From the IMG/VR virus record IMGVR_UViG_3300044638_007100: a stretch of 64,000 nucleotides of DNA; one strand, 5' to 3'. Below, piece by piece: positions 1 through 64,000 of the stretch. This stretch comes from a virus. A program made the translations under genes and the position numbers. The notes below the pieces were generated by a model. It saw only the letters and a list, made by a program, of their open reading frames with translations. It was not told the origin of the DNA and did no database searches. Each line of letters opens with the position of its first letter. Position 1 is the stretch's first letter.

Positions 1-145
1 AGTCGTAGCACCATCAACATCTAGAGTAGCATTAAGAGTTGTATCGCCATCAACATCTAGAGTAGCATTAAGAGTCGTAGCACCATCAACATCTAAAGTA
101 TCATTAAGAGTCGTAGCACCATCAACATCTAAAGTTGCATCAAAT
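1..145 (-). repeat. 36-bp tandem repeats encoding LNATLDVDGATT units
   Basis: About 4 imperfect copies of agtcgtagcaccatcaacatcta(g/a)agtagcattaag at a 36-bp period. Confidence 0.85.
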
Positions 146-534
146 TCAACTCTTTGCGTAGCATGAAGATCTCCAGTAATATCTAATTTATACGCTGGAT
201 TTGTCAATCCAAGACCAGTCAATCCGACAGGTGTAACAACTAAATCTTGTCCAGTAAGACCTACTTGAAATCTATTGAATAGATTTGTAGTTCCAATACC
301 GACATTAGTGAGTCTATAAATTGGAGCAGATGATCCAAATCCAACATATCCCCATAAATCTTGTGTTTGAATATCTGCAATCCAGTTTGGATTACTTGGA
401 TTAACGACAGGAATTAAAGTATCCGTTCCTACGCCAAGACTATTGATTTGTTTAAAATTTAAAGCAGCAAACGCTTGTGCTAAGTCATCTGTTGGAATAA
501 ATACTCCCTGATCTTGAACGTAAAATCTTGTCAT
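1..534 (-). CDS. Tail-fibre-like virion protein, N-terminal part (runs off the left edge)
   Basis: Read by hand: ATG at 534, MTRFYVQDQGVFIPTDD...; NVGIGTT motif and 12-aa (L)NATLDVDGATT repeats; open to position 1; late promoter upstream. Not in the ORF track. Confidence 0.75.
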   Translation of the reverse strand, partial: MTRFYVQDQGVFIPTDDLAQAFAALNFKQINSLGVGTDTLIPVVNPSNPNWIADIQTQDLWGYVGFGSSAPIYRLTNVGIGTTNLFNRFQVGLTGQDLVVTPVGLTGLGLTNPAYKLDITGDLHATQRVEFDATLDVDGATTLNDTLDVDGATTLNATLDVDGDTTLNATLDVDGATT

Positions 535-554
535 TCTACTTCTTTATAATGAAA

Positions 555-562
555 TATTTATA
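555..562 (-). promoter_or_regulatory. T4-type late promoter TATAAATA
   Basis: Exact TATAAATA on the minus strand about 20 nt upstream of ATG 534. Confidence 0.75.
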
Positions 563-1243
563 TTATGATGGGTAAAGAGGGACTCCTTCATCGAGAACAA
601 AAATTCCATCTGTGGATATTCCAGGAACTCCAGGAATAGCCTCCGCGATTAGAGGTATCCATCTAACTCCAGTATCATCTCTAACCAAATAATATCCATT
701 TCTTCCTGGAGCATTCGCAGAATCATAGATTGTCTCATCTATTTTTACGCTTCCCGCAATATCTAATCTCTGTTGTGGTTGAGTGCTTCCAATTCCAACT
801 CTTTCACTAACAATTGTTGTTCCAATAACATCAAGTCTTTCTCTAGGAGTTGTTGTTCCAATTCCAACACGACTAGTTGATGCATCAGCTCTTAATGTTG
901 TTCCACCACAACCAACATCTAGTCTTTTTCTTGCAGTAACAATTCCAGCATTTAAATTTTTATCAATATATACATCACCATAAAAATCAGAATCTTCTAG
1001 AACATTTATTTTTTTAAATGTTATTTTTTTCGATAAAAAATTAGCGTTATTAAACTTTAATTCACCATGAATTCTAACATTTTTATAAAAAACTACAGTT
1101 TCATTAAAATGTGATTCTAATCCATAAAACTTACTATTCTCTGAGGGTTCTTCATAAAAAGATTGATTTTGTTCTTCTATACTACTTTCAATTTCTTCTT
1201 CAATAATCTTTCTTGGTTTTTCGCAATTATTTTGATCTGCCAT
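563..1243 (-). CDS. Tail-fibre-like/structural protein with GIGTT repeats
   Basis: RVGIGTTTP and RVGIGSTQP repeats typical of cyanomyovirus fibre proteins; baseplate context. Confidence 0.6.
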   Translation of the reverse strand: MADQNNCEKPRKIIEEEIESSIEEQNQSFYEEPSENSKFYGLESHFNETVVFYKNVRIHGELKFNNANFLSKKITFKKINVLEDSDFYGDVYIDKNLNAGIVTARKRLDVGCGGTTLRADASTSRVGIGTTTPRERLDVIGTTIVSERVGIGSTQPQQRLDIAGSVKIDETIYDSANAPGRNGYYLVRDDTGVRWIPLIAEAIPGVPGISTDGIFVLDEGVPLYPS

Positions 1244-1244
1244 A

Positions 1245-1820
1245 CTATATTACCGAGTCAATTACAGTATCTATAACCTTACTAACAATTCCACTAACTG
1301 CACCATTAATAAAATCAACTCCAACAAAACTACCCTCAAAAACTCTACTTGTAAAATCTATATTTAATAAGGATGGAATGTTTCCACTAGTTCCTTTTAA
1401 ATCAACTCTTTGACCCTTAACCATGACTCGACCATCACCACCCATCATTGTAATATTTCTTCCTGCTTTAAAATGAATGTCCTCTTCAGCCTCAATCATA
1501 ATGTTCGTTGCATATAAGCGAATCATTCCATTTGCAGAAATAGAAACATTACCATTGTTTCCAATAATAACTATATCTTCTCTTCCTTCCTGATTTTTAG
1601 TGCCACCAGAAATTTGAATTGTGTGGTCGTTATAAATCGAAAACAATCCGCTACTACTTAAACTAATCGAAGACTGATTATCGCCACTATCAGTTACTCC
1701 ATAAATTTTATAAACATCGGTTCCAGATCCCCCCATTTGGGGATTGGCAGTATCAATTCTAAAATTAGGGTTGAAACTGATTAGTTGTCTTTTAAATATA
1801 TTTTTATTTCTTTCTGTCAT
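1245..1820 (-). CDS. gp5 C-terminal-like beta-helix spike protein
   Basis: Repetitive short beta-strand pattern (VSISANGMIRLYATNIMIEAEEDIHFKAGRNIT); directly downstream of the gp5-like gene. Confidence 0.55.
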   Translation of the reverse strand: MTERNKNIFKRQLISFNPNFRIDTANPQMGGSGTDVYKIYGVTDSGDNQSSISLSSSGLFSIYNDHTIQISGGTKNQEGREDIVIIGNNGNVSISANGMIRLYATNIMIEAEEDIHFKAGRNITMMGGDGRVMVKGQRVDLKGTSGNIPSLLNIDFTSRVFEGSFVGVDFINGAVSGIVSKVIDTVIDSVI

Positions 1821-1821
1821 T

Positions 1822-3822
1822 TTATATTGGACAATCTATGGATGTTTGAACTTGTTGTGTGAATAGATTTGTAGAATTTGAATTTGCATCTGGAGAAGCA
1901 GGAACATTTCCAGAACCTTTTAGAGCACCAATTACGGGGCGTAAAATTGCACCAAATCCTTCATCAGATTCAATACTGAGAGTAGGCAAACTATCAACAA
2001 TATTATTTAGAGGTGTGACTTGATAGATTCTTCCATCAATAATTTGATAATTATATTCGTTTCCAAGATTATCAGTTATAACAGTTGTTAAATCATCATA
2101 CCCACTTCCACCATTCTCAACCAACACTTTCAAGACAGAGAATTCTGCAATATCTCCAACTGAATAATTTTCACCCTCAGAAACCATATAGACAGATTCA
2201 ATTTCATTATTCTGATTGATAATCGCCCTTGCTACAGCACCATATCCCTGTTCATTATCATCTACAATTTCAATAAATGGTGGGAAAGCATATCCAGATC
2301 CTGGATTTGTTAATTGCACTCCAATTACACTTGCTGTTATATTTCCATCTGGATTTGTTACAAGATTGCCAAAAATTGGAATTGCTGTTGCACCAGATCC
2401 TCTTCCACCAAAAATATTAATAATTGGTGGACTTGCAAACTCCAAAGCTTTAGTAAAACATTCCTGCACAGAAGTAATATCTACACCAGAACTAATAATA
2501 TTTGTTATGTCACGAACATTAGTATAAGTGTCAACCAGAGAATTTGTTAGTGCCGAAACAGATCCAGAAGGTCCAACACCTACCGTCCATTCATTTACAA
2601 GACCTTTGTAATTATCTAAACTCTGATCACATCCAAATCCTGCTCCCATTTCTGACAGCATCCCAATTCCTTCGCGGAGTATATTACCAAGATTAAAATC
2701 GGAAAAGAATTGAAGAAGATTTGCCACTCCTGCTAAAGGTTTTTCGAATAAAGGTTCCACAACACCAATAATTGTATTGAGAAGTGTACCAGCAAATTGA
2801 TCTGCAACACAACTTACAAAACGATCTACTTCCTCTATTGCCGTATTTAAAATACCAAAAACTAAACCCTTCATCTTTTCAATTACTTTGCCAGCAATGC
2901 ATGAAAATTCCTCTTCAAGTGCTTTTACAGGTATTAGCATTGCCTGTTGTGCAGCAACACCAGCAGCATGTGCTGCAACAGGAGATCCTGTTGCAGCAAG
3001 AACTAGTGCAAAAATTAATTTATAAAGTAACTTTAACCCTTCATTTAAAAGTTTTATTAACTGTTTAATTAGAAAATCAAACATACCACCAATCAAATCA
3101 TTACATAAAGTTACAATTTTATCTGCTGCTTGACGAATTGTTTGTCCTATAGCCGCAATATTTCCCTGAAGAGTTTTTAATTTTCTTAAAAGATTTTTGA
3201 CAATTGATCTTATCTTATCAATTCTTGTATTTTTAACAGTATTTGCTAATGGAACCTGATATCCAATTGCAGAATTTTCAGAAAAAACTTGATACCCAAC
3301 TTTTTGAGATATTGCATCTGCCTGTGCTGTAGTAACACTTGGCGGCGATGGATTTGAATTATCCTTTACTTCATTAGATTCTATTGATGAAGTTAATTTA
3401 CTATTTTTTTTCACCGGATCAGAGAATCCTGTAAATCCTTCAAATGGAGATCTATAATTTAATGATGGGACTGAATCAGTTCTACCGAAGGTTGCTAAAA
3501 TTACAGGAATTTGAGCATTATCACCATCTAAGAAAAATCCGAGAACTACATCACCTTGTTGTAATTGAACACCAGTAACAACATTTGCTGCTCCACTTCC
3601 TGCTGTGGTTGGAATCAAACACTGTGCCCAAGGAAGATCTTCATTTGGCAATTCTTCTTCACTATAAGGATGATATCCAATAATTCTAACCTTAAAGCGA
3701 TTTCCCCAACCACCTCCAGATATTTGTTTTCCCATAGAAGAAAGTGGAGGAATCTGACCGATCCACCAACGAAATCCATCTCTACCGATAAAATGACTCT
3801 GAAGTAATGATTGATCTAACAT
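1822..3822 (-). CDS. gp5: Baseplate hub/spike protein gp5-like (N-terminal OB-fold)
   Basis: GRDGFRWWIGQI...RFKVRIIGYH...DLPWAQ...GDVVLGFFLDG is the T4 gp5 N-terminal OB-fold signature; no lysozyme domain evident. Confidence 0.8.
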   Translation of the reverse strand: MLDQSLLQSHFIGRDGFRWWIGQIPPLSSMGKQISGGGWGNRFKVRIIGYHPYSEEELPNEDLPWAQCLIPTTAGSGAANVVTGVQLQQGDVVLGFFLDGDNAQIPVILATFGRTDSVPSLNYRSPFEGFTGFSDPVKKNSKLTSSIESNEVKDNSNPSPPSVTTAQADAISQKVGYQVFSENSAIGYQVPLANTVKNTRIDKIRSIVKNLLRKLKTLQGNIAAIGQTIRQAADKIVTLCNDLIGGMFDFLIKQLIKLLNEGLKLLYKLIFALVLAATGSPVAAHAAGVAAQQAMLIPVKALEEEFSCIAGKVIEKMKGLVFGILNTAIEEVDRFVSCVADQFAGTLLNTIIGVVEPLFEKPLAGVANLLQFFSDFNLGNILREGIGMLSEMGAGFGCDQSLDNYKGLVNEWTVGVGPSGSVSALTNSLVDTYTNVRDITNIISSGVDITSVQECFTKALEFASPPIINIFGGRGSGATAIPIFGNLVTNPDGNITASVIGVQLTNPGSGYAFPPFIEIVDDNEQGYGAVARAIINQNNEIESVYMVSEGENYSVGDIAEFSVLKVLVENGGSGYDDLTTVITDNLGNEYNYQIIDGRIYQVTPLNNIVDSLPTLSIESDEGFGAILRPVIGALKGSGNVPASPDANSNSTNLFTQQVQTSIDCPI

Positions 3823-5166
3823 TTATGTTTTTCTTGCCTCTACATTGACGCCAAAAGTATCACGGATGAGTTTCATAGAAGTATATGAATTTTCAACATC
3901 AAAGTGATGACATACTTCTTTAATCATATATAGTCCACTTTGTTCCTTATCAAATTCTTTGGCATTTGAATTTGTAATTTTTGGAAAATTACACTCAATA
4001 ATATCTCCCGCCTTTAAATTAGTATTTGATGGAACCACAATATTCACAGACTGGGTAAACATAGTATTATATCTCATAAGAGATTGAGCTTGGTGCAAAG
4101 AAGGATCCGAATTTGCACTAGTAGATGCATCCTTTTCCATTGTTCCAATATCAAGAACAGCAGTTATAATTCTTGTGGGAACATCACCTAATGTTTTATC
4201 AGATCCTGGAGATAATGGTGGGAGTTTAAGACGATCACCAAGATTTTTTGCCTTATCTACATAATCACTTTGCTTAAATATTCCTTCTTCAGGTTTTGAA
4301 AAAGAAAAATTTAGTGGATTGAAAAACATTCTATGACTTGCATAAGTTCCTAAACGAAGTTTTTCAATTAAGTTTTGATTTTTATCAGTGTAATAATTTA
4401 GAATCTTAAAATCATTATTAACTTTTTTCTCATCTCCATCATAAGATTCTTGCGCTTCAGTATAAGTATAAATTGCTTTGGGTTTTTGTAATAATAAATC
4501 ATCAAGAGATCTAAACTGAAATCCATCTTGCGTTTGATAGAATAAAAATCCAGCAGTAGCATTTCCCGAACTTTCTGGAACTGCTTTTGATGCTAACCAA
4601 ACTAATACTGTGAATGGTTTTCTTAAGTTACCAATAAAACCATACTTATTTGAAGATTTATCTATGGTTCCAATTTTAGTTGTCTTTAAATAATCTTTTA
4701 AGATATTTTGAACTGAATCACTTATTCTAAGAGATGTTGGAAATTTTTTAGATACTCTTGATGTTTCATTGGTAATTGCTTCTCTTGATGTTAAATGTAA
4801 TGTAAAAGTTTCTCTATTAGTTTCGGAAATAACATCAGTAATACTAGAAACATAAAAATAATCTTCTGATCTTTTTGAAAAGTCAAGACCAGGATTTGTT
4901 GAAGAATTTCCTGCAATTTTTAAAGAAAGTCGTTCACCACCTCTCAACGGCAATCCATTGTAAATTGATTGACGATCTCCATCTGGATTATCTGCTGGAG
5001 CAATTACATTACCATTATCAATTATTTTAATTTTTGCAGTAATTGTTGGGGAAAAAATATCTTCATAATATTCAAAAAGAATTGCACCTCCTATCAGATC
5101 AATCGTTCTAGATCCATCATTTGATTCTAAAATAAGTTCATTGTATAAAGACTTTTTAATTGACAT
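3823..5166 (-). CDS. Baseplate hub protein, gp27-like
   Basis: YEDIFSPTITA and FLFYQTQDGFQFRSLD motifs plus C-terminal V.VP.NT.L.AGD.I...SG.YMI..V.H resemble hub proteins; position upstream of gp5. Confidence 0.55.
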   Translation of the reverse strand: MSIKKSLYNELILESNDGSRTIDLIGGAILFEYYEDIFSPTITAKIKIIDNGNVIAPADNPDGDRQSIYNGLPLRGGERLSLKIAGNSSTNPGLDFSKRSEDYFYVSSITDVISETNRETFTLHLTSREAITNETSRVSKKFPTSLRISDSVQNILKDYLKTTKIGTIDKSSNKYGFIGNLRKPFTVLVWLASKAVPESSGNATAGFLFYQTQDGFQFRSLDDLLLQKPKAIYTYTEAQESYDGDEKKVNNDFKILNYYTDKNQNLIEKLRLGTYASHRMFFNPLNFSFSKPEEGIFKQSDYVDKAKNLGDRLKLPPLSPGSDKTLGDVPTRIITAVLDIGTMEKDASTSANSDPSLHQAQSLMRYNTMFTQSVNIVVPSNTNLKAGDIIECNFPKITNSNAKEFDKEQSGLYMIKEVCHHFDVENSYTSMKLIRDTFGVNVEARKT

Positions 5167-7040
5167 TATAGGTACGCAAGATCGAGTAGAAGTTTATTCT
5201 TGATAAAATTATTTAACAATTTAGATTCACTGATTGTTGGTGTTTGTGATTGTTGTGGAGAAGAATAAGATACTTGAGGCATTTGTGGTTGAATATCTTC
5301 AATGATTAAAAGTTGAGGCCCTTTTCTTTCGGGAGTCATTGCATCAGGTTGTGTTACTCTTGAAGGTGGTGTTGTAATTTGTGCAGGTGTTTCTTTACTT
5401 GCTTGAGTATTAAATGGTGCAAATTTGCTATATTTTGTAAGTGCATCAAATCTTCCGGATAATTGATACTTATCCCATCCAGTTCCTGCTTCCCAATGAA
5501 GATGAGGTCCTGTTGCCCTTCCAGTCATACCAACTTTTCCTATTACCTCACCTTTCTTGACTGGACCTCCACGCTTATATCCAGATTGCATGTGCCCATA
5601 TAAATGATAAATTCCAAGATTATCTTTCATTACTAAAAAGTTTCCCCATCCTTTTTCATAATCTGAATCGACAATTTGACCATCGGAAATTGCTCTTAAT
5701 GGGGTTCCCGAAGGAACTAGCAAATCAACCCCACCATGATTTCTTCCAGCACCAAGACGATCACCAACTTTTGGATTTATATTTCCCACAGGAACTTGTC
5801 GTATTTGTGGTTGTATTGAAGGAGTAGAAACTGTTTGTTGAGAAAATGTAGTAGGTGTTTTTCTTGCCTGTTGAATTATAGATTGTTCTCTTCCAGTAAA
5901 TCTTGCCTTACTGGCAGCATCCCATCCCCAAGGTTGTATTCCTCTTGTTTTAATTAAATATAATCCAGCTTTATCTTGTGTTTGTTGATCAAACCTATCA
6001 GAGACTTTAATTATTTTATTATCAACAATACCCTTTAAGGTGTCTGGAATAATTTGATATCTTCCAGCAGCAAATATACCAACTTTATTTGGACCAGAAT
6101 ACTGATTATTTTTTCTTTGCCTTTCCATAACTTCACCTACTGTCATATCAGTTAATTTTTTACTAAGTAATAGGGGTGATGTTGAACTTCCAGATCCATA
6201 AATTCCACTCATTCCATTACCACCTTGATTCATGGCATTATATCCATCACCAGTTCTATCACTACTAACAGATTCATATTTTGCAATAATATCAAGTGCT
6301 TCTTTATGAATACCAGTTACTGTTCTCATTTCTCCTTGAGATGTAGGAGGAAACATCGTATCAGGTCTATCTTCATCAAGTGCTGGTGCTTCTTCACCAG
6401 TTTCTAAAGACTTATTCAGTGGTGTTGTAAACAATTTGAATGTTTCTGTAAGGTCATCACCTAATCCTTGAACTGCAAGATTTAATTCATTAAAAGATTT
6501 TGCCACACTTCCGTCACTAAACTCATTCAGATCAAGATTAATAATCGCACTAAAAGAATTTTTCAAAACAGATCCAAAAGATTGTAGTATCAATTCCATA
6601 TTACCAACCATATTATACATTGATTTTCCAAACATTTGAATTCTGGAAATAAATTCCTTTCCCATAAAAATCCATGTGGGTAAATTCTCTGCGATCCAAC
6701 CAGCAAATGTAAATCCCAGAAATCCTAATAATCTACCAAAAGGCCCCTTATCACTTCTTCCAGCAAAAGCAAGTCCTAATGATGGTTTAGTTGATACTTT
6801 TGCAGACTCAATTTGATCTTCGAGTTCTTGCCTTTTAGATGCCTCTCTTCTTCGAGAACTAATAATTTCAGAATTTGCAAATAATTCCTTTTTAATTCTT
6901 GTATTTGATGAAATAATTTTAGAAATATTGGATACAGAATCATTAACTGTAGAAACACTTCTTTTCGTCTCAGATAAAGACTTAGAAATATTGTTAATGT
7001 TAATAGTAGATTTTTTAAGAGAATCTGTTACTATTGTCAT
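5166..7040 (-). CDS. Baseplate/tail-associated protein with a lysozyme-like domain and an M23 peptidase domain
   Basis: IIAKYES...AAGRYQIIPDTL (lysozyme-like fold); HGGVDL and HLH zinc motifs (M23). Confidence 0.75.
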   Translation of the reverse strand: MTIVTDSLKKSTININNISKSLSETKRSVSTVNDSVSNISKIISSNTRIKKELFANSEIISSRRREASKRQELEDQIESAKVSTKPSLGLAFAGRSDKGPFGRLLGFLGFTFAGWIAENLPTWIFMGKEFISRIQMFGKSMYNMVGNMELILQSFGSVLKNSFSAIINLDLNEFSDGSVAKSFNELNLAVQGLGDDLTETFKLFTTPLNKSLETGEEAPALDEDRPDTMFPPTSQGEMRTVTGIHKEALDIIAKYESVSSDRTGDGYNAMNQGGNGMSGIYGSGSSTSPLLLSKKLTDMTVGEVMERQRKNNQYSGPNKVGIFAAGRYQIIPDTLKGIVDNKIIKVSDRFDQQTQDKAGLYLIKTRGIQPWGWDAASKARFTGREQSIIQQARKTPTTFSQQTVSTPSIQPQIRQVPVGNINPKVGDRLGAGRNHGGVDLLVPSGTPLRAISDGQIVDSDYEKGWGNFLVMKDNLGIYHLYGHMQSGYKRGGPVKKGEVIGKVGMTGRATGPHLHWEAGTGWDKYQLSGRFDALTKYSKFAPFNTQASKETPAQITTPPSRVTQPDAMTPERKGPQLLIIEDIQPQMPQVSYSSPQQSQTPTISESKLLNNFIKNKLLLDLAYL

Positions 7041-7041
7041 A

Positions 7042-8694
7042 TTACATCACCACATTATAACTTAACTGAGAATATAAAACATAAAAATTATCGGGGTTTG
7101 CAGAGTTGATTAAAGGAACATCAGATAATGCTCCATTTGTTAATGGAGCAATTGGTGGTTGATTTGAATTATTTGATGTTTTGATCATTGTCAACGATGG
7201 TTTTGGTTCTGGCAATTGTCCAACTTGTTGAGGCATTTTAAGTGGTATTGATACTTGTGCTGGTGATGGAGTTGTTTCTGAAGTTTGAGTGTTTGGTTGT
7301 GGAGAAACCACCGCAGGAGATGGATCTTTCAGTTTCATTTCATTCCAATCATATCCTTTCGTTTTTGCCCAATCTTTTGCTTGTTGCTTTTCTTCCTGAC
7401 TCATCTGATTCCATGCACTTTCAATTCTACCTCTTGCGAAAGAATTATTTCTATATTGCCATGCTTGCTCAAATTTTGAAACCATATCAGCACTCGGTTG
7501 TGCTGTTGCTGGAGCAGGAGCAGGAGCAGCAGAAGATTCTGGGCTCCCCATCATTGGTGTTTGTGGTGTTGCTACTGGTGTTGGTGTTATTGGTGCCGAT
7601 GGTGCCGTTTTTGGTGAAGCATCGGGTGATTTTTTTGAAGATGTTGGTAGTTTATTATTTTGATTACCACTTATAAAAATTTTTGCAATCTCATCAACCT
7701 TTTGATTTAATGCAGAATCAGTAAAAATGTTTTTACCAAATGCTTCAGCAATTTCATCAGCAGTAAAGGCAATACCAGCTACTGTTCCAATTGCTCCAAG
7801 TGGACCAGGTGCTTTAGCAGCAAAAGATAGGGCAGATAAAGTAGCATCAACAAATTCTTTATTGTTAAGATTCATTAATCCACTTAAAAAGGTAACAAAT
7901 TTACCAACTCCCCCAAGCATCCCACCTGCTTTTGGGTTTCCTCCTGGTGAAGGAATTCTAGGTAATAATGCTGCAGCAATTGCTAGTGGTTTTGCAATTA
8001 GTAATCTTGTTAATCCAGAAGCAATTTTACCAATCGTATTCTTAACTAAAGAAAATCCAGTTCTAATCGCCAATAATCCACCACCAACTATTGCCAAATT
8101 CTTCAGAATATTAAACTTAATATCATTAAATAATTTTGTGTTATTTTCTTCAGATGCCCTCATGGCATCTACAACTTGCTTAGTTAACCAACCACCAAAT
8201 AAAATTGCAAGAGCATTTTTAATATTTACAAAAACATCATTTACTTTTGGAACTAATCTTTGAACTGGGGCAGCAATTGCATTTTGTATATTCTGTTCAA
8301 TCTCACTTTCTTTACCAATTCTAATTTTCCTTTCAGTTAATCTTCTTTCTCTTTCTTGTTCTTCTTTCGTTTTTGATATTTCTTGAGTATTATCTTGTTG
8401 AAGAAGTAGTGCAATACTTGCAAGACCAGTTCCTAATTTACCAATATCAGTTCTTAATGCCTGAATATTAGAACTAAATCCCAAAAGTGCTTGCTCTTGA
8501 GATTGAATAACTCTGGTATTTTGTGTGTCAACTTCTTTTTTTCTATTTTCAGATTCTAGTAATTCATTTCTGAAAACAGATCTATCAATTGTAGATTTTT
8601 TTAAAAGAGTATTCCTAACTTCCTGAGACAAAGGAGAACCAGTAACTGGATCAAATCCTGTAGTACTAACTTTTTCCGGATCTAACTCAGCCAT
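7042..8694 (-). CDS. Baseplate hub/tape-measure-like protein (gp29-like)
   Basis: Coiled-coil N-terminus, hydrophobic Gly-rich segments, Pro-rich linker, C-terminal NPDNFY motif; lies between gp51 and the lysin-bearing hub gene. Confidence 0.45.
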   Translation of the reverse strand: MAELDPEKVSTTGFDPVTGSPLSQEVRNTLLKKSTIDRSVFRNELLESENRKKEVDTQNTRVIQSQEQALLGFSSNIQALRTDIGKLGTGLASIALLLQQDNTQEISKTKEEQERERRLTERKIRIGKESEIEQNIQNAIAAPVQRLVPKVNDVFVNIKNALAILFGGWLTKQVVDAMRASEENNTKLFNDIKFNILKNLAIVGGGLLAIRTGFSLVKNTIGKIASGLTRLLIAKPLAIAAALLPRIPSPGGNPKAGGMLGGVGKFVTFLSGLMNLNNKEFVDATLSALSFAAKAPGPLGAIGTVAGIAFTADEIAEAFGKNIFTDSALNQKVDEIAKIFISGNQNNKLPTSSKKSPDASPKTAPSAPITPTPVATPQTPMMGSPESSAAPAPAPATAQPSADMVSKFEQAWQYRNNSFARGRIESAWNQMSQEEKQQAKDWAKTKGYDWNEMKLKDPSPAVVSPQPNTQTSETTPSPAQVSIPLKMPQQVGQLPEPKPSLTMIKTSNNSNQPPIAPLTNGALSDVPLINSANPDNFYVLYSQLSYNVVM

Positions 8695-8860
8695 TTGTAC
8701 TGTTTTTTAGGTTTTCTTCTTCAATATATTGTTTAATAAGGGCAATATAAATCTCTCTCTCCCAAGGCATCATGTTTTCAAGTTCAGTCAATGAATATTT
8801 ATGATGCTGCAAGAGGGAAAAATTAGTTCTATAGTATGACTCAAGATTTTCATGAGCCAT
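8687..8860 (-). CDS. gp51: Baseplate hub assembly catalyst gp51 (57 aa)
   Basis: Read by hand: MAHENLESYYRTNFSLLQHHKYSLTELENMMPWERDLYIALIKQYIEEENLK...; below the ORF-track cutoff; follows gp26. Confidence 0.85.
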   Translation of the reverse strand: MAHENLESYYRTNFSLLQHHKYSLTELENMMPWEREIYIALIKQYIEEENLKNSTNG

Positions 8861-8862
8861 TC

Positions 8863-9582
8863 CTAGGCGAAAAAACTTGTTAATCCTTCCAGAATCACTT
8901 CACTTTCAACTTGTGTATTTGGATTTTTAATTTTAAGTATATGAGAAAGTTTAGGCATAGTTGAAAAAAATCTTTCAATTTCTTTAAACTGATTAGATGT
9001 TAATTGTTCAATAAATTCCGAAAGTTCTTTTTTTGTACAATCAGATGCAGACCAAGATTCTTCTTCACTATAAACTTGCTCAATACAAGATAGGACTAGA
9101 TCAAAGGTATCATCAACACTCATATTGAAATTGTTTCCAAAGTTTGTCTTAATAAATTCTTTCATTGATGGATATTTCATTCTAAGAGTTAGATTATCAT
9201 CTAGTTTAATATCTTTAGAATGATTTTCATCAATCGTTACTTTAATCTCATCAAGATTAATGCTAACTGGAACTTGAGTTTTTTCATCATCAGGACAAGT
9301 GATCAAAACATCTACACTTTCTCCAACAGATTTTCCTCGAATATTTAAAAACAAATATTCAATATCAAAAGTTGCAAGTTGATCAACTTTAATTCCTTTT
9401 GTCAAAATACAATTACTAATTACAGTTTTAACCGCATCAGCAATTTGCTTCGAATCTTCACTTTCCATTGCAATAATTAAAATCTTTTCTTCCTTTACCA
9501 GAAAGGGACGAAATTTAATTTCTTTTTTAATAGATGGAATTTCTAAAGTATACGAAGGAGTTGCAATTGTAGGTAATGGCAT
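8863..9582 (-). CDS. gp26: Baseplate hub subunit gp26
   Basis: MPLPTIATP.Y.L..PS....IKFRPFLVKEEKIL...FDIEYLFLNIRGKSVGE signature. Confidence 0.9.
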   Translation of the reverse strand: MPLPTIATPSYTLEIPSIKKEIKFRPFLVKEEKILIIAMESEDSKQIADAVKTVISNCILTKGIKVDQLATFDIEYLFLNIRGKSVGESVDVLITCPDDEKTQVPVSINLDEIKVTIDENHSKDIKLDDNLTLRMKYPSMKEFIKTNFGNNFNMSVDDTFDLVLSCIEQVYSEEESWSASDCTKKELSEFIEQLTSNQFKEIERFFSTMPKLSHILKIKNPNTQVESEVILEGLTSFFA

Positions 9583-9610
9583 AATAACCCATAAAATCAG
9601 ATAAAATTAT

Positions 9611-10426
9611 TTATCTGTACTTTTGAAGTCCTTTACCATAGAGAGATTCGTATAATGTTTCTCCAGCAGGATATAATTCAACTCCATTTGAAGGTATTGA
9701 TCCTGGAGATCTTGGAACCAATCTTGGAGTAGGTTGCCTTGGTGCTTCCTGTTTTGGTTGCTTCGGATCATTATTATTATTTTCTCCTCTAAAAATATTT
9801 AAACTATAAGATTTTCCAATTACATAACGATCAATCTTAAATGTTGCTTGCATTTTCATTATATCAGACTGAGAGTATGAGACTGGAATTGATGCAATCG
9901 AATAAGGATATAGTCCTATAAAGGTATATTCAATTTCTTTATTATAATCACGATCAAATTTTATAATACTAGTTCTATTTGACTTGTAGTATTCTGGATA
10001 TTGCATTCTTATAAAATATCCACTATCCACATTATCACTAATTGGAGGATTTGTTCCATCTATTGGATATGTAGAACCACTCGCCACAAATTCCATCCAA
10101 TGCTCCAAAAATTTCAAAGTATTATAATTTTTATCAACATAAAATTCAAGACTTATATCTTGATATTGTCTACGATGAGCAAATGTTTCGGTAATTCCTA
10201 TATAATTTCCAGCAACATCTACTGTAGCAATTTGAGTTGTTGGAAGAACAGCATTATTACATAATAAACCAGCATCTTCTGCAATAAATCTAGATGTAAC
10301 TCCTCTCTGAAGAAGATATCCAGTTAGTTGACTAGGAAGACCTCCAAATTTAACTTGATAATGAGAAGTTTGAGCAAGATTAGTAAATAAAGGTCTTATA
10401 TCTGATATTTTACGGGGCGTTGCCAC
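9611..10426 (-). CDS. Tail-tube-like protein (gp19/gp54 family)
   Basis: LAQTSHYQV, FAHRRQY.DI.L.FYVD and YTF..LYP.SI...PVSY motifs; GTG start; divergent from gp4. Confidence 0.7.
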   Translation of the reverse strand: MATPRKISDIRPLFTNLAQTSHYQVKFGGLPSQLTGYLLQRGVTSRFIAEDAGLLCNNAVLPTTQIATVDVAGNYIGITETFAHRRQYQDISLEFYVDKNYNTLKFLEHWMEFVASGSTYPIDGTNPPISDNVDSGYFIRMQYPEYYKSNRTSIIKFDRDYNKEIEYTFIGLYPYSIASIPVSYSQSDIMKMQATFKIDRYVIGKSYSLNIFRGENNNNDPKQPKQEAPRQPTPRLVPRSPGSIPSNGVELYPAGETLYESLYGKGLQKYR

Positions 10427-10467
10427 TCTAAATACCTATTGTGAGTTTCTTATTGTAAGTATTTAGA
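10427..10467. promoter_or_regulatory. Pair of face-to-face late-promoter-like boxes (CTAAATAC on each strand)
   Basis: Perfect 9-bp inverted repeat tctaaatac (10427-10435) / gtatttaga (10459-10467) in the 40-bp gap between divergent late genes. Confidence 0.55.
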
Positions 10468-10904
10468 TGTCATATAAGGGAAAATATCAACCATCCTTTC
10501 CTGAAAAATATAATGGTGATCCAACAAATATCATCTATAGGTCTTTATGGGAAAGAAAGTTTTGTGTCTATTGTGATACAAATCAAAACATCATATCTTG
10601 GGAATCTGAAGAAAAAGCAATTCCTTATCGCTCACCAATAGACGGAAAAATTCACAGATACTACCCCGACTTTCTCATAAAAGTAAAAGAACCTAATGGT
10701 TCAATCAAAAAATATATGATTGAGGTTAAACCTAAAAAGCAAACTGCACCCCCTCCTAAACCTCAAAGACAAACAAAAAGATATATTAGTGAAGTTTATG
10801 AATATGCTAAGAATCAGGCAAAATGGGAGGCAGCAAAAGAATGGTGTGCTGATCGTGGTTATGAATTTAAAATCATCACAGAAGATAACCTAAACATCCG
10901 TTAA
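10467..10904 (+). CDS. gp4: Head completion protein gp4
   Basis: YKGKYQP..PEKY.GDPTNIIYRSLWE...YYPDF...IEVKP...NQAKWEAA. Confidence 0.92.
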   Translation: MSYKGKYQPSFPEKYNGDPTNIIYRSLWERKFCVYCDTNQNIISWESEEKAIPYRSPIDGKIHRYYPDFLIKVKEPNGSIKKYMIEVKPKKQTAPPPKPQRQTKRYISEVYEYAKNQAKWEAAKEWCADRGYEFKIITEDNLNIR

Positions 10905-10908
10905 TTAA

Positions 10909-11490
10909 ATGGCACTCACAGGATACGAAAAACCATTAAAGGATTATACAAAGAAACAGTTGGTTGAGATAGCAAAATCATATACAGTTTATTATCAAAC
11001 AGCGAGTGGGATAGGAAAACTTAGTGGATATGATAGATTAACTAAAGAAGTATTGATTAATATTATCAAAACTGATCTTGATTATGTTGAAGCAAATCCA
11101 CAATTACCAAGAAGAGTTGGTTCGAAGAAAAAAACAAATCAGCTTAAAAATTTAAAAGAATCTTTATTAGGAGGTGAAAGACCAGAAGAACTTATGAATG
11201 AAATATTAACAAGATTGAGTGGAAGTGAAGTCTCTTTTCCAACTCCAGGAAAATATTATACTTACATCTATTATGCAAAAACACCAAGAATTCGTTATGA
11301 TCGACATCCACTGATTCGTGCAGGTGATATTCTACCAAGAGGATTCAGAGGGTTTAATTTTCATCTTGGAAAAATCAGACAATATAATACACAAGATGGT
11401 GATCGATTAGTGAGTGGATTATATGAATTAAGTAGAGAAGAATTTAAAACTCTATTAACAATTCCTTACGGAAAATTAGTTCAGAACTAA
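10909..11490 (+). CDS. gp2: DNA end protector gp2-like
   Basis: GKYYTYIYYAKT...YDRHPLI...GFRGFNFHLG motif; follows gp4. Confidence 0.7.
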   Translation: MALTGYEKPLKDYTKKQLVEIAKSYTVYYQTASGIGKLSGYDRLTKEVLINIIKTDLDYVEANPQLPRRVGSKKKTNQLKNLKESLLGGERPEELMNEILTRLSGSEVSFPTPGKYYTYIYYAKTPRIRYDRHPLIRAGDILPRGFRGFNFHLGKIRQYNTQDGDRLVSGLYELSREEFKTLLTIPYGKLVQN

Positions 11491-11512
11491 TAATAAATAG
11501 TTAAAAAAATAA

Positions 11513-12415
11513 ATGTCGGATCCAAAACCTTTTTTAAGATATCCAATAAAAAATATTGGCAATCAAGACGATTATTTTAAAATTCAAATTATTAAATATG
11601 AACCACCTGGTCTCGGTTTAACCGGAGGTTTTGCATTACAGACAACAGAAAATGCACTAAAAGGTGTTAAAACTGCGATAGAAACTATTATACTTCCAAT
11701 GCCAGCAAATATTCAAGATAATAATGCTGCGGATTGGACTTCTGGATCAATGAATCCTCTTCAAGGAGCAATTGTCAATGCTGCCTCTTCCGCTACTCTA
11801 AGTTCAAATCTATTTGGATCTCTTGCAGAGTCTTTTAAAAAATTTGGATCCAATCTTGACAGCGCAATACAAAGTGGAGAAGGGCAGCAAGCAATAGCAG
11901 CAGGAACTGCCGCTGCGGCATTGTCAGCAGCATTAGGTCAAGGAGATATAAATCAAATAATATCAAGAGCAAGAGGAAATGTATTTAACCAGAATGTTGA
12001 ACTACTCTTCAATGGTGTAACACTGCGTCCAGCATTTAATTTCACTTTTGATATGGTTCCAAGATCTAAAAAAGAAAGTGACATGATTAAAAAGATAATT
12101 CGAAGTTTTAAGCAAAATATGACTCCAAGAAAAGGAACTCCCGAAAATTCAGGTGGAGGTCTTTTCGTTAAAGCACCAAATGTCTTTAAATTGCAGTACA
12201 TGAGTGGAGGAATTCAACATCCATTCTTACATCGTTTTAAACCATGTGCTCTAACACAAATGAATGTAAATTATAATGGTTCAGCACAATATTCAACATA
12301 TCCTGATGCAACACCAGTACATATGCAACTGACATTACAATTTCAAGAGTTATCTCCAATTTATGCGGAGGAATATGATAATACAGAAGAAGGTAGAACT
12401 GGAGTTGGTTACTAA
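11513..12415 (+). CDS. gp48: Baseplate tail-tube cap gp48
   Basis: LRYP start, ILPMPANIQD, NQNVELLF.G..LR.FNF.F...PRS..E, FL.RFKPCALT, TPV...L.L.FQE. Confidence 0.88.
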   Translation: MSDPKPFLRYPIKNIGNQDDYFKIQIIKYEPPGLGLTGGFALQTTENALKGVKTAIETIILPMPANIQDNNAADWTSGSMNPLQGAIVNAASSATLSSNLFGSLAESFKKFGSNLDSAIQSGEGQQAIAAGTAAAALSAALGQGDINQIISRARGNVFNQNVELLFNGVTLRPAFNFTFDMVPRSKKESDMIKKIIRSFKQNMTPRKGTPENSGGGLFVKAPNVFKLQYMSGGIQHPFLHRFKPCALTQMNVNYNGSAQYSTYPDATPVHMQLTLQFQELSPIYAEEYDNTEEGRTGVGY

Positions 12416-13101
12416 TGTCTTACTTTAGAGAACTACCAAATTTAGAATATCAATCTTTCCTCTCAGATAAACAGTCTGTTGATAATTATTTGCTTGTAAA
12501 GAATTTATTTCGTCGCGTAAAACTTCGTGATGATCTTCAAAATGTTTTTACTATCTTTAACAAATATCAAATTACAGATGGATCAAGACCAGATCTTGTG
12601 GCTGAAGAACTTTATGGAAGTAGTCAATATGATTGGGTAGTCTTAGTATGTGCGGAAATTACCAGAGTTAGAGATCAATGGCCACTTTCAAATTATCAAC
12701 TTTACCAGTATGCTGAGGAACTTTATGGTAATGATTTAAATTCAATTCACCATTATGAAACAATTGAAGTTAGAGATTCTCAAGGTTGTTTGATTCTTCC
12801 TGCAGGAAAAATAGTTGATTCAAACTTCAAAATATCTTATTACGATAAAGGAAAAATTTATACAAATGATATTAGTTTAGGTGAAAACATTATAAGTATT
12901 CCAAATCCAATAGTAGGTATTAGCAATTATGAATATGAAGTAAGAAAAAATGATGAGAAAAGAACAATCTATGTCCTAAAACCAACTTACTTGCAGCAAA
13001 TAATTAATGATACAAGAAAAGCAATGACTTATGATAGGTCATCGCAATATATAAACAACAGATTGATTAAAACCGAAAATACCAGAATATTAAATTCATA
13101 A
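12415..13101 (+). CDS. gp53: Baseplate wedge protein gp53
   Basis: MSYFRELPNL...KNLFRR..LR, RPD.VA..LYG, HHYET motifs. Confidence 0.88.
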   Translation: MSYFRELPNLEYQSFLSDKQSVDNYLLVKNLFRRVKLRDDLQNVFTIFNKYQITDGSRPDLVAEELYGSSQYDWVVLVCAEITRVRDQWPLSNYQLYQYAEELYGNDLNSIHHYETIEVRDSQGCLILPAGKIVDSNFKISYYDKGKIYTNDISLGENIISIPNPIVGISNYEYEVRKNDEKRTIYVLKPTYLQQIINDTRKAMTYDRSSQYINNRLIKTENTRILNS

Positions 13102-13125
13102 AAAAAGGGAGTCCCTTGAACTCCC
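13101..13125 (-). terminator. Intrinsic terminator after gp32
   Basis: GGGAGT/ACTCCC stem followed by a T-run on the minus strand; lies between convergent genes. Confidence 0.75.
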
Positions 13126-13142
13126 CAGATTATAGCAACTAA

Positions 13143-14069
13143 TCAATCATCAGATGCTAATTTTGCAAAATATGAAAGAGCATCGTCATCATCATCCTCC
13201 ACAGGTGCAGAAACTGCACGGGTTGGTTTCAGATTATTCAGTTCGCTACGAAGATCATCATTGAGTTCCTTTGTGGAACCGCGATAATCATCTTCATCCT
13301 CAACTTCTTCATCAATACGATTCGAAGTTTTAGCACCCAGAACAGAATCAAGACGCTTCTTCAGTTCATCATAAGTCTTGTATTCGCTAGGAGAAGTGAA
13401 TTCTGCAAGAGAATACTGCTTCTTCCAGATTGCTTCCATAGCATCATCATCGTCCAGAAGAGCACCCTGAGCGGCAAATTCGCTGGAGTCATAGTTACGA
13501 TAACCAGCAACGTTCTTTGCCTTCAGTTTGAAGTTAGCACCTTGCCAGAAATCAAATGGATCAATAGGAGACTCATCTTCAAATTCAGGTTGCATTGCCT
13601 CAGTAAGTTTGTCAAAGATTTTCTTACCATACTTGAACAGGAAGACCTTACCTTCATTATCAGGATTTGCAGGATCCTTCACAACATAGATATTGCTTAC
13701 ATAAGTCAGTTTGCGCTTTTGCTTACGTGCAACTTCTTTACCAGCATCAGTGCCGTTGTTCCACAGACTAGAATTATACTCACAAACAGGACACTTTTGC
13801 CCATTCAGAGTGGTCAGGCAGTTATCAATCAACCAACCACCAGGCCCCTGAAAGGCATGAGAATAAACCTTCACAAAGGGAAGATCTTCTCCATCGGGAG
13901 CAGGAAGAAAACGGATTACGGCATAACCATTACCGCTTTTATCAACGTCTAACTTCCAAAGACGGTCATCAGAAGAACCGCTAGTAGTATTCATTTTTTC
14001 GACTTCTTTCACCAGTTTGGCGGTGAGAGAACCAAGTTTGGATTGTTTCTTAAGATCGGCAAAGCCCAT
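13143..14069 (-). CDS. gp32: Single-stranded DNA-binding protein gp32
   Basis: DDRLWKL..DKSGNGYAVIRFLP, HAFQGPGGW.I.NC.TT, YGKKIFDK, acidic tail ending ALSYFAKLA. Confidence 0.95.
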   Translation of the reverse strand: MGFADLKKQSKLGSLTAKLVKEVEKMNTTSGSSDDRLWKLDVDKSGNGYAVIRFLPAPDGEDLPFVKVYSHAFQGPGGWLIDNCLTTLNGQKCPVCEYNSSLWNNGTDAGKEVARKQKRKLTYVSNIYVVKDPANPDNEGKVFLFKYGKKIFDKLTEAMQPEFEDESPIDPFDFWQGANFKLKAKNVAGYRNYDSSEFAAQGALLDDDDAMEAIWKKQYSLAEFTSPSEYKTYDELKKRLDSVLGAKTSNRIDEEVEDEDDYRGSTKELNDDLRSELNNLKPTRAVSAPVEDDDDDALSYFAKLASDD

Positions 14070-14111
14070 TTAGATACCTCGGATAAATTGGATTCGTTGG
14101 ATTACTTGTAT

Positions 14112-14140
14112 AGTATAGCAAAGATTGCTAGATTAGTCAA
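14112..14140 (-). promoter_or_regulatory. Sigma70-type promoter upstream of gp32
   Basis: TTGACT (14140-14135), 17 bp, TATACT (14117-14112). Confidence 0.7.
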
Positions 14141-14462
14141 GATACTTCTTGAGAGATTCAATCGTTTTGTTCATACTTGTGAACAAAACCTGAATATCAG
14201 TTTCAGGAGGAAATCCCATTATAGCAACTGATTTTCTCAAATTCTCTTTCATTTCTAATGCTGCTGGGTCATCAGAAAGAGATAATCTAGTATACATTAT
14301 ACGTTGTTTATCAAGCAAAATTGTAAGTTTTTCAATATGTTCTAATTTTTCTTCACGATCCATCATAGCAAAAGTAAGAATACTTCCGTAAAGTTCTTCT
14401 TGTAATTTGTTAATTTCTTTCAGTTCATCCTGAATAATTTCAGAATCAAAAAATTTACTCAT
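14133..14462 (-). CDS. Conserved cyanophage protein (DUF1825-like)
   Basis: MS.FFDSEII..EL.EI..LQ...QRIMYTRLSLSDDP pattern; usual position between gp59 and gp32. Confidence 0.65.
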   Translation of the reverse strand: MSKFFDSEIIQDELKEINKLQEELYGSILTFAMMDREEKLEHIEKLTILLDKQRIMYTRLSLSDDPAALEMKENLRKSVAIMGFPPETDIQVLFTSMNKTIESLKKYLD

Positions 14463-15045
14463 CTATAATTTCCCGTAAGATTTTTTTGTATGAGAACACG
14501 TCAATATTTAGAAAGGGTTTGTATTTTGATATTTTTAAACTTACGGTTTCCCATACAGGATCCAAAAGTTTCTTATCAAAATCTTTTGAAAAGTGAAATA
14601 TTTTGTCGTAGATTACGAAGTTTTCGATAAATAATCTCCCGCTTAGAAACCTTTTGAGAATTGGTGGATGACCTTTGGTGCAATTGAAGACATCGTTCAA
14701 TTCGGTTTCCGAGAACAATTCTGTCGATTGCTCCTTGAACAAGTAACTCAAACTCTGCTGTCTTCGCATCCACTCTGCATATGTTCTTTCTCCAGAATTG
14801 ATAATTTGTCCAATCCATAAATTCTGCGGGTTGTCTGTTGATATGAAATTTGCTACTAAAAAGTCTACGACTTCTTTATCATTATACTTTCTTGAAGTTT
14901 TCTCAAAAAAATATTTATCGCGCCGTTTGTTAAAAGAAGTGACTGATGCTCTAGTTTTTGCACCATATTTGAAAAAATCATATTTAGAGTTAGTAAAGTG
15001 GTTTTTTAGTGAAAGATAATGTTGATAGCATTCAAAGGGACTCAT
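14455..15045 (-). CDS. gp59: Helicase loader gp59
   Basis: MSPFECYQHYLSLKNHFT..KYDFFKY; likely start is ATG 15045, overlapping the gp33 stop (TAATG), rather than 15105. Confidence 0.88.
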   Translation of the reverse strand: MSPFECYQHYLSLKNHFTNSKYDFFKYGAKTRASVTSFNKRRDKYFFEKTSRKYNDKEVVDFLVANFISTDNPQNLWIGQIINSGERTYAEWMRRQQSLSYLFKEQSTELFSETELNDVFNCTKGHPPILKRFLSGRLFIENFVIYDKIFHFSKDFDKKLLDPVWETVSLKISKYKPFLNIDVFSYKKILREIIDE

Positions 15046-15305
15046 TAGATAGGCAAACAAGCACGGGAGGTCTTTTTCATAAAATTGAGACGAATTGCAT
15101 CCCACTTCAGTCGTTCTTTAAGAGGTTTTGAAATAAGTTTCGTAACTGATTCTATTTCAAGATTATTAATTTCACAATAATGGCATATTGCATCAATATA
15201 ATTCATTTTTTCAAGTGCCACAATGCTTTCGATTTCCAGAGCAAATTTAGAAGGAGTTAAAAACTTATTTTCTATTGCTTTTTCTAGTTCTTTATTTTGT
15301 TCCAT
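15045..15305 (-). CDS. gp33: Late transcription co-activator gp33
   Basis: NYIDAICHYCE.N..EIESV.KLISKPLKE.LK..A..LNFMK; likely start MEQNKEL at 15305. Confidence 0.9.
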   Translation of the reverse strand: MEQNKELEKAIENKFLTPSKFALEIESIVALEKMNYIDAICHYCEINNLEIESVTKLISKPLKERLKWDAIRLNFMKKTSRACLPI

Positions 15306-16017
15306 ACTGTTCCAGTTTATCTCTAACAAACTCTCTAATGTATTCGGTGAGTAGTTTGATGTACTTTGATTTGTCATATTCTTCATAGACGACGCATTCT
15401 CCATTTTCGCAAGCCATAATGATTACCAGTTTTTTAACAGAAATACCTGTTAGTTCATACAGCATACAACCATATGCCATACATTGAACAAAATAATGTT
15501 CAATCCACTCGCGTGGTTTTGGTTTTTTAGAAGTTTTAAAGTCAATTATTGCCAGTTCGCCATCAAACTCCCCTATACAGTCAACAGTACCTGCAATTCC
15601 AAGAACTTTGCTGTATAAAGACCCTTCAAGAGCATGAATATTATTTATACGATTCAGATCTTTCTTAGCAATATCAAATAAAAACTGAGATAAAGGTTGA
15701 ACTTCTGGAAGATCATCATTCTTCAAATGATGCTCAACTAGCGTGTGCATATCTGTTCCACGACTAGTTGCTTGTTGCGTGATCTTGTCTGCTTCTTTGT
15801 CGCCAACCTTTTTGCGCCATTTAACAAATACCTGGCGATTTTTATGACTGGTAACAGAAGTAATCGAAACTAATCTTAAAAGTTGATCTAAATCTGGAAC
15901 CTTATAATATCGAATGCCATCTATAGTCTCCCTTTCTAACTTAGGGAGTTCAATATCAACATGATTAAATTTTTGACCATGAATTTCATTATATTTTTCA
16001 ATCAAAGAGTTTGTCAT
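15292..16017 (-). CDS. PD-(D/E)XK exonuclease (conserved cyanophage exonuclease A)
   Basis: RGT.MH, AGTVDCIGEFDGELAIIDFKTS, YFVQC.AY motifs. Confidence 0.85.
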   Translation of the reverse strand: MTNSLIEKYNEIHGQKFNHVDIELPKLERETIDGIRYYKVPDLDQLLRLVSITSVTSHKNRQVFVKWRKKVGDKEADKITQQATSRGTDMHTLVEHHLKNDDLPEVQPLSQFLFDIAKKDLNRINNIHALEGSLYSKVLGIAGTVDCIGEFDGELAIIDFKTSKKPKPREWIEHYFVQCMAYGCMLYELTGISVKKLVIIMACENGECVVYEEYDKSKYIKLLTEYIREFVRDKLEQYGTK

Positions 16018-16769
16018 TAAAATCCAGCATCTATTTTTGCAATAATGTATTCTTTAACAAGTCCAGAACGAACAATGTCTTCTACACCAAATTCAATTAT
16101 ATCAAAAGAAGGCATTTTACGCAAGACTGTCATAAAATCTACAATACCATTACGCTCATTTGTTTTTACAAGATCTGATTGAGTTCCGTCTCCACAAAAA
16201 CAAATTTTTGTATTTTCACCAACACGAGTGATAATAGAATCCAATTCATGGAAATTAAGATTTTGAAACTCATCTACAATAATAATAGCATTGTCAAGAG
16301 TTGTTCCACGAAGAAATGAAGTGCTCCAGAACTTAATCGTTTCTTGTGATTTTAGATTGCCATAGAGCATTTCAAAGTCAACATCGGAAGGCATCTGAAA
16401 CATATACTTCACCATATTCTTATAAGGAATTTGGTAGATATCTGCCTTATCATCATGTGTTCCTGGAAGAAACCCGATCTCACGGGTTGCAACTAATGAA
16501 CGAACAAGATAAATTTTTTCATAAGGAGTTCTTTCATCAAGAACATCTTTCAAAGCATTGAATAGAGTAATAAAAGTTTTACCAGTTCCGGCACATCCAT
16601 AAGCAACAACATGTTTACCTTCGGCATAAGAATCAAAAAGTCTTCTTTGATTATTAGTAAGAGGATCAATATCAATTAAATATTCACTACTTAATGGTTT
16701 TTTACGCTTTGATTGACGAGTGGTAAGACCAACACCGATTGGTTGATCTGCTCTTTTTCTTCTTGCCAT
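16017..16769 (-). CDS. phoH: PhoH family ATPase
   Basis: Walker A GCAGTGKT, RSLVATREIGFLPG, LRGTTL..AIIIVDEFQN, FCGD..QSDL. Confidence 0.95.
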   Translation of the reverse strand: MARRKRADQPIGVGLTTRQSKRKKPLSSEYLIDIDPLTNNQRRLFDSYAEGKHVVAYGCAGTGKTFITLFNALKDVLDERTPYEKIYLVRSLVATREIGFLPGTHDDKADIYQIPYKNMVKYMFQMPSDVDFEMLYGNLKSQETIKFWSTSFLRGTTLDNAIIIVDEFQNLNFHELDSIITRVGENTKICFCGDGTQSDLVKTNERNGIVDFMTVLRKMPSFDIIEFGVEDIVRSGLVKEYIIAKIDAGF

Positions 16770-17017
16770 TAGATTTTCTTTACAGTTGATTTTGGTGCTT
16801 TGCTTGCACGATCTAAAACTTCATTCCATCCTGGATTTCTTGCGATGAGTTTATCTTTCCATTCACCGACTTCTCCGGGAGAAGGGCAAGTAGAAGGATC
16901 AGACCAGTCACGAGTCCAGTCTGAATTATCTATTTTCCACTGATCCCAGGCGTGGACACTCATTTCCACTTCTTTCTGTTCACCAGTTTTTGTATTCACT
17001 ACAGGATATGTTGCCAT
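16769..17017 (-). CDS. Conserved cyanophage hypothetical protein
   Basis: MATYPV..TKTGEQKEV.MS...WDQW pattern; start and stop coupled to neighbours. Confidence 0.7.
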   Translation of the reverse strand: MATYPVVNTKTGEQKEVEMSVHAWDQWKIDNSDWTRDWSDPSTCPSPGEVGEWKDKLIARNPGWNEVLDRASKAPKSTVKKI

Positions 17018-17045
17018 AAGTTACAAATTCAAGATAATTTATTTA

Positions 17046-17798
17046 TTATGGACTCAACCGTGCTTTATGAAGACGCTTTTCTTCATAATAACCCCAAACA
17101 TTTGGTGCCCATTTTTGAATTTCGGGAGCAATTTGTTCACTTAATGCCTGAATTTCAAGTTGAGCATCCAACTTAGCACGAAGATCAAGAATATGAAGAA
17201 TAGAACGAAGATTGCAAGAAACTACAAAGTTTTGACGAATTCCTTGTGCTAGACCATCACGAATATGTTCTTCACACATTCCCTTTTCATACTTCACAGC
17301 ATAACGCTTACATCCTTCTACATACCATTTCATCTCATCATCATAATCTTCTTGAGTCCATTCATACTTCTTACCCTTACGATTGGTATAGAAACCAGGA
17401 GGACGAGAATAGAAAACTTCATCAGGTTTCAATTCTCCTTGTGCCACCTTCACAACTCTCTTACCAGTGTATCGTTGAGATTGAACATCAAACGTCACAC
17501 CTACCCTGTGAGTCCTTGCTTGCACCATAACGTTGTGGACATACCCAGACACCGAGAATGTAATACCGGGGTGTTCTACAGGTCCCCAGTGCCCTCTCTC
17601 GTTGCTTAGAAGTTGCTCCACAATCCACTCACCACACTTCTGCGGTGTAGGAATTTGTTGATGATGAATAGGAATTTCCGAATAGTCACACTTTCCTGCT
17701 TGGTAAATTACCTGCTCTGGAATTGGATATCCTTGAAGTTTTACTACTTCAAGTCTCTTATCAAGTTCAAGAAGATCTTTTGCTTTAATAGGTCTCAT
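17046..17798 (-). CDS. thyX: FAD-dependent thymidylate synthase
   Basis: GHWGPVEH, QARTHR.GV.FDVQSQRY (ThyX motif), N.RS..H.LDLR. Confidence 0.9.
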   Translation of the reverse strand: MRPIKAKDLLELDKRLEVVKLQGYPIPEQVIYQAGKCDYSEIPIHHQQIPTPQKCGEWIVEQLLSNERGHWGPVEHPGITFSVSGYVHNVMVQARTHRVGVTFDVQSQRYTGKRVVKVAQGELKPDEVFYSRPPGFYTNRKGKKYEWTQEDYDDEMKWYVEGCKRYAVKYEKGMCEEHIRDGLAQGIRQNFVVSCNLRSILHILDLRAKLDAQLEIQALSEQIAPEIQKWAPNVWGYYEEKRLHKARLSP

Positions 17799-17962
17799 TT
17801 CTTTCCAAATCCTTTTGATGTTTTTGCTTCAAGTTCTGCAAGTTCTTGTTTTACAACTCGCAATTGTTGTTTCATTTCTACCAGTTGCTCATCAGAATAA
17901 AGATGATCTTGTTTACTCAATCTTTCAAGCAACTTTACCAGTTCTTTTGCTCTATTCGTCAT
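17795..17962 (-). CDS. Small conserved cyanophage protein (55 aa, ends KGFGKK)
   Basis: Read by hand: MTNRAKELVKLLERL...SKGFGKK; stop overlaps the thyX ATG (ATGA). Confidence 0.7.
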   Translation of the reverse strand: MTNRAKELVKLLERLSKQDHLYSDEQLVEMKQQLRVVKQELAELEAKTSKGFGKK

Positions 17963-18143
17963 CTAAATCACTATCCTCAAAAATTTCGTCATAATCTAAA
18001 ACTGCCCGTTTTCTCATCGGTTCCATAGGAGTATAAGCAGAAACATCAGAATAGATTTCTGCCTTTAATGAATCCACAAGCAATTCCATATTACGAACAA
18101 TAAGTTTTAATTTTTCTTTGTCCATATCTTGTAATACTCTCAT
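17952..18143 (-). CDS. Small conserved cyanophage protein
   Basis: MDKEKLKLIVRNMELLVDSLKAEIYSD; true start is probably the internal MDKE. Confidence 0.65.
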   Translation of the reverse strand: MRVLQDMDKEKLKLIVRNMELLVDSLKAEIYSDVSAYTPMEPMRKRAVLDYDEIFEDSDLDDE

Positions 18144-18146
18144 CTC

Positions 18147-18182
18147 ATTTTACATAAAAAAAGGGAGGATGTCAATCCTCCC
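18147..18182 (-). promoter_or_regulatory. Fused terminator/sigma70 promoter (-35 box forms the hairpin loop)
   Basis: GGGAGGA-TTGACA-TCCTCCC-TTTTTTT; TTGACA(18175-70), 17 bp, TAAAAT(18152-47). Confidence 0.75.
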
Positions 18183-18186
18183 AGTT

Positions 18187-18288
18187 TCAGGCAACTTGTG
18201 GTTTTTTTGCCATATTCAGTTGTGCTACTTGAAGGAGTTTTTCCTTCTTTGCTTTTGTTTTGAGATAGCGAACGAAATAAGTGTTCAT
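18187..18288 (-). CDS. Small basic peptide (33 aa)
   Basis: MNTYFVRYLKTKAKKEKLLQVAQLNMAKKPQVA; ATGA overlap with the upstream DUF4278-like ORF. Confidence 0.55.
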   Translation of the reverse strand: MNTYFVRYLKTKAKKEKLLQVAQLNMAKKPQVA

Positions 18289-18422
18289 TTGTGCCCCTCC
18301 TTTACATACTTAATACCACGATAGGTTTCGTTGTATTGTTGGGGTTGCTGCATCATTTGCTGTTGGTATTCAATACGCTTTTGGGTATCATATTCAACAC
18401 CACGATATACGACTTTGGACAT
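18285..18422 (-). CDS. DUF4278-like peptide (45 aa), candidate glutamine-synthetase-inactivating factor
   Basis: MSKVVYRGVEYDTQKRIEYQQQMMQQPQQYNETYRGIKYVKEGHK; two YRG(V/I).Y motifs; AAGGAG ribosome-binding site. Confidence 0.7.
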   Translation of the reverse strand: MSKVVYRGVEYDTQKRIEYQQQMMQQPQQYNETYRGIKYVKEGHK

Positions 18423-18454
18423 TAGGTTTGCTCCTTTACTTTTTAGGTATTGGT

Positions 18455-18498
18455 GCGTTGCTTCCCAAATGGTACTTCCGTCGCGTGTGCGATCAACG
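18455..18498 (-). ncRNA. Glutamine riboswitch, glnA motif (class I), compact form
   Basis: CGTTG-[TCGC acac GCGA]-CGGAAGTA-[CCA tt TGG]-GAAGCAACGC reproduces the P1/E-loop consensus CGUUG...GGAAGU...GAAGCAACGC. Confidence 0.85.
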
Positions 18499-18506
18499 TA
18501 CTGTAT

Positions 18507-18542
18507 ATATTAGCATAAAATCAAAAAAGTAGCAACTGATAC
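18507..18542 (-). promoter_or_regulatory. Promoter with an NtcA-type box (GTA-N8-TAC) near -35
   Basis: gtagcaactgatac at 18529-18542; extended -10 TGcTAATAT at 18515-18507; 16-nt gap between box and -10. Confidence 0.55.
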
Positions 18543-18625
18543 CAAAACTGTATCATGCTGCTACCTTTTTAAAAAACTATCGCGTGAGAAATTTTTGGGG
18601 GAAATTTTTTGCCCCCTCAGGGAAA

Positions 18626-18988
18626 TCACTTTCGCTTTTTAGTTTTGGAGGGTGAAGATTTATATCCCCAAAGTCTTGGATTAACTCTACCGTATCCCCA
18701 ATCAATTTTTTTCACGGCGTTAGGGCCAAATTTATCATAATACAAATCAAAGATGCGAACTCTTGTTCCTCTACAAAGATCCATGCATCTATTTCCATCA
18801 ACTTCGTAAACTACAATATAAGCATCAGTAGGAAAAGATGGATCCTTTATAGTTTCATTTGTAGCATTTTCTAGTAAAATTTCACATCCATATTTGGGAG
18901 GAATATCTTTTTTTTCTTCTGGTGTCCATTCCATTTTGAGTGTTTCCTCTTTTACACTACTAACTGTGCTCACGAACGACCCCCCCAT
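18626..18988 (-). CDS. Conserved cyanophage hypothetical protein
   Basis: YGCEIL.ENA...DPS.PTDAY.V.Y...DL.RG...IFD.YYDKFG pattern. Confidence 0.65.
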   Translation of the reverse strand: MGGSFVSTVSSVKEETLKMEWTPEEKKDIPPKYGCEILLENATNETIKDPSFPTDAYIVVYEVDGNRCMDLCRGTRVRIFDLYYDKFGPNAVKKIDWGYGRVNPRLWGYKSSPSKTKKRK

Positions 18989-19584
18989 TGAATGTCGGGA
19001 TATGCTTCAGAAATAATTTCCTTGGTAATTTTATACTTAGTTTGAAGTTTCTTATCCTTACAAAGACACAAAATTTCTGCTTCCAAAGGATGAAGACCTT
19101 CTAAAATATTAATGAACATCGTTTCTCTACGAAGAGAACTCAATGAATCATTTCCTCCCTTTACAAAATTATATAATTTTGTATATTCTTTACGAATTGT
19201 AGATCTTCCTTGATCCTGAGATCCAAGTGAATTACTTCCAATTTCTTGCATTTTTACTACAGCATCATCAATTTTTTCAGAAAGAGTTCCACTGAAAGAA
19301 TTTTGCTCACCAACACTAGAATATGGAACTTCCCCTGGAGGAAGCAATGATACTATGGTTTCATCAAAATTCCAAATAAAAATTGCCTTTAAAGAACTAT
19401 CTTCGTATTTCTTTAAAATTTCTACTTTCTTAGAATTTGTTCTTTGCTTAGAAACAAAATTTAGTACTTCAAAAATAAAAGGATTTTTTGGTAATTCTAA
19501 ATTTTCAGAATTTACTACTTTCAACTGATTTGTTTTTGGTTTAGTAGTAGTTTTTTTTGTTACTGTCATACTCATAAAAATCAA
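18970..19584 (-). CDS. Conserved T4-like phage protein (LPPGEVPY / RRETMFINILEGLHP family)
   Basis: Characteristic motifs LPPGEVPY and RRE.MFI..LEGLHP.EAE. Confidence 0.7.
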   Translation of the reverse strand: MIFMSMTVTKKTTTKPKTNQLKVVNSENLELPKNPFIFEVLNFVSKQRTNSKKVEILKKYEDSSLKAIFIWNFDETIVSLLPPGEVPYSSVGEQNSFSGTLSEKIDDAVVKMQEIGSNSLGSQDQGRSTIRKEYTKLYNFVKGGNDSLSSLRRETMFINILEGLHPLEAEILCLCKDKKLQTKYKITKEIISEAYPDIQWGGRS

Positions 19585-19607
19585 AGTTTATATTAATTTA
19601 AAAATAT

Positions 19608-19838
19608 TTAGTCTTCTTCATCATCAAGTTCTTCATCATCAAAAAAGTCTGGATTGAAACTTATTGCAAGAACCTCATCAGGAATAACATTTCCATTATC
19701 ATCAAAAAATTCTGGATGAAGTTTTGGTCTATCTTGATAATTCATCATATATTCTCTCGCAACCCAACCACCAATAAGTCCGACTATGAGAAACATTACA
19801 ATTAAAAAAGAACCGAGAACTAAACTAACTGCTAACAT
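19608..19838 (-). CDS. Small membrane protein, conserved in cyanophages
   Basis: N-terminal transmembrane helix, HPEFFD.NGN..PDE motif, acidic tail. Confidence 0.65.
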   Translation of the reverse strand: MLAVSLVLGSFLIVMFLIVGLIGGWVAREYMMNYQDRPKLHPEFFDDNGNVIPDEVLAISFNPDFFDDEELDDEED

Positions 19839-19855
19839 TTCTTTTCTCCGGGAAA

Positions 19856-20083
19856 TTACTTTTTCTTGTTCCTAGACTTTAAGGAAAATTCAAAATAGAT
19901 AGTTACTTCCCGATTTAGAAAGCAAAATATCTTTTCAAAAATAATATGAAATGGTTGAATTTGCTTTCTTTTTCCTCCATGGAGTAAAACTTCAACACCA
20001 CGATTTCTGTGGTCATTATTATTTAGGTTTGTATTAGACAATTTTTTGTTCTTTAAGATATTCAATAGTATCTGTACAACCAC
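19856..20083 (-). CDS. Hypothetical protein
   Basis: Intact ORF in a co-directional cluster; start uncertain. Confidence 0.45.
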   Translation of the reverse strand: MVVQILLNILKNKKLSNTNLNNNDHRNRGVEVLLHGGKRKQIQPFHIIFEKIFCFLNREVTIYFEFSLKSRNKKK

Positions 20084-20270
20084 CTAGTTTCTTATCATCA
20101 CAAAGCACTTGAGGAAATGTTGATCCTTCACCAAATTCAGAATAAAATTCTTCTCTGGTGAAGTCTTCATTTAGATTATAAACCACAAAGTTACTTCCTG
20201 TCAACTCCAAAACTTGTTTAATCTTATAGCAGTATGGGCAATTATCTTTGGTATATACGGTAAAATTCAT
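20034..20270 (-). CDS. grx: Glutaredoxin
   Basis: CPYC active site, TFPQV, GGCTD. Confidence 0.92.
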   Translation of the reverse strand: MNFTVYTKDNCPYCYKIKQVLELTGSNFVVYNLNEDFTREEFYSEFGEGSTFPQVLCDDKKLGGCTDTIEYLKEQKIV

Positions 20271-20339
20271 ATTTCGGCAAAATTTTTATGGTTAATATTA
20301 TACCACATTTTAATGCAGTATGCAATAAATTAGAGAATT

Positions 20340-20807
20340 TTATAAACCTCTTGGGAATACTTGTCCAACACTTGGTCTCACTACCACTCCACCTCCAGTA
20401 GTTCCTACTCCAACAAAAATACTATTTTTCCAAATTGGAAGCATGGTGCTACGATCAATTTCGGTTGATCCATAAGATACAGTAGACAATATTCCACTGA
20501 TTTGTATAGTTTCAGTAACTCCACTATTCAATATAAATGGTGCAGAATAGGCAGTAGTAGAATTGGCAATTGAAATTGAAGCATTAGTATTCAGACCAAC
20601 AATACCTATAGTTTGAGTGAATCCGGTTTCTGTAGATCCTACGGAAACCATCATCATCGTTGCTCCTATTGCAGAAACAGTTTGAGTGAATCCGGTTTCT
20701 GTAGATCCTACAGAAACCATCATCATCGTTGCTCCTATTGCAACAGTTTGAGTAAATCCAGTTTCTGTAGAACCAACTGAAATAGTTCCTATTCCCAAAT
20801 ATGCCAT
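20340..20807 (-). CDS. Repeat-containing hypothetical (probably virion) protein
   Basis: Three SVGSTETGFTQT units; C-terminal P..GQVFPRG. Confidence 0.55.
   Translation of the reverse strand: MAYLGIGTISVGSTETGFTQTVAIGATMMMVSVGSTETGFTQTVSAIGATMMMVSVGSTETGFTQTIGIVGLNTNASISIANSTTAYSAPFILNSGVTETIQISGILSTVSYGSTEIDRSTMLPIWKNSIFVGVGTTGGGVVVRPSVGQVFPRGL
20610..20772 (-). repeat. Tandem repeats of 69 and 66 bp
   Basis: agtttgagt anchors at 20610, 20679 and 20745; near-identical DNA. Confidence 0.85.
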
Positions 20808-21730
20808 CAGTTAGATGTCCTAATCCAAAGATCAATAGGTCTATTGGTATTATAGTTTGACAAGCAAGTATAAGTTATACCATTAAGTTCTACAGTATCA
20901 CCCCAAACACCAGTATAACTATTAGATATCAGAAGACTTTGTGAGATTTTTCCCAAATAATGAACATCACCATATTGAGAATATGGTCTAAAGAAATATC
21001 CAGAAGTATTTGCACCATCAAACGGCGATGGATAATCTAAACTACGTGTTCCACTTAAAAATAATCCTTTTTGAGGAATTCCAACATCTTTAATGGGAAC
21101 TTTAAAATTAGCATAGTTAGAACCAAGAGAAATACTAATCCACTTCGAAATTCCAGAAGACGGATAATAAGATCCTGATTCTAAATCATCCGTATCAAGT
21201 CTAAAAATTCCACGAACAATATTTCCATTTGGACTACTAAAAGCATAAATGAACCATGGAAGATTGCCAGATGCTTCATATGCGACAAAAGATTCTGAAC
21301 CATTTGTACCAAATTCTTCTGCGCCAGTTCCTTCTCCACCACCCGGAGTATATGAATATGAACCATACCCATTAATTTCACTTCCAGGAGTTCTCCCATA
21401 ATAACTGAGTCCTGAAGGTCTTAAAGGGGTTGATTGAGATGTAGTACCACTAGTAGAATCCGCTCTTCTTGGATGAAACAGTATTCCCCAATCAGATCCA
21501 GTATCCCCATCACGAGTTTGCAAAACCCAAGCAACTCCAGAAGCACCAGATTTAGATGTAGCATCATTTGGAGTTGCTTGAATATTAATAATACTTGAAT
21601 CACCTATAGCAGTTACCCAAGCATCTAATTCTTGATGTAGTTTATATGAGGGATCAGATGAAACCCATCCGGTGCTAGTGATCCAGTTTGCATCTGCAGC
21701 GGTGGTCCAAGTTGTAGTTGCGATTGCCAT
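20807..21730 (-). CDS. Hypothetical virion protein, paralogue A
   Basis: N-terminal ~90 aa nearly identical to 21775-22704; aromatic/Gly/Ser-rich C-terminus. Confidence 0.6.
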   Translation of the reverse strand: MAIATTTWTTAADANWITSTGWVSSDPSYKLHQELDAWVTAIGDSSIINIQATPNDATSKSGASGVAWVLQTRDGDTGSDWGILFHPRRADSTSGTTSQSTPLRPSGLSYYGRTPGSEINGYGSYSYTPGGGEGTGAEEFGTNGSESFVAYEASGNLPWFIYAFSSPNGNIVRGIFRLDTDDLESGSYYPSSGISKWISISLGSNYANFKVPIKDVGIPQKGLFLSGTRSLDYPSPFDGANTSGYFFRPYSQYGDVHYLGKISQSLLISNSYTGVWGDTVELNGITYTCLSNYNTNRPIDLWIRTSN

Positions 21731-22664
21731 TTTGCTATCCTTAGTTTGTATTTTAATTTATATAGATGAATTTTTCAATTTACTTTAATCCATAATTGTG
21801 AAACTACACCAGAAACAGTATAATTACCTAAGCAAATATAATCTGAAGATTCAATATTAATTGAATCTCCCCAAACACCAGTAGATGAATTTGAAACTAA
21901 AAGATCTTGAGTTATCTTACCAATATAATGAACATCTCCATATTGAGGTAATGTTCTAAAGAAAAATCCAGCAGTATTTGCATTATTTACAGGACCTTTT
22001 GACACAAAATTCAAATATCCTGATAGATATAATCCTTTAAAAGGAAGTCCTAGATTTTTTATTGGAGACCAATAATATGAAATTGCACCACTATTATCAG
22101 CATAGAAATATATCCATTTTGAAATACCAGATGGTGGATAATACGAATTTGGAGTTAAATCATCAGTATTTAATCTAAACATTCCATATATTCTTCTATC
22201 AGTTTTAGCAGAATTTTCATAAGAATATAAAAACCAAGGAGTATCTCCAGTTGCATCATATGCAGTAAAAAAGTTTGCGGCAGATCCAAGTGTTTCAGCA
22301 CTTAATGCAGCATATCCAAATACTGAGAATGATCCATAACCATTATTTGAACTTCCAGATGTTCTTCCATAATAATTGTGCCCAGTACCACCTAAATTAG
22401 GCCATTGATCTGTATAATAAGAAGGATTAGAATCCGCTCTTCTTGGATGAAACAGTATTCCCCAATCAGATCCAGTATCCCCATCACGAGTTTGCAAAAC
22501 CCAAGCAACTCCAGAAGCACCAGATTTAGATGTAGCATCATTTGGAGTTGCTTGAATATTAATAATACTTGAATCACCTATAGCAGTTACCCAAGCATCT
22601 AATTCTTGATGTAGTTTATACGCAGGGTCAGATGAAACCCATCCGGTGCTAGTGATCCAGTTTG
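21454..22664. repeat. Direct repeat: 193 bp identical (21454-21646 = 22428-22620) plus a 37-bp block (21654-21690 = 22628-22664)
   Basis: Base-by-base comparison at an offset of 974 bp. Confidence 0.9.
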
Positions 22665-22704
22665 TATCTACAGTGGTGTTCCAAGTTTGTGTTACAACAG
22701 CCAT
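21775..22704 (-). CDS. Hypothetical virion protein, paralogue B
   Basis: Shared N-terminus with 20807-21730; shared PWF, ISKW, QYGDVHY, GVWGD and Y.CL.NY motifs in the divergent part. Confidence 0.6.
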   Translation of the reverse strand: MAVVTQTWNTTVDTNWITSTGWVSSDPAYKLHQELDAWVTAIGDSSIINIQATPNDATSKSGASGVAWVLQTRDGDTGSDWGILFHPRRADSNPSYYTDQWPNLGGTGHNYYGRTSGSSNNGYGSFSVFGYAALSAETLGSAANFFTAYDATGDTPWFLYSYENSAKTDRRIYGMFRLNTDDLTPNSYYPPSGISKWIYFYADNSGAISYYWSPIKNLGLPFKGLYLSGYLNFVSKGPVNNANTAGFFFRTLPQYGDVHYIGKITQDLLVSNSSTGVWGDSINIESSDYICLGNYTVSGVVSQLWIKVN

Positions 22705-22707
22705 TTA

Positions 22708-25635
22708 CTATTCCTCCATTTTTAAAATTGTGAGATTAACTTCTATTGAAGTTGAAATTCCAGATAAATTATTTACCGACATATAAATTATATTTTCTTC
22801 CGGATCATCGTCATTATATCCTATAGGAACTGGACCAGTTTTAATGGTTGTTGCACCAGCAGAAACAAATTCTGCTACAATTCCGCTTCCAGAAGTTGGA
22901 TCTATGTTTATTGGTCTAGAAGCATCGTTACTTCGTGAATCACTATCAGTATATATGCGAATCCATGCGGCAGTAGAAATACCAACCTTCAAAATACTAT
23001 AAGTTTTAAATCCAAAAATATCAGTATTTCCTATTCCACTAGAAGAAATTATCTCAGTAATTCCAGTTACAGTTATTCTTGATGGAGTTGGAAGATTTGT
23101 CAATCCAGAACCATCACCAACAAATGAAGTTGCGGTTACTACACCAGAAACTAAAACATCTCCAGTAACAGTTAATTTAGATGTTGGACTTGTGGCTCCT
23201 ATACCAACATTAAAGTTCTCATCTCCTACTAACCAATACTTAGAGTCATTAGCATCAGTTCTTATACCAACGGCAAATTGAGTATCTTTTGTGGCGTCTG
23301 GTGAGTCAAAAAGATTATTAGCATCAACTCCAGAACCAAAAATAATCTTATTAGATGCTGATGTAGAAATACCAGAATAATTACCCAAGAAAGTGTTATT
23401 ATTTCCAGTGGTGTTGTTGCATCCTACATTTCTACCAAAGAAGTTATTATAACATCCAGTGGTGTTACAGAATCCTGCACAAATACCAAAGAAGTTATTA
23501 TAACATCCAGTGGTATTATTAGATCCAGCATTACGACCAAAGAAGTTATTAGAAGATCCAGTAGTGTTGGCAATTCCAGATTGATAACCAAAGAAGTTAT
23601 TATAAGATCCAGTGGTGTTGTAAGATCCTGCAAAAGCACCAAAGAAATTATTATAACATCCAGTAGTGTTACAGAATCCTGCACAATTACCTAAGAAGTT
23701 ATTACCACATCCAGTGGTGTTGTATTTTCCTGCACAAGAACCAAAGAAGTTATTATCAAATCCAGTGGTGTTTTCTCTTCCTGCACTAGAACCTAAGAAG
23801 TTATTACAAGATCCAGTGCTTCCTTCAACTGTATTAATAGTAATTACAATATCATCAGTTACTGAAGAACCACCAACAGTAAAACCATCAATCGTAAGTG
23901 TATTTCCTTCATTATAATTTTGTCCTTCTATTACAATATCAACTATAGTAACATCACCATTACCATCTCTGATGACACTAAAAGTTGCATCAAAACCATC
24001 GCCACCAGTTCCAAATACATTGAGATAAGAGTTATTTGCTTCTCCTACTAATGTGGTGAAACTTGTGATACCTATAGATGTTATTCTACCTTTTCTTCCT
24101 CTTCCTGCATTAGTACCTAAGAAGTTATTTCTACTTCCAGTGGTGTTATATCTTCCTGCACTACATCCAAAAAAGTTATTGCAACTTCCTGTGGTACTAT
24201 AATATCCTGCATAAAGACCAAAGAAGTTATTACAAGATCCAGTGGTGTTGGAAGATCCTGCACCAACACCAATAAAGTTATTATTATTGCCAGTAGTAAT
24301 AGAAGAACCAGTAAATATATCACCAATTCTTACATTTCTATCACTAAATCCTAAGACACCACCAATCTCAAGTTTTGTTTGTGGATTTGTGGTTCCGATA
24401 CCAACATTAAAGTTCTCATCACCATTAATCCAAGAAGTATTACTTACACCAATTGCTAATTGATTATTGCCAGATACATTAGGAAGTTGAACATTATCTC
24501 CAATTGCTATGTTATAAGATCCAGTGGTATTATTAGATCCAGCACCAAATCCAAAAAAGTTATTATTACTTCCAGTAGTGTTCGCTGCTCCACTAAGATT
24601 TCCAAAGAAGTTATTATTGCATCCAGTGGTGTTTAGAATACCTGACTGTGAACCGAAGAAGTTATTATAACATCCAGAATTATATTCTCCCTCACTCAAA
24701 AAAGGAAGAAATGAAGAACCCGCAAAAATACCAAAGAAGTTATTGCTACATCCAGATGCAGCAACACCGGCACCAAAACCAAAGAAGTTATTATAAGATC
24801 CAGTGCTGTTAGCAACTCCTGCCAAATAACCCATATAGGTATTTGCACATCCAGTGGTGTTACCAAGACCTGCACCAGCACCAATATAGTTATTACCATA
24901 TCCAGTGGTGTTACAATAACCAGAATACTTACCAAAGAAGTTATTACCACATCCAGTGGTGTTGTCTTTTCCTGCACCCTCACCAAAGAAATTATTATAA
25001 GATCCAGTGGTGTTATTAAGTCCCGCACATCTACCAAAGAAGTTATTATCAGATCCAGTGCTTCCTTCAACAGTATCAATAGTAAATGTAATATCATCAG
25101 TTCCGGAAGAACCACCAACATCAGCACCATCAATCGTAAGTGTATTTCCTACATTATAATTTTGACCTCCTATTACAATATCAACTGTAAAAACATCACC
25201 ATTACCATCTCTTTCAACAGAGAAAGTTGCATTAGAACCATCACCACCAGTTCCAGATACATCAGAATAAGTATTGTTTGCTTCTCCTATTAATGTGGTG
25301 GAACTTGTGATACCTATAGATGTTATACCTTTTCTTCCTCTTCCCGCATTAAAACCAAAGAAGTTATTACAAGATCCAGATGTAATGCCATTACCAGCAT
25401 TAAATCCTACAAAGAAATTATTCTCCGCACTTGTAATGGAAGGTAATGATGTATTACATGAAATAAAGTTTGATGTGCAGCAGGCAATGATTGCACCAGA
25501 ACTACCACCCACCCCAGTTAATCCAGAACCATCACCAAAAAATGAAGTTGCGCTAACGATGCCAGATGCGGCATCTATAACAACATCTCCTACCTGAAGT
25601 CCATGTTCTACTCTAAAATTTTGAGTGCTAATCAA
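22708..25635 (-). CDS. Long tail-fibre/adhesin-like protein with 14-aa NTTG.NNNFFG repeats
   Basis: Dozens of (C)NTTG(S/C)(Y/N)NNFFG..AG repeats; two related ~100-aa inserted domains; NVGIGTT linkers. Confidence 0.75.
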   Translation of the reverse strand: MISTQNFRVEHGLQVGDVVIDAASGIVSATSFFGDGSGLTGVGGSSGAIIACCTSNFISCNTSLPSITSAENNFFVGFNAGNGITSGSCNNFFGFNAGRGRKGITSIGITSSTTLIGEANNTYSDVSGTGGDGSNATFSVERDGNGDVFTVDIVIGGQNYNVGNTLTIDGADVGGSSGTDDITFTIDTVEGSTGSDNNFFGRCAGLNNTTGSYNNFFGEGAGKDNTTGCGNNFFGKYSGYCNTTGYGNNYIGAGAGLGNTTGCANTYMGYLAGVANSTGSYNNFFGFGAGVAASGCSNNFFGIFAGSSFLPFLSEGEYNSGCYNNFFGSQSGILNTTGCNNNFFGNLSGAANTTGSNNNFFGFGAGSNNTTGSYNIAIGDNVQLPNVSGNNQLAIGVSNTSWINGDENFNVGIGTTNPQTKLEIGGVLGFSDRNVRIGDIFTGSSITTGNNNNFIGVGAGSSNTTGSCNNFFGLYAGYYSTTGSCNNFFGCSAGRYNTTGSRNNFLGTNAGRGRKGRITSIGITSFTTLVGEANNSYLNVFGTGGDGFDATFSVIRDGNGDVTIVDIVIEGQNYNEGNTLTIDGFTVGGSSVTDDIVITINTVEGSTGSCNNFLGSSAGRENTTGFDNNFFGSCAGKYNTTGCGNNFLGNCAGFCNTTGCYNNFFGAFAGSYNTTGSYNNFFGYQSGIANTTGSSNNFFGRNAGSNNTTGCYNNFFGICAGFCNTTGCYNNFFGRNVGCNNTTGNNNTFLGNYSGISTSASNKIIFGSGVDANNLFDSPDATKDTQFAVGIRTDANDSKYWLVGDENFNVGIGATSPTSKLTVTGDVLVSGVVTATSFVGDGSGLTNLPTPSRITVTGITEIISSSGIGNTDIFGFKTYSILKVGISTAAWIRIYTDSDSRSNDASRPINIDPTSGSGIVAEFVSAGATTIKTGPVPIGYNDDDPEENIIYMSVNNLSGISTSIEVNLTILKMEE

Positions 25636-25664
25636 AATCTTTCCCTCTTATTCTATAAGAGTAT

Positions 25665-26570
25665 TTATTCTTTTTCTATCGCTTCAAAAATTTTATCAAT
25701 ATTATACAAGTCTTCATTCTCATTAAATGGATATTCATGTTCTACTCCATTAAAATCAAAGTCAAACAAATAACTTTTAGGAAGTTTAAAATTATGAGGT
25801 TTGATAGTTTCAATATTAGTATGCATATCATATCCAAATACTTTGGGACTTGTGCCGTTCCAAAGAACTACAGAAGGAATTTTAAGTGCTGCTGCAGCAT
25901 GTTGAAGACAACTATCAATTAATATTCTCTTATCACTCTGAAGAATGATACTTAAAAATTCTAATGTGCTCAATTGCATTTCATTATTATATTCAATAAT
26001 ATTTGCATTGACACACTTAGAAGAATTTATTTTTGTGCATTGATAAATTGTATATTTCTTATGATACTTATCTACAATTTGTTGAGCAATATCATAGGGC
26101 ATATCTCTTGCCCACATATAAGGTTTTGCATCAGAAGAGATCAATCCACCATTTGTATGAATTACCATAACAGGTTTTTTATTCTTTTTCCAAATTTTCT
26201 CTGAAATTTGTTTCTGTAACGGATTGAATACAATTTCTGGCATTTCACCCTTGTATTCTAATCCATACATCTTACACCAATTTTGAATGAGTGGAAGTTT
26301 TTTGTGAATATGATCCGTTGTAAAATAAGGTTCGTTATGAAAAATCAATGAGTCTTGATTTTCAATATAATTCTGATAGAAATAATTTGTGTTATTTAAT
26401 TGATAAACTCTATCCACAAAGGGAAGATTCATAAACACATCAGTATAAACACACACAACAATAAGTTTTCTGTGTGGATGATTATTTTTTATACATTTGG
26501 CAACTGCTGTTGCAGCAATGTGTTTTCCTAATCCGCCTTGAACGTGAAAAATACTATACTTGTCTTTCAT
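25665..26570 (-). CDS. Glycosyltransferase, GT9-like GT-B fold
   Basis: HVQGGLGKHI N-terminal motif; LIDSCLQHAAAAL.IPSVVLW..T.P..FGY resembles heptosyltransferase C-terminus. Confidence 0.6.
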   Translation of the reverse strand: MKDKYSIFHVQGGLGKHIAATAVAKCIKNNHPHRKLIVVCVYTDVFMNLPFVDRVYQLNNTNYFYQNYIENQDSLIFHNEPYFTTDHIHKKLPLIQNWCKMYGLEYKGEMPEIVFNPLQKQISEKIWKKNKKPVMVIHTNGGLISSDAKPYMWARDMPYDIAQQIVDKYHKKYTIYQCTKINSSKCVNANIIEYNNEMQLSTLEFLSIILQSDKRILIDSCLQHAAAALKIPSVVLWNGTSPKVFGYDMHTNIETIKPHNFKLPKSYLFDFDFNGVEHEYPFNENEDLYNIDKIFEAIEKE

Positions 26571-26586
26571 TATAAAATCTCAATAA

Positions 26587-26907
26587 TTACCAAGGAAGTT
26601 CTTTTGAAATTGTTTTAGGTGCTGGTGGATTTTCAATAGAATTAATCCAGGAAGCATTATTAACTTCATGATTTCCAAGATTTTCACCAAGTCTTTGTCT
26701 TACCCAACCGAGAACAATTTCCTCAGTTAAATCTTCATAAGAAATAAAATTCTCAATATTTTCTGTTTTTAATTCAACAGTATCACCAGATTGAGTAGAA
26801 ATATTTCCATTGGTACTATGTACACTATAACTTACTTCGGAAACAATTCCCAAATCGTTATTCAATTCTCCCATTCTATCAATTTTCCAAGTATGTGTGA
26901 TTGTCAT
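26587..26907 (-). CDS. Small tail-fibre-associated protein
   Basis: TWKI...GIV..V.Y...FI.YEDLTEE.VLGWV...LPW; family often seen next to fibre genes. Confidence 0.5.
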   Translation of the reverse strand: MTITHTWKIDRMGELNNDLGIVSEVSYSVHSTNGNISTQSGDTVELKTENIENFISYEDLTEEIVLGWVRQRLGENLGNHEVNNASWINSIENPPAPKTISKELPW

Positions 26908-26908
26908 T

Positions 26909-27817
26909 TTATTTTACTATTTGAATTTGATTTTTTCTTGTCTTGACATATTTAGGAAGTGTTTGAATATATGGATTAGTTCTCCAAAAATTCATTCCAT
27001 TACATTTTTCCAATACATATGATGAAAGAATATCTATTGGTTTTGGTGCAGTATTTTGAAGTTCCTTGCGAACTTCATGCATATCAGAAAGACCATAAGT
27101 TTTCATATCTTCTTCCCTATTATGATTTTGCAAATCATTAAATTCATGCTCATAATATTCTTCATCAAGAAAATCATAAAGTTTTTTTAATGTCTGTTGT
27201 GGTTTTTTAACAAGGTCTTGATATTCAACAAGATGTAATCTATCACCAAATCCTTGATTTACACCTTCCATTATTGAACTTAATGATTGTCCAAGAATTC
27301 CACGATCTCCAGCAATATACTCACAACGATTATCATCACTGATAGGAATATTCAGTTTTACTAATTGTTCATCAATAAAATTAATTCTAGGATTACCTTC
27401 TTCATAAGGATTACGACGAATCATCATAATCATTGAAGTTAGAATTTCCTCAACATCTCTGACTGGACAAATAATCTTTGCTTTCTGACCAATGTAACCT
27501 TCAATATAAGATACTCTTGCAGTCCATGCACGATTTTTATCAATGACTACTGGACGATCAATATCACTATAAAATTGATTGATAATATTAGAAATAATTA
27601 AATGTGCCTGATCTGGTTTTGGATAACCATGAAAAAGTTCATCATTTGTTAAATGATTTTCCACAGCAAACATTGTAGAAAGTACTGGACTTGAAGGGCC
27701 AGAATAAAATCTTGGATTTTGATTAAGTATTGATGATAGCAATGTACTTCCTGCTCTGGGAAGACCTGCCATAAAATAATATGTTTTTCTTTCAGGAAAT
27801 ATTAACTGTGATTTCAT
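26909..27817 (-). CDS. Sulfotransferase family protein
   Basis: GLPRAGSTLL PAPS-binding loop, DKNR.W, RDV.EILTS, VEYQDLV..P. Confidence 0.85.
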   Translation of the reverse strand: MKSQLIFPERKTYYFMAGLPRAGSTLLSSILNQNPRFYSGPSSPVLSTMFAVENHLTNDELFHGYPKPDQAHLIISNIINQFYSDIDRPVVIDKNRAWTARVSYIEGYIGQKAKIICPVRDVEEILTSMIMMIRRNPYEEGNPRINFIDEQLVKLNIPISDDNRCEYIAGDRGILGQSLSSIMEGVNQGFGDRLHLVEYQDLVKKPQQTLKKLYDFLDEEYYEHEFNDLQNHNREEDMKTYGLSDMHEVRKELQNTAPKPIDILSSYVLEKCNGMNFWRTNPYIQTLPKYVKTRKNQIQIVK

Positions 27818-27873
27818 AGAGTGAATATACTTTCAATATATTATACGATACTTATTGAATAAAATCAAATTTT

Positions 27874-28146
27874 TTATATTTTTACTGGGATTCCTTCACC
27901 CTCTGGAAGTTTTTCTCTGTATGTATTTAACATTGATATATTTCCTGAAGGAAGACCAAGTTGCCCAGGTAATTGCTTATCTGTAGTAGAAGAAATATCA
28001 ATTACCTGATCCATAATAAATTTTTGCTTTCTATAAGTTCTTTTGTGCGAATCAAAGGATACCATCATTATTGCATCAGTTTCCTCACCACAATGAGAAA
28101 TTACCCTTCCTGTAGAAGTTTCAATCACCACCCAATAGTCATTCAT
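27874..28146 (-). CDS. Conserved cyanophage hypothetical protein
   Basis: Intact ORF coupled to upstream small ORF. Confidence 0.55.
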   Translation of the reverse strand: MNDYWVVIETSTGRVISHCGEETDAIMMVSFDSHKRTYRKQKFIMDQVIDISSTTDKQLPGQLGLPSGNISMLNTYREKLPEGEGIPVKI

Positions 28147-28258
28147 TCTTTTTTAAGGTATTTGTCTTATTATAGATTATTTTTGGCGATCTGTAAAGTT
28201 GTGGCCAAGTATCACGAATTATTTCTGCAAGTTTATAAGGAGTTGTTGTAGAAATCAT
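28139..28258 (-). CDS. Small peptide (39 aa)
   Basis: Read by hand: MISTTTPYKLAEIIRDTWPQLYRSPK...; fills the gap between neighbours exactly. Confidence 0.55.
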   Translation of the reverse strand: MISTTTPYKLAEIIRDTWPQLYRSPKIIYNKTNTLKKNE

Positions 28259-28263
28259 AATAA

Positions 28264-28635
28264 TTAAAATAATGGAGGAACTTTTCTTGGACGATAAACC
28301 ACCAATTCATTTTCGGCAATTTGATTCTGCCATTTTATGATTGCTGATAATCTTTCGGTTGTAAAGAAGTCTTGGTTCATATACCACTCATTCCACTTTT
28401 GATGACCTTTTGAATTGTTGCAATCTTTACAGGCACAAACTAAATTTGTAATTCTATCAGTTCCACCATTTGCTCTTGGTGTAATGTGATCTAAAGTAAG
28501 ATTTTCTTCACTTTCACAATATGCACATTTGAAATTCCATTGTTCTTTAATTGATTGTCTCCATTTTCTTTTTGCCTCCGAACTTGATGTTGCTTCTAGA
28601 TTATAAAGCAATTCTTCTGAGGTTGAATAGAGCAT
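28264..28635 (-). CDS. HNH endonuclease
   Basis: CAYC...LTLDHITPRANGG....NLVCAC..CN. Confidence 0.9.
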   Translation of the reverse strand: MLYSTSEELLYNLEATSSSEAKRKWRQSIKEQWNFKCAYCESEENLTLDHITPRANGGTDRITNLVCACKDCNNSKGHQKWNEWYMNQDFFTTERLSAIIKWQNQIAENELVVYRPRKVPPLF

Positions 28636-28682
28636 TCGTAATGTGCGAATCTTAAGTATTTAGATTCTCAAGTCACTACAAT

Positions 28683-28889
28683 TTAATTCTCCCAGTTTTT
28701 ATAAATGTTTCTAAAATACAAATCAACTTCATCTAAATCATCCAGATGAACATCACAAGTGTAGTTATGATCATCACACCATTCTAATGCAATTTCATGA
28801 AATTTTTGCTCACGCATAGTTCTTTCAACTCCATAAGTTCTCGCAAATGAGGACATTATGAAATTCCAGCACTGATCTTCGCGTTTCAT
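28683..28889 (-). CDS. Conserved cyanophage hypothetical protein
   Basis: Intact ORF overlapping the talC stop (ATGA). Confidence 0.55.
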   Translation of the reverse strand: MKREDQCWNFIMSSFARTYGVERTMREQKFHEIALEWCDDHNYTCDVHLDDLDEVDLYFRNIYKNWEN

Positions 28890-29545
28890 TCTTTTCCTTT
28901 CAGAACTTCCTCCCAGTCCTTCTGGAATAACTCCAGTCCTTTATCCGTTAAAATATTTTTATACATTCCCCAGAATACAACTGGAGGAATTGTAACAACA
29001 TCAGCACCATAAAGTGCAGATTGTTCTACTTGTCTTACATCACGAAGAGATGCGGCAAGAATCTGTGTGCTGGTTCCTGAGTAATCAAATGCCTTACGGA
29101 TATTCTTGATAAGTTCAATACCATCTACAGAATTATCCATCCAACGACCCACGAATGGTGAAATATAAGTTGCTCCTGCCTTTGATGCAAGTATTGCCTG
29201 TGCTACCGAGAACACAAGAGTTACATTTGTTTTGATACCAAGTGAGGAAAGATGCTTACATGCTTTCAATCCTTCTACGGTACAAGGAACTTTAATTGTA
29301 ACTGCTGGTGAGATTGTATAATAATTTTTTGCTTCTGTAAGCATTTCCTCTGCCGTATCTGCAACGACTTCTGCCGAAATGCTTTCTAACTCTGGGAATG
29401 TTTTTCCAATTTCACTAATAACTTCTTGAAGTTGTCTACCACTTTTAAGAATCAAAGTGGGATTTGTAGTAACTCCATCCAGTAGTCCAGTATCATATGC
29501 TGAACTAATCATTGAAACGTCTGCTGTGTCTAAAAAGATCTTCAT
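28886..29545 (-). CDS. talC: Transaldolase (TalC/MipB type)
   Basis: MKIFLDTAD, GVTTNP, TIKVP (Schiff-base Lys), NVTLVFS, YISPFVGR. Confidence 0.96.
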   Translation of the reverse strand: MKIFLDTADVSMISSAYDTGLLDGVTTNPTLILKSGRQLQEVISEIGKTFPELESISAEVVADTAEEMLTEAKNYYTISPAVTIKVPCTVEGLKACKHLSSLGIKTNVTLVFSVAQAILASKAGATYISPFVGRWMDNSVDGIELIKNIRKAFDYSGTSTQILAASLRDVRQVEQSALYGADVVTIPPVVFWGMYKNILTDKGLELFQKDWEEVLKGKE

Positions 29546-29624
29546 AAAAGAAAAAGAACTCCTTAGTAATTATAAGAAGTTCTTTTTAGAGTGTCTATGA
29601 ATTGTTGGGATTTGAAGATATTAT

Positions 29625-30326
29625 TCAATACTTTTCCAAGCAATAGATTCCATTCTTTTCCACAATTGCAGAACATGTATCGCACCAATCTCCACAGCAC
29701 ATATAAGTAATTTTATTAAACTTACGAATATTTCCAGAATGTATGTGACCACAAATTACTCCGTCATATTTCTTATCTCTCTGAACACAAAATGATGCAA
29801 TATCAGTCTCATATTGATTGATATAGTTCTTACCCCGAACACTATTCTTCAGTGCATAAACCAAAGAGAATCTGAAGAATCTTTCCAGTAACAAACTGAT
29901 CGGTGTAATCAATTCATATCCTTTATTAAACATTAATTGTTTCCAGGAACCGGATGAATACTCGGAATACTTATCTCCATGAACACAAAGAAACTTATTT
30001 CCCTTTGAATCTTTATGCGTATATTCATCTACCATTCGGAAGTTCTTATGTTCAAAATCACAGTAGCGACGAATTTGCCCTTCGTGATTTCCAAGAATAT
30101 AAATGACCTCTGTTCCCCTTTTAGCAAGATTTAATATTTGATGAACACACTCAGTATGTTCTTTTGTCCAACGAGTATTATATTTTTCCATACAGTAGAT
30201 GTCTATTATATCACCTACCATTACTAACTTTTTAGTTTTGAGTTCTTTCAAAAACTTTAAGAACTTTTCAGTATTACATCTAGGTGTTCCTAAATGAACA
30301 TCACTGATAAAAGTTGTATCGTACAT
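29625..30326 (-). CDS. Metallophosphoesterase, LpxH/PlcP-like
   Basis: FISDVHLG, VGDIID, GNHE, VHGD, DGVICGHIH, GDW motifs. Confidence 0.8.
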   Translation of the reverse strand: MYDTTFISDVHLGTPRCNTEKFLKFLKELKTKKLVMVGDIIDIYCMEKYNTRWTKEHTECVHQILNLAKRGTEVIYILGNHEGQIRRYCDFEHKNFRMVDEYTHKDSKGNKFLCVHGDKYSEYSSGSWKQLMFNKGYELITPISLLLERFFRFSLVYALKNSVRGKNYINQYETDIASFCVQRDKKYDGVICGHIHSGNIRKFNKITYMCCGDWCDTCSAIVEKNGIYCLEKY

Positions 30327-30346
30327 AAAAAAGTATTTTTAAATAT

Positions 30347-31066
30347 TTATGATATGACTTGCAATAAATTTCCAAAATAATAAAGTATGTCATACTCATG
30401 CATTTTCTTTCTTGTGGGAAAATTATGATGATCCTTATGCATTTCTGCTCCCCACATTAGAGGAAATAATAATCTCAAATTAATTGCACTATAAGGATTT
30501 TGTTTTCCCAAATGAGAGATAATAAACAGAAGATTAATCATCCAAAAACTAATTACGGGTATGAACGGAAATAAGATTGTAGAAATAACAGAATACTGCA
30601 TATGATTATAATGTTGTTTTTTTATAACATCATCTCTCATAAATTTTAAAGTCAATTTAGGACTTGGTGGATGTTCATCATTCCAATTTTTAAAAATGGT
30701 ATTAAGAACACCAACATATCTAAAATTATGTGGATCTTTATTTGTATCAATAAATCTATGATGATTGATATGAATCGCAGAATTTGCAGCAACACTTCCA
30801 AAATTACACATGGAAAATAATATACAAAAAAGTTCATTTATTCTTTTTGAAAATTTAAACTGCTGATGTGCAATTGTTCTGTGCATAAACAATTCCGCAG
30901 ACAAATTAAAAATAGTCAATCCAATTAAAAATGAAATAATTAGATACCAAATTCCAAAAAAATAACAATAGGCAAAGAAAAATAAATGACTGATTGCAAA
31001 AAAAGTCAAGTATGTTTTCTTAGTTCTTGGTAATTTAATTGTCAAAGTTTTTAAAAAAGATTGCAT
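30347..31066 (-). CDS. Membrane fatty-acid (acyl-lipid) desaturase
   Basis: Three His boxes HRTIAH, HINHH and HKDHH with hydrophobic helices; delta-9-like spacing. Confidence 0.8.
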   Translation of the reverse strand: MQSFLKTLTIKLPRTKKTYLTFFAISHLFFFAYCYFFGIWYLIISFLIGLTIFNLSAELFMHRTIAHQQFKFSKRINELFCILFSMCNFGSVAANSAIHINHHRFIDTNKDPHNFRYVGVLNTIFKNWNDEHPPSPKLTLKFMRDDVIKKQHYNHMQYSVISTILFPFIPVISFWMINLLFIISHLGKQNPYSAINLRLLFPLMWGAEMHKDHHNFPTRKKMHEYDILYYFGNLLQVIS

Positions 31067-31508
31067 TTTCTATTTCGTCGCAGTTAAATTTTGTCCAACC
31101 GTATCTATCAAAAAGTTTATGTGGTATTTTGCTATTTTCCAAAAAGGCAGCAAGACCCTTTATATTTTTTATCTTTCTCTGAGTATTTAATACATCATAT
31201 GTTTTTTTCAATAACCAAGGTCTTTCTCCTCTATGATTTTTATCAATAAACATTCCATAAAAATAATACAATTCTTGAGTATTTGGAAGATAATTTAATT
31301 TTGCTGTACTTACTCCAATAATTTGCTGAGTATCAATATCTCTAATCACATAAATTACATGATTTACTCTTTCCAATGCTTGCTGGTAATTCAATGCTCC
31401 ATTTCTTACCCATAAATCAACAATCTTTTCTCTGATTAAAAAATAAGGTTGATTATAAACTCGAATCAATTCATAGTTCATACTATAGTAGTAAAAGCAG
31501 CAGTACAA
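31035..31508 (-). CDS. Hypothetical protein, possibly GNAT-like
   Basis: IIGVSTA...YYFYGMFIDKNHRG resembles the acetyl-CoA-binding strand-loop; start probably MNYEL. Confidence 0.4.
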   Translation of the reverse strand: MYCCFYYYSMNYELIRVYNQPYFLIREKIVDLWVRNGALNYQQALERVNHVIYVIRDIDTQQIIGVSTAKLNYLPNTQELYYFYGMFIDKNHRGERPWLLKKTYDVLNTQRKIKNIKGLAAFLENSKIPHKLFDRYGWTKFNCDEIENAIFFKNFDN

Positions 31509-32749
31509 AAAATTGCTAATAATCCAGAAATAGCAACATAATTTGGTATTTTAGTTGCAACATAATTTACAATATGAGACATGAGAGAACTAGTAGATGC
31601 AATTGCCACCAATCTAATATTACCACCAGAAATATCAACAGCAAATGTTGCAATTCCAGAATTTACTTCCGAATATACTTCACTATAAACATTATTAGAA
31701 CTAGTACAAATTGTAGAAATTTTAACAACTTGTTCTGCATTGCTAATAATAGTATAATCAACTGAGCGATATTCTCCTATTGAAAATCTTGAATGAATGC
31801 CAACGGGATCGGTTGTTTGAGTAACTATATCAATTTCAGATCCATATAGAACTCCACCACCATAAGGATACAGTTGAGGATATTGTGTCAATCCATTATC
31901 CTTTATGAAGACATTACCACCAACTACAAGTTTTTCTGTTGGGGAAGGTATGTTTATTATACTGTTTATACCTGTACCTAGACCTACACCTAAATTACCC
32001 GGAAAAGTAGCACTGGAATTTGGATTAAACCTCCACTCAGATCTTGGTTGATAACTGAATATTAAATCATCACCGATTGAATAAGATGCAGCAGCATCCA
32101 ATGTAACTTCAACTAAATTGCCAAAAGTACCAGAAATATAAGTATTGACAATATTGTAATTTATGACTTCAGATCCAGGTGCTGAGACAGCTACAGTGTC
32201 TCCTACTGTAAGATACCGTGCCCAAGGATAAATAAAAGCATCAATAGTAATAAAATCGGTAGTACTATTACTATCTGCAATAATCGTTGATGTAGTAGTC
32301 GAATCTGGAACACCTATTACAACTGGCCCAGTATGGTCAATTTTAACAAATCTATCATCATCACCAATAACCAGATCTGCGGTATTAACATTACCAGACT
32401 CAATGTGAATATGAGACTGATCCGAAGGAGTCACTGCTGTTGGACGAATTCTTAAATATTGACCCTGACCCAGTAAAGATTCGTTTGGTATTAATTCAAT
32501 ATCACCTAGATTATTATATCCAGCAGTGCCGTTACCTATGATTTGAGTTCCAGTTATTTTAAGATCACTTATTTTTGCATCACCATTAACATCGAGTATG
32601 TATTGAGGATCTGTGGTTCCTATACCAACATTAGAAGTTGTATGAATACCTGATGATGTAGTAACCCATTGACATGATTCACCCACAGATACTTCAGAAC
32701 TACCGGCAGTATCTATCCATTCCCCATCCTGTCTCACAAAAACTGGCAT
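31478..32749 (-). CDS. Tail-fibre-like virion protein
   Basis: QWVTTSSGIHTTSNVGIGTT module shared with other fibre genes; C-terminal RS.DYTI / AT.AVDISGG domain. Confidence 0.6.
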   Translation of the reverse strand: MPVFVRQDGEWIDTAGSSEVSVGESCQWVTTSSGIHTTSNVGIGTTDPQYILDVNGDAKISDLKITGTQIIGNGTAGYNNLGDIELIPNESLLGQGQYLRIRPTAVTPSDQSHIHIESGNVNTADLVIGDDDRFVKIDHTGPVVIGVPDSTTTSTIIADSNSTTDFITIDAFIYPWARYLTVGDTVAVSAPGSEVINYNIVNTYISGTFGNLVEVTLDAAASYSIGDDLIFSYQPRSEWRFNPNSSATFPGNLGVGLGTGINSIINIPSPTEKLVVGGNVFIKDNGLTQYPQLYPYGGGVLYGSEIDIVTQTTDPVGIHSRFSIGEYRSVDYTIISNAEQVVKISTICTSSNNVYSEVYSEVNSGIATFAVDISGGNIRLVAIASTSSLMSHIVNYVATKIPNYVAISGLLAIFCTAAFTTIV

Positions 32750-32780
32750 TTCTATTACCTCCTATTTTTGATATTTATGA

Positions 32781-34415
32781 TTAGTCATAAGCAATATAAG
32801 TATATTTCTTAAATGCAACAAAAGAAATAATGTAATTTATAAATTCAGAATTTGTTGGTGTAGAAATAAGAACAAATTTATTATCAATAGAATCTACAGA
32901 ATATGATGTTAATGGAGTATTTGTAGAAACATAAGTTGTACCATATTGATTATGAGATACAGTAATGCCATATCCAACAGCAATCACCTTTGCAGTTTGA
33001 ATAACATTTTGTTGATTTCTTGCTCTAATGGTATACTCCACAGAATCATATTCATCTATAGAAAGAGTTGAATCTATTGTAACTGGACTTAAATCGCCAT
33101 GACTAACAGCAGTATTAGAATTTCCATAAATGACAAAATTATTGATCGATATATTTCCATGAACTTCAAGTCTTTCTGATGGATTATTAGTTCCTATACC
33201 AACATTAAAGTTCTCATTTCCAATAATCCAAGTACTATTTCCTACACCAATTGCTAATTGATTATCACCAGATGAATTGTAGAGTTGAACATTATGTCCA
33301 ATCGCTATATTGCAAGATCCATTAGATGATGATCCAGCACTATAACCAAAGAAGTTATTATAAGATCCATTAGATGATGATCCAGCATTATAACCAAAGA
33401 AGTTATTATAAGATCCATCTGTGTTGGCAAATCCTGCTTGAGAACCAAAGAAGTTATTATCAGTTCCAGTGGTGTTAAGATTACCAGAATTATATCCAAA
33501 GAAGTTATTAAAAGATCCAAGAGTATTATATCTACCAGAATACTTACCTAAAAAGTTGTTATGATATCCAGCAATACTACAACATCCCGAACCTTTACCG
33601 AAGAAGTTATTATCAGATCCATCACTATTATTTAATCCCGAATCGATGCCAAAGAAGTTATTACGAGATCCAGAAGTATTATTAAGTCCCGCACAAGCAC
33701 CAAAGAAGTTATTGTTACTTCCAAATGTAGTACAATTACCAGCATTACATCCTACAAAGAAATTATTTGCTGCACTTGTAATGGAAGGTAATGATGTATT
33801 ACATGAAATAAAGTTTGAAGTGCAGCAGGCAATGATTGCACCAGAACCACCAACTACAGTGCTGATTCCCGGTTGATACCATATATCACCATCGCAAGGA
33901 TCAACTGGTGCTTCTGTAGAAATATATCTTGCCCCATAAGCATTACTTGCCGAAGTAATGCCTATTGTTGCTCCAATAGAAATAATTGGATTTGAGCAAC
34001 CATATCCAATTTGAATTACAAAGACACTTCCGATTCCTGTATTACCACCAGATCCTCCATTACTTGATCCATAATAAGTTGCTCTTTCTCTTACATGAAC
34101 CATACCCTCATACACTCTTGTCACATTACCATTGACATCTTCTATCACGATGTCATAAATGTATCTTCCAGGTTTTATGTTTGAAGTTTCTTCTGAAGTT
34201 AAAGAAATTTCAACCTGTCCAAGAGTTGGTGGATCTACTATTACAGTTGCGAAAGTTACTGAAGCGGCACTACCAGTCCACTTCCTCATCTGAGAAGCTA
34301 CAATATAATTGGTTAAATCAATTGCAGAATTGGAATTGGAGTCCTTTAATGAAAAAATTTGGCTAAAGTCCGCGCCAGCATTAATGACTATATTATTTAC
34401 ATATACTGGTGCCAT
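32781..34415 (-). CDS. Tail-fibre-like protein with an N-terminal baseplate-attachment domain and NNFFG repeats
   Basis: N-terminal YV.NIVI..GADF...GRYIYDIVI...TRV.EG.V.V domain; GAIIACCTSNFISCN block shared with 22708-25635. Confidence 0.7.
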   Translation of the reverse strand: MAPVYVNNIVINAGADFSQIFSLKDSNSNSAIDLTNYIVASQMRKWTGSAASVTFATVIVDPPTLGQVEISLTSEETSNIKPGRYIYDIVIEDVNGNVTRVYEGMVHVRERATYYGSSNGGSGGNTGIGSVFVIQIGYGCSNPIISIGATIGITSASNAYGARYISTEAPVDPCDGDIWYQPGISTVVGGSGAIIACCTSNFISCNTSLPSITSAANNFFVGCNAGNCTTFGSNNNFFGACAGLNNTSGSRNNFFGIDSGLNNSDGSDNNFFGKGSGCCSIAGYHNNFLGKYSGRYNTLGSFNNFFGYNSGNLNTTGTDNNFFGSQAGFANTDGSYNNFFGYNAGSSSNGSYNNFFGYSAGSSSNGSCNIAIGHNVQLYNSSGDNQLAIGVGNSTWIIGNENFNVGIGTNNPSERLEVHGNISINNFVIYGNSNTAVSHGDLSPVTIDSTLSIDEYDSVEYTIRARNQQNVIQTAKVIAVGYGITVSHNQYGTTYVSTNTPLTSYSVDSIDNKFVLISTPTNSEFINYIISFVAFKKYTYIAYD

Positions 34416-34438
34416 TTTTTAAATGTTCCCCTACTCTT

Positions 34439-34446
34439 TATTTATA
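34439..34446 (-). promoter_or_regulatory. T4-type late promoter TATAAATA
   Basis: Exact match about 24 nt upstream of ATG 34415. Confidence 0.7.
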
Positions 34447-34671
34447 ATTGTATTAAAAATCAAAGATCTTGTGTGAGGGACATTATAAACATAAAGATTC
34501 CGAAGAGTATGAAAACTGTGAGAATGAAAAACATATTCTTAAAAATACATTACTGAAAGAGTAAATATGACGAATATGATAACTGTGAACATCATAATTC
34601 CTACTCCTGCCCAGATTATCCAAGGTTCCATAGGTTCGTGTTGAGGATTGTGAGACATATTATTGGTGCTT

Positions 34672-34932
34672 TTAATTATTGGGTTTATCATTAGTATCTC
34701 GTTCCTGAATTCCGACTTCCATTGCATTCATTGTAAAATTATATGCATTGACTTTTTGATTTTTACTAACTTTACTAATATAGTAAATACGTCCTATATC
34801 ATCTTTAAGTTGATTCAGTTGTGTTTGAATTCCTTCCATTGATGCATAATTAGAAGTTGTTGAAAAGTCCTCTGGATAACTTACAAAAGCATCTTCCAGT
34901 GTTTTGATTTGTTCTGTTGTTAGTTGTTTCAT
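34672..34932 (-). CDS. Hypothetical protein
   Basis: Intact ORF with ATG; no recognisable motif. Confidence 0.4.
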   Translation of the reverse strand: MKQLTTEQIKTLEDAFVSYPEDFSTTSNYASMEGIQTQLNQLKDDIGRIYYISKVSKNQKVNAYNFTMNAMEVGIQERDTNDKPNN

Positions 34933-35132
34933 ATGTTTTGGGGTTTATGAGCATCTTAGCAGAGTTGGGAGTCTTATGTCAATAAAAAGCATCTTTATTT
35001 AATTTATAAGTCTTTCCATTTACTGTAATTTTACCATCACCTTCTCCTGTCAATGCTTTTCGTAATTGTTTACTTGCAACAGGGTCTCTGAGTATCTCTT
35101 CTAGTTTTTTACTTATAGGTAATTTCATAGTC

Positions 35133-35288
35133 TTATTGGTGCTTTTGTAAATATGCAACCAAATCTTTAAGGTAGTCAGATGCCTTATCCCAATCCCCAT
35201 TAAACCTATCATTAAGTTCTTGATAAATTTTTTCTGCATTTTCAGGTGCTAGATTGGTTGCCTCAATAAATCCTTCTTTAGTAATCAT
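35133..35288 (-). CDS. Small hypothetical protein (51 aa)
   Basis: Read by hand: MITKEGFIEATNLAPENAEKIYQELNDRFNGDWDKASDYLKDLVAYLQKHQ; overlaps the upstream stop. Confidence 0.45.
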   Translation of the reverse strand: MITKEGFIEATNLAPENAEKIYQELNDRFNGDWDKASDYLKDLVAYLQKHQ

Positions 35289-35892
35289 AATGTTTTAATG
35301 TTTTTTCTGTAAGGTTAATAATTTCTACTATGGGCAATTCTATCACATAACACTCCGTATATCCACTATCCGTGGTCTCAAAATCAATTTTATAATTTTG
35401 ATATTTTTGGTGGATGAATTTTTCAAGATGATGGACTTGATAGTGAATTCCTTTCCATATCTTAATAACACTATGCAATTTATTTTTGGTGTGGTTTGCT
35501 AATTTATTGAAACTTCTACCAACCTTATAAACCAATTTACCTTCAAGATAGACAATAACCAAATACAAATAATCAGTATCAAAATATCTTTCTTTCCAAG
35601 GATTTTGGTAGTTATTTCCTTGTAGTTTTTCGCCATATTTTTTGACTCTTTCATCAGTTTCTTTGGTTAATCCTTTATTCCAAACTTTTTGACCTGTTTT
35701 CTTTCCTTTATTCCAAGGTTCTTTACCAACCTGCCATTCAGAAAAGTTTCTTGTTACACCAATTGTTTTAAGATACTTATATACGGAAACTCTTGGTATG
35801 TTTAGTTGTCTTCCAATTTCGTGGGAGGATAAACCAGACAAATACATTTGTTTCCAAATCTCCCTATCCTTATCAGTATATTTTATATTCAT
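35278..35892 (-). CDS. Free-standing homing-endonuclease-like protein (HTH + NUMOD-type repeats + GIY-YIG-like domain)
   Basis: HTH (GLSSHEIGRQLNIPRVSVYKYL), PWNKG/VWNKGLTKETDERV repeats, YLYLV...YKVGRS; ATG at 35892 with late promoter. Confidence 0.65.
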   Translation of the reverse strand: MNIKYTDKDREIWKQMYLSGLSSHEIGRQLNIPRVSVYKYLKTIGVTRNFSEWQVGKEPWNKGKKTGQKVWNKGLTKETDERVKKYGEKLQGNNYQNPWKERYFDTDYLYLVIVYLEGKLVYKVGRSFNKLANHTKNKLHSVIKIWKGIHYQVHHLEKFIHQKYQNYKIDFETTDSGYTECYVIELPIVEIINLTEKTLKHYDY

Positions 35893-35916
35893 TTGTGGTC
35901 TGCTCACGGATATTAT

Positions 35917-35949
35917 TATTTATAAAAAAGAGACCTTTACAGGTCTCTT
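35917..35949 (-). terminator. psbA terminator overlapping a late promoter for the endonuclease
   Basis: 9-bp stem AAGAGACCT/AGGTCTCTT with GTAA loop; the T-run continues directly into TATAAATA (35924-35917). Confidence 0.8.
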
Positions 35950-35975
35950 CATTATATCACAATTTAGTGATTATA

Positions 35976-36305
35976 TCAACCGATAGAAGGAGCAGTTAGA
36001 GCAACCGAAGTTGTTTCTGCTGCAGCCAAATCTAAAGGAAAATTATGTGCATTTCTCTCGTGCATAACTTCCATACCCAACCCAGATTTGTTCAATATGT
36101 CCGCCCAAGTAGGAATTACCCGGTTTTGACTATCCAGAATACTCTGATTGAAATTTAGTCCGTTGAGGTTGAATGCCATAGTGCTTACGCCTAGAGCAGT
36201 AAACCAGATGCCCACAACGGGCCAAGCGGCGAGGAAGAAGTGAAGTGAACGAGAATTATTGAACGAAGCATATTGGAAAATGAGTCGTCCAAAGTAACCG
36301 TGAGC
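35976..36305 (-). CDS. psbA: Photosystem II D1, exon 2 (A251 to end)
   Basis: [30 protein letters not shown]...[13 protein letters not shown]; spliced product is 360 aa. Confidence 0.97.
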
Positions 36306-36514
36306 CAATTGTCCAAAAGTTTCCTTAAGGGTTGGACTATATCTTCACCTATTAAAGGTGCTGGGCGCTCTTGCCTGTTATTAAGGGAACTGTATCCCTC
36401 AGGTAGTCTCTGAACCTTTCCTAGATGTATCTAGGACTTGGATGCTGATTGCCATATCCATAAAGGACTTAGGTTTCCAGCAGTTCACCCAGTTTAACGT
36501 GACCCGCTCTGTCA
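36306..36514 (-). mobile_element. Group I intron, 209 nt, ORF-less
   Basis: 5' exon ends in U and intron ends in G; P1 GUGGCU/GGUCAC with U-G at the splice site; core elements GAACTGCTGGAAA, AATCAGCA, TCAGAGACTAC, AAGATATAGTCC; removal restores IVA-AHG in frame. Confidence 0.93.
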
Positions 36515-37267
36515 AGCCACGATGTTATAAGTCTCTTCTTCTTGTCCGAACTTATAACCATAATTCTGCGATTCAGTTTCAGTAGTTTCACGAACCAGTG
36601 AAGAAGTCACTAGTGAACCGTGCATAGCACTGAAGAGTGAACCACCGAACACACCAGCAACTCCAAGCATATGGAATGGGTGCATAAGGATATTGTGTTC
36701 TGCCTGGAACACAAGCATATAGTTGAAGGTTCCAGAAATACCCAGAGGCATCGCATCAGAGAAAGAACCTTGACCGAAAGGATAGACCAGGAACACGGCA
36801 GAAGCAGCAGCAACAGGAGCACTGTAAGCAACCATAATCCAAGGACGCATACCTAGACGGTAGGAGAGTTCCCATTCACGACCCATATAGCAGTAGATGC
36901 CGATAAGGAAGTGGAACACAATCAGTTGGAAAGGTCCACCATTATAAAGCCATTCATCAAGACTTGCTGCTTCCCAAATAGGATAGAAGTGAAGTCCGAT
37001 AGCATTAGAAGAAGGAACAACGGCACCAGAGATGATGTTGTTTCCATACATTAGAGAACCAGCAACAGGTTCACGAATACCGTCAATGTCTACTGGTGGA
37101 GCTGCAATAAATGCCACGATGAAGCAAATAGTAGCAGCAAGTAGTGTCGGAATCATAAGAGTTCCGAACCACCCAACATAAAGACGGTTGTCGGTAGAAG
37201 TAACCCACTGGCAAAAAGATTCCCAGAGGTTTTCGCCAGAACGGCGTGAAGCAATTGTAGCAGTCAT
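36515..37267 (-). CDS. psbA: Photosystem II D1, exon 1
   Basis: [47 protein letters not shown]. Confidence 0.97.
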
Positions 37268-37386
37268 TTGTTAAAAAGGGTAAGTAAAAATTCAGGGGGA
37301 ACTGAACGGTACAGATATTCCTACACCACCCTCCAGTGTAGGTATGAGAGACTATGTTTAACCTCCCCATAGGTCTCGGTTAGGTA
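37268..37386 (-). ncRNA. Structured psbA 5' leader, PhotoRC-II-like motif
   Basis: CCTAACCGAGAC...GTCTCTCATA, CCTACAC/GTGTAGG hairpin with GAGGGTG loop, TTCAG/CTGAA hairpin, CTTAC before ATG; resembles my recollection of PhotoRC-II. Confidence 0.65.
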
Positions 37387-37435
37387 GAGGACAACATTAA
37401 GAATCTGTTACATTTCTTAACTTGTTGTTGTATTT

Positions 37436-37464
37436 ATCATAGCACTGTCAGGAAATCCTGTCAA
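37436..37464 (-). promoter_or_regulatory. Sigma70-type psbA promoter
   Basis: TTGACA(37464-59), 17 bp, TATGAT(37441-36). Confidence 0.75.
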
Positions 37465-37474
37465 GCCCCCTCAA

Positions 37475-39133
37475 TCAAATAGAAGTTACAAGCAAACTCA
37501 TGCCAGTAACGATTATACCAGTATCGGTTCCTTTGTTGCGAATATGAAGTTCAACATAATCATTTTGCTTATGATCGTGAATGTCAGTCAAATGAACAGT
37601 ATAAAATTGTCCATATGTTGTGCTATTAACTAAAGTTGCAGAAGACCTAAGAATTGTACCAATTCCTGCGGATGAATTATAATCATAAATTCCAACCTCT
37701 ACATCAAAATCAATAAATGGTCCAGAAGCAGGAACATCTTGAGTGAAAGTAACTGTTGCTTGAGATAAAAACTTTCTATCAGTTGCAACATTATAAGTTA
37801 CTCTATTATCAGTTGCAGTAAATTTAGAATTGATTGAACCATCAGTGGTTGTGATTCCTGCAATTTTAGTCCAAATATCCGTAGATCCAATACCAATAAC
37901 TGTAGGAGTAGAATTATTCTTCATATAAAATTGACCAGAAGGAAATGTATTGTCTATACCACGATTTCCTTCAAAGAAACTATCTCTACCATTAATGTCA
38001 GTATGAGTACTCACTCCAATCTTAGTTCCAGGTCCTGAAAAATTACAAGTCTGTATAATAAAACTTTCAGGTTGAGAGAATGTAACACCATCCTGAACTG
38101 TGATACCAGTATAACCAGAAGGAACTACGAATGAACAAACTGTTGTACGAATTCTTCTACTACAAATAAAAGTACTTGGAAAATTAAGAATAGATTTTGT
38201 TCCACCAAGTCCAAAGTTTCCACTAAACAAACACTGATTAAATCCTACGGTTCCTGTCGTTCCGTCAAAAGTCAAATCCTGAGAATTCAAAAATGCACCA
38301 TCAAGCAAAATAAAATTATTATAACTTGAAATAATACCTACCTTTGCACAATCAGTGAAGTTTACCCCAAACCAATCCAGAGCATGAACCGAAGGAATAG
38401 AGGCAACAAGATTAATTGCATAAGGTGCTTCAAACGTAATATTGCGAATTGGAAGTGAATAAACACTACTCAAAAGTGCAACATCAGTAGCAATTCCTGT
38501 AGATTTAATTCTGCAATTTTCACTTGAACCACCAAGAATCGTTGTGTTATCACCAGCGACTAAACGATCTCCTTGCAAATCAACAGTAGTTGTGAAGAAA
38601 TAAGTATAATTATCTTTGAGATTAATTACTCCGTTTACTGCTGGAGGTAAATCATTCTTAGTTCCAACAAAAATAAAGTTTACAACATCATCCAGAAACT
38701 TAAATTGAGTTTCACCACCTCCACCAATCGTTGCCATCTGCTGTTGGATACGATTGATAAACAATTGATAATGATCATTGAGTTGCTGAAACGTTACAAA
38801 TTGCTGATCTAATGGTGTAAGAGGATCAGTATTTTTTACATTTGGAGGTTCATTCAATAAACCTTCATTAAGATTTTTCTTTGGTTGTGGAATAGGAGTA
38901 TTCTTAAGTTGCTGACGAAGTTCATAAACTTCATCATGCTGATTCACAACTAAGTTCTGTAAAAAATCAATATTTTCTGTAAGTTGCTGTGTTTGCTCCT
39001 TTAATCTATCAACTTCTGTTTTCTTCTGATCTGCTTCATATTCTTCATAAGTTCTTTTCTTACTAGAAGAACTCTTAGGAGTTGATGGATTCTTCGGACT
39101 AACATGATGTAAAATTTTAGAATACTTATTCAT
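37475..39133 (-). CDS. Virion structural/fibre-like protein
   Basis: Coiled coil plus FINRIQQQ.ATIGGGGE module shared with 45617-47644; beta-helix-like middle; beta-sandwich-like C-terminal domain. Confidence 0.6.
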   Translation of the reverse strand: MNKYSKILHHVSPKNPSTPKSSSSKKRTYEEYEADQKKTEVDRLKEQTQQLTENIDFLQNLVVNQHDEVYELRQQLKNTPIPQPKKNLNEGLLNEPPNVKNTDPLTPLDQQFVTFQQLNDHYQLFINRIQQQMATIGGGGETQFKFLDDVVNFIFVGTKNDLPPAVNGVINLKDNYTYFFTTTVDLQGDRLVAGDNTTILGGSSENCRIKSTGIATDVALLSSVYSLPIRNITFEAPYAINLVASIPSVHALDWFGVNFTDCAKVGIISSYNNFILLDGAFLNSQDLTFDGTTGTVGFNQCLFSGNFGLGGTKSILNFPSTFICSRRIRTTVCSFVVPSGYTGITVQDGVTFSQPESFIIQTCNFSGPGTKIGVSTHTDINGRDSFFEGNRGIDNTFPSGQFYMKNNSTPTVIGIGSTDIWTKIAGITTTDGSINSKFTATDNRVTYNVATDRKFLSQATVTFTQDVPASGPFIDFDVEVGIYDYNSSAGIGTILRSSATLVNSTTYGQFYTVHLTDIHDHKQNDYVELHIRNKGTDTGIIVTGMSLLVTSI

Positions 39134-39163
39134 TCTTATATTCTTTTTTAGTATTTATTTCAC

Positions 39164-39661
39164 TTATGAAATTGGAGTAAGTAATAAACTCATATCAGTA
39201 ACGATTATATCAGTATCAGTTCCTTTATTGCAAATGTAAAGTTCAACATAATCATTTTGACTGTGAGTATGTATATCGGCCAAATAGACAGTATAGAATT
39301 TTCCGTAGCTAGTATTCTTAACTAGAGTAGATGAAGATTTAAGAACTGTACCGATTCCTGATGTTGAGTCGTAATCATAAATTCCAACCTCCACATCATA
39401 ATCAACAAATGGTCCAGAAGGAGGTCTTTCTTGAGTAAAAGTAACTGTTGCCTGAGATAAAAATACTTTGTCAACTGCATCAATATAAGTTAATCTATTA
39501 TCAGTTGGAATAAATTTAGAATTGATTGAACCATCAGTGGTTGTGATTCCAGCAATTTTTGTCCAGGAATTGACAGAAGTAAATGAAGTTACTTCTGAAC
39601 TATCTTTCATATAAAATTGACCGTATGATATTTCTGTGCTTATAGACATATTTCTTACCAA
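39164..39661 (-). CDS. Stand-alone copy of the C-terminal domain of the 37475-39133 protein
   Basis: GQFYMK...WTKIAGITTTDGSINSKF...FLSQATVTFTQ...SGPF.D.DVEVGIYDY is shared. Confidence 0.7.
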   Translation of the reverse strand: MVRNMSISTEISYGQFYMKDSSEVTSFTSVNSWTKIAGITTTDGSINSKFIPTDNRLTYIDAVDKVFLSQATVTFTQERPPSGPFVDYDVEVGIYDYDSTSGIGTVLKSSSTLVKNTSYGKFYTVYLADIHTHSQNDYVELYICNKGTDTDIIVTDMSLLLTPIS

Positions 39662-40587
39662 TAATTAATTATTACTAGTCCTGGACCACCATTACCTCCA
39701 GGACCACCACCACCAGTGGTTCCTCCAGCACCTCCACCACCGCCACCAGAACCAAATCCACCATCTCCACCACGAAAACCCTGGAGCGTAGTGCTATTAA
39801 CAGAAGCACCACCAGAACCACCACTAGAAAGTAAAGGTGTCTGAAGTTGTACTCCTGGATTTCCAGTACCAATACCAGCAGGTGCGCCACCCGCTATGGT
39901 TGCAAATAGTTGTGCTCCTGGAGTAGTTATGGCACCTCCAGACTGGTTGGACCCACCACCGCCACCGGCACCACCAGAAAGTAAAGCACCCGTTGCCGGA
40001 AAAGAGGCATTACCACCGGGACCACCTGCAACAGCACCACCGGCAGCACCAACACCACCAGCAAGAGCAACAAACTGACCATATCCACCAATTAGAGTGT
40101 TTGCCTGTGTCGCAGCAACAGCAGCAGCACCAGCACCACCCACAGCAGCAGCAGTAGGAGCAGTGGCGGCAGTAGCACTCGCAAGTGCAAAACAAACAGT
40201 ATAAGCAGGAACAAGATTAGTAATATAAGGAATTATAGAAACATAAGAACCAATTCCTAAACCACCAGGGTTACCAACCGTAGTAGAAGATGCACCACCT
40301 GTTCCACCTCTCCCGGCAGAAACATATAAAATGTCCGGCAAAAACACGGCAGGAATAGTTACTAAAGTGACTCCACCAGAACCTCCTCCTCCACCACCAC
40401 CACGGTTGCCTGTTGCAGGAAATCCACTTGCACCTCCACTTCCACCTCCAATGGCGGTGATTCTCACCATTGTAATTCCTCTAGGTTTTTCCCAAGTTTC
40501 CCATACTTGTCCTATAATATTAGACTTACCAAAGAAATAATCGGTATTTCCTGATACTGGTTTTGGAAGATGTAAAAGGTCAAGCAT
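39655..40587 (-). CDS. Glycine-rich tail-fibre-associated protein
   Basis: WEKPRG..MV.I..IGGG.GG start and GG.GG.G...II.YW end typical of phage Gly-rich domains. Confidence 0.7.
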   Translation of the reverse strand: MLDLLHLPKPVSGNTDYFFGKSNIIGQVWETWEKPRGITMVRITAIGGGSGGASGFPATGNRGGGGGGGSGGVTLVTIPAVFLPDILYVSAGRGGTGGASSTTVGNPGGLGIGSYVSIIPYITNLVPAYTVCFALASATAATAPTAAAVGGAGAAAVAATQANTLIGGYGQFVALAGGVGAAGGAVAGGPGGNASFPATGALLSGGAGGGGGSNQSGGAITTPGAQLFATIAGGAPAGIGTGNPGVQLQTPLLSSGGSGGASVNSTTLQGFRGGDGGFGSGGGGGGAGGTTGGGGPGGNGGPGLVIINYW

Positions 40588-40590
40588 AAA

Positions 40591-41052
40591 TCAATAATCT
40601 CCACCAAATGTTGTTGCAAACCAAGCACCGTTTGCAGTTGCGGCAATTGTTTGACCTACAAGAAGATAGGTGTTTGCGGGCATAGCAAAGTTTAATGGAA
40701 CTTCAATTGGATATGCAGAAGTCGTGTTAGTAATTGTCTGTGCCGGTGCCGCAATATCAGCAATTAATGATGCTTGTGAAGTTGTTGGTGTTCCCGTATT
40801 TACTGTTGAGAAATAAATTTTAAAAACCGTTGCTGCTGAGTTAATTCCGCTAGTTGTTGAAGAAAATTGAAATCTCATTTTTTGCACATAAGAACCATTT
40901 GCTCCTGAAGTAAATGCAACATACATATTGGTTCCAATTGAAGCAGTACCACCAGAAGTATGAACATTGGTGGAAGATTGTGGAATTTGAATTAAATTAA
41001 TCTCAGGTGCTCCTGAAAAAATTGGTGCTGTATTTAAATTAGTTAATGGCAT
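40591..41052 (-). CDS. Tail-associated hypothetical protein
   Basis: Intact Thr/Ser-rich ORF ending GGDY; coupled to the Gly-rich gene. Confidence 0.5.
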   Translation of the reverse strand: MPLTNLNTAPIFSGAPEINLIQIPQSSTNVHTSGGTASIGTNMYVAFTSGANGSYVQKMRFQFSSTTSGINSAATVFKIYFSTVNTGTPTTSQASLIADIAAPAQTITNTTSAYPIEVPLNFAMPANTYLLVGQTIAATANGAWFATTFGGDY

Positions 41053-41083
41053 TTATTTAATCCTCCTTTATATTATATGTATC

Positions 41084-43426
41084 TTATGGCATTGCCATTC
41101 TATAAGAATATGCTAACATAGATCCAGATAATTTATTAATTGGGTTTCCATCCAAATATCCAGATGTTGTTATTCCAGTAATTCTAGAATCACCAAAAAC
41201 AGTAAGATTTGATGTGGCAGTTACAGTATTTATACCAACCCTTCCGGTAGTATCAACTATAAATGGAGTGGTTCCTCCTGCCTGATCATCAACTCTCAGA
41301 GCATTTCCAGTTCCGTCCTGAGTGATTCTTACTAAATCATTATTAGTGGTTCCAGAGAACAAACCAACAAAATCAGTAACACTCACAGATTTAACTGTGA
41401 GTATTGCAGTTGGATTTGTGGTTCCTATACCAACATTAGATAGGGTATGAATTCCAGCAGATGTTGTAATCCATTGAGATGATCCTCCTCCACCTGAAGC
41501 AGTAACAGTTACAACACCGGAAGAAACTGGAGATACTGTTAAATTAGTACCAAAATCAATTGTTGTAGCAGTTCCAACTAAAACTCCATCATCCCTGATA
41601 ATAATACCAGAACCAGATGCAACAATACCAGTTAATTGAGAACCATCACCCCTGAAGGAATTGGCAGTAATAATACCAGATATTAGTGCATCACCAATGA
41701 CTGATAATTTAGAAGTTGGATTTGTAGTTCCAATACCAATATTATAAGAACTATTACCATTGATCCAAGTAGTAGAACCAGAACCAATAACTAGTTGATT
41801 AGATCCAGAAACAATTGGAGTATTTCGATTAAATCCAATAACTATATTTTGCGATCCAGTGATGTTGCCAGATCCGGCAGAAGGACCTAAAAATATATTA
41901 CAAGATCCAGTAGTGTTGTAACGTCCTGCGTAGTTACCAAAGAATGTATTATCATTTCCAGATGTATTCGAACGACCAACACCAGGTCCAAAAAAGTTAT
42001 TAAAGTTTCCAGTATTAAGACATCCAGAATATGAACCAAAGAAATTATTATTGGATGCACCAGCATTGCATAATCCACTATAGAAACCAAAGAAGTTATT
42101 ATTGATTCCAGTAGTGTTGTAACGTCCTGCATTATCACCAAAGAAGTTATTAAAAGATCCAGTGGTGTTACAACGTCCTGCAGAACTTCCGAAGAATATA
42201 TTATTACCTCCAGTGGTGTTAGCAAGTCCTGCATTAGGTCCAAAGAAGTTGTTATTAATTCCAGTGGTGTTACAACGTCCAGCATACTGCCCTATAAAGG
42301 TGTTATTGGAACCAGTGGTGTTGAAGTATCCTGCAAAAGGTCCAAAGAAATTATTATTATTTCCAGTAGTATTTTTATAACCACCATAAAAACCAAAGAA
42401 GTTGTTATAACAACCAGAAGTATTAGAATATCCTGCACCACGACCAATAAAGTTATTGTTGTTTCCTGTTGTATTGGAAAATCCTGCAGCACGTCCAAAG
42501 AAGTTATTGAAGCTTCCTGTGGTGTTAGAACTTCCGGCACCAACACCAGCAAAGAAATTATTAGTTCCCGAAGTAATAGAACAACCAGTAGTACTATCAC
42601 CAATTCTTATATTACTAGTTCCAAATCCTAATACTCCATTGATTTGAAGTCTTGTTGTTGGATTTGTGGTTCCAATTCCAACATTATCACTATCATTAAT
42701 AATAAATCTTGGAGTCGCAGTAGAACTATCAAATACTGTTGTTCCAACAGGAGCAGTTGTTGTAGATGTTGGATTTTTTATAACAATTGCTTGAAGACTA
42801 TCCGAAATATTATAGACTAACTTGGTGAATTGAGATGCCTGATGTTGTGCCCAGATTTCTACTGTGCTATTTGTAGAAATTCCAAGTATTCTTACATCAC
42901 TTCTAACTGTACCATAAGAAATATACTCAAAATTAAATGATGCTCTATTTGAAAAATATATTTGAAACGGAGTTTGATTAGTACTTGTCCAGGCACCCAA
43001 AACACCAGAGATTGACAAATGATCAAATGTATTTCCGCTGCTACCTACAGGAAGAGTTGCTAATCTGTAATATGTTGTACTTGCAGGAGCACTCAATCTC
43101 CAACCATTTCCAAAAACAGAATTAGTAAAATCAGTTGCAATTCCAGTTCCAGGATCTTTAGAAGCAACTAAAACAGAACCAGTTACAATACCACTTACAA
43201 AAGCATCACCAGAAATAGAAAGTTTTGATGATGGATTTGTGCTTCCAATTCCAAGATTTCCACCAATATAAGCACCATTACTTCCAGTAACCTGAAACAC
43301 CTGTAATGGTGTACCAGTAGAAGAACCAGAACCTACCAATAAAGGGCCAGCAAAAGTTGCTATTCCAATATTACTAATATTTCTACTCTGATCAACAATA
43401 GTGGTATCTGTGACCTTATATGACAT
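41084..43426 (-). CDS. Tail-fibre-like protein with NTTG.NNNFFG repeats
   Basis: About 19 14-aa repeats; GIGTTNP linkers; QWITTSAGIHT module. Confidence 0.75.
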   Translation of the reverse strand: MSYKVTDTTIVDQSRNISNIGIATFAGPLLVGSGSSTGTPLQVFQVTGSNGAYIGGNLGIGSTNPSSKLSISGDAFVSGIVTGSVLVASKDPGTGIATDFTNSVFGNGWRLSAPASTTYYRLATLPVGSSGNTFDHLSISGVLGAWTSTNQTPFQIYFSNRASFNFEYISYGTVRSDVRILGISTNSTVEIWAQHQASQFTKLVYNISDSLQAIVIKNPTSTTTAPVGTTVFDSSTATPRFIINDSDNVGIGTTNPTTRLQINGVLGFGTSNIRIGDSTTGCSITSGTNNFFAGVGAGSSNTTGSFNNFFGRAAGFSNTTGNNNNFIGRGAGYSNTSGCYNNFFGFYGGYKNTTGNNNNFFGPFAGYFNTTGSNNTFIGQYAGRCNTTGINNNFFGPNAGLANTTGGNNIFFGSSAGRCNTTGSFNNFFGDNAGRYNTTGINNNFFGFYSGLCNAGASNNNFFGSYSGCLNTGNFNNFFGPGVGRSNTSGNDNTFFGNYAGRYNTTGSCNIFLGPSAGSGNITGSQNIVIGFNRNTPIVSGSNQLVIGSGSTTWINGNSSYNIGIGTTNPTSKLSVIGDALISGIITANSFRGDGSQLTGIVASGSGIIIRDDGVLVGTATTIDFGTNLTVSPVSSGVVTVTASGGGGSSQWITTSAGIHTLSNVGIGTTNPTAILTVKSVSVTDFVGLFSGTTNNDLVRITQDGTGNALRVDDQAGGTTPFIVDTTGRVGINTVTATSNLTVFGDSRITGITTSGYLDGNPINKLSGSMLAYSYRMAMP

Positions 43427-43468
43427 CTATTCTCACAGAACTTTTATATTATTTAGGACACAGCGTTA

Positions 43469-45568
43469 TTATTTTAATTTATTTTTCAATTCATCAATTT
43501 GTTTCTGTTGTTCTTTCACACATTCAATCAGTAATCCAATCAGTCCGTTATAATTGACTGATTTTGGATTTGTATCACTGACCAATTCAGGAATAACTTC
43601 TTCAACTTCTTGTGCGATAACACCTAAAGAAGATTTTCCAGTTTCATTCCAAGTAAATGTTACACCATTCAGTTGAAGAATCTTATCAATTGGATTTTCA
43701 ATTACTTGTATATTATCCTTTAAGTTTCTATCGGAACTTGAGTTAAAGTCAGTTGCAGTAACCACACCAACAAATCTAGCATCTCCAATTACATCAATTC
43801 TTGATGTTGGGAGAAGGGATCCAATACCCAAGCAATTAGTTGAAGTGTTATAAACTATTGAAGTTGTATCAATAAATTGAGTTGATGTTGAGGCACTTGC
43901 TCCAGATGCAAATAAAGGAAATCTAATTTGTGGAGAAACTGTGTCATCCGTAACAGTGATGGTATTTCCACCAATCGCAGATACTGGTTGCCAAGACCAT
44001 CCTCCACTACCATTAGAAGTAAGAACAGAACTTGCGCCACCAACATTATTATTAGCATCATAAATTCCACCACGAACTCTTAGGTTTCCACCAACATCTA
44101 ATAATTGTGTTGGGTTTGTAATTCCAATACCTGTACTGGTAGAAATATATCCACCACCAGTTACTTGAAGTCTTTGTGTTGCTGTTCCCGTAGAAGTTCC
44201 AGATCCAATTAAAACTGGACCGTTAGTGAATGTTGAAATTCCAGTTACAGAAAGATCGTTAAATTGATTAGGGGCAAAGGCAAGTAAAGTTTCTAATGTT
44301 GTTCTTGTTGTAGCATCAACTGTTTGAATACCAGTAATACTAACTAATCCACCTACAGTACCTAAAACTTGAGTCGCACCTACAAAATAAGAAGTTGAAG
44401 TTGTAGCACCAGAAACAAAAGCACTAGTAGCAGTAACAAATCCTAATGTTGTAGTTCCAGTAACATTAAGACTTCCAAGTGTTCCTACAGAAGTCAAGGA
44501 AGAGTTAACAACACCAGAACCAAGTGTATTATTGCTAAGAACATTAGTTCCATTAATCTGATATGTATTACCCGTAATTAGGTTATGAGTTCCAGTAGTA
44601 ACAATACCAGAAACAAAAGCACTAGTAGCAGTAACAAATCCTAATGTTGTAGTTCCAGTAACATTAAGACTTCCAAGTGTTCCAACAGATGTTAGAGAAG
44701 AGTTAACAACACCAGAACCAAGTGTATTATTGCTAAGAACTGAAGTACCGTTGATTTGGTAAGTATTACCTGTAGTAGCATTAAATCCACCACCAGTTGT
44801 GATACCAGAAACATTAATATTTCTTGCTCGTATATCAGTAGCATCTAGATAAGTATCAAAAACAGTAAAACCAGCACCAACAGTTAATCTACTACCATTT
44901 TGAACTGTTGAGGTATTACCAATAGAAACACCATAGTTAAATATCCAAGCATCAGTACCCAATCCAGAATAATGACCCTGCCTAATCCACATAATTTGTT
45001 TATATGTGGATGGACTGTTATTTACACCATCAATCGGGATTGTAAGGATTGGTGTTCCTACAGTTGATGCAATAGAAATACCACCGTGATTTGCTGTTAT
45101 GTCTGTAGAAATATCATTATTATTTGCATCAGTTGTAACGCCAAGTGTGATGTCACGGTCATTAATTTGCAGTTGTTGTGCATTTAACTGTGTTGTTGTG
45201 CCACCAATTGTAACATTTCCAGAAACATTAAGATTTCCAGAAACTGTTAATCCACTTGATTGAGTAACAACACTTGCTGGCGCAGTTCCAGTTAAATTAT
45301 TAGCAATTTGGTAAAATGAACCAGGTTGACTATTTAAGAATTGAACATTTAAATTATTTACTAATGTTGAAGAAGCAACAGAAATTGGAGCAGTTCCGGA
45401 AGCAACATTAGAAGAAAATTGACTTGCGGTTATAATTCCAGTTGCTAAAGTATTACCTATAACATGCAATACTGATGTTGGGTTTGTAGTACCAACTCCA
45501 ACAGCAGCAGCATTAATAATATTTCTAGAATCATCAATAATTGTACTGTTTAGAATTCTAAATGCCAT
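43469..45568 (-). CDS. Tail fibre with C-terminal S74 intramolecular chaperone
   Basis: SSDRNLKDNI...NGVTFTW...GVIAQEVE.V.PELV...VNYNGLIGLLIE.VKE. Confidence 0.85.
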   Translation of the reverse strand: MAFRILNSTIIDDSRNIINAAAVGVGTTNPTSVLHVIGNTLATGIITASQFSSNVASGTAPISVASSTLVNNLNVQFLNSQPGSFYQIANNLTGTAPASVVTQSSGLTVSGNLNVSGNVTIGGTTTQLNAQQLQINDRDITLGVTTDANNNDISTDITANHGGISIASTVGTPILTIPIDGVNNSPSTYKQIMWIRQGHYSGLGTDAWIFNYGVSIGNTSTVQNGSRLTVGAGFTVFDTYLDATDIRARNINVSGITTGGGFNATTGNTYQINGTSVLSNNTLGSGVVNSSLTSVGTLGSLNVTGTTTLGFVTATSAFVSGIVTTGTHNLITGNTYQINGTNVLSNNTLGSGVVNSSLTSVGTLGSLNVTGTTTLGFVTATSAFVSGATTSTSYFVGATQVLGTVGGLVSITGIQTVDATTRTTLETLLAFAPNQFNDLSVTGISTFTNGPVLIGSGTSTGTATQRLQVTGGGYISTSTGIGITNPTQLLDVGGNLRVRGGIYDANNNVGGASSVLTSNGSGGWSWQPVSAIGGNTITVTDDTVSPQIRFPLFASGASASTSTQFIDTTSIVYNTSTNCLGIGSLLPTSRIDVIGDARFVGVVTATDFNSSSDRNLKDNIQVIENPIDKILQLNGVTFTWNETGKSSLGVIAQEVEEVIPELVSDTNPKSVNYNGLIGLLIECVKEQQKQIDELKNKLK
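44408..44770 (-). repeat. 198-bp (66-aa) internal tandem duplication
   Basis: accagaaacaaaagcactagtagc... recurs at 44408 and 44606. Confidence 0.85.
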
Positions 45569-45616
45569 CTATCCTACCTTACAGTAATTTGTTCTTTTTT
45601 TTATTTATGTTTACTA

Positions 45617-47644
45617 TTACTTTAATTTAGACTTCAAATATTCAACTTCACTCTTTAGTTCCTTTATCGATTCAACTAAAACTCCAATCAAACCATTATA
45701 ATTTACAGTTTTATATTCACCAGAGTTAATTACCAAATCTGGAAACACTTTTTCCAGATCTTGAGCAATGATACCACCAGAAGTTGAATTTGTTGTTTTC
45801 CACTCAAATGTTACACCATTAATATCATCAATTTTTTCTAGAGTATTTTCAAATTTCCTGATATTCTTCTTAAGTCTAATATCAGAAGACGAATTAATAT
45901 CAGTAGCAGTTATGACTCCAACAATATTAACATCACCAACAACGGTTAATATAGATGTTGGATTTGTGGTTCCAATACCGACATTAGAAGTTGTATGAAT
46001 TCCAGCGGATGTTGTGATCCACTGAGATATTCCACCACCACTCCCTCCACCCGGAACATAAGGTGTTCCAATAAACTTACCAGAAGAGGAACTATATTGA
46101 ATAACATATCCATCTTGCTTTACACTATTTCTATCAACATCGTCTAAAAACTCAAAACGAGTTTCACCGCCTCCACCAATCGTAGCAAGTTGTTGTTGGA
46201 TACGATTAATGAATAATCTATAATGTTCTTGAAGTTGTTCTAGAGTAACAAAATTTTTATTTAATGGAGTAAGTATATCTTTATTTTTTACTGATGGTGG
46301 TTCAGTAAGAAGATTTTCTGTGAGAATTTTTTCCTCATTAAATTTATCAAAAATTTCCTCAAGATATTTTATTTTTTTCCCTAATTCATAATTTTGTTCT
46401 TCAATTTCTTCAAAATTTAATTTGTCAATTGCTGAACGAACATTTTCTTGTATCTGCTCAAGATTTTCATTCTGAACCTTAATATGAGATTGATTTCTTA
46501 TAATATCAATCTCTAAATCAGAAACTTTTTTAGAAATTTCATTGTTATAATTTTCTGAAATTTCTAGACCTTCAAATACAACTTTCTCAAGATTTTTTAA
46601 TTCTTCAATCTTATCGGTTACAATTTCAATTAAATTAGTCTTATCTCCTTCAACTAGATTAATTTTTTCTAATATACTATTAACAGTTTTATCAAGTTGT
46701 TCTTGAAATTGATTTAATTTATTTTCAGTCTTTCTTTCAGTTTCTACAATAAATCCCTTATACTTTGGAATTTCATTTTGTTTGAGATGTTCAAAATCAT
46801 TAAGAATGTCATTAATACCATTAACAGTTTCTTCATTAGCATTTTGAATGGTTTTGGAAAAACTATCAAGTTTATTATTAGTTTGCTCACTAATTTCATT
46901 AACAGTTTTATCAAGTTGTTCTTGAAATTGATTTAATTTATTTTCAGTCTTTCTTTCAGTTTCTACAATAAATCCCTTATACTTTGGAATTTCAGTTTCC
47001 TTAAGTAAAATAATTGCATCATCTAATTGCTTAAAATCTTCAAGAATACTACTAAGACTTTCTTCATTAATACCCTGAAGTGTTCTAGTTAACTCATCAT
47101 ATTTTTTATCTACAAACTCACCAATACCTTCGAGAGTTTGATTTACATTCGTTTCTAATTCACCATAACGATTATTAGTACGAAGTTCAGAATCAATGAT
47201 TAATTTTTTATATCTTGGAACATCATTTTCAAGAAATTCATTTACAGACTTAGTAAGTCCAGAAACATCTAAACGAATTTCGGTAAGATTCTTTTGATTT
47301 ATTCCATCTACTTTTTTTTGAATATCAGAAATACTGTGCTCAACCACAAGTAGTTGAGACATCATCGCACGATCTAAATCTTCTTTTTTAAGAAGATTTT
47401 TAATATCTGTCTGTATATCTTCTACCTTTTCTGAAAGATAATTAACTCTTTCTACATTGACTCTATAACTATCAAGAGTTTCACTAAAATCAGAGAGAAC
47501 CTCAATTTTGCTTAGATTATTCTTAAATGATTCAAAAGCATCAGAAAATGTATTCAGTTCTGGTGCATGAACCAACTCTTGAACTGAATTATTGACTGAA
47601 GAAATTTCTTTTTTAAAATATTCTGATGGTTTCTTAAGAGGCAC
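45617..47644 (-). CDS. Coiled-coil fibre protein with C-terminal S74 chaperone
   Basis: Long heptad region; ATIGGGGE module; SSDIRLKKNI...GIIAQDLE...VNYNGLIGVL. Confidence 0.75.
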   Translation of the reverse strand: MPLKKPSEYFKKEISSVNNSVQELVHAPELNTFSDAFESFKNNLSKIEVLSDFSETLDSYRVNVERVNYLSEKVEDIQTDIKNLLKKEDLDRAMMSQLLVVEHSISDIQKKVDGINQKNLTEIRLDVSGLTKSVNEFLENDVPRYKKLIIDSELRTNNRYGELETNVNQTLEGIGEFVDKKYDELTRTLQGINEESLSSILEDFKQLDDAIILLKETEIPKYKGFIVETERKTENKLNQFQEQLDKTVNEISEQTNNKLDSFSKTIQNANEETVNGINDILNDFEHLKQNEIPKYKGFIVETERKTENKLNQFQEQLDKTVNSILEKINLVEGDKTNLIEIVTDKIEELKNLEKVVFEGLEISENYNNEISKKVSDLEIDIIRNQSHIKVQNENLEQIQENVRSAIDKLNFEEIEEQNYELGKKIKYLEEIFDKFNEEKILTENLLTEPPSVKNKDILTPLNKNFVTLEQLQEHYRLFINRIQQQLATIGGGGETRFEFLDDVDRNSVKQDGYVIQYSSSSGKFIGTPYVPGGGSGGGISQWITTSAGIHTTSNVGIGTTNPTSILTVVGDVNIVGVITATDINSSSDIRLKKNIRKFENTLEKIDDINGVTFEWKTTNSTSGGIIAQDLEKVFPDLVINSGEYKTVNYNGLIGVLVESIKELKSEVEYLKSKLK
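46679..46994. repeat. 97-bp identical direct repeat (46679-46775 = 46898-46994)
   Basis: EIPKYKGFIVETERKTENKLNQFQEQLDKTVN twice; offset 219 bp. Confidence 0.9.
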
Positions 47645-47675
47645 TATTTCATCATTCTTCTTATAGTAATATTTA

Positions 47676-47840
47676 TTATACTCTATATTCTTCTATTTTG
47701 TCCAATACTTTATTGAGATATTGATGCGCTAACCACTTTGGATCATATCCAGTCTTATTCATCCATTCATTATCCAAATCCTTTTTTAACTTAAGAACTT
47801 CGCATTTGATAATATCTTTGGTCAGTTGTCCTCTTGGCAT
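47676..47840 (-). CDS. Small conserved cyanophage protein (54 aa)
   Basis: Read by hand: MPRGQLTKDIIKCEVLKLKKDL...AHQYLNKVLDKIEEYRV. Confidence 0.6.
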   Translation of the reverse strand: MPRGQLTKDIIKCEVLKLKKDLDNEWMNKTGYDPKWLAHQYLNKVLDKIEEYRV

Positions 47841-47843
47841 AAT

Positions 47844-47879
47844 AAAAAAAAACTCTACCCCTTATTTAGAGGTAGAGTT
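47844..47879 (-). terminator. Intrinsic terminator after the hli cluster
   Basis: 9-bp stem AACTCTACC/GGTAGAGTT followed by a long T-run. Confidence 0.8.
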
Positions 47880-47903
47880 AAGTATTATAAATTGTTAGTG
47901 TCT

Positions 47904-48023
47904 TCAGAAAAGACCAGGAATTACTTGCCCAGTGGTGAAGTAAGTACCAACTGCAATTACGAATCCAAGCATCGCAAGTCTTCCGTTCCAACGCTCAGCA
48001 GTTTCAGTGAAAATTTTGTCCAT
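47904..48023 (-). CDS. hli: High-light-inducible protein (39 aa)
   Basis: Read by hand: MDKIFTETAERWNGRLAMLGFVIAVGTYFTTGQVIPGLF; ExxNGRxAMxG motif; GAGG RBS; missed by the ORF track. Confidence 0.92.
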   Translation of the reverse strand: MDKIFTETAERWNGRLAMLGFVIAVGTYFTTGQVIPGLF

Positions 48024-48033
48024 TTGTTTTACC

Positions 48034-48120
48034 TCAGTAAGTTTCAGAAAGTTTTTCTACAGCATAACTCAGGAGAACCAAAAATGCAACTCCTGTGATT
48101 GTAAAGATTACTTCAGTCAT
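48034..48120 (-). CDS. 28-aa single-helix membrane peptide between the hli genes
   Basis: MTEVIFTITGVAFLVLLSYAVEKLSETY; TGATG coupling to the upstream hli. Confidence 0.55.
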   Translation of the reverse strand: MTEVIFTITGVAFLVLLSYAVEKLSETY

Positions 48121-48314
48121 CAGAAGATCCCGAAGAAGAAGTTGCCAGTGATAGAATAAGAAATAATACCAGCAACAAAACCGACCATTGCCCAGCGTCC
48201 ATTAGTACGCTCCTTAACTTGATTTGGAGTCAGCATTCCGTAATTCTCATAATACATTACGGGTTCTTTGGCAAACATGTTTTGTTGCCCATATTCATTA
48301 GTTGTTACAGTCAT
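48120..48314 (-). CDS. hli: High-light-inducible protein (64 aa)
   Basis: MTVTTNEYGQQNMFAKEP...ERTNGRWAMVGF. Confidence 0.9.
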   Translation of the reverse strand: MTVTTNEYGQQNMFAKEPVMYYENYGMLTPNQVKERTNGRWAMVGFVAGIISYSITGNFFFGIF

Positions 48315-48341
48315 TGTACATTCGTTAAGAATTGTTACACA

Positions 48342-48379
48342 AGTATATAGCAGAAAGGAGGGGGTGTCAAGCCCCTCCT
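48342..48379 (-). promoter_or_regulatory. Sigma70 promoter of the hli cluster, -35 box inside a hairpin loop
   Basis: TTGACA(48370-65), 17 bp, TATACT(48347-42); 8-bp stem AGGAGGGG/CCCCTCCT around the -35. Confidence 0.8.
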
Positions 48380-48412
48380 GTTACGGTTTTCTCACACAAT
48401 AAGTACAATTGC

Positions 48413-49204
48413 TTACTGCCGTACCTGAGATGGTTCGGTAATTCGACCAAGATATGGATCATAATTCATTAAATCATCAATACTCATATCATAACCTTGA
48501 AGTTCCCAAAACTGAAGAAGACCATCATGACTTGCTTTATGAAATATATCAACATGTTCTGGATGAATGGAAGATCCCAATTCAATACGATAAAGAAAAA
48601 GAGGAATTGAAAATGTATTTCCAGAATTATAAATCAAATCATCAGCAACTGCTCTTGGTTTTACACCTTGATCTAATTTATACTTATCTCCACGAATATG
48701 GAACTTCAATAATTTTTCCGCATGATGGCGACTAATCATATATGCTGCTGTAGAAAAATCATTCACAAATCTTTTATGAAGTTTTACATGAAGATCTCCT
48801 GTACAAATGATTGCGAGTTGAATTACATCCCAGTCATAAGGAACTTTAGATACAAAATCTTTCCAAGTAAAATTCCAAAATCTTACAAGTTGTAAATCAA
48901 CATCATCTTCCATAAAAATAGCATATGAACTATCAGAATTATCATACCAATATTTAATTGCCTTAAGATGAGATGTGGTACATCCAATTTCACTGGTAGT
49001 CATATTGTCGGGATATCTTCCTTTAATAATATTACTCAGATCATCATTACGCCCATCATAAGCAGAAATTCTTGTATAATTTTCTACTTCCCAATATTTA
49101 AATTGCTCATCCATATATTGCTTCCTTTCTGGTTGCTCGTCAAGATTCAAATAATAAACTGGAGGAAGATCTTTAAGTTTGTATAATGATTTATTTTTGT
49201 CCAT
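48413..49204 (-). CDS. Glycosyltransferase family 25
   Basis: YYLNLD..PER, RISAYDG, EIGCTTSH, FMEDD motifs. Confidence 0.8.
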   Translation of the reverse strand: MDKNKSLYKLKDLPPVYYLNLDEQPERKQYMDEQFKYWEVENYTRISAYDGRNDDLSNIIKGRYPDNMTTSEIGCTTSHLKAIKYWYDNSDSSYAIFMEDDVDLQLVRFWNFTWKDFVSKVPYDWDVIQLAIICTGDLHVKLHKRFVNDFSTAAYMISRHHAEKLLKFHIRGDKYKLDQGVKPRAVADDLIYNSGNTFSIPLFLYRIELGSSIHPEHVDIFHKASHDGLLQFWELQGYDMSIDDLMNYDPYLGRITEPSQVRQ

Positions 49205-50111
49205 TTTTATTTTTCTTTTTAATCCATTCTAACACATCTACACTATAATTCCAACCCAAATCTTTTTTAATTTTATCAATTGAAGATCTTGAATGTAAAA
49301 CTTCACCAGGTCTTTCTGGAATTGAAATTTGATATGATGAAATTAAATCAGCAATTTGTTGAATTTCTGTACCCTTTCCAGTACCTACATTATAAACTTC
49401 ACCATATATTTGAAGATCTTTTTGAGATGCAAGTATATTAGCATAAACCACATCAGATACATGGACAAAATCTCTAGTTTGATATCCATCACCAATAACA
49501 GTTAAAGGTTGACTATTATTTTTTTGATTTTCAAAAATAGACATTACTGGTGCATATTGACCAGTTTTATGCTGCCCTTCACCATAAACATTGAAATATC
49601 TAAACATTATAGTTTTTAAACCATAGAGATTATAATACATTTTACATAACTGTTCTCCAGTATATTTGGAAATTGAATAAGTATTCAAACACTCTACTGG
49701 ATTTGTTTCAACACTAGGGAGAAATAAACTATTTCCATAAACTGCAGATGTAGAAGAACATAAAAATTTATTTACATTATGAATTCTAGAACATTCTAGA
49801 ACATTCATAGTTGAAAGTGTATTATTAGACATACTTTCATTTGGTTTTTCGACACAATATGGTATAGAAACATCAGATGCCAAATGAAAAACATTATTTA
49901 CACCTTCAAAAAAATAGAGATATTTTGTATATTTTTCTGATAAATCTTGAAGATAATATTTTGCTTTTTCGTTTTTAAAGTTGGGATGAACTCTGTCTAA
50001 AACTATAACTTCATGCCCAATATCAACAAGACGATTTACAAGATGCGAACCAATAAATCCACATCCCCCAGTTACAATTGATTTCATTAGTATAAAGCGG
50101 TTGGTTTCCAA
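49191..50111 (-). CDS. NAD-dependent nucleotide-sugar epimerase/dehydratase
   Basis: TGGCGFIGSHL, STSAVYG, YSISK (YxxxK), FRYFNVYG, RDFVHV. Confidence 0.92.
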   Translation of the reverse strand: METNRFILMKSIVTGGCGFIGSHLVNRLVDIGHEVIVLDRVHPNFKNEKAKYYLQDLSEKYTKYLYFFEGVNNVFHLASDVSIPYCVEKPNESMSNNTLSTMNVLECSRIHNVNKFLCSSTSAVYGNSLFLPSVETNPVECLNTYSISKYTGEQLCKMYYNLYGLKTIMFRYFNVYGEGQHKTGQYAPVMSIFENQKNNSQPLTVIGDGYQTRDFVHVSDVVYANILASQKDLQIYGEVYNVGTGKGTEIQQIADLISSYQISIPERPGEVLHSRSSIDKIKKDLGWNYSVDVLEWIKKKNKNGQK

Positions 50112-50725
50112 TATAAACTATTTAATTGGAATAATTCTGTTGTTGGATATGAATCTAGAGATTGATCTGTTCCATTAGAACTGGTTTGATAAAACATTGG
50201 ATCTTTAAATGCATATACATTATAATATCTTTGAATTTCAGCAAATCCAATATCCTGATGATCGGAAATATTAAAAGCATTCATTGAAATTCTTTTGCAG
50301 ATAGAAACATACTCAGGATTAAGATAAAGAATAGCATGAGCACCTAACATATTATACACCCTAATCAAATTATCATCAATTTCAGTATATTGAACAAACG
50401 GTCCAGAATGAGAATTCATTCTTCCCCAAGAAGAAATTCCAAGATAGACTGCATCAGAATCGGAGGGAATTTCAATAATTGGAAAAAAATTTTTAATTCT
50501 ACAGTCATCTTCAAAAATAATAAAAGGAGATTCTACTTTACTTAAAGCATTGAAGTGAGAAAGAGAACATCCAGATAAAGGTTTATCTAAAAATTCAGAT
50601 CCCTCTATTCTTCTAATATCTTTGAATTCAAGATCAGTAAGCATTTTGTGCATATGATCGTTTTTCTCATTATGCCTATTTAAATTAATATAAAATGAGG
50701 GTATTTCTCTAAGATCTATTTTCAT
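50087..50725 (-). CDS. GT25-like glycosyltransferase
   Basis: FYINL, GCSLSH, IIFEDD. Confidence 0.6.
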   Translation of the reverse strand: MKIDLREIPSFYINLNRHNEKNDHMHKMLTDLEFKDIRRIEGSEFLDKPLSGCSLSHFNALSKVESPFIIFEDDCRIKNFFPIIEIPSDSDAVYLGISSWGRMNSHSGPFVQYTEIDDNLIRVYNMLGAHAILYLNPEYVSICKRISMNAFNISDHQDIGFAEIQRYYNVYAFKDPMFYQTSSNGTDQSLDSYPTTELFQLNSLYWKPTALY

Positions 50726-51369
50726 TGAGTTATTTCTTTATTGGCAAATAATAGTTCAGAATGAGTTCTAAAAATTTCAGTATATCCATAATCTGAAAGA
50801 TAAGAAATTATATCTAAAATAGTAAAACCAGCATCTTCATATGTGCCACCATATTCCAATTGAATATAATTAATTTTCTTATTTTCCAATACTTCCTTTC
50901 CACCTCTCAAAATAGAAAATTCTGATCCTTCAGTATCAACCTTTAAATAATCAATTCTTTCTAAATTAAATTGATTAAAAATAAAATCTAAAGTGGTACA
51001 TTCGACTTCAATTTCCCCAACATCCTCAAAACATTTTCGATCAAAAAGAGAAGAAATAGCATGACTAACTGGTGTAATGCTTATATTCGGAATATACAAA
51101 ATTTTATTTTCTGTTGAATCTGATAAAGCTTTTTTTATTACAACAACTCTAGAATCATTTTTCCACTTTTTTTCATAATTTTGCCAATGCAAAGGATCTA
51201 GACCATAAAATTTAGAATTTGGATACATGCTCAACCCCAATTCAGTAAAATCATCCAATATTCCACAATGCTCAGGAATATAATTAATATTACAACCAAC
51301 ATCAAAAAAAATAGGAACATAGTCATTTGCAAAATTTACTTTATCCAAGCAAAGTTTATAACTTTCCAT
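50722..51369 (-). CDS. FkbM-family methyltransferase
   Basis: FFDVGCN, TTLD, IDYLKVDTEGSE..IL.G. Confidence 0.8.
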   Translation of the reverse strand: MESYKLCLDKVNFANDYVPIFFDVGCNINYIPEHCGILDDFTELGLSMYPNSKFYGLDPLHWQNYEKKWKNDSRVVVIKKALSDSTENKILYIPNISITPVSHAISSLFDRKCFEDVGEIEVECTTLDFIFNQFNLERIDYLKVDTEGSEFSILRGGKEVLENKKINYIQLEYGGTYEDAGFTILDIISYLSDYGYTEIFRTHSELLFANKEITQ

Positions 51370-51382
51370 TTAAATCATCTCC

Positions 51383-52144
51383 TTAAAATCTAATTTCATT
51401 ATGGTTCTTATCAAGTGCTATTATTTTGGGTTTTATTTCAGGGTAAAAAGAACTAAGTACCCATCCCTGAGGATTTTTTAAGGCAGATTCTGGATAACAA
51501 TATGCCGAAGTTAAAGTTAAGGAAGGTGGAGTATCGATTAAATATCTATTCATATGACTTTCATCATGCCACAAAGCAATTATGCCATTTTCCAAATCAG
51601 TATTAACTCGTTGAGATATAACTTCAGACATTTCTAAAAAATTTTTTGTTTTTCCACCATTAAAACCACCAGCATAATATGTATGTCCTTTATCATAGGG
51701 AACATATGCTAAAGAATTTTGATTCCTTTCATAACTCATTTCATTTATACTATGAAATGATTGACCAGGATGTTTAGTGGCAACTAAATCACCTAAAACT
51801 TCATCACCAACTTTATCAACTATTGCCATATCTACATCAAAATAATAACAATAATCAAATTTAGAAATAAATTGTTTTTCTTTAATAAAATAATTATATC
51901 TTTTTAAAGTGGGCATAGGCCAAGGTTCATGTTCAATTTGACAAACTTTAACATTATCAGAAGTTTCTACTTCATGATCGGTAAAAAGTAAACACTCTAT
52001 ATCATGACCATTGAGAAAATTTTCTTCAATATTGTTGTAGAGTCTTTCTACAAATTGAATATATTTATTAGTAGCTATAGTTAAAATACAAACTTTCATT
52101 TTTTCTTCAGATATAATGCATCTCCCCAAATATCTCCCAACCAA
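51383..52144 (-). CDS. Glycosyltransferase family 6 (ABO-like)
   Basis: IATNKY, YYFDVDM, YYAGGFNGG, WHDESH.N are GT6 hallmarks; start probably MKVCIL. Confidence 0.85.
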   Translation of the reverse strand: MVGRYLGRCIISEEKMKVCILTIATNKYIQFVERLYNNIEENFLNGHDIECLLFTDHEVETSDNVKVCQIEHEPWPMPTLKRYNYFIKEKQFISKFDYCYYFDVDMAIVDKVGDEVLGDLVATKHPGQSFHSINEMSYERNQNSLAYVPYDKGHTYYAGGFNGGKTKNFLEMSEVISQRVNTDLENGIIALWHDESHMNRYLIDTPPSLTLTSAYCYPESALKNPQGWVLSSFYPEIKPKIIALDKNHNEIRF

Positions 52145-52710
52145 TTAGTTTCAACTCTTTCCATGCCATATGATTCAAGAAAATTATCAATTTCCTGAAC
52201 ATATGCATTGTTTTCATAAACCTCATCACGGTTAACTTCACAATAAACATAATCAATGTGTTCTAATGTTTTTAAAGATCCCCTTAAAACTTCAAGTTCG
52301 TATCCTTGAACATCCATATTTAAAAAATTAAAATCTTTTGTATCAAAATTATCAAGTAAATTAACTTCAACCTCTTCCTCCCCCTCAAATTTCACATGGG
52401 GATGATGAGTCAAATGAATTTTAGGTTTTAAAATAGAACTACTTTGCTTTTCATTATCACTCAAGTGCATAATTGCAGTTCCAACATAAGATCCTAAAGC
52501 AATTTGATGTCCTTCAATATTAGCATTAAAATCCAAAACTCTTTGAGAAAGAACATTAAAACATTCAGTTAAAGGTTCGAAAACAATAATATCTTGAATT
52601 CCATTATTAATATAGTCATTAATTTCTTCCCCATAGTGTGCCCCAACATGAATAATTCCCTTTATATCCATATTATATTTTTTAAAAATACTTGAAAAAT
52701 TAATTAACAT
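52096..52710 (-). CDS. FkbM-family methyltransferase
   Basis: IHVGAHYGEE, FEP, LNMDVQGYELEVL.G. Confidence 0.85.
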   Translation of the reverse strand: MLINFSSIFKKYNMDIKGIIHVGAHYGEEINDYINNGIQDIIVFEPLTECFNVLSQRVLDFNANIEGHQIALGSYVGTAIMHLSDNEKQSSSILKPKIHLTHHPHVKFEGEEEVEVNLLDNFDTKDFNFLNMDVQGYELEVLRGSLKTLEHIDYVYCEVNRDEVYENNAYVQEIDNFLESYGMERVETNWLGDIWGDALYLKKK

Positions 52711-53566
52711 TAAAAATCTCCAAAAGTGTGTTTACTGATTTTTTATATGACAAATTATTTTCCACAAAATTGCGTGGAGTATATTCTTGTATTCTACCAT
52801 AAAACTTCTCAAATGTCTCTTCTATTTGTGACAATTCATAAAATTTTTCACCACATTGTTCGGACCAATATGGAACAGAAGTTGCAGGTACTGACCATTC
52901 TGGGCCCTGATCATTCCAAGAAGATAAATCCCAAACAAAAAATGGAACATTATTAGACATTATTTCCTGAACAGCAATACCCTGACTTTCTGTTCCATTT
53001 AAAAGGAAACAAAATCTAGATTGACTTGCCAACAGTTCAAGATCAGATTCTGAATAATTTCCATATGAAATAATATTATATGTTAATTTTTTACTTTCAA
53101 TAAAATCTATAACTTTAAATAACTCTTCATCACTTCTACGCTTGGAATAAATTAAACAATCATATTTAATGTTACGATTTAAATTTGATATCTTAATTCC
53201 AACTGGCCAAACTTTTATTTTTTCCTCAGGAAACCCAAATTTTTGAATTGCAAGATATTTAACCCACTCAGAGGGAACTACAAAACATTTAAAATAATCT
53301 AAATGATCTCTTAAAAATTTAATATGATCATCAAAAAACCATATTTGTGGTCCAATTACACAATATTCTAGCTCAAGATTTGAATGTTTTTGATGTCCAA
53401 TATAATCGTATTGAATTAAAAAATTAAATTTATATTTTTCTTCATTTATAGAATAATCAATATTTTCTTGATGAAGACTTTCTATTAAATTATTAACAAC
53501 TTTTTTAGGTCCATTCGTTTGTGAAGAATATGCCCAATAAGATTCGGAATAAAAAAGATTAATCAT
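52700..53566 (-). CDS. Glycosyltransferase, GT-B (GT4-like)
   Basis: GP.KV, VVPSEWV, ESQGIA.QE pattern. Confidence 0.6.
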   Translation of the reverse strand: MINLFYSESYWAYSSQTNGPKKVVNNLIESLHQENIDYSINEEKYKFNFLIQYDYIGHQKHSNLELEYCVIGPQIWFFDDHIKFLRDHLDYFKCFVVPSEWVKYLAIQKFGFPEEKIKVWPVGIKISNLNRNIKYDCLIYSKRRSDEELFKVIDFIESKKLTYNIISYGNYSESDLELLASQSRFCFLLNGTESQGIAVQEIMSNNVPFFVWDLSSWNDQGPEWSVPATSVPYWSEQCGEKFYELSQIEETFEKFYGRIQEYTPRNFVENNLSYKKSVNTLLEIFNVN

Positions 53567-53567
53567 A

Positions 53568-54269
53568 CTAATTATTAATATTTGGACAGGGGCAAGATAA
53601 ATTTTCTAATTCTTCATTTCCCATGTAATATTCTCTGGGCAGACGCTCTATCTTGGTCCAAATGTTTAGAGTAGAACCAACATCAAGATAAGTATTATTT
53701 TTATTATTTTTCCAAAGTTTATAAGATAGAATATTAGCAAAAGAACCAGCAGCAAACAAAAACAACTTATCTTTAGGATCGTCTTCCAAAATCATTTCAG
53801 GAAGATCTCTATTCAATACCCAAGCATTATAATCAATTGGATAAAATTTTTCAACTTTAAAAGGTAAATTATCAAGATTCGTATTCTTATGTGTTACAAG
53901 ATGAATATCTCTTTCTTGATATAATGGAATATACTTTTCTTTATAAAAAGTATAATTATAATTTACAAAAATATTTGCATAGGTAATTTGCGATTCTTCT
54001 TGCCTTGAAAATAGAATTGCATCTTTATAGCAAGGACAAATAGCAACATAATAATTTGGATCTTTGTATTGAAGAGATTCAATAAGTTCTTGTCTTGCCA
54101 ATTCAAATAAAGGATGATTCCCATTTGCCTGCCACTCACCATTTGCAGGAAAAAAGGAATCTCCTTTAATAGCACCCCACTCACCATCAGCAAATTTACT
54201 TAAAGCAAATTTTTCATTAGATTGAAGTTTTTTATAAAAAACTTCAATTTCTTTCCTATAATCTTTCAT
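53568..54269 (-). CDS. Putative GT-D-fold/DUF1792-like glycosyltransferase
   Basis: FALSKFADGE, LFAAG, YLDVGS motifs. Confidence 0.45.
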   Translation of the reverse strand: MKDYRKEIEVFYKKLQSNEKFALSKFADGEWGAIKGDSFFPANGEWQANGNHPLFELARQELIESLQYKDPNYYVAICPCYKDAILFSRQEESQITYANIFVNYNYTFYKEKYIPLYQERDIHLVTHKNTNLDNLPFKVEKFYPIDYNAWVLNRDLPEMILEDDPKDKLFLFAAGSFANILSYKLWKNNKNNTYLDVGSTLNIWTKIERLPREYYMGNEELENLSCPCPNINN

Positions 54270-54982
54270 TTTTTCTTACAAACGGAAATAAAATATCCAT
54301 TATGCCAATGACTATCTTGCAATACTACTTCTGGATAAACTCTATCTACACCGTTACTAGTTCTAATTTGCATAGAGTAAATAATTTCAATTCCTAATTC
54401 CTCAATTGCTTTTTCGGTTCCTTCACGAGGGCGAGAATCATTCCAATCATCTACAACAAATATAAAAGTATCGTCAAGTGCGGGAAGAACATACTTTAAT
54501 CCATCATATTGATCTTCAACTTCATGTGGTCCATCAAATAGATAAACATTGAATTTACCAATATCGGTATAATCAACTTCTCTAAAATCTTCTTCATGAA
54601 GTTCTACACTGTTTTCATCTTCATCTCTTAAGGTGTTTTGAATATTTTTTCTGAACTCATTTCTAATATCACCAAATTGAGACCAGTTATCAATACAAAC
54701 AGAATGAACTTTGTTTCCATAAACTGCAGAACAAGCAGTGGAACCAGACCAAGACCCAACTTCAAGGTATCGTGCATCTTGAACAGTTTCAATTAAATTA
54801 TTAATAAAAATTCTGTATCTTTTACCAGACATTCCATACAAACCAAGAATCCAATTAGGCAACTTAGTTTCTTCTTGAACTGCTTTATCAAAAGCAGTCT
54901 TAATAAGTTCTGCATATTTGTTTTTACTATTTCCCATTTCCTCAATGTAGGGATTGAAGGGGGAAGATTCTATCAAATTCAT
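54266..54982 (-). CDS. Class I SAM-dependent methyltransferase
   Basis: YLEVGSW.GS, CIDNW, YLFDGPH, FVVDD. Confidence 0.8.
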   Translation of the reverse strand: MNLIESSPFNPYIEEMGNSKNKYAELIKTAFDKAVQEETKLPNWILGLYGMSGKRYRIFINNLIETVQDARYLEVGSWSGSTACSAVYGNKVHSVCIDNWSQFGDIRNEFRKNIQNTLRDEDENSVELHEEDFREVDYTDIGKFNVYLFDGPHEVEDQYDGLKYVLPALDDTFIFVVDDWNDSRPREGTEKAIEELGIEIIYSMQIRTSNGVDRVYPEVVLQDSHWHNGYFISVCKKK

Positions 54983-55003
54983 TATTTTCTATCCTATTTT
55001 TAT

Positions 55004-55663
55004 TTAAATAAATTTATATAAGTAACCATATGTTCCATTTGAAGATTGATTTTCTGGCAAAATATCCCAGAATTTTTCCACAGGATCTTGTAAAACTTCT
55101 TTATATGGATTTAAATCAAGATTTATACTATTATATGGGGGGAACAAATCTCCATTAAATTCAATTTTACAATCTCTATTAAGAGAATAATCAAAATTAG
55201 CACTTGTTATAAGTGCATATTTAGATATTCTTTTCATTTCGGAAATAGAATTTAAATTATATTCAGTAGGCAAATGCTCAAGTGTATGTCTACAGATAAC
55301 TAAATCAAATTCTAAATCATCATAGAGTTTCATTTGAGATAACATATCATTGTTAGTAAATGTTACCTTATCAGATTTATATTTTTTATTTTCTTCTATC
55401 AATTCTTGACAAATATCATTTCCAATATAAAATTCAAAATTTTGCTTTATGTTTTTCATCCAAAACCAATCACCACATGAAGTATCAAAAATTTTTTTTA
55501 TATTATAATCTTCAATAATTCTAACTAAATTTTTAGAATAAAGTTCAGTGTATCTTGTACTAGATCCCAAACCACTTTTCGATTCTCCACCAATTGGCAA
55601 CCACATTCCTTTAGAATAAAAATTACTATATGCGGATTTCAACTTTAAATTAAAATTTTTCAT
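55004..55663 (-). CDS. Class I SAM-dependent methyltransferase
   Basis: ESKSG.GS, IFDTSCGD.FWM, DLVICRH.LEHL. Confidence 0.75.
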   Translation of the reverse strand: MKNFNLKLKSAYSNFYSKGMWLPIGGESKSGLGSSTRYTELYSKNLVRIIEDYNIKKIFDTSCGDWFWMKNIKQNFEFYIGNDICQELIEENKKYKSDKVTFTNNDMLSQMKLYDDLEFDLVICRHTLEHLPTEYNLNSISEMKRISKYALITSANFDYSLNRDCKIEFNGDLFPPYNSINLDLNPYKEVLQDPVEKFWDILPENQSSNGTYGYLYKFI

Positions 55664-56430
55664 TTTTTATTTCGATAAAGTACAAATCCATTATCAACAC
55701 AATATTTTAGATATTCTCTCATTTCACCTGTTCCTAAAGTAATGTGAGCAGTTGCATGTTGATCAGCACCGTATTGAATTGCTTTCAAGCTACTCCACAT
55801 GCTAGTATCATCAGAAGGATGTGGTGGAACATAAGTTTTCAAATCAGTATACTTCTGCAACATATATGAAAAATGAATATCTTCACCACAAAGCATAGAC
55901 CAATGTTCTTCCGGAAGTTCTCTCCAGAAAACAGAGAGAAGATCTCTAGAAAAAAACCAAGAATGACCAACGATATCAACTTCAACAGGTTCAGTATTAT
56001 TTCCAGCACATTCTAGATTTGATTCCCAACCAAACCTTGCATATTTTCCGTCAGGAAGTTGATCTAGTTCATAATTCCCATTTTTAAACCTAAGACCAAT
56101 CCCACCAAGAAGTCCAGGATGCGTTTCATAAGTATTCAAACAATTTTCCAACCACCTATTACCGGGAATTGTATCATCGTCAAAAACACAAATATAATCG
56201 CTCTTTGCGTTTAAAGCATATGCAAACCTTGCCCAAACTCCATAGTTATAATTACTAAGAGATGAATTAAGTTGAGAATATGTTTCTTCATCATATTCAA
56301 TTCCTGGACAAGTATTTTGCCAATAAAAAATCTCTTTCACTGGCACAGTTTGATTTCTAATTGAATCAACTTGTTCTTTTAGATTTTTTCTTTTGTATCC
56401 ATTAAGAACAACTGTAATTGTTTTAGACAT
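55660..56430 (-). CDS. Glycosyltransferase family 2-like
   Basis: TVVLNGYKR, VFDDD, CGED motifs. Confidence 0.7.
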   Translation of the reverse strand: MSKTITVVLNGYKRKNLKEQVDSIRNQTVPVKEIFYWQNTCPGIEYDEETYSQLNSSLSNYNYGVWARFAYALNAKSDYICVFDDDTIPGNRWLENCLNTYETHPGLLGGIGLRFKNGNYELDQLPDGKYARFGWESNLECAGNNTEPVEVDIVGHSWFFSRDLLSVFWRELPEEHWSMLCGEDIHFSYMLQKYTDLKTYVPPHPSDDTSMWSSLKAIQYGADQHATAHITLGTGEMREYLKYCVDNGFVLYRNKK

Positions 56431-56466
56431 ATTTTAGAGTATCAATATAAGAAGTAATAGTATATA

Positions 56467-57270
56467 TCATATAATAAACCAACCATCACAATAAAGATCA
56501 ATTACACTTTTAGTGTCTTTTAAATGACCACCAAACCAATTTTTAGGTGCAATAACATTTTTGCTTTTTGCCAACCAAGCTCCCCACCATGAAAAAGATG
56601 AATTAGCAATAATATGATAAGAACATAAAGATTGTAAACATAAATCAATTCCCGTACCATTTTGTTCGGAAAAAATGAACCTGTCTTCTTTAAATAATTT
56701 TTGCCCTTTACACCAGTCAATATCATCAGAAAATATCATAACAGGAATATCATTTGGCATATAAGATAATCCATCTGAATAATATTCAAGATTTTGAACT
56801 GGGTGATGAGAAGTTCCCAAATAATCCCCTCTACGAATGTGAAGAGAAATAACCTGAGAACTTCCAAAACTTAAGGTAAATGCTTCTTCTGTAGGTTTTC
56901 TTATTTCATCAACAAAAGTAAATGCTTCTCTTAGTTCATTTTCTATATGTTGAAAATATTTTTGAGTTTGAAAATAACCATATAAACTAATATTATCTGG
57001 ACAGTTATTCCAAATATTTTGATCCAATGAGAAAGTAGATTCTACTAATTTTGAAAAATTTGTAACTAATTTTGGTGCATCAGGAAGTTTAAAACACTCA
57101 AAAATTGTTATATCAGAATTTGCACAATTAAAATCTCTTGTAGAAACGACAGATCTTGGAGGAAGACAATAATCATAACCATTTTTACATGCAATTCCTC
57201 GAAGTGCTGCATATTGGAACATTTGATTTCCAAGTCTTCCTAAATTTCCTAAATCATCATTTGCAATCAT
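56467..57270 (-). CDS. Alpha-1,2-fucosyltransferase-like, GT11
   Basis: GRLGNQMFQYA, GYFQ, HIRRGDY, IFSDD..WC, IIANSSFSWWGAWL. Confidence 0.9.
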   Translation of the reverse strand: MIANDDLGNLGRLGNQMFQYAALRGIACKNGYDYCLPPRSVVSTRDFNCANSDITIFECFKLPDAPKLVTNFSKLVESTFSLDQNIWNNCPDNISLYGYFQTQKYFQHIENELREAFTFVDEIRKPTEEAFTLSFGSSQVISLHIRRGDYLGTSHHPVQNLEYYSDGLSYMPNDIPVMIFSDDIDWCKGQKLFKEDRFIFSEQNGTGIDLCLQSLCSYHIIANSSFSWWGAWLAKSKNVIAPKNWFGGHLKDTKSVIDLYCDGWFII

Positions 57271-57301
57271 TTTTTAAATTTAATTCCATTATTATTATAG
57301 C

Positions 57302-57328
57302 AAAAAAGGAGAGTTTATGCAACTCTCC
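57302..57328 (-). terminator. Intrinsic terminator closing the manA-like RNA
   Basis: 9-bp stem AGGAGAGTT/AACTCTCCT followed by TTTTT. Confidence 0.8.
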
Positions 57329-57339
57329 TCTAGGTTTTT

Positions 57340-57495
57340 CATGCACGCCACCAATTCTTTGACTGGAAATTGGAAACCAGGCGGGAGAGAGTCCCATCCG
57401 CACCAGTCGTCACTTATAATGCCCATACGACGAGGGCAAATCAGGGTTCAAACTTGACTCCACCACTTGGTTTTACGAAACCAAGAAAAGTTGGG
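57340..57495 (-). ncRNA. manA/wcaG-like cyanophage structured RNA
   Basis: Stems CTTGGTTT/AAACCAAG, GCCC/GGGC, GGGA/TCCC, CCAATT/AATTGG; pseudoknot GTCGT/ACGAC; repeated TTTC-stem-TGGYGG module; family name from memory. Confidence 0.65.
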
Positions 57496-57700
57496 ATAAT
57501 TTTGATATCTCAGAAATACCAAAAAATGCACATAAAAATAGTACATCCCACAATTTAAGTTTAATAGCAAAAGGTACTGTGAGTAATCCCCCAATAACTT
57601 TAATCATCAAACCGTATTTAAAATCTCCCCACAACATAGTTTGATAACCAATCATAAGGAGAAAGTTCCCAAGATATCTTAGAACACTTATTTTAGACAT
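57473..57700 (-). CDS. Small membrane protein
   Basis: Hydrophobic 75-aa ORF whose 3' end overlaps the first RNA hairpin. Confidence 0.55.
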   Translation of the reverse strand: MSKISVLRYLGNFLLMIGYQTMLWGDFKYGLMIKVIGGLLTVPFAIKLKLWDVLFLCAFFGISEISKLSQLFLVS

Positions 57701-57728
57701 AAGTACTTTTTAAGACTCTCTGTGTCAA

Positions 57729-57944
57729 CTAAGCAACCTCAAGAGATTCAAGATCTTGGGCGATACACTCAATGAGAATGTCATAATTATCAAGAGGGTC
57801 TTCGGAAAACACCACTCCTTCATTTTCGTAGAAGCGGCGAACCTTTTTATAAAGTTTCGGATTCTTTACATCAAGGTAGAATTCACCGTTAGCAGCAGAG
57901 CGAAGAGTGCTAACATCTTTCTTGAATTTTGCGATCAGAGACAT
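57729..57944 (-). CDS. Conserved cyanophage hypothetical protein
   Basis: LDVKNPKLYKKVRRFYE.EGV.FS.DP.D.Y pattern; directly after a consensus promoter. Confidence 0.65.
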   Translation of the reverse strand: MSLIAKFKKDVSTLRSAANGEFYLDVKNPKLYKKVRRFYENEGVVFSEDPLDNYDILIECIAQDLESLEVA

Positions 57945-57967
57945 TGTTTTGTTGTGTTTACTCTAGT

Positions 57968-58020
57968 ATTATAAGGGTTGGAGAGTTTTGTGTCAAGTGT
58001 GCCAGTTTCATCACTGGCAC
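57968..58020 (-). promoter_or_regulatory. Perfect consensus sigma70 promoter with upstream stem-loop
   Basis: TTGACA(57996-91), 17 bp, TATAAT(57973-68); GTGCCAGT/ACTGGCAC hairpin just upstream of the -35. Confidence 0.85.
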
Positions 58021-58049
58021 TCAGGGTGGAGATCAATAGACCCATATCC

Positions 58050-58172
58050 CTACTCACCTTTGTTTTGGTGTATGTACATTATACCGAGTGCTGGAGCAAT
58101 TGTCAGTCCACATCCGATAATGAACAATCCCATCTGACTATTTAACACAGTTTCTACAATATGAAATATCAT
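58050..58172 (-). CDS. Small membrane peptide (40 aa)
   Basis: Read by hand: MIFHIVETVLNSQMGLFIIGCGLTIAPALGIMYIHQNKGE. Confidence 0.45.
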   Translation of the reverse strand: MIFHIVETVLNSQMGLFIIGCGLTIAPALGIMYIHQNKGE

Positions 58173-58259
58173 CTGTGTTCCCCACTTCCAACATATAATA
58201 CAAACATCATAAGAATCATCACAAAAACTCCGGTAATAACTTGATTGGTCATTATCTAC

Positions 58260-58418
58260 TCATTTAATGTTATTAACAATTGTTAGAACCCCATGTGCAT
58301 AAAAGAACAATAAAACTGCACCAATACTTGCAGATATTAATGATGCTGTTTTATTATGATCATCTATTGCCTTTGCAACAGATATATCAATCATTTCTTG
58401 AACTTCTTCTGGTGTCAT
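58260..58418 (-). CDS. Small membrane protein (52 aa)
   Basis: MTPEEVQEMIDISVAKAIDDHNKTASLISASIGAVLLFFYAHGV...; ATGA-coupled. Confidence 0.55.
   Translation of the reverse strand: MTPEEVQEMIDISVAKAIDDHNKTASLISASIGAVLLFFYAHGVLTIVNNIK

Positions 58419-64000: not shown

Follow-up and report, generated by a model that had tools for sequence, protein, structure and literature searches.

A minimal glutamine riboswitch cassette with two small genes and a candidate NtcA operator in a T4-like cyanomyovirus

Introduction

In cyanobacterial hosts, a cassette of an NtcA box, a glutamine riboswitch and a DUF4278 gene was described in 2018 (PMC6212724, PMC6316151). In Synechocystis sp. PCC 6803, the gene gifB carries an NtcA site in its core promoter, centred at -7.5, and an RF01739 aptamer in its 5' UTR, and encodes the 149-aa DUF4278 protein IF17, which has an IF7-like C-terminal part that inhibits glutamine synthetase (GS) (Klahn et al. 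2018, PMC6212724; Bolay et al. 2018, PMC6316151). In the model for this leader, bases 3' of helix P1 mask the ribosome site, and glutamine raises translation (PMC6212724). PMM1846/Yfr6 of Prochlorococcus MED4 and other picocyanobacterial short DUF4278 genes encode a tiny DUF4278 protein behind an NtcA motif and a leader that responds to glutamine, and are expressed in nitrogen excess.

Glutamine riboswitches (glnA RNA) are already known in cyanophage and marine phage genomes (Weinberg et al. 2010, PMC2864571; S-CREM1, PMC9964418; Melnitz, PMC9004378), where only the RNA was listed. In the searchable literature, no report was found that links a phage glutamine riboswitch to DUF4278-like peptides, to a coupled second peptide or to NtcA boxes, and no paper was found that links DUF4278-like peptides to phages or describes such a cassette in phages. 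Little is known on how cyanophages sense the nutrient status of their hosts, though host-like metabolic genes are known.

Here, a phage-borne, minimal form of the host arrangement is described. The parallel to host nitrogen control, drawn in an initial annotation of the DNA, was borne out by the match to gifB and PMM1846 (PMC6212724, PMC6316151). Unlike gifB, which is a host gene, the phage locus encodes a 45-aa peptide without the GS-inhibiting C-terminal part, has its box centred at about -35.5, where it is also a terminator arm, and includes a coupled second gene, ORF33. PMM1846 differs in being a host chromosomal gene with a type-2 (Downstream-peptide, RF01704) aptamer.

Methods

The analysed DNA, referred to as the window, is the 64,000-nt stretch of the IMG/VR virus record IMGVR_UViG_3300044638_007100. 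A pattern scan of IMG/VR yielded 120 viral loci; the loci compared are referred to by L numbers. Covariation was counted on 33 distinct compact classical-type aptamers. The helices for the pair counts were parsed by a script, and the MAFFT alignment was left out (the long-P2 subgroup was four columns out of register). For leaders with two aptamer cores, 77 distinct tandem leaders were drawn from L010-L129.

Results and discussion

Genomic context and layout of the cassette

The DNA belongs to a T4-like cyanomyovirus; the 64-kb window carries PhotoRC-II, wcaG RNA, a group I intron and tRNAs. Among isolates, the Synechococcus phages S-SRM01 (76% DNA identity across the locus, same gene order) and DSL-LC02, which come from freshwater and estuarine settings, are the closest. 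The whole cassette lies on the minus strand and forms an insulated transcription unit of about 340 nt, with terminators at either end; it is complete and self-contained, and probably an early unit of the phage. Upstream lies a 120-aa gene (18988-18626, minus strand). All of the cassette parts listed in the initial annotation were located on the minus strand, at or adjoining the positions given there. The small ORFs had been thought to escape annotation; the S-SRM01 record, however, lists homologues of both, and the DSL-LC02 record that of the 45-aa one, as hypothetical proteins.

Glutamine aptamer

Rfam model RF01739 matched positions 18452-18500 (minus strand) with 43.1 bits, above the gathering score of 35 (E 4.7e-6 in the 64-kb window), in agreement with the glnA riboswitch read earlier from the letters. 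P1 is formed by 18498-18494 with 18460-18456, spanning 43 nt from P1 to P1. P2 (18492-18489 with 18484-18481) has 4 bp and P3 (18472-18471 with 18466-18465) only 2 bp, so both are as short as had been noted. The junctions occupy 18480-18473 and 18464-18461, and both conserved junction motifs are present. The tertiary linchpin, which in the glutamine-bound crystal structure is the G23-C60 pair of Ren et al., as cited in PMC6212724, corresponds to G18478 with C18455.

The fold is conserved among the 33 viral aptamers. The variable P1 pair is C-G in 29 and G-C in four, with no mismatch, and the window has the rarer G-C form. The linchpin pair also covaries (25 G-C, 8 C-G, none broken), and 13 and 18 pair types were counted in P2 and P3, respectively, likewise free of mismatches. 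A 2-bp P3 like that in the window occurs in 9/33. By score, fold and covariation, the RNA is a genuine type-1 glutamine riboswitch aptamer.

Leaders of related phages

Two-core leaders are found in cyanomyoviruses at the PSSM2_320 locus of P-SSM2, in P-SSM5, P-SSM7, S-SZBM1, S-SRM01 and DSL-LC02/03, and on many IMG/VR contigs. These relatives share with the window the box and the outer aptamer halves, and they encode members of the ORF45 family that are up to 96% identical, with a second ORF overlapping the stop codon; S-SRM01 additionally shares the synteny and the terminator-embedded box. The majority of relatives have two aptamer cores; 48 of the 77 distinct tandem leaders contain an ORF of about 50 codons inside the second P2. 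The AUG of this enclosed ORF falls in the 5' strand of the second core's P2 (for example L001 2691-2940 and L002 2296-2545, and also L003-L008).

A reading of the two cores as side-by-side aptamers was given up on the evidence of the linchpin and of P1. Among the leaders whose linchpin bases distinguish the two topologies, 13 are compatible with interlocking alone and none with a side-by-side arrangement alone. In the two leaders with a variant P1 base, pairing is possible only between strands 1 and 4 and between strands 2 and 3. These comparisons support interlocking of the two cores in relatives.

The window, L071, L031, L097 and L108 differ in having the outer core only: a 2-bp P3 hairpin occupies the site at which the other leaders hold an inner permuted core, ORF-bearing or not. 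In alignment with S-SRM01 and L026, the window is collinear from the terminator to the first junction motif and then goes straight to P3 and the 3' strand of P1, which indicates that it carries the outer core alone. Since its peptides are 93-96% identical to those behind complex leaders, the extra RNA layers are evidently optional. On this comparison, the window is the minimal form of a widespread cyanophage cassette.

Promoter and terminators

The upstream 120-aa gene ends in an intrinsic terminator, a hairpin with a U-run (18521-18572, minus strand; -25.9 kcal/mol, z -7.36, equalled by 0/200 shuffles). The 3' (descending) arm of this hairpin contains both the GTA-N8-TAC box and the -35 hexamer of the cassette. 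Its stem is preserved despite base changes in S-SRM01, L026 and L071.

A sigma-70-type promoter was read from the sequence at 18507-18535 (minus strand). Its -35-like TTGCTA (18535-18530) lies within the box and is separated by a 17-nt spacer from the extended -10 TG-n-TAATAT at 18515-18507, the TGcTAATAT motif pointed out in the initial annotation. The aptamer begins about 7 nt past the -10, and the predicted transcription start site (TSS) is at about 18502-18499. The promoter region is collinear and nearly identical in L071, L026 and S-SRM01. A further ACGGAAGTA, at 14381-14389, falls within a 109-aa gene and was discarded as a chance match.

The two-gene unit is closed by an intrinsic terminator at 18163-18182 (minus strand; 8-bp stem with 5 G-C pairs, T-run), as had been noted. 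The loop and 3' arm of this hairpin carry the TTGACA of the next promoter, a promoter-like TTGACA-17-TAAAAT at 18175-18147 (minus strand) for the following gene (63 aa, phrog_878). The overlap of terminator and promoter at the 3' end of the cassette mirrors the one at its 5' end.

The main promoter class among the relatives is built differently. At 20-60 nt upstream of the first aptamer in L017, L020, L025, L038 and some 40 further loci, TTGACT is followed directly by TAAATA or TATATA, which we take to resemble the cyanophage late-promoter motif. The TATAAT -10 of this class lies within the loop of a small conserved hairpin. With a late-promoter-like motif beside a TATAAT promoter, units of the main class may be transcribed both early and late.

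The GTA-N8-TAC box

The palindrome GTA-N8-TAC noted near the -35 was found at 18542-18529, centred at about -35.5 if the TSS is near 18500. Within the window, the pattern occurs 13 times against 9.8 +/- 3.4 expected, which is chance level, so that the significance of the box derives from comparison with relatives and not from its local frequency. In 64 of 122 distinct homologous viral leaders, the 90 nt upstream of the first aptamer contain a perfect box, with 0.02 perfect boxes expected per leader (background 2.7e-4 per nt). In the count with sequence clusters and controls, 62 of the 122 leaders, in 52/110 clusters, had the box. The 63 other palindromic N8 patterns gave a mean of 2.2 and a maximum of 12 in the same leaders, far below the count for the box, and N7 and N9 controls also stayed below it. 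The box is thus conserved non-randomly, and the idea that it is a chance match and mere terminator arm was dropped after these counts. The extended flanks TGTA...TACA occur in 38/62 boxes; those of the window are G...T.

Box offsets cluster at -58/-60, -44 and -38, in three unrelated sequence contexts. In the largest class, the box is placed 8 nt upstream of a full TTGACT-17-TATAAT promoter and about 50 nt upstream of the TSS. In another class, it is found 13 nt before a TAWATA hexamer that adjoins the aptamer. In the class comprising the window, L071, L026 and S-SRM01, it lies 16 nt before the -10 and is embedded in the terminator. The distance from the box to TAWATA is 13 nt for 44 of the 61 boxes scored.

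Taken together, the comparative counts make it probable that GTA-N8-TAC is a real NtcA-type operator, with NtcA as the natural candidate for the protein that binds it. The NtcA layer of the initial annotation stands in so far as the box is conserved among relatives and repression is plausible; within the window, however, GTA-N8-TAC is no more frequent than expected by chance, and the box also serves as a terminator arm. It could therefore be argued that the window's own box is no operator at all, only an arm of the upstream terminator together with a constitutive early -35, and that the riboswitch is the sole nitrogen input. The hairpin is strong at -25.9 kcal/mol, changes in the N8 among relatives track the hairpin partner, the window does not have the T...A flanks of the extended NtcA consensus, and around half of the homologous leaders do without a perfect box. 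We nevertheless consider this reading rather unlikely: a promoter-proximal perfect box would hardly arise by chance in a cassette where half of the homologues have one, and the box recurs in three contexts of unrelated sequence (offsets -58, -44 and -38).

If the operator is real, NtcA would fairly likely act on it as a repressor. For comparison, NtcA represses gifA from sites with centres at -30.5 and -28.5, and activation goes with a centre at -41.5, equivalent to N22 to the -10 (PMC6316151). Repression is favoured because no activating site is as close to the centre at about -35.5 as the repressed gifA sites are. The window box overlaps the -35, which fits polymerase occlusion, and boxes over core promoter elements are also those of gifA and of gifB (-7.5); in the main class of relatives, the box is upstream of a complete promoter. 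Such a position fits neither of the classical geometries, for repression or for activation, so the sign of regulation could vary from phage to phage or have been misjudged here.

The opposite sign would give a different physiology: NtcA would raise the transcript in nitrogen stress, translation would await glutamine, and the peptides would be made only on an upshift after starvation. Such activation would agree with the NtcA sites predicted in cyanophages by Sullivan et al. (2010), which were proposed to drive genes in infection-induced nitrogen stress (PMC3037559), with the remark of Klahn et al. that boxes overlapping the -35 usually activate (PMC6212724) and with the additional upstream site of Anabaena gifA, which is thought to be activating (PMC6316151). 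The geometry of a class II activator was not found, however. N16 separates the box from TAATAT in place of the required N22 (about -41.5), which is about two-thirds of a helical turn off, a recognisable -35 hexamer (TTGCTA) lies inside the box, and an N22 spacing between box and promoter occurs in none of the homologous leader classes. Activation is therefore regarded as very unlikely.

Expression platform and switch direction

The aptamer is followed by a 30-nt platform with the Shine-Dalgarno sequence AAGGAG at 18436-18431 and the start codon at 18422. In the putative expression platform (18430-18456, minus strand), the free leader is predicted to form a weak helix in which bases just 3' of P1, including the linchpin C18455, pair with the Shine-Dalgarno. 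This anti-SD helix has -4.0 kcal/mol, compared with -1.8 +/- 1.75 for shuffles (z about -1.2), and is not significant alone. The same topology reaches -7.5 kcal/mol in L031 and L097, and S-SRM01 and DSL-LC03 have different complementary sequences at the same place in the leader. In all window-type leaders, the linchpin base is also within the anti-SD helix.

Because the anti-SD arrangement matches the gifB model, we infer by analogy that the riboswitch is an ON switch. An OFF switch, or an action via RNA stability instead of ribosome access, is a very unlikely alternative. It draws on the weakness of the helix in the window and on the related glutamine-II class, for which sequestration of the ribosome site within the pseudoknot has been argued. 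Against it, the sharing of the linchpin base with the anti-SD helix is common to all window-type leaders, and both the only tested type-1 leader (gifB) and the tested type-2 leader of MED4 raise expression with glutamine (PMC6212724).

The two small genes

ORF45 (18285-18422, minus strand) encodes the 45-aa peptide with two YRG(V/I)xY motifs that had been noted. Across 20 distinct DNA versions, differences at codon positions 1, 2 and 3 amount to 1089, 685 and 2752, and the comparison with DSL-LC02 shows 14 synonymous and two non-synonymous codon changes. By these counts, ORF45 is under purifying selection. ORF33 (18187-18288, minus strand) encodes the coupled, strongly basic 33-aa peptide and overlaps ORF45 by ATGA. 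It is 79% identical in S-SRM01, and 19 of 20 distinct loci have a second small ORF, of one of two sequence types, that overlaps the stop codon of ORF45. Judged from codon pattern and conservation, ORF45 and ORF33 are real genes.

ORF45 belongs to phrog_5049 (E 1.9e-10). The family has 187 relatives at E <= 0.001, several of them on contigs of 140-239 kb; they are named 'hypothetical protein', apart from one evidently spurious label, and no real functional name was found among the 187. Pfam model PF14105 (DUF4278) scored 20.7 bits (E 5.5e-4), below the cut-off of 25.3; it was the sole match in 24/24 family members, always below threshold. The nearest atlas clusters are also DUF4278 (scores 0.96 and 0.91). 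The label DUF4278-like holds as a family-wide, consistent similarity, but the Pfam score does not reach the threshold; on these matches, ORF45 is DUF4278-like and not a certified DUF4278 member. An AlphaFold model was of low confidence (pLDDT 59.7, pTM 0.24), and a sequence search of the PDB for a related solved structure returned only noise.

The ORF45 family looks phage-specific at this level of similarity, since a scan of 185,579 species genomes gave matches on only two short MAG contigs, both viral-looking. One is labelled Bacteroidota (L130) and the other a Poseidoniales archaeon (L131), both unlikely hosts, and L130 also encodes a window-type ORF33. The two contigs are probably cyanophage DNA placed in the wrong bins.

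A profile of the second ORF matched 30 fusion peptides (E 2.5e-9 to 5e-5; next match 0.92). In 29 of these, which are longer, the match is N-terminal and a YRG-YRG domain comes after it; in the remaining one, a YRG peptide, it covers the C-terminal half. The helix precedes the YRG part in, for example, L025 (8451-8618), L012, L014 and L016, and follows it in L108 (5536-5667). Fusion in both orders argues that the products of ORF45 and ORF33 work together. Against the profile of the other second-ORF type, ORF33 of the window scored E of only about 0.1, yet ranked first of 250 small ORFs, and BLASTP of ORF33 against a helix-YRG fusion gave no match. By this comparison, the ORF33 type of the window is only a positional equivalent of the fused type. 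After the fused gene in L107, L051 and L021, a conserved hydrophobic ORF of about 30 aa replaces the basic helix peptide; it may encode a membrane micro-protein.

Do the peptides act on glutamine synthetase?

Because of their regulatory context, the peptides probably act in host nitrogen metabolism or assimilation. The initial annotation went further and had them tune host GS. In that case ORF45, with ORF33, would be a phage GS inactivating factor that copies the logic of gifB and shuts GS down at high glutamine. The regulatory elements are indeed those of gifB and PMM1846 (PMC6212724). All 24 family members examined have the sub-threshold DUF4278 match, and both peptides are basic, like the inactivating factors. 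IF7 folds on binding, and the low-confidence fold would fit a peptide that does likewise.

The protein itself, however, argues against this. The DUF4278 part of IF17 is its N-terminal moiety, which is dispensable for GS inactivation, and the arginine and lysine residues that bind GS belong to the IF7-like C-terminal part (PMC6316151, PMC6212724). ORF45 aligns to the DUF4278 part only and, at 45 aa, leaves no room for an IF7-like C-terminal region. A search of longer proteins returned no IF17-named relative, close relatives were found on viral contigs only, and even for the short DUF4278 proteins of the hosts, GS inhibition is unproven. Because DUF4278 is the dispensable part of IF17 and no link to IF17 was found, an action on GS is unsupported: the Pfam match is sub-threshold, the IF7-like region is absent and the family looks phage-specific. 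A phage inactivating factor of the gifB kind is thus considered unlikely, and GS is a doubtful candidate, one among several possible targets.

Proposed mechanism

In the mechanism favoured here, host RNA polymerase would start at the sigma-70-type promoter whose -35 hexamer lies inside the GTA-N8-TAC operator. In a nitrogen-starved host, where 2-oxoglutarate is high, NtcA would probably bind the box and block the -35. In transcripts made without glutamine, the bases just 3' of P1 would pair weakly with the Shine-Dalgarno. Binding of glutamine would recruit C18455 to pair with G18478, the ribosome site would be freed and translation switched on. ORF45 would be translated, followed by ORF33 through the overlapping stop and start codons, so that production of both micro-proteins would be confined to infected cells replete with nitrogen. 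As a whole, this combination of NtcA repression, a glutamine ON switch and coupled micro-proteins in nitrogen-replete cells is put at somewhat better than even. If it is true, the phage reads both cyanobacterial nitrogen signals, 2-oxoglutarate via NtcA and glutamine via RNA.

A larger reading is more speculative and, in our estimate, improbable as a whole. In it, the YRG-repeat peptide and the basic helix would make up a phage-specific two-peptide effector, made in nitrogen-replete cells alone and gated by NtcA in transcription and by glutamine in translation, that hits a central node of host nitrogen assimilation (GS, PII/PipX or another glutamine-consuming step) and redirects nitrogen to phage production; the window would be its minimal form, on which the interlocked, gene-enclosing riboswitches were built. 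With one 43-nt core, a 30-nt platform and two ORFs, the window is the simplest version and the easiest to test, and a natural control for the interlocked, gene-enclosing riboswitches of related phages. A conserved phage family under strong purifying selection also offers a second route to the role of the short host DUF4278 proteins.

Other features of the window

Two tRNA-like genes matched RF00005 at 61458-61575 and 61647-61759 (minus strand), with 45.6 and 54.6 bits. Neither was called by ARAGORN, and in both the usual 11-13 nt of the anticodon arm are replaced by 51-60 nt. They could be tRNA genes with an intron, or disrupted ones.
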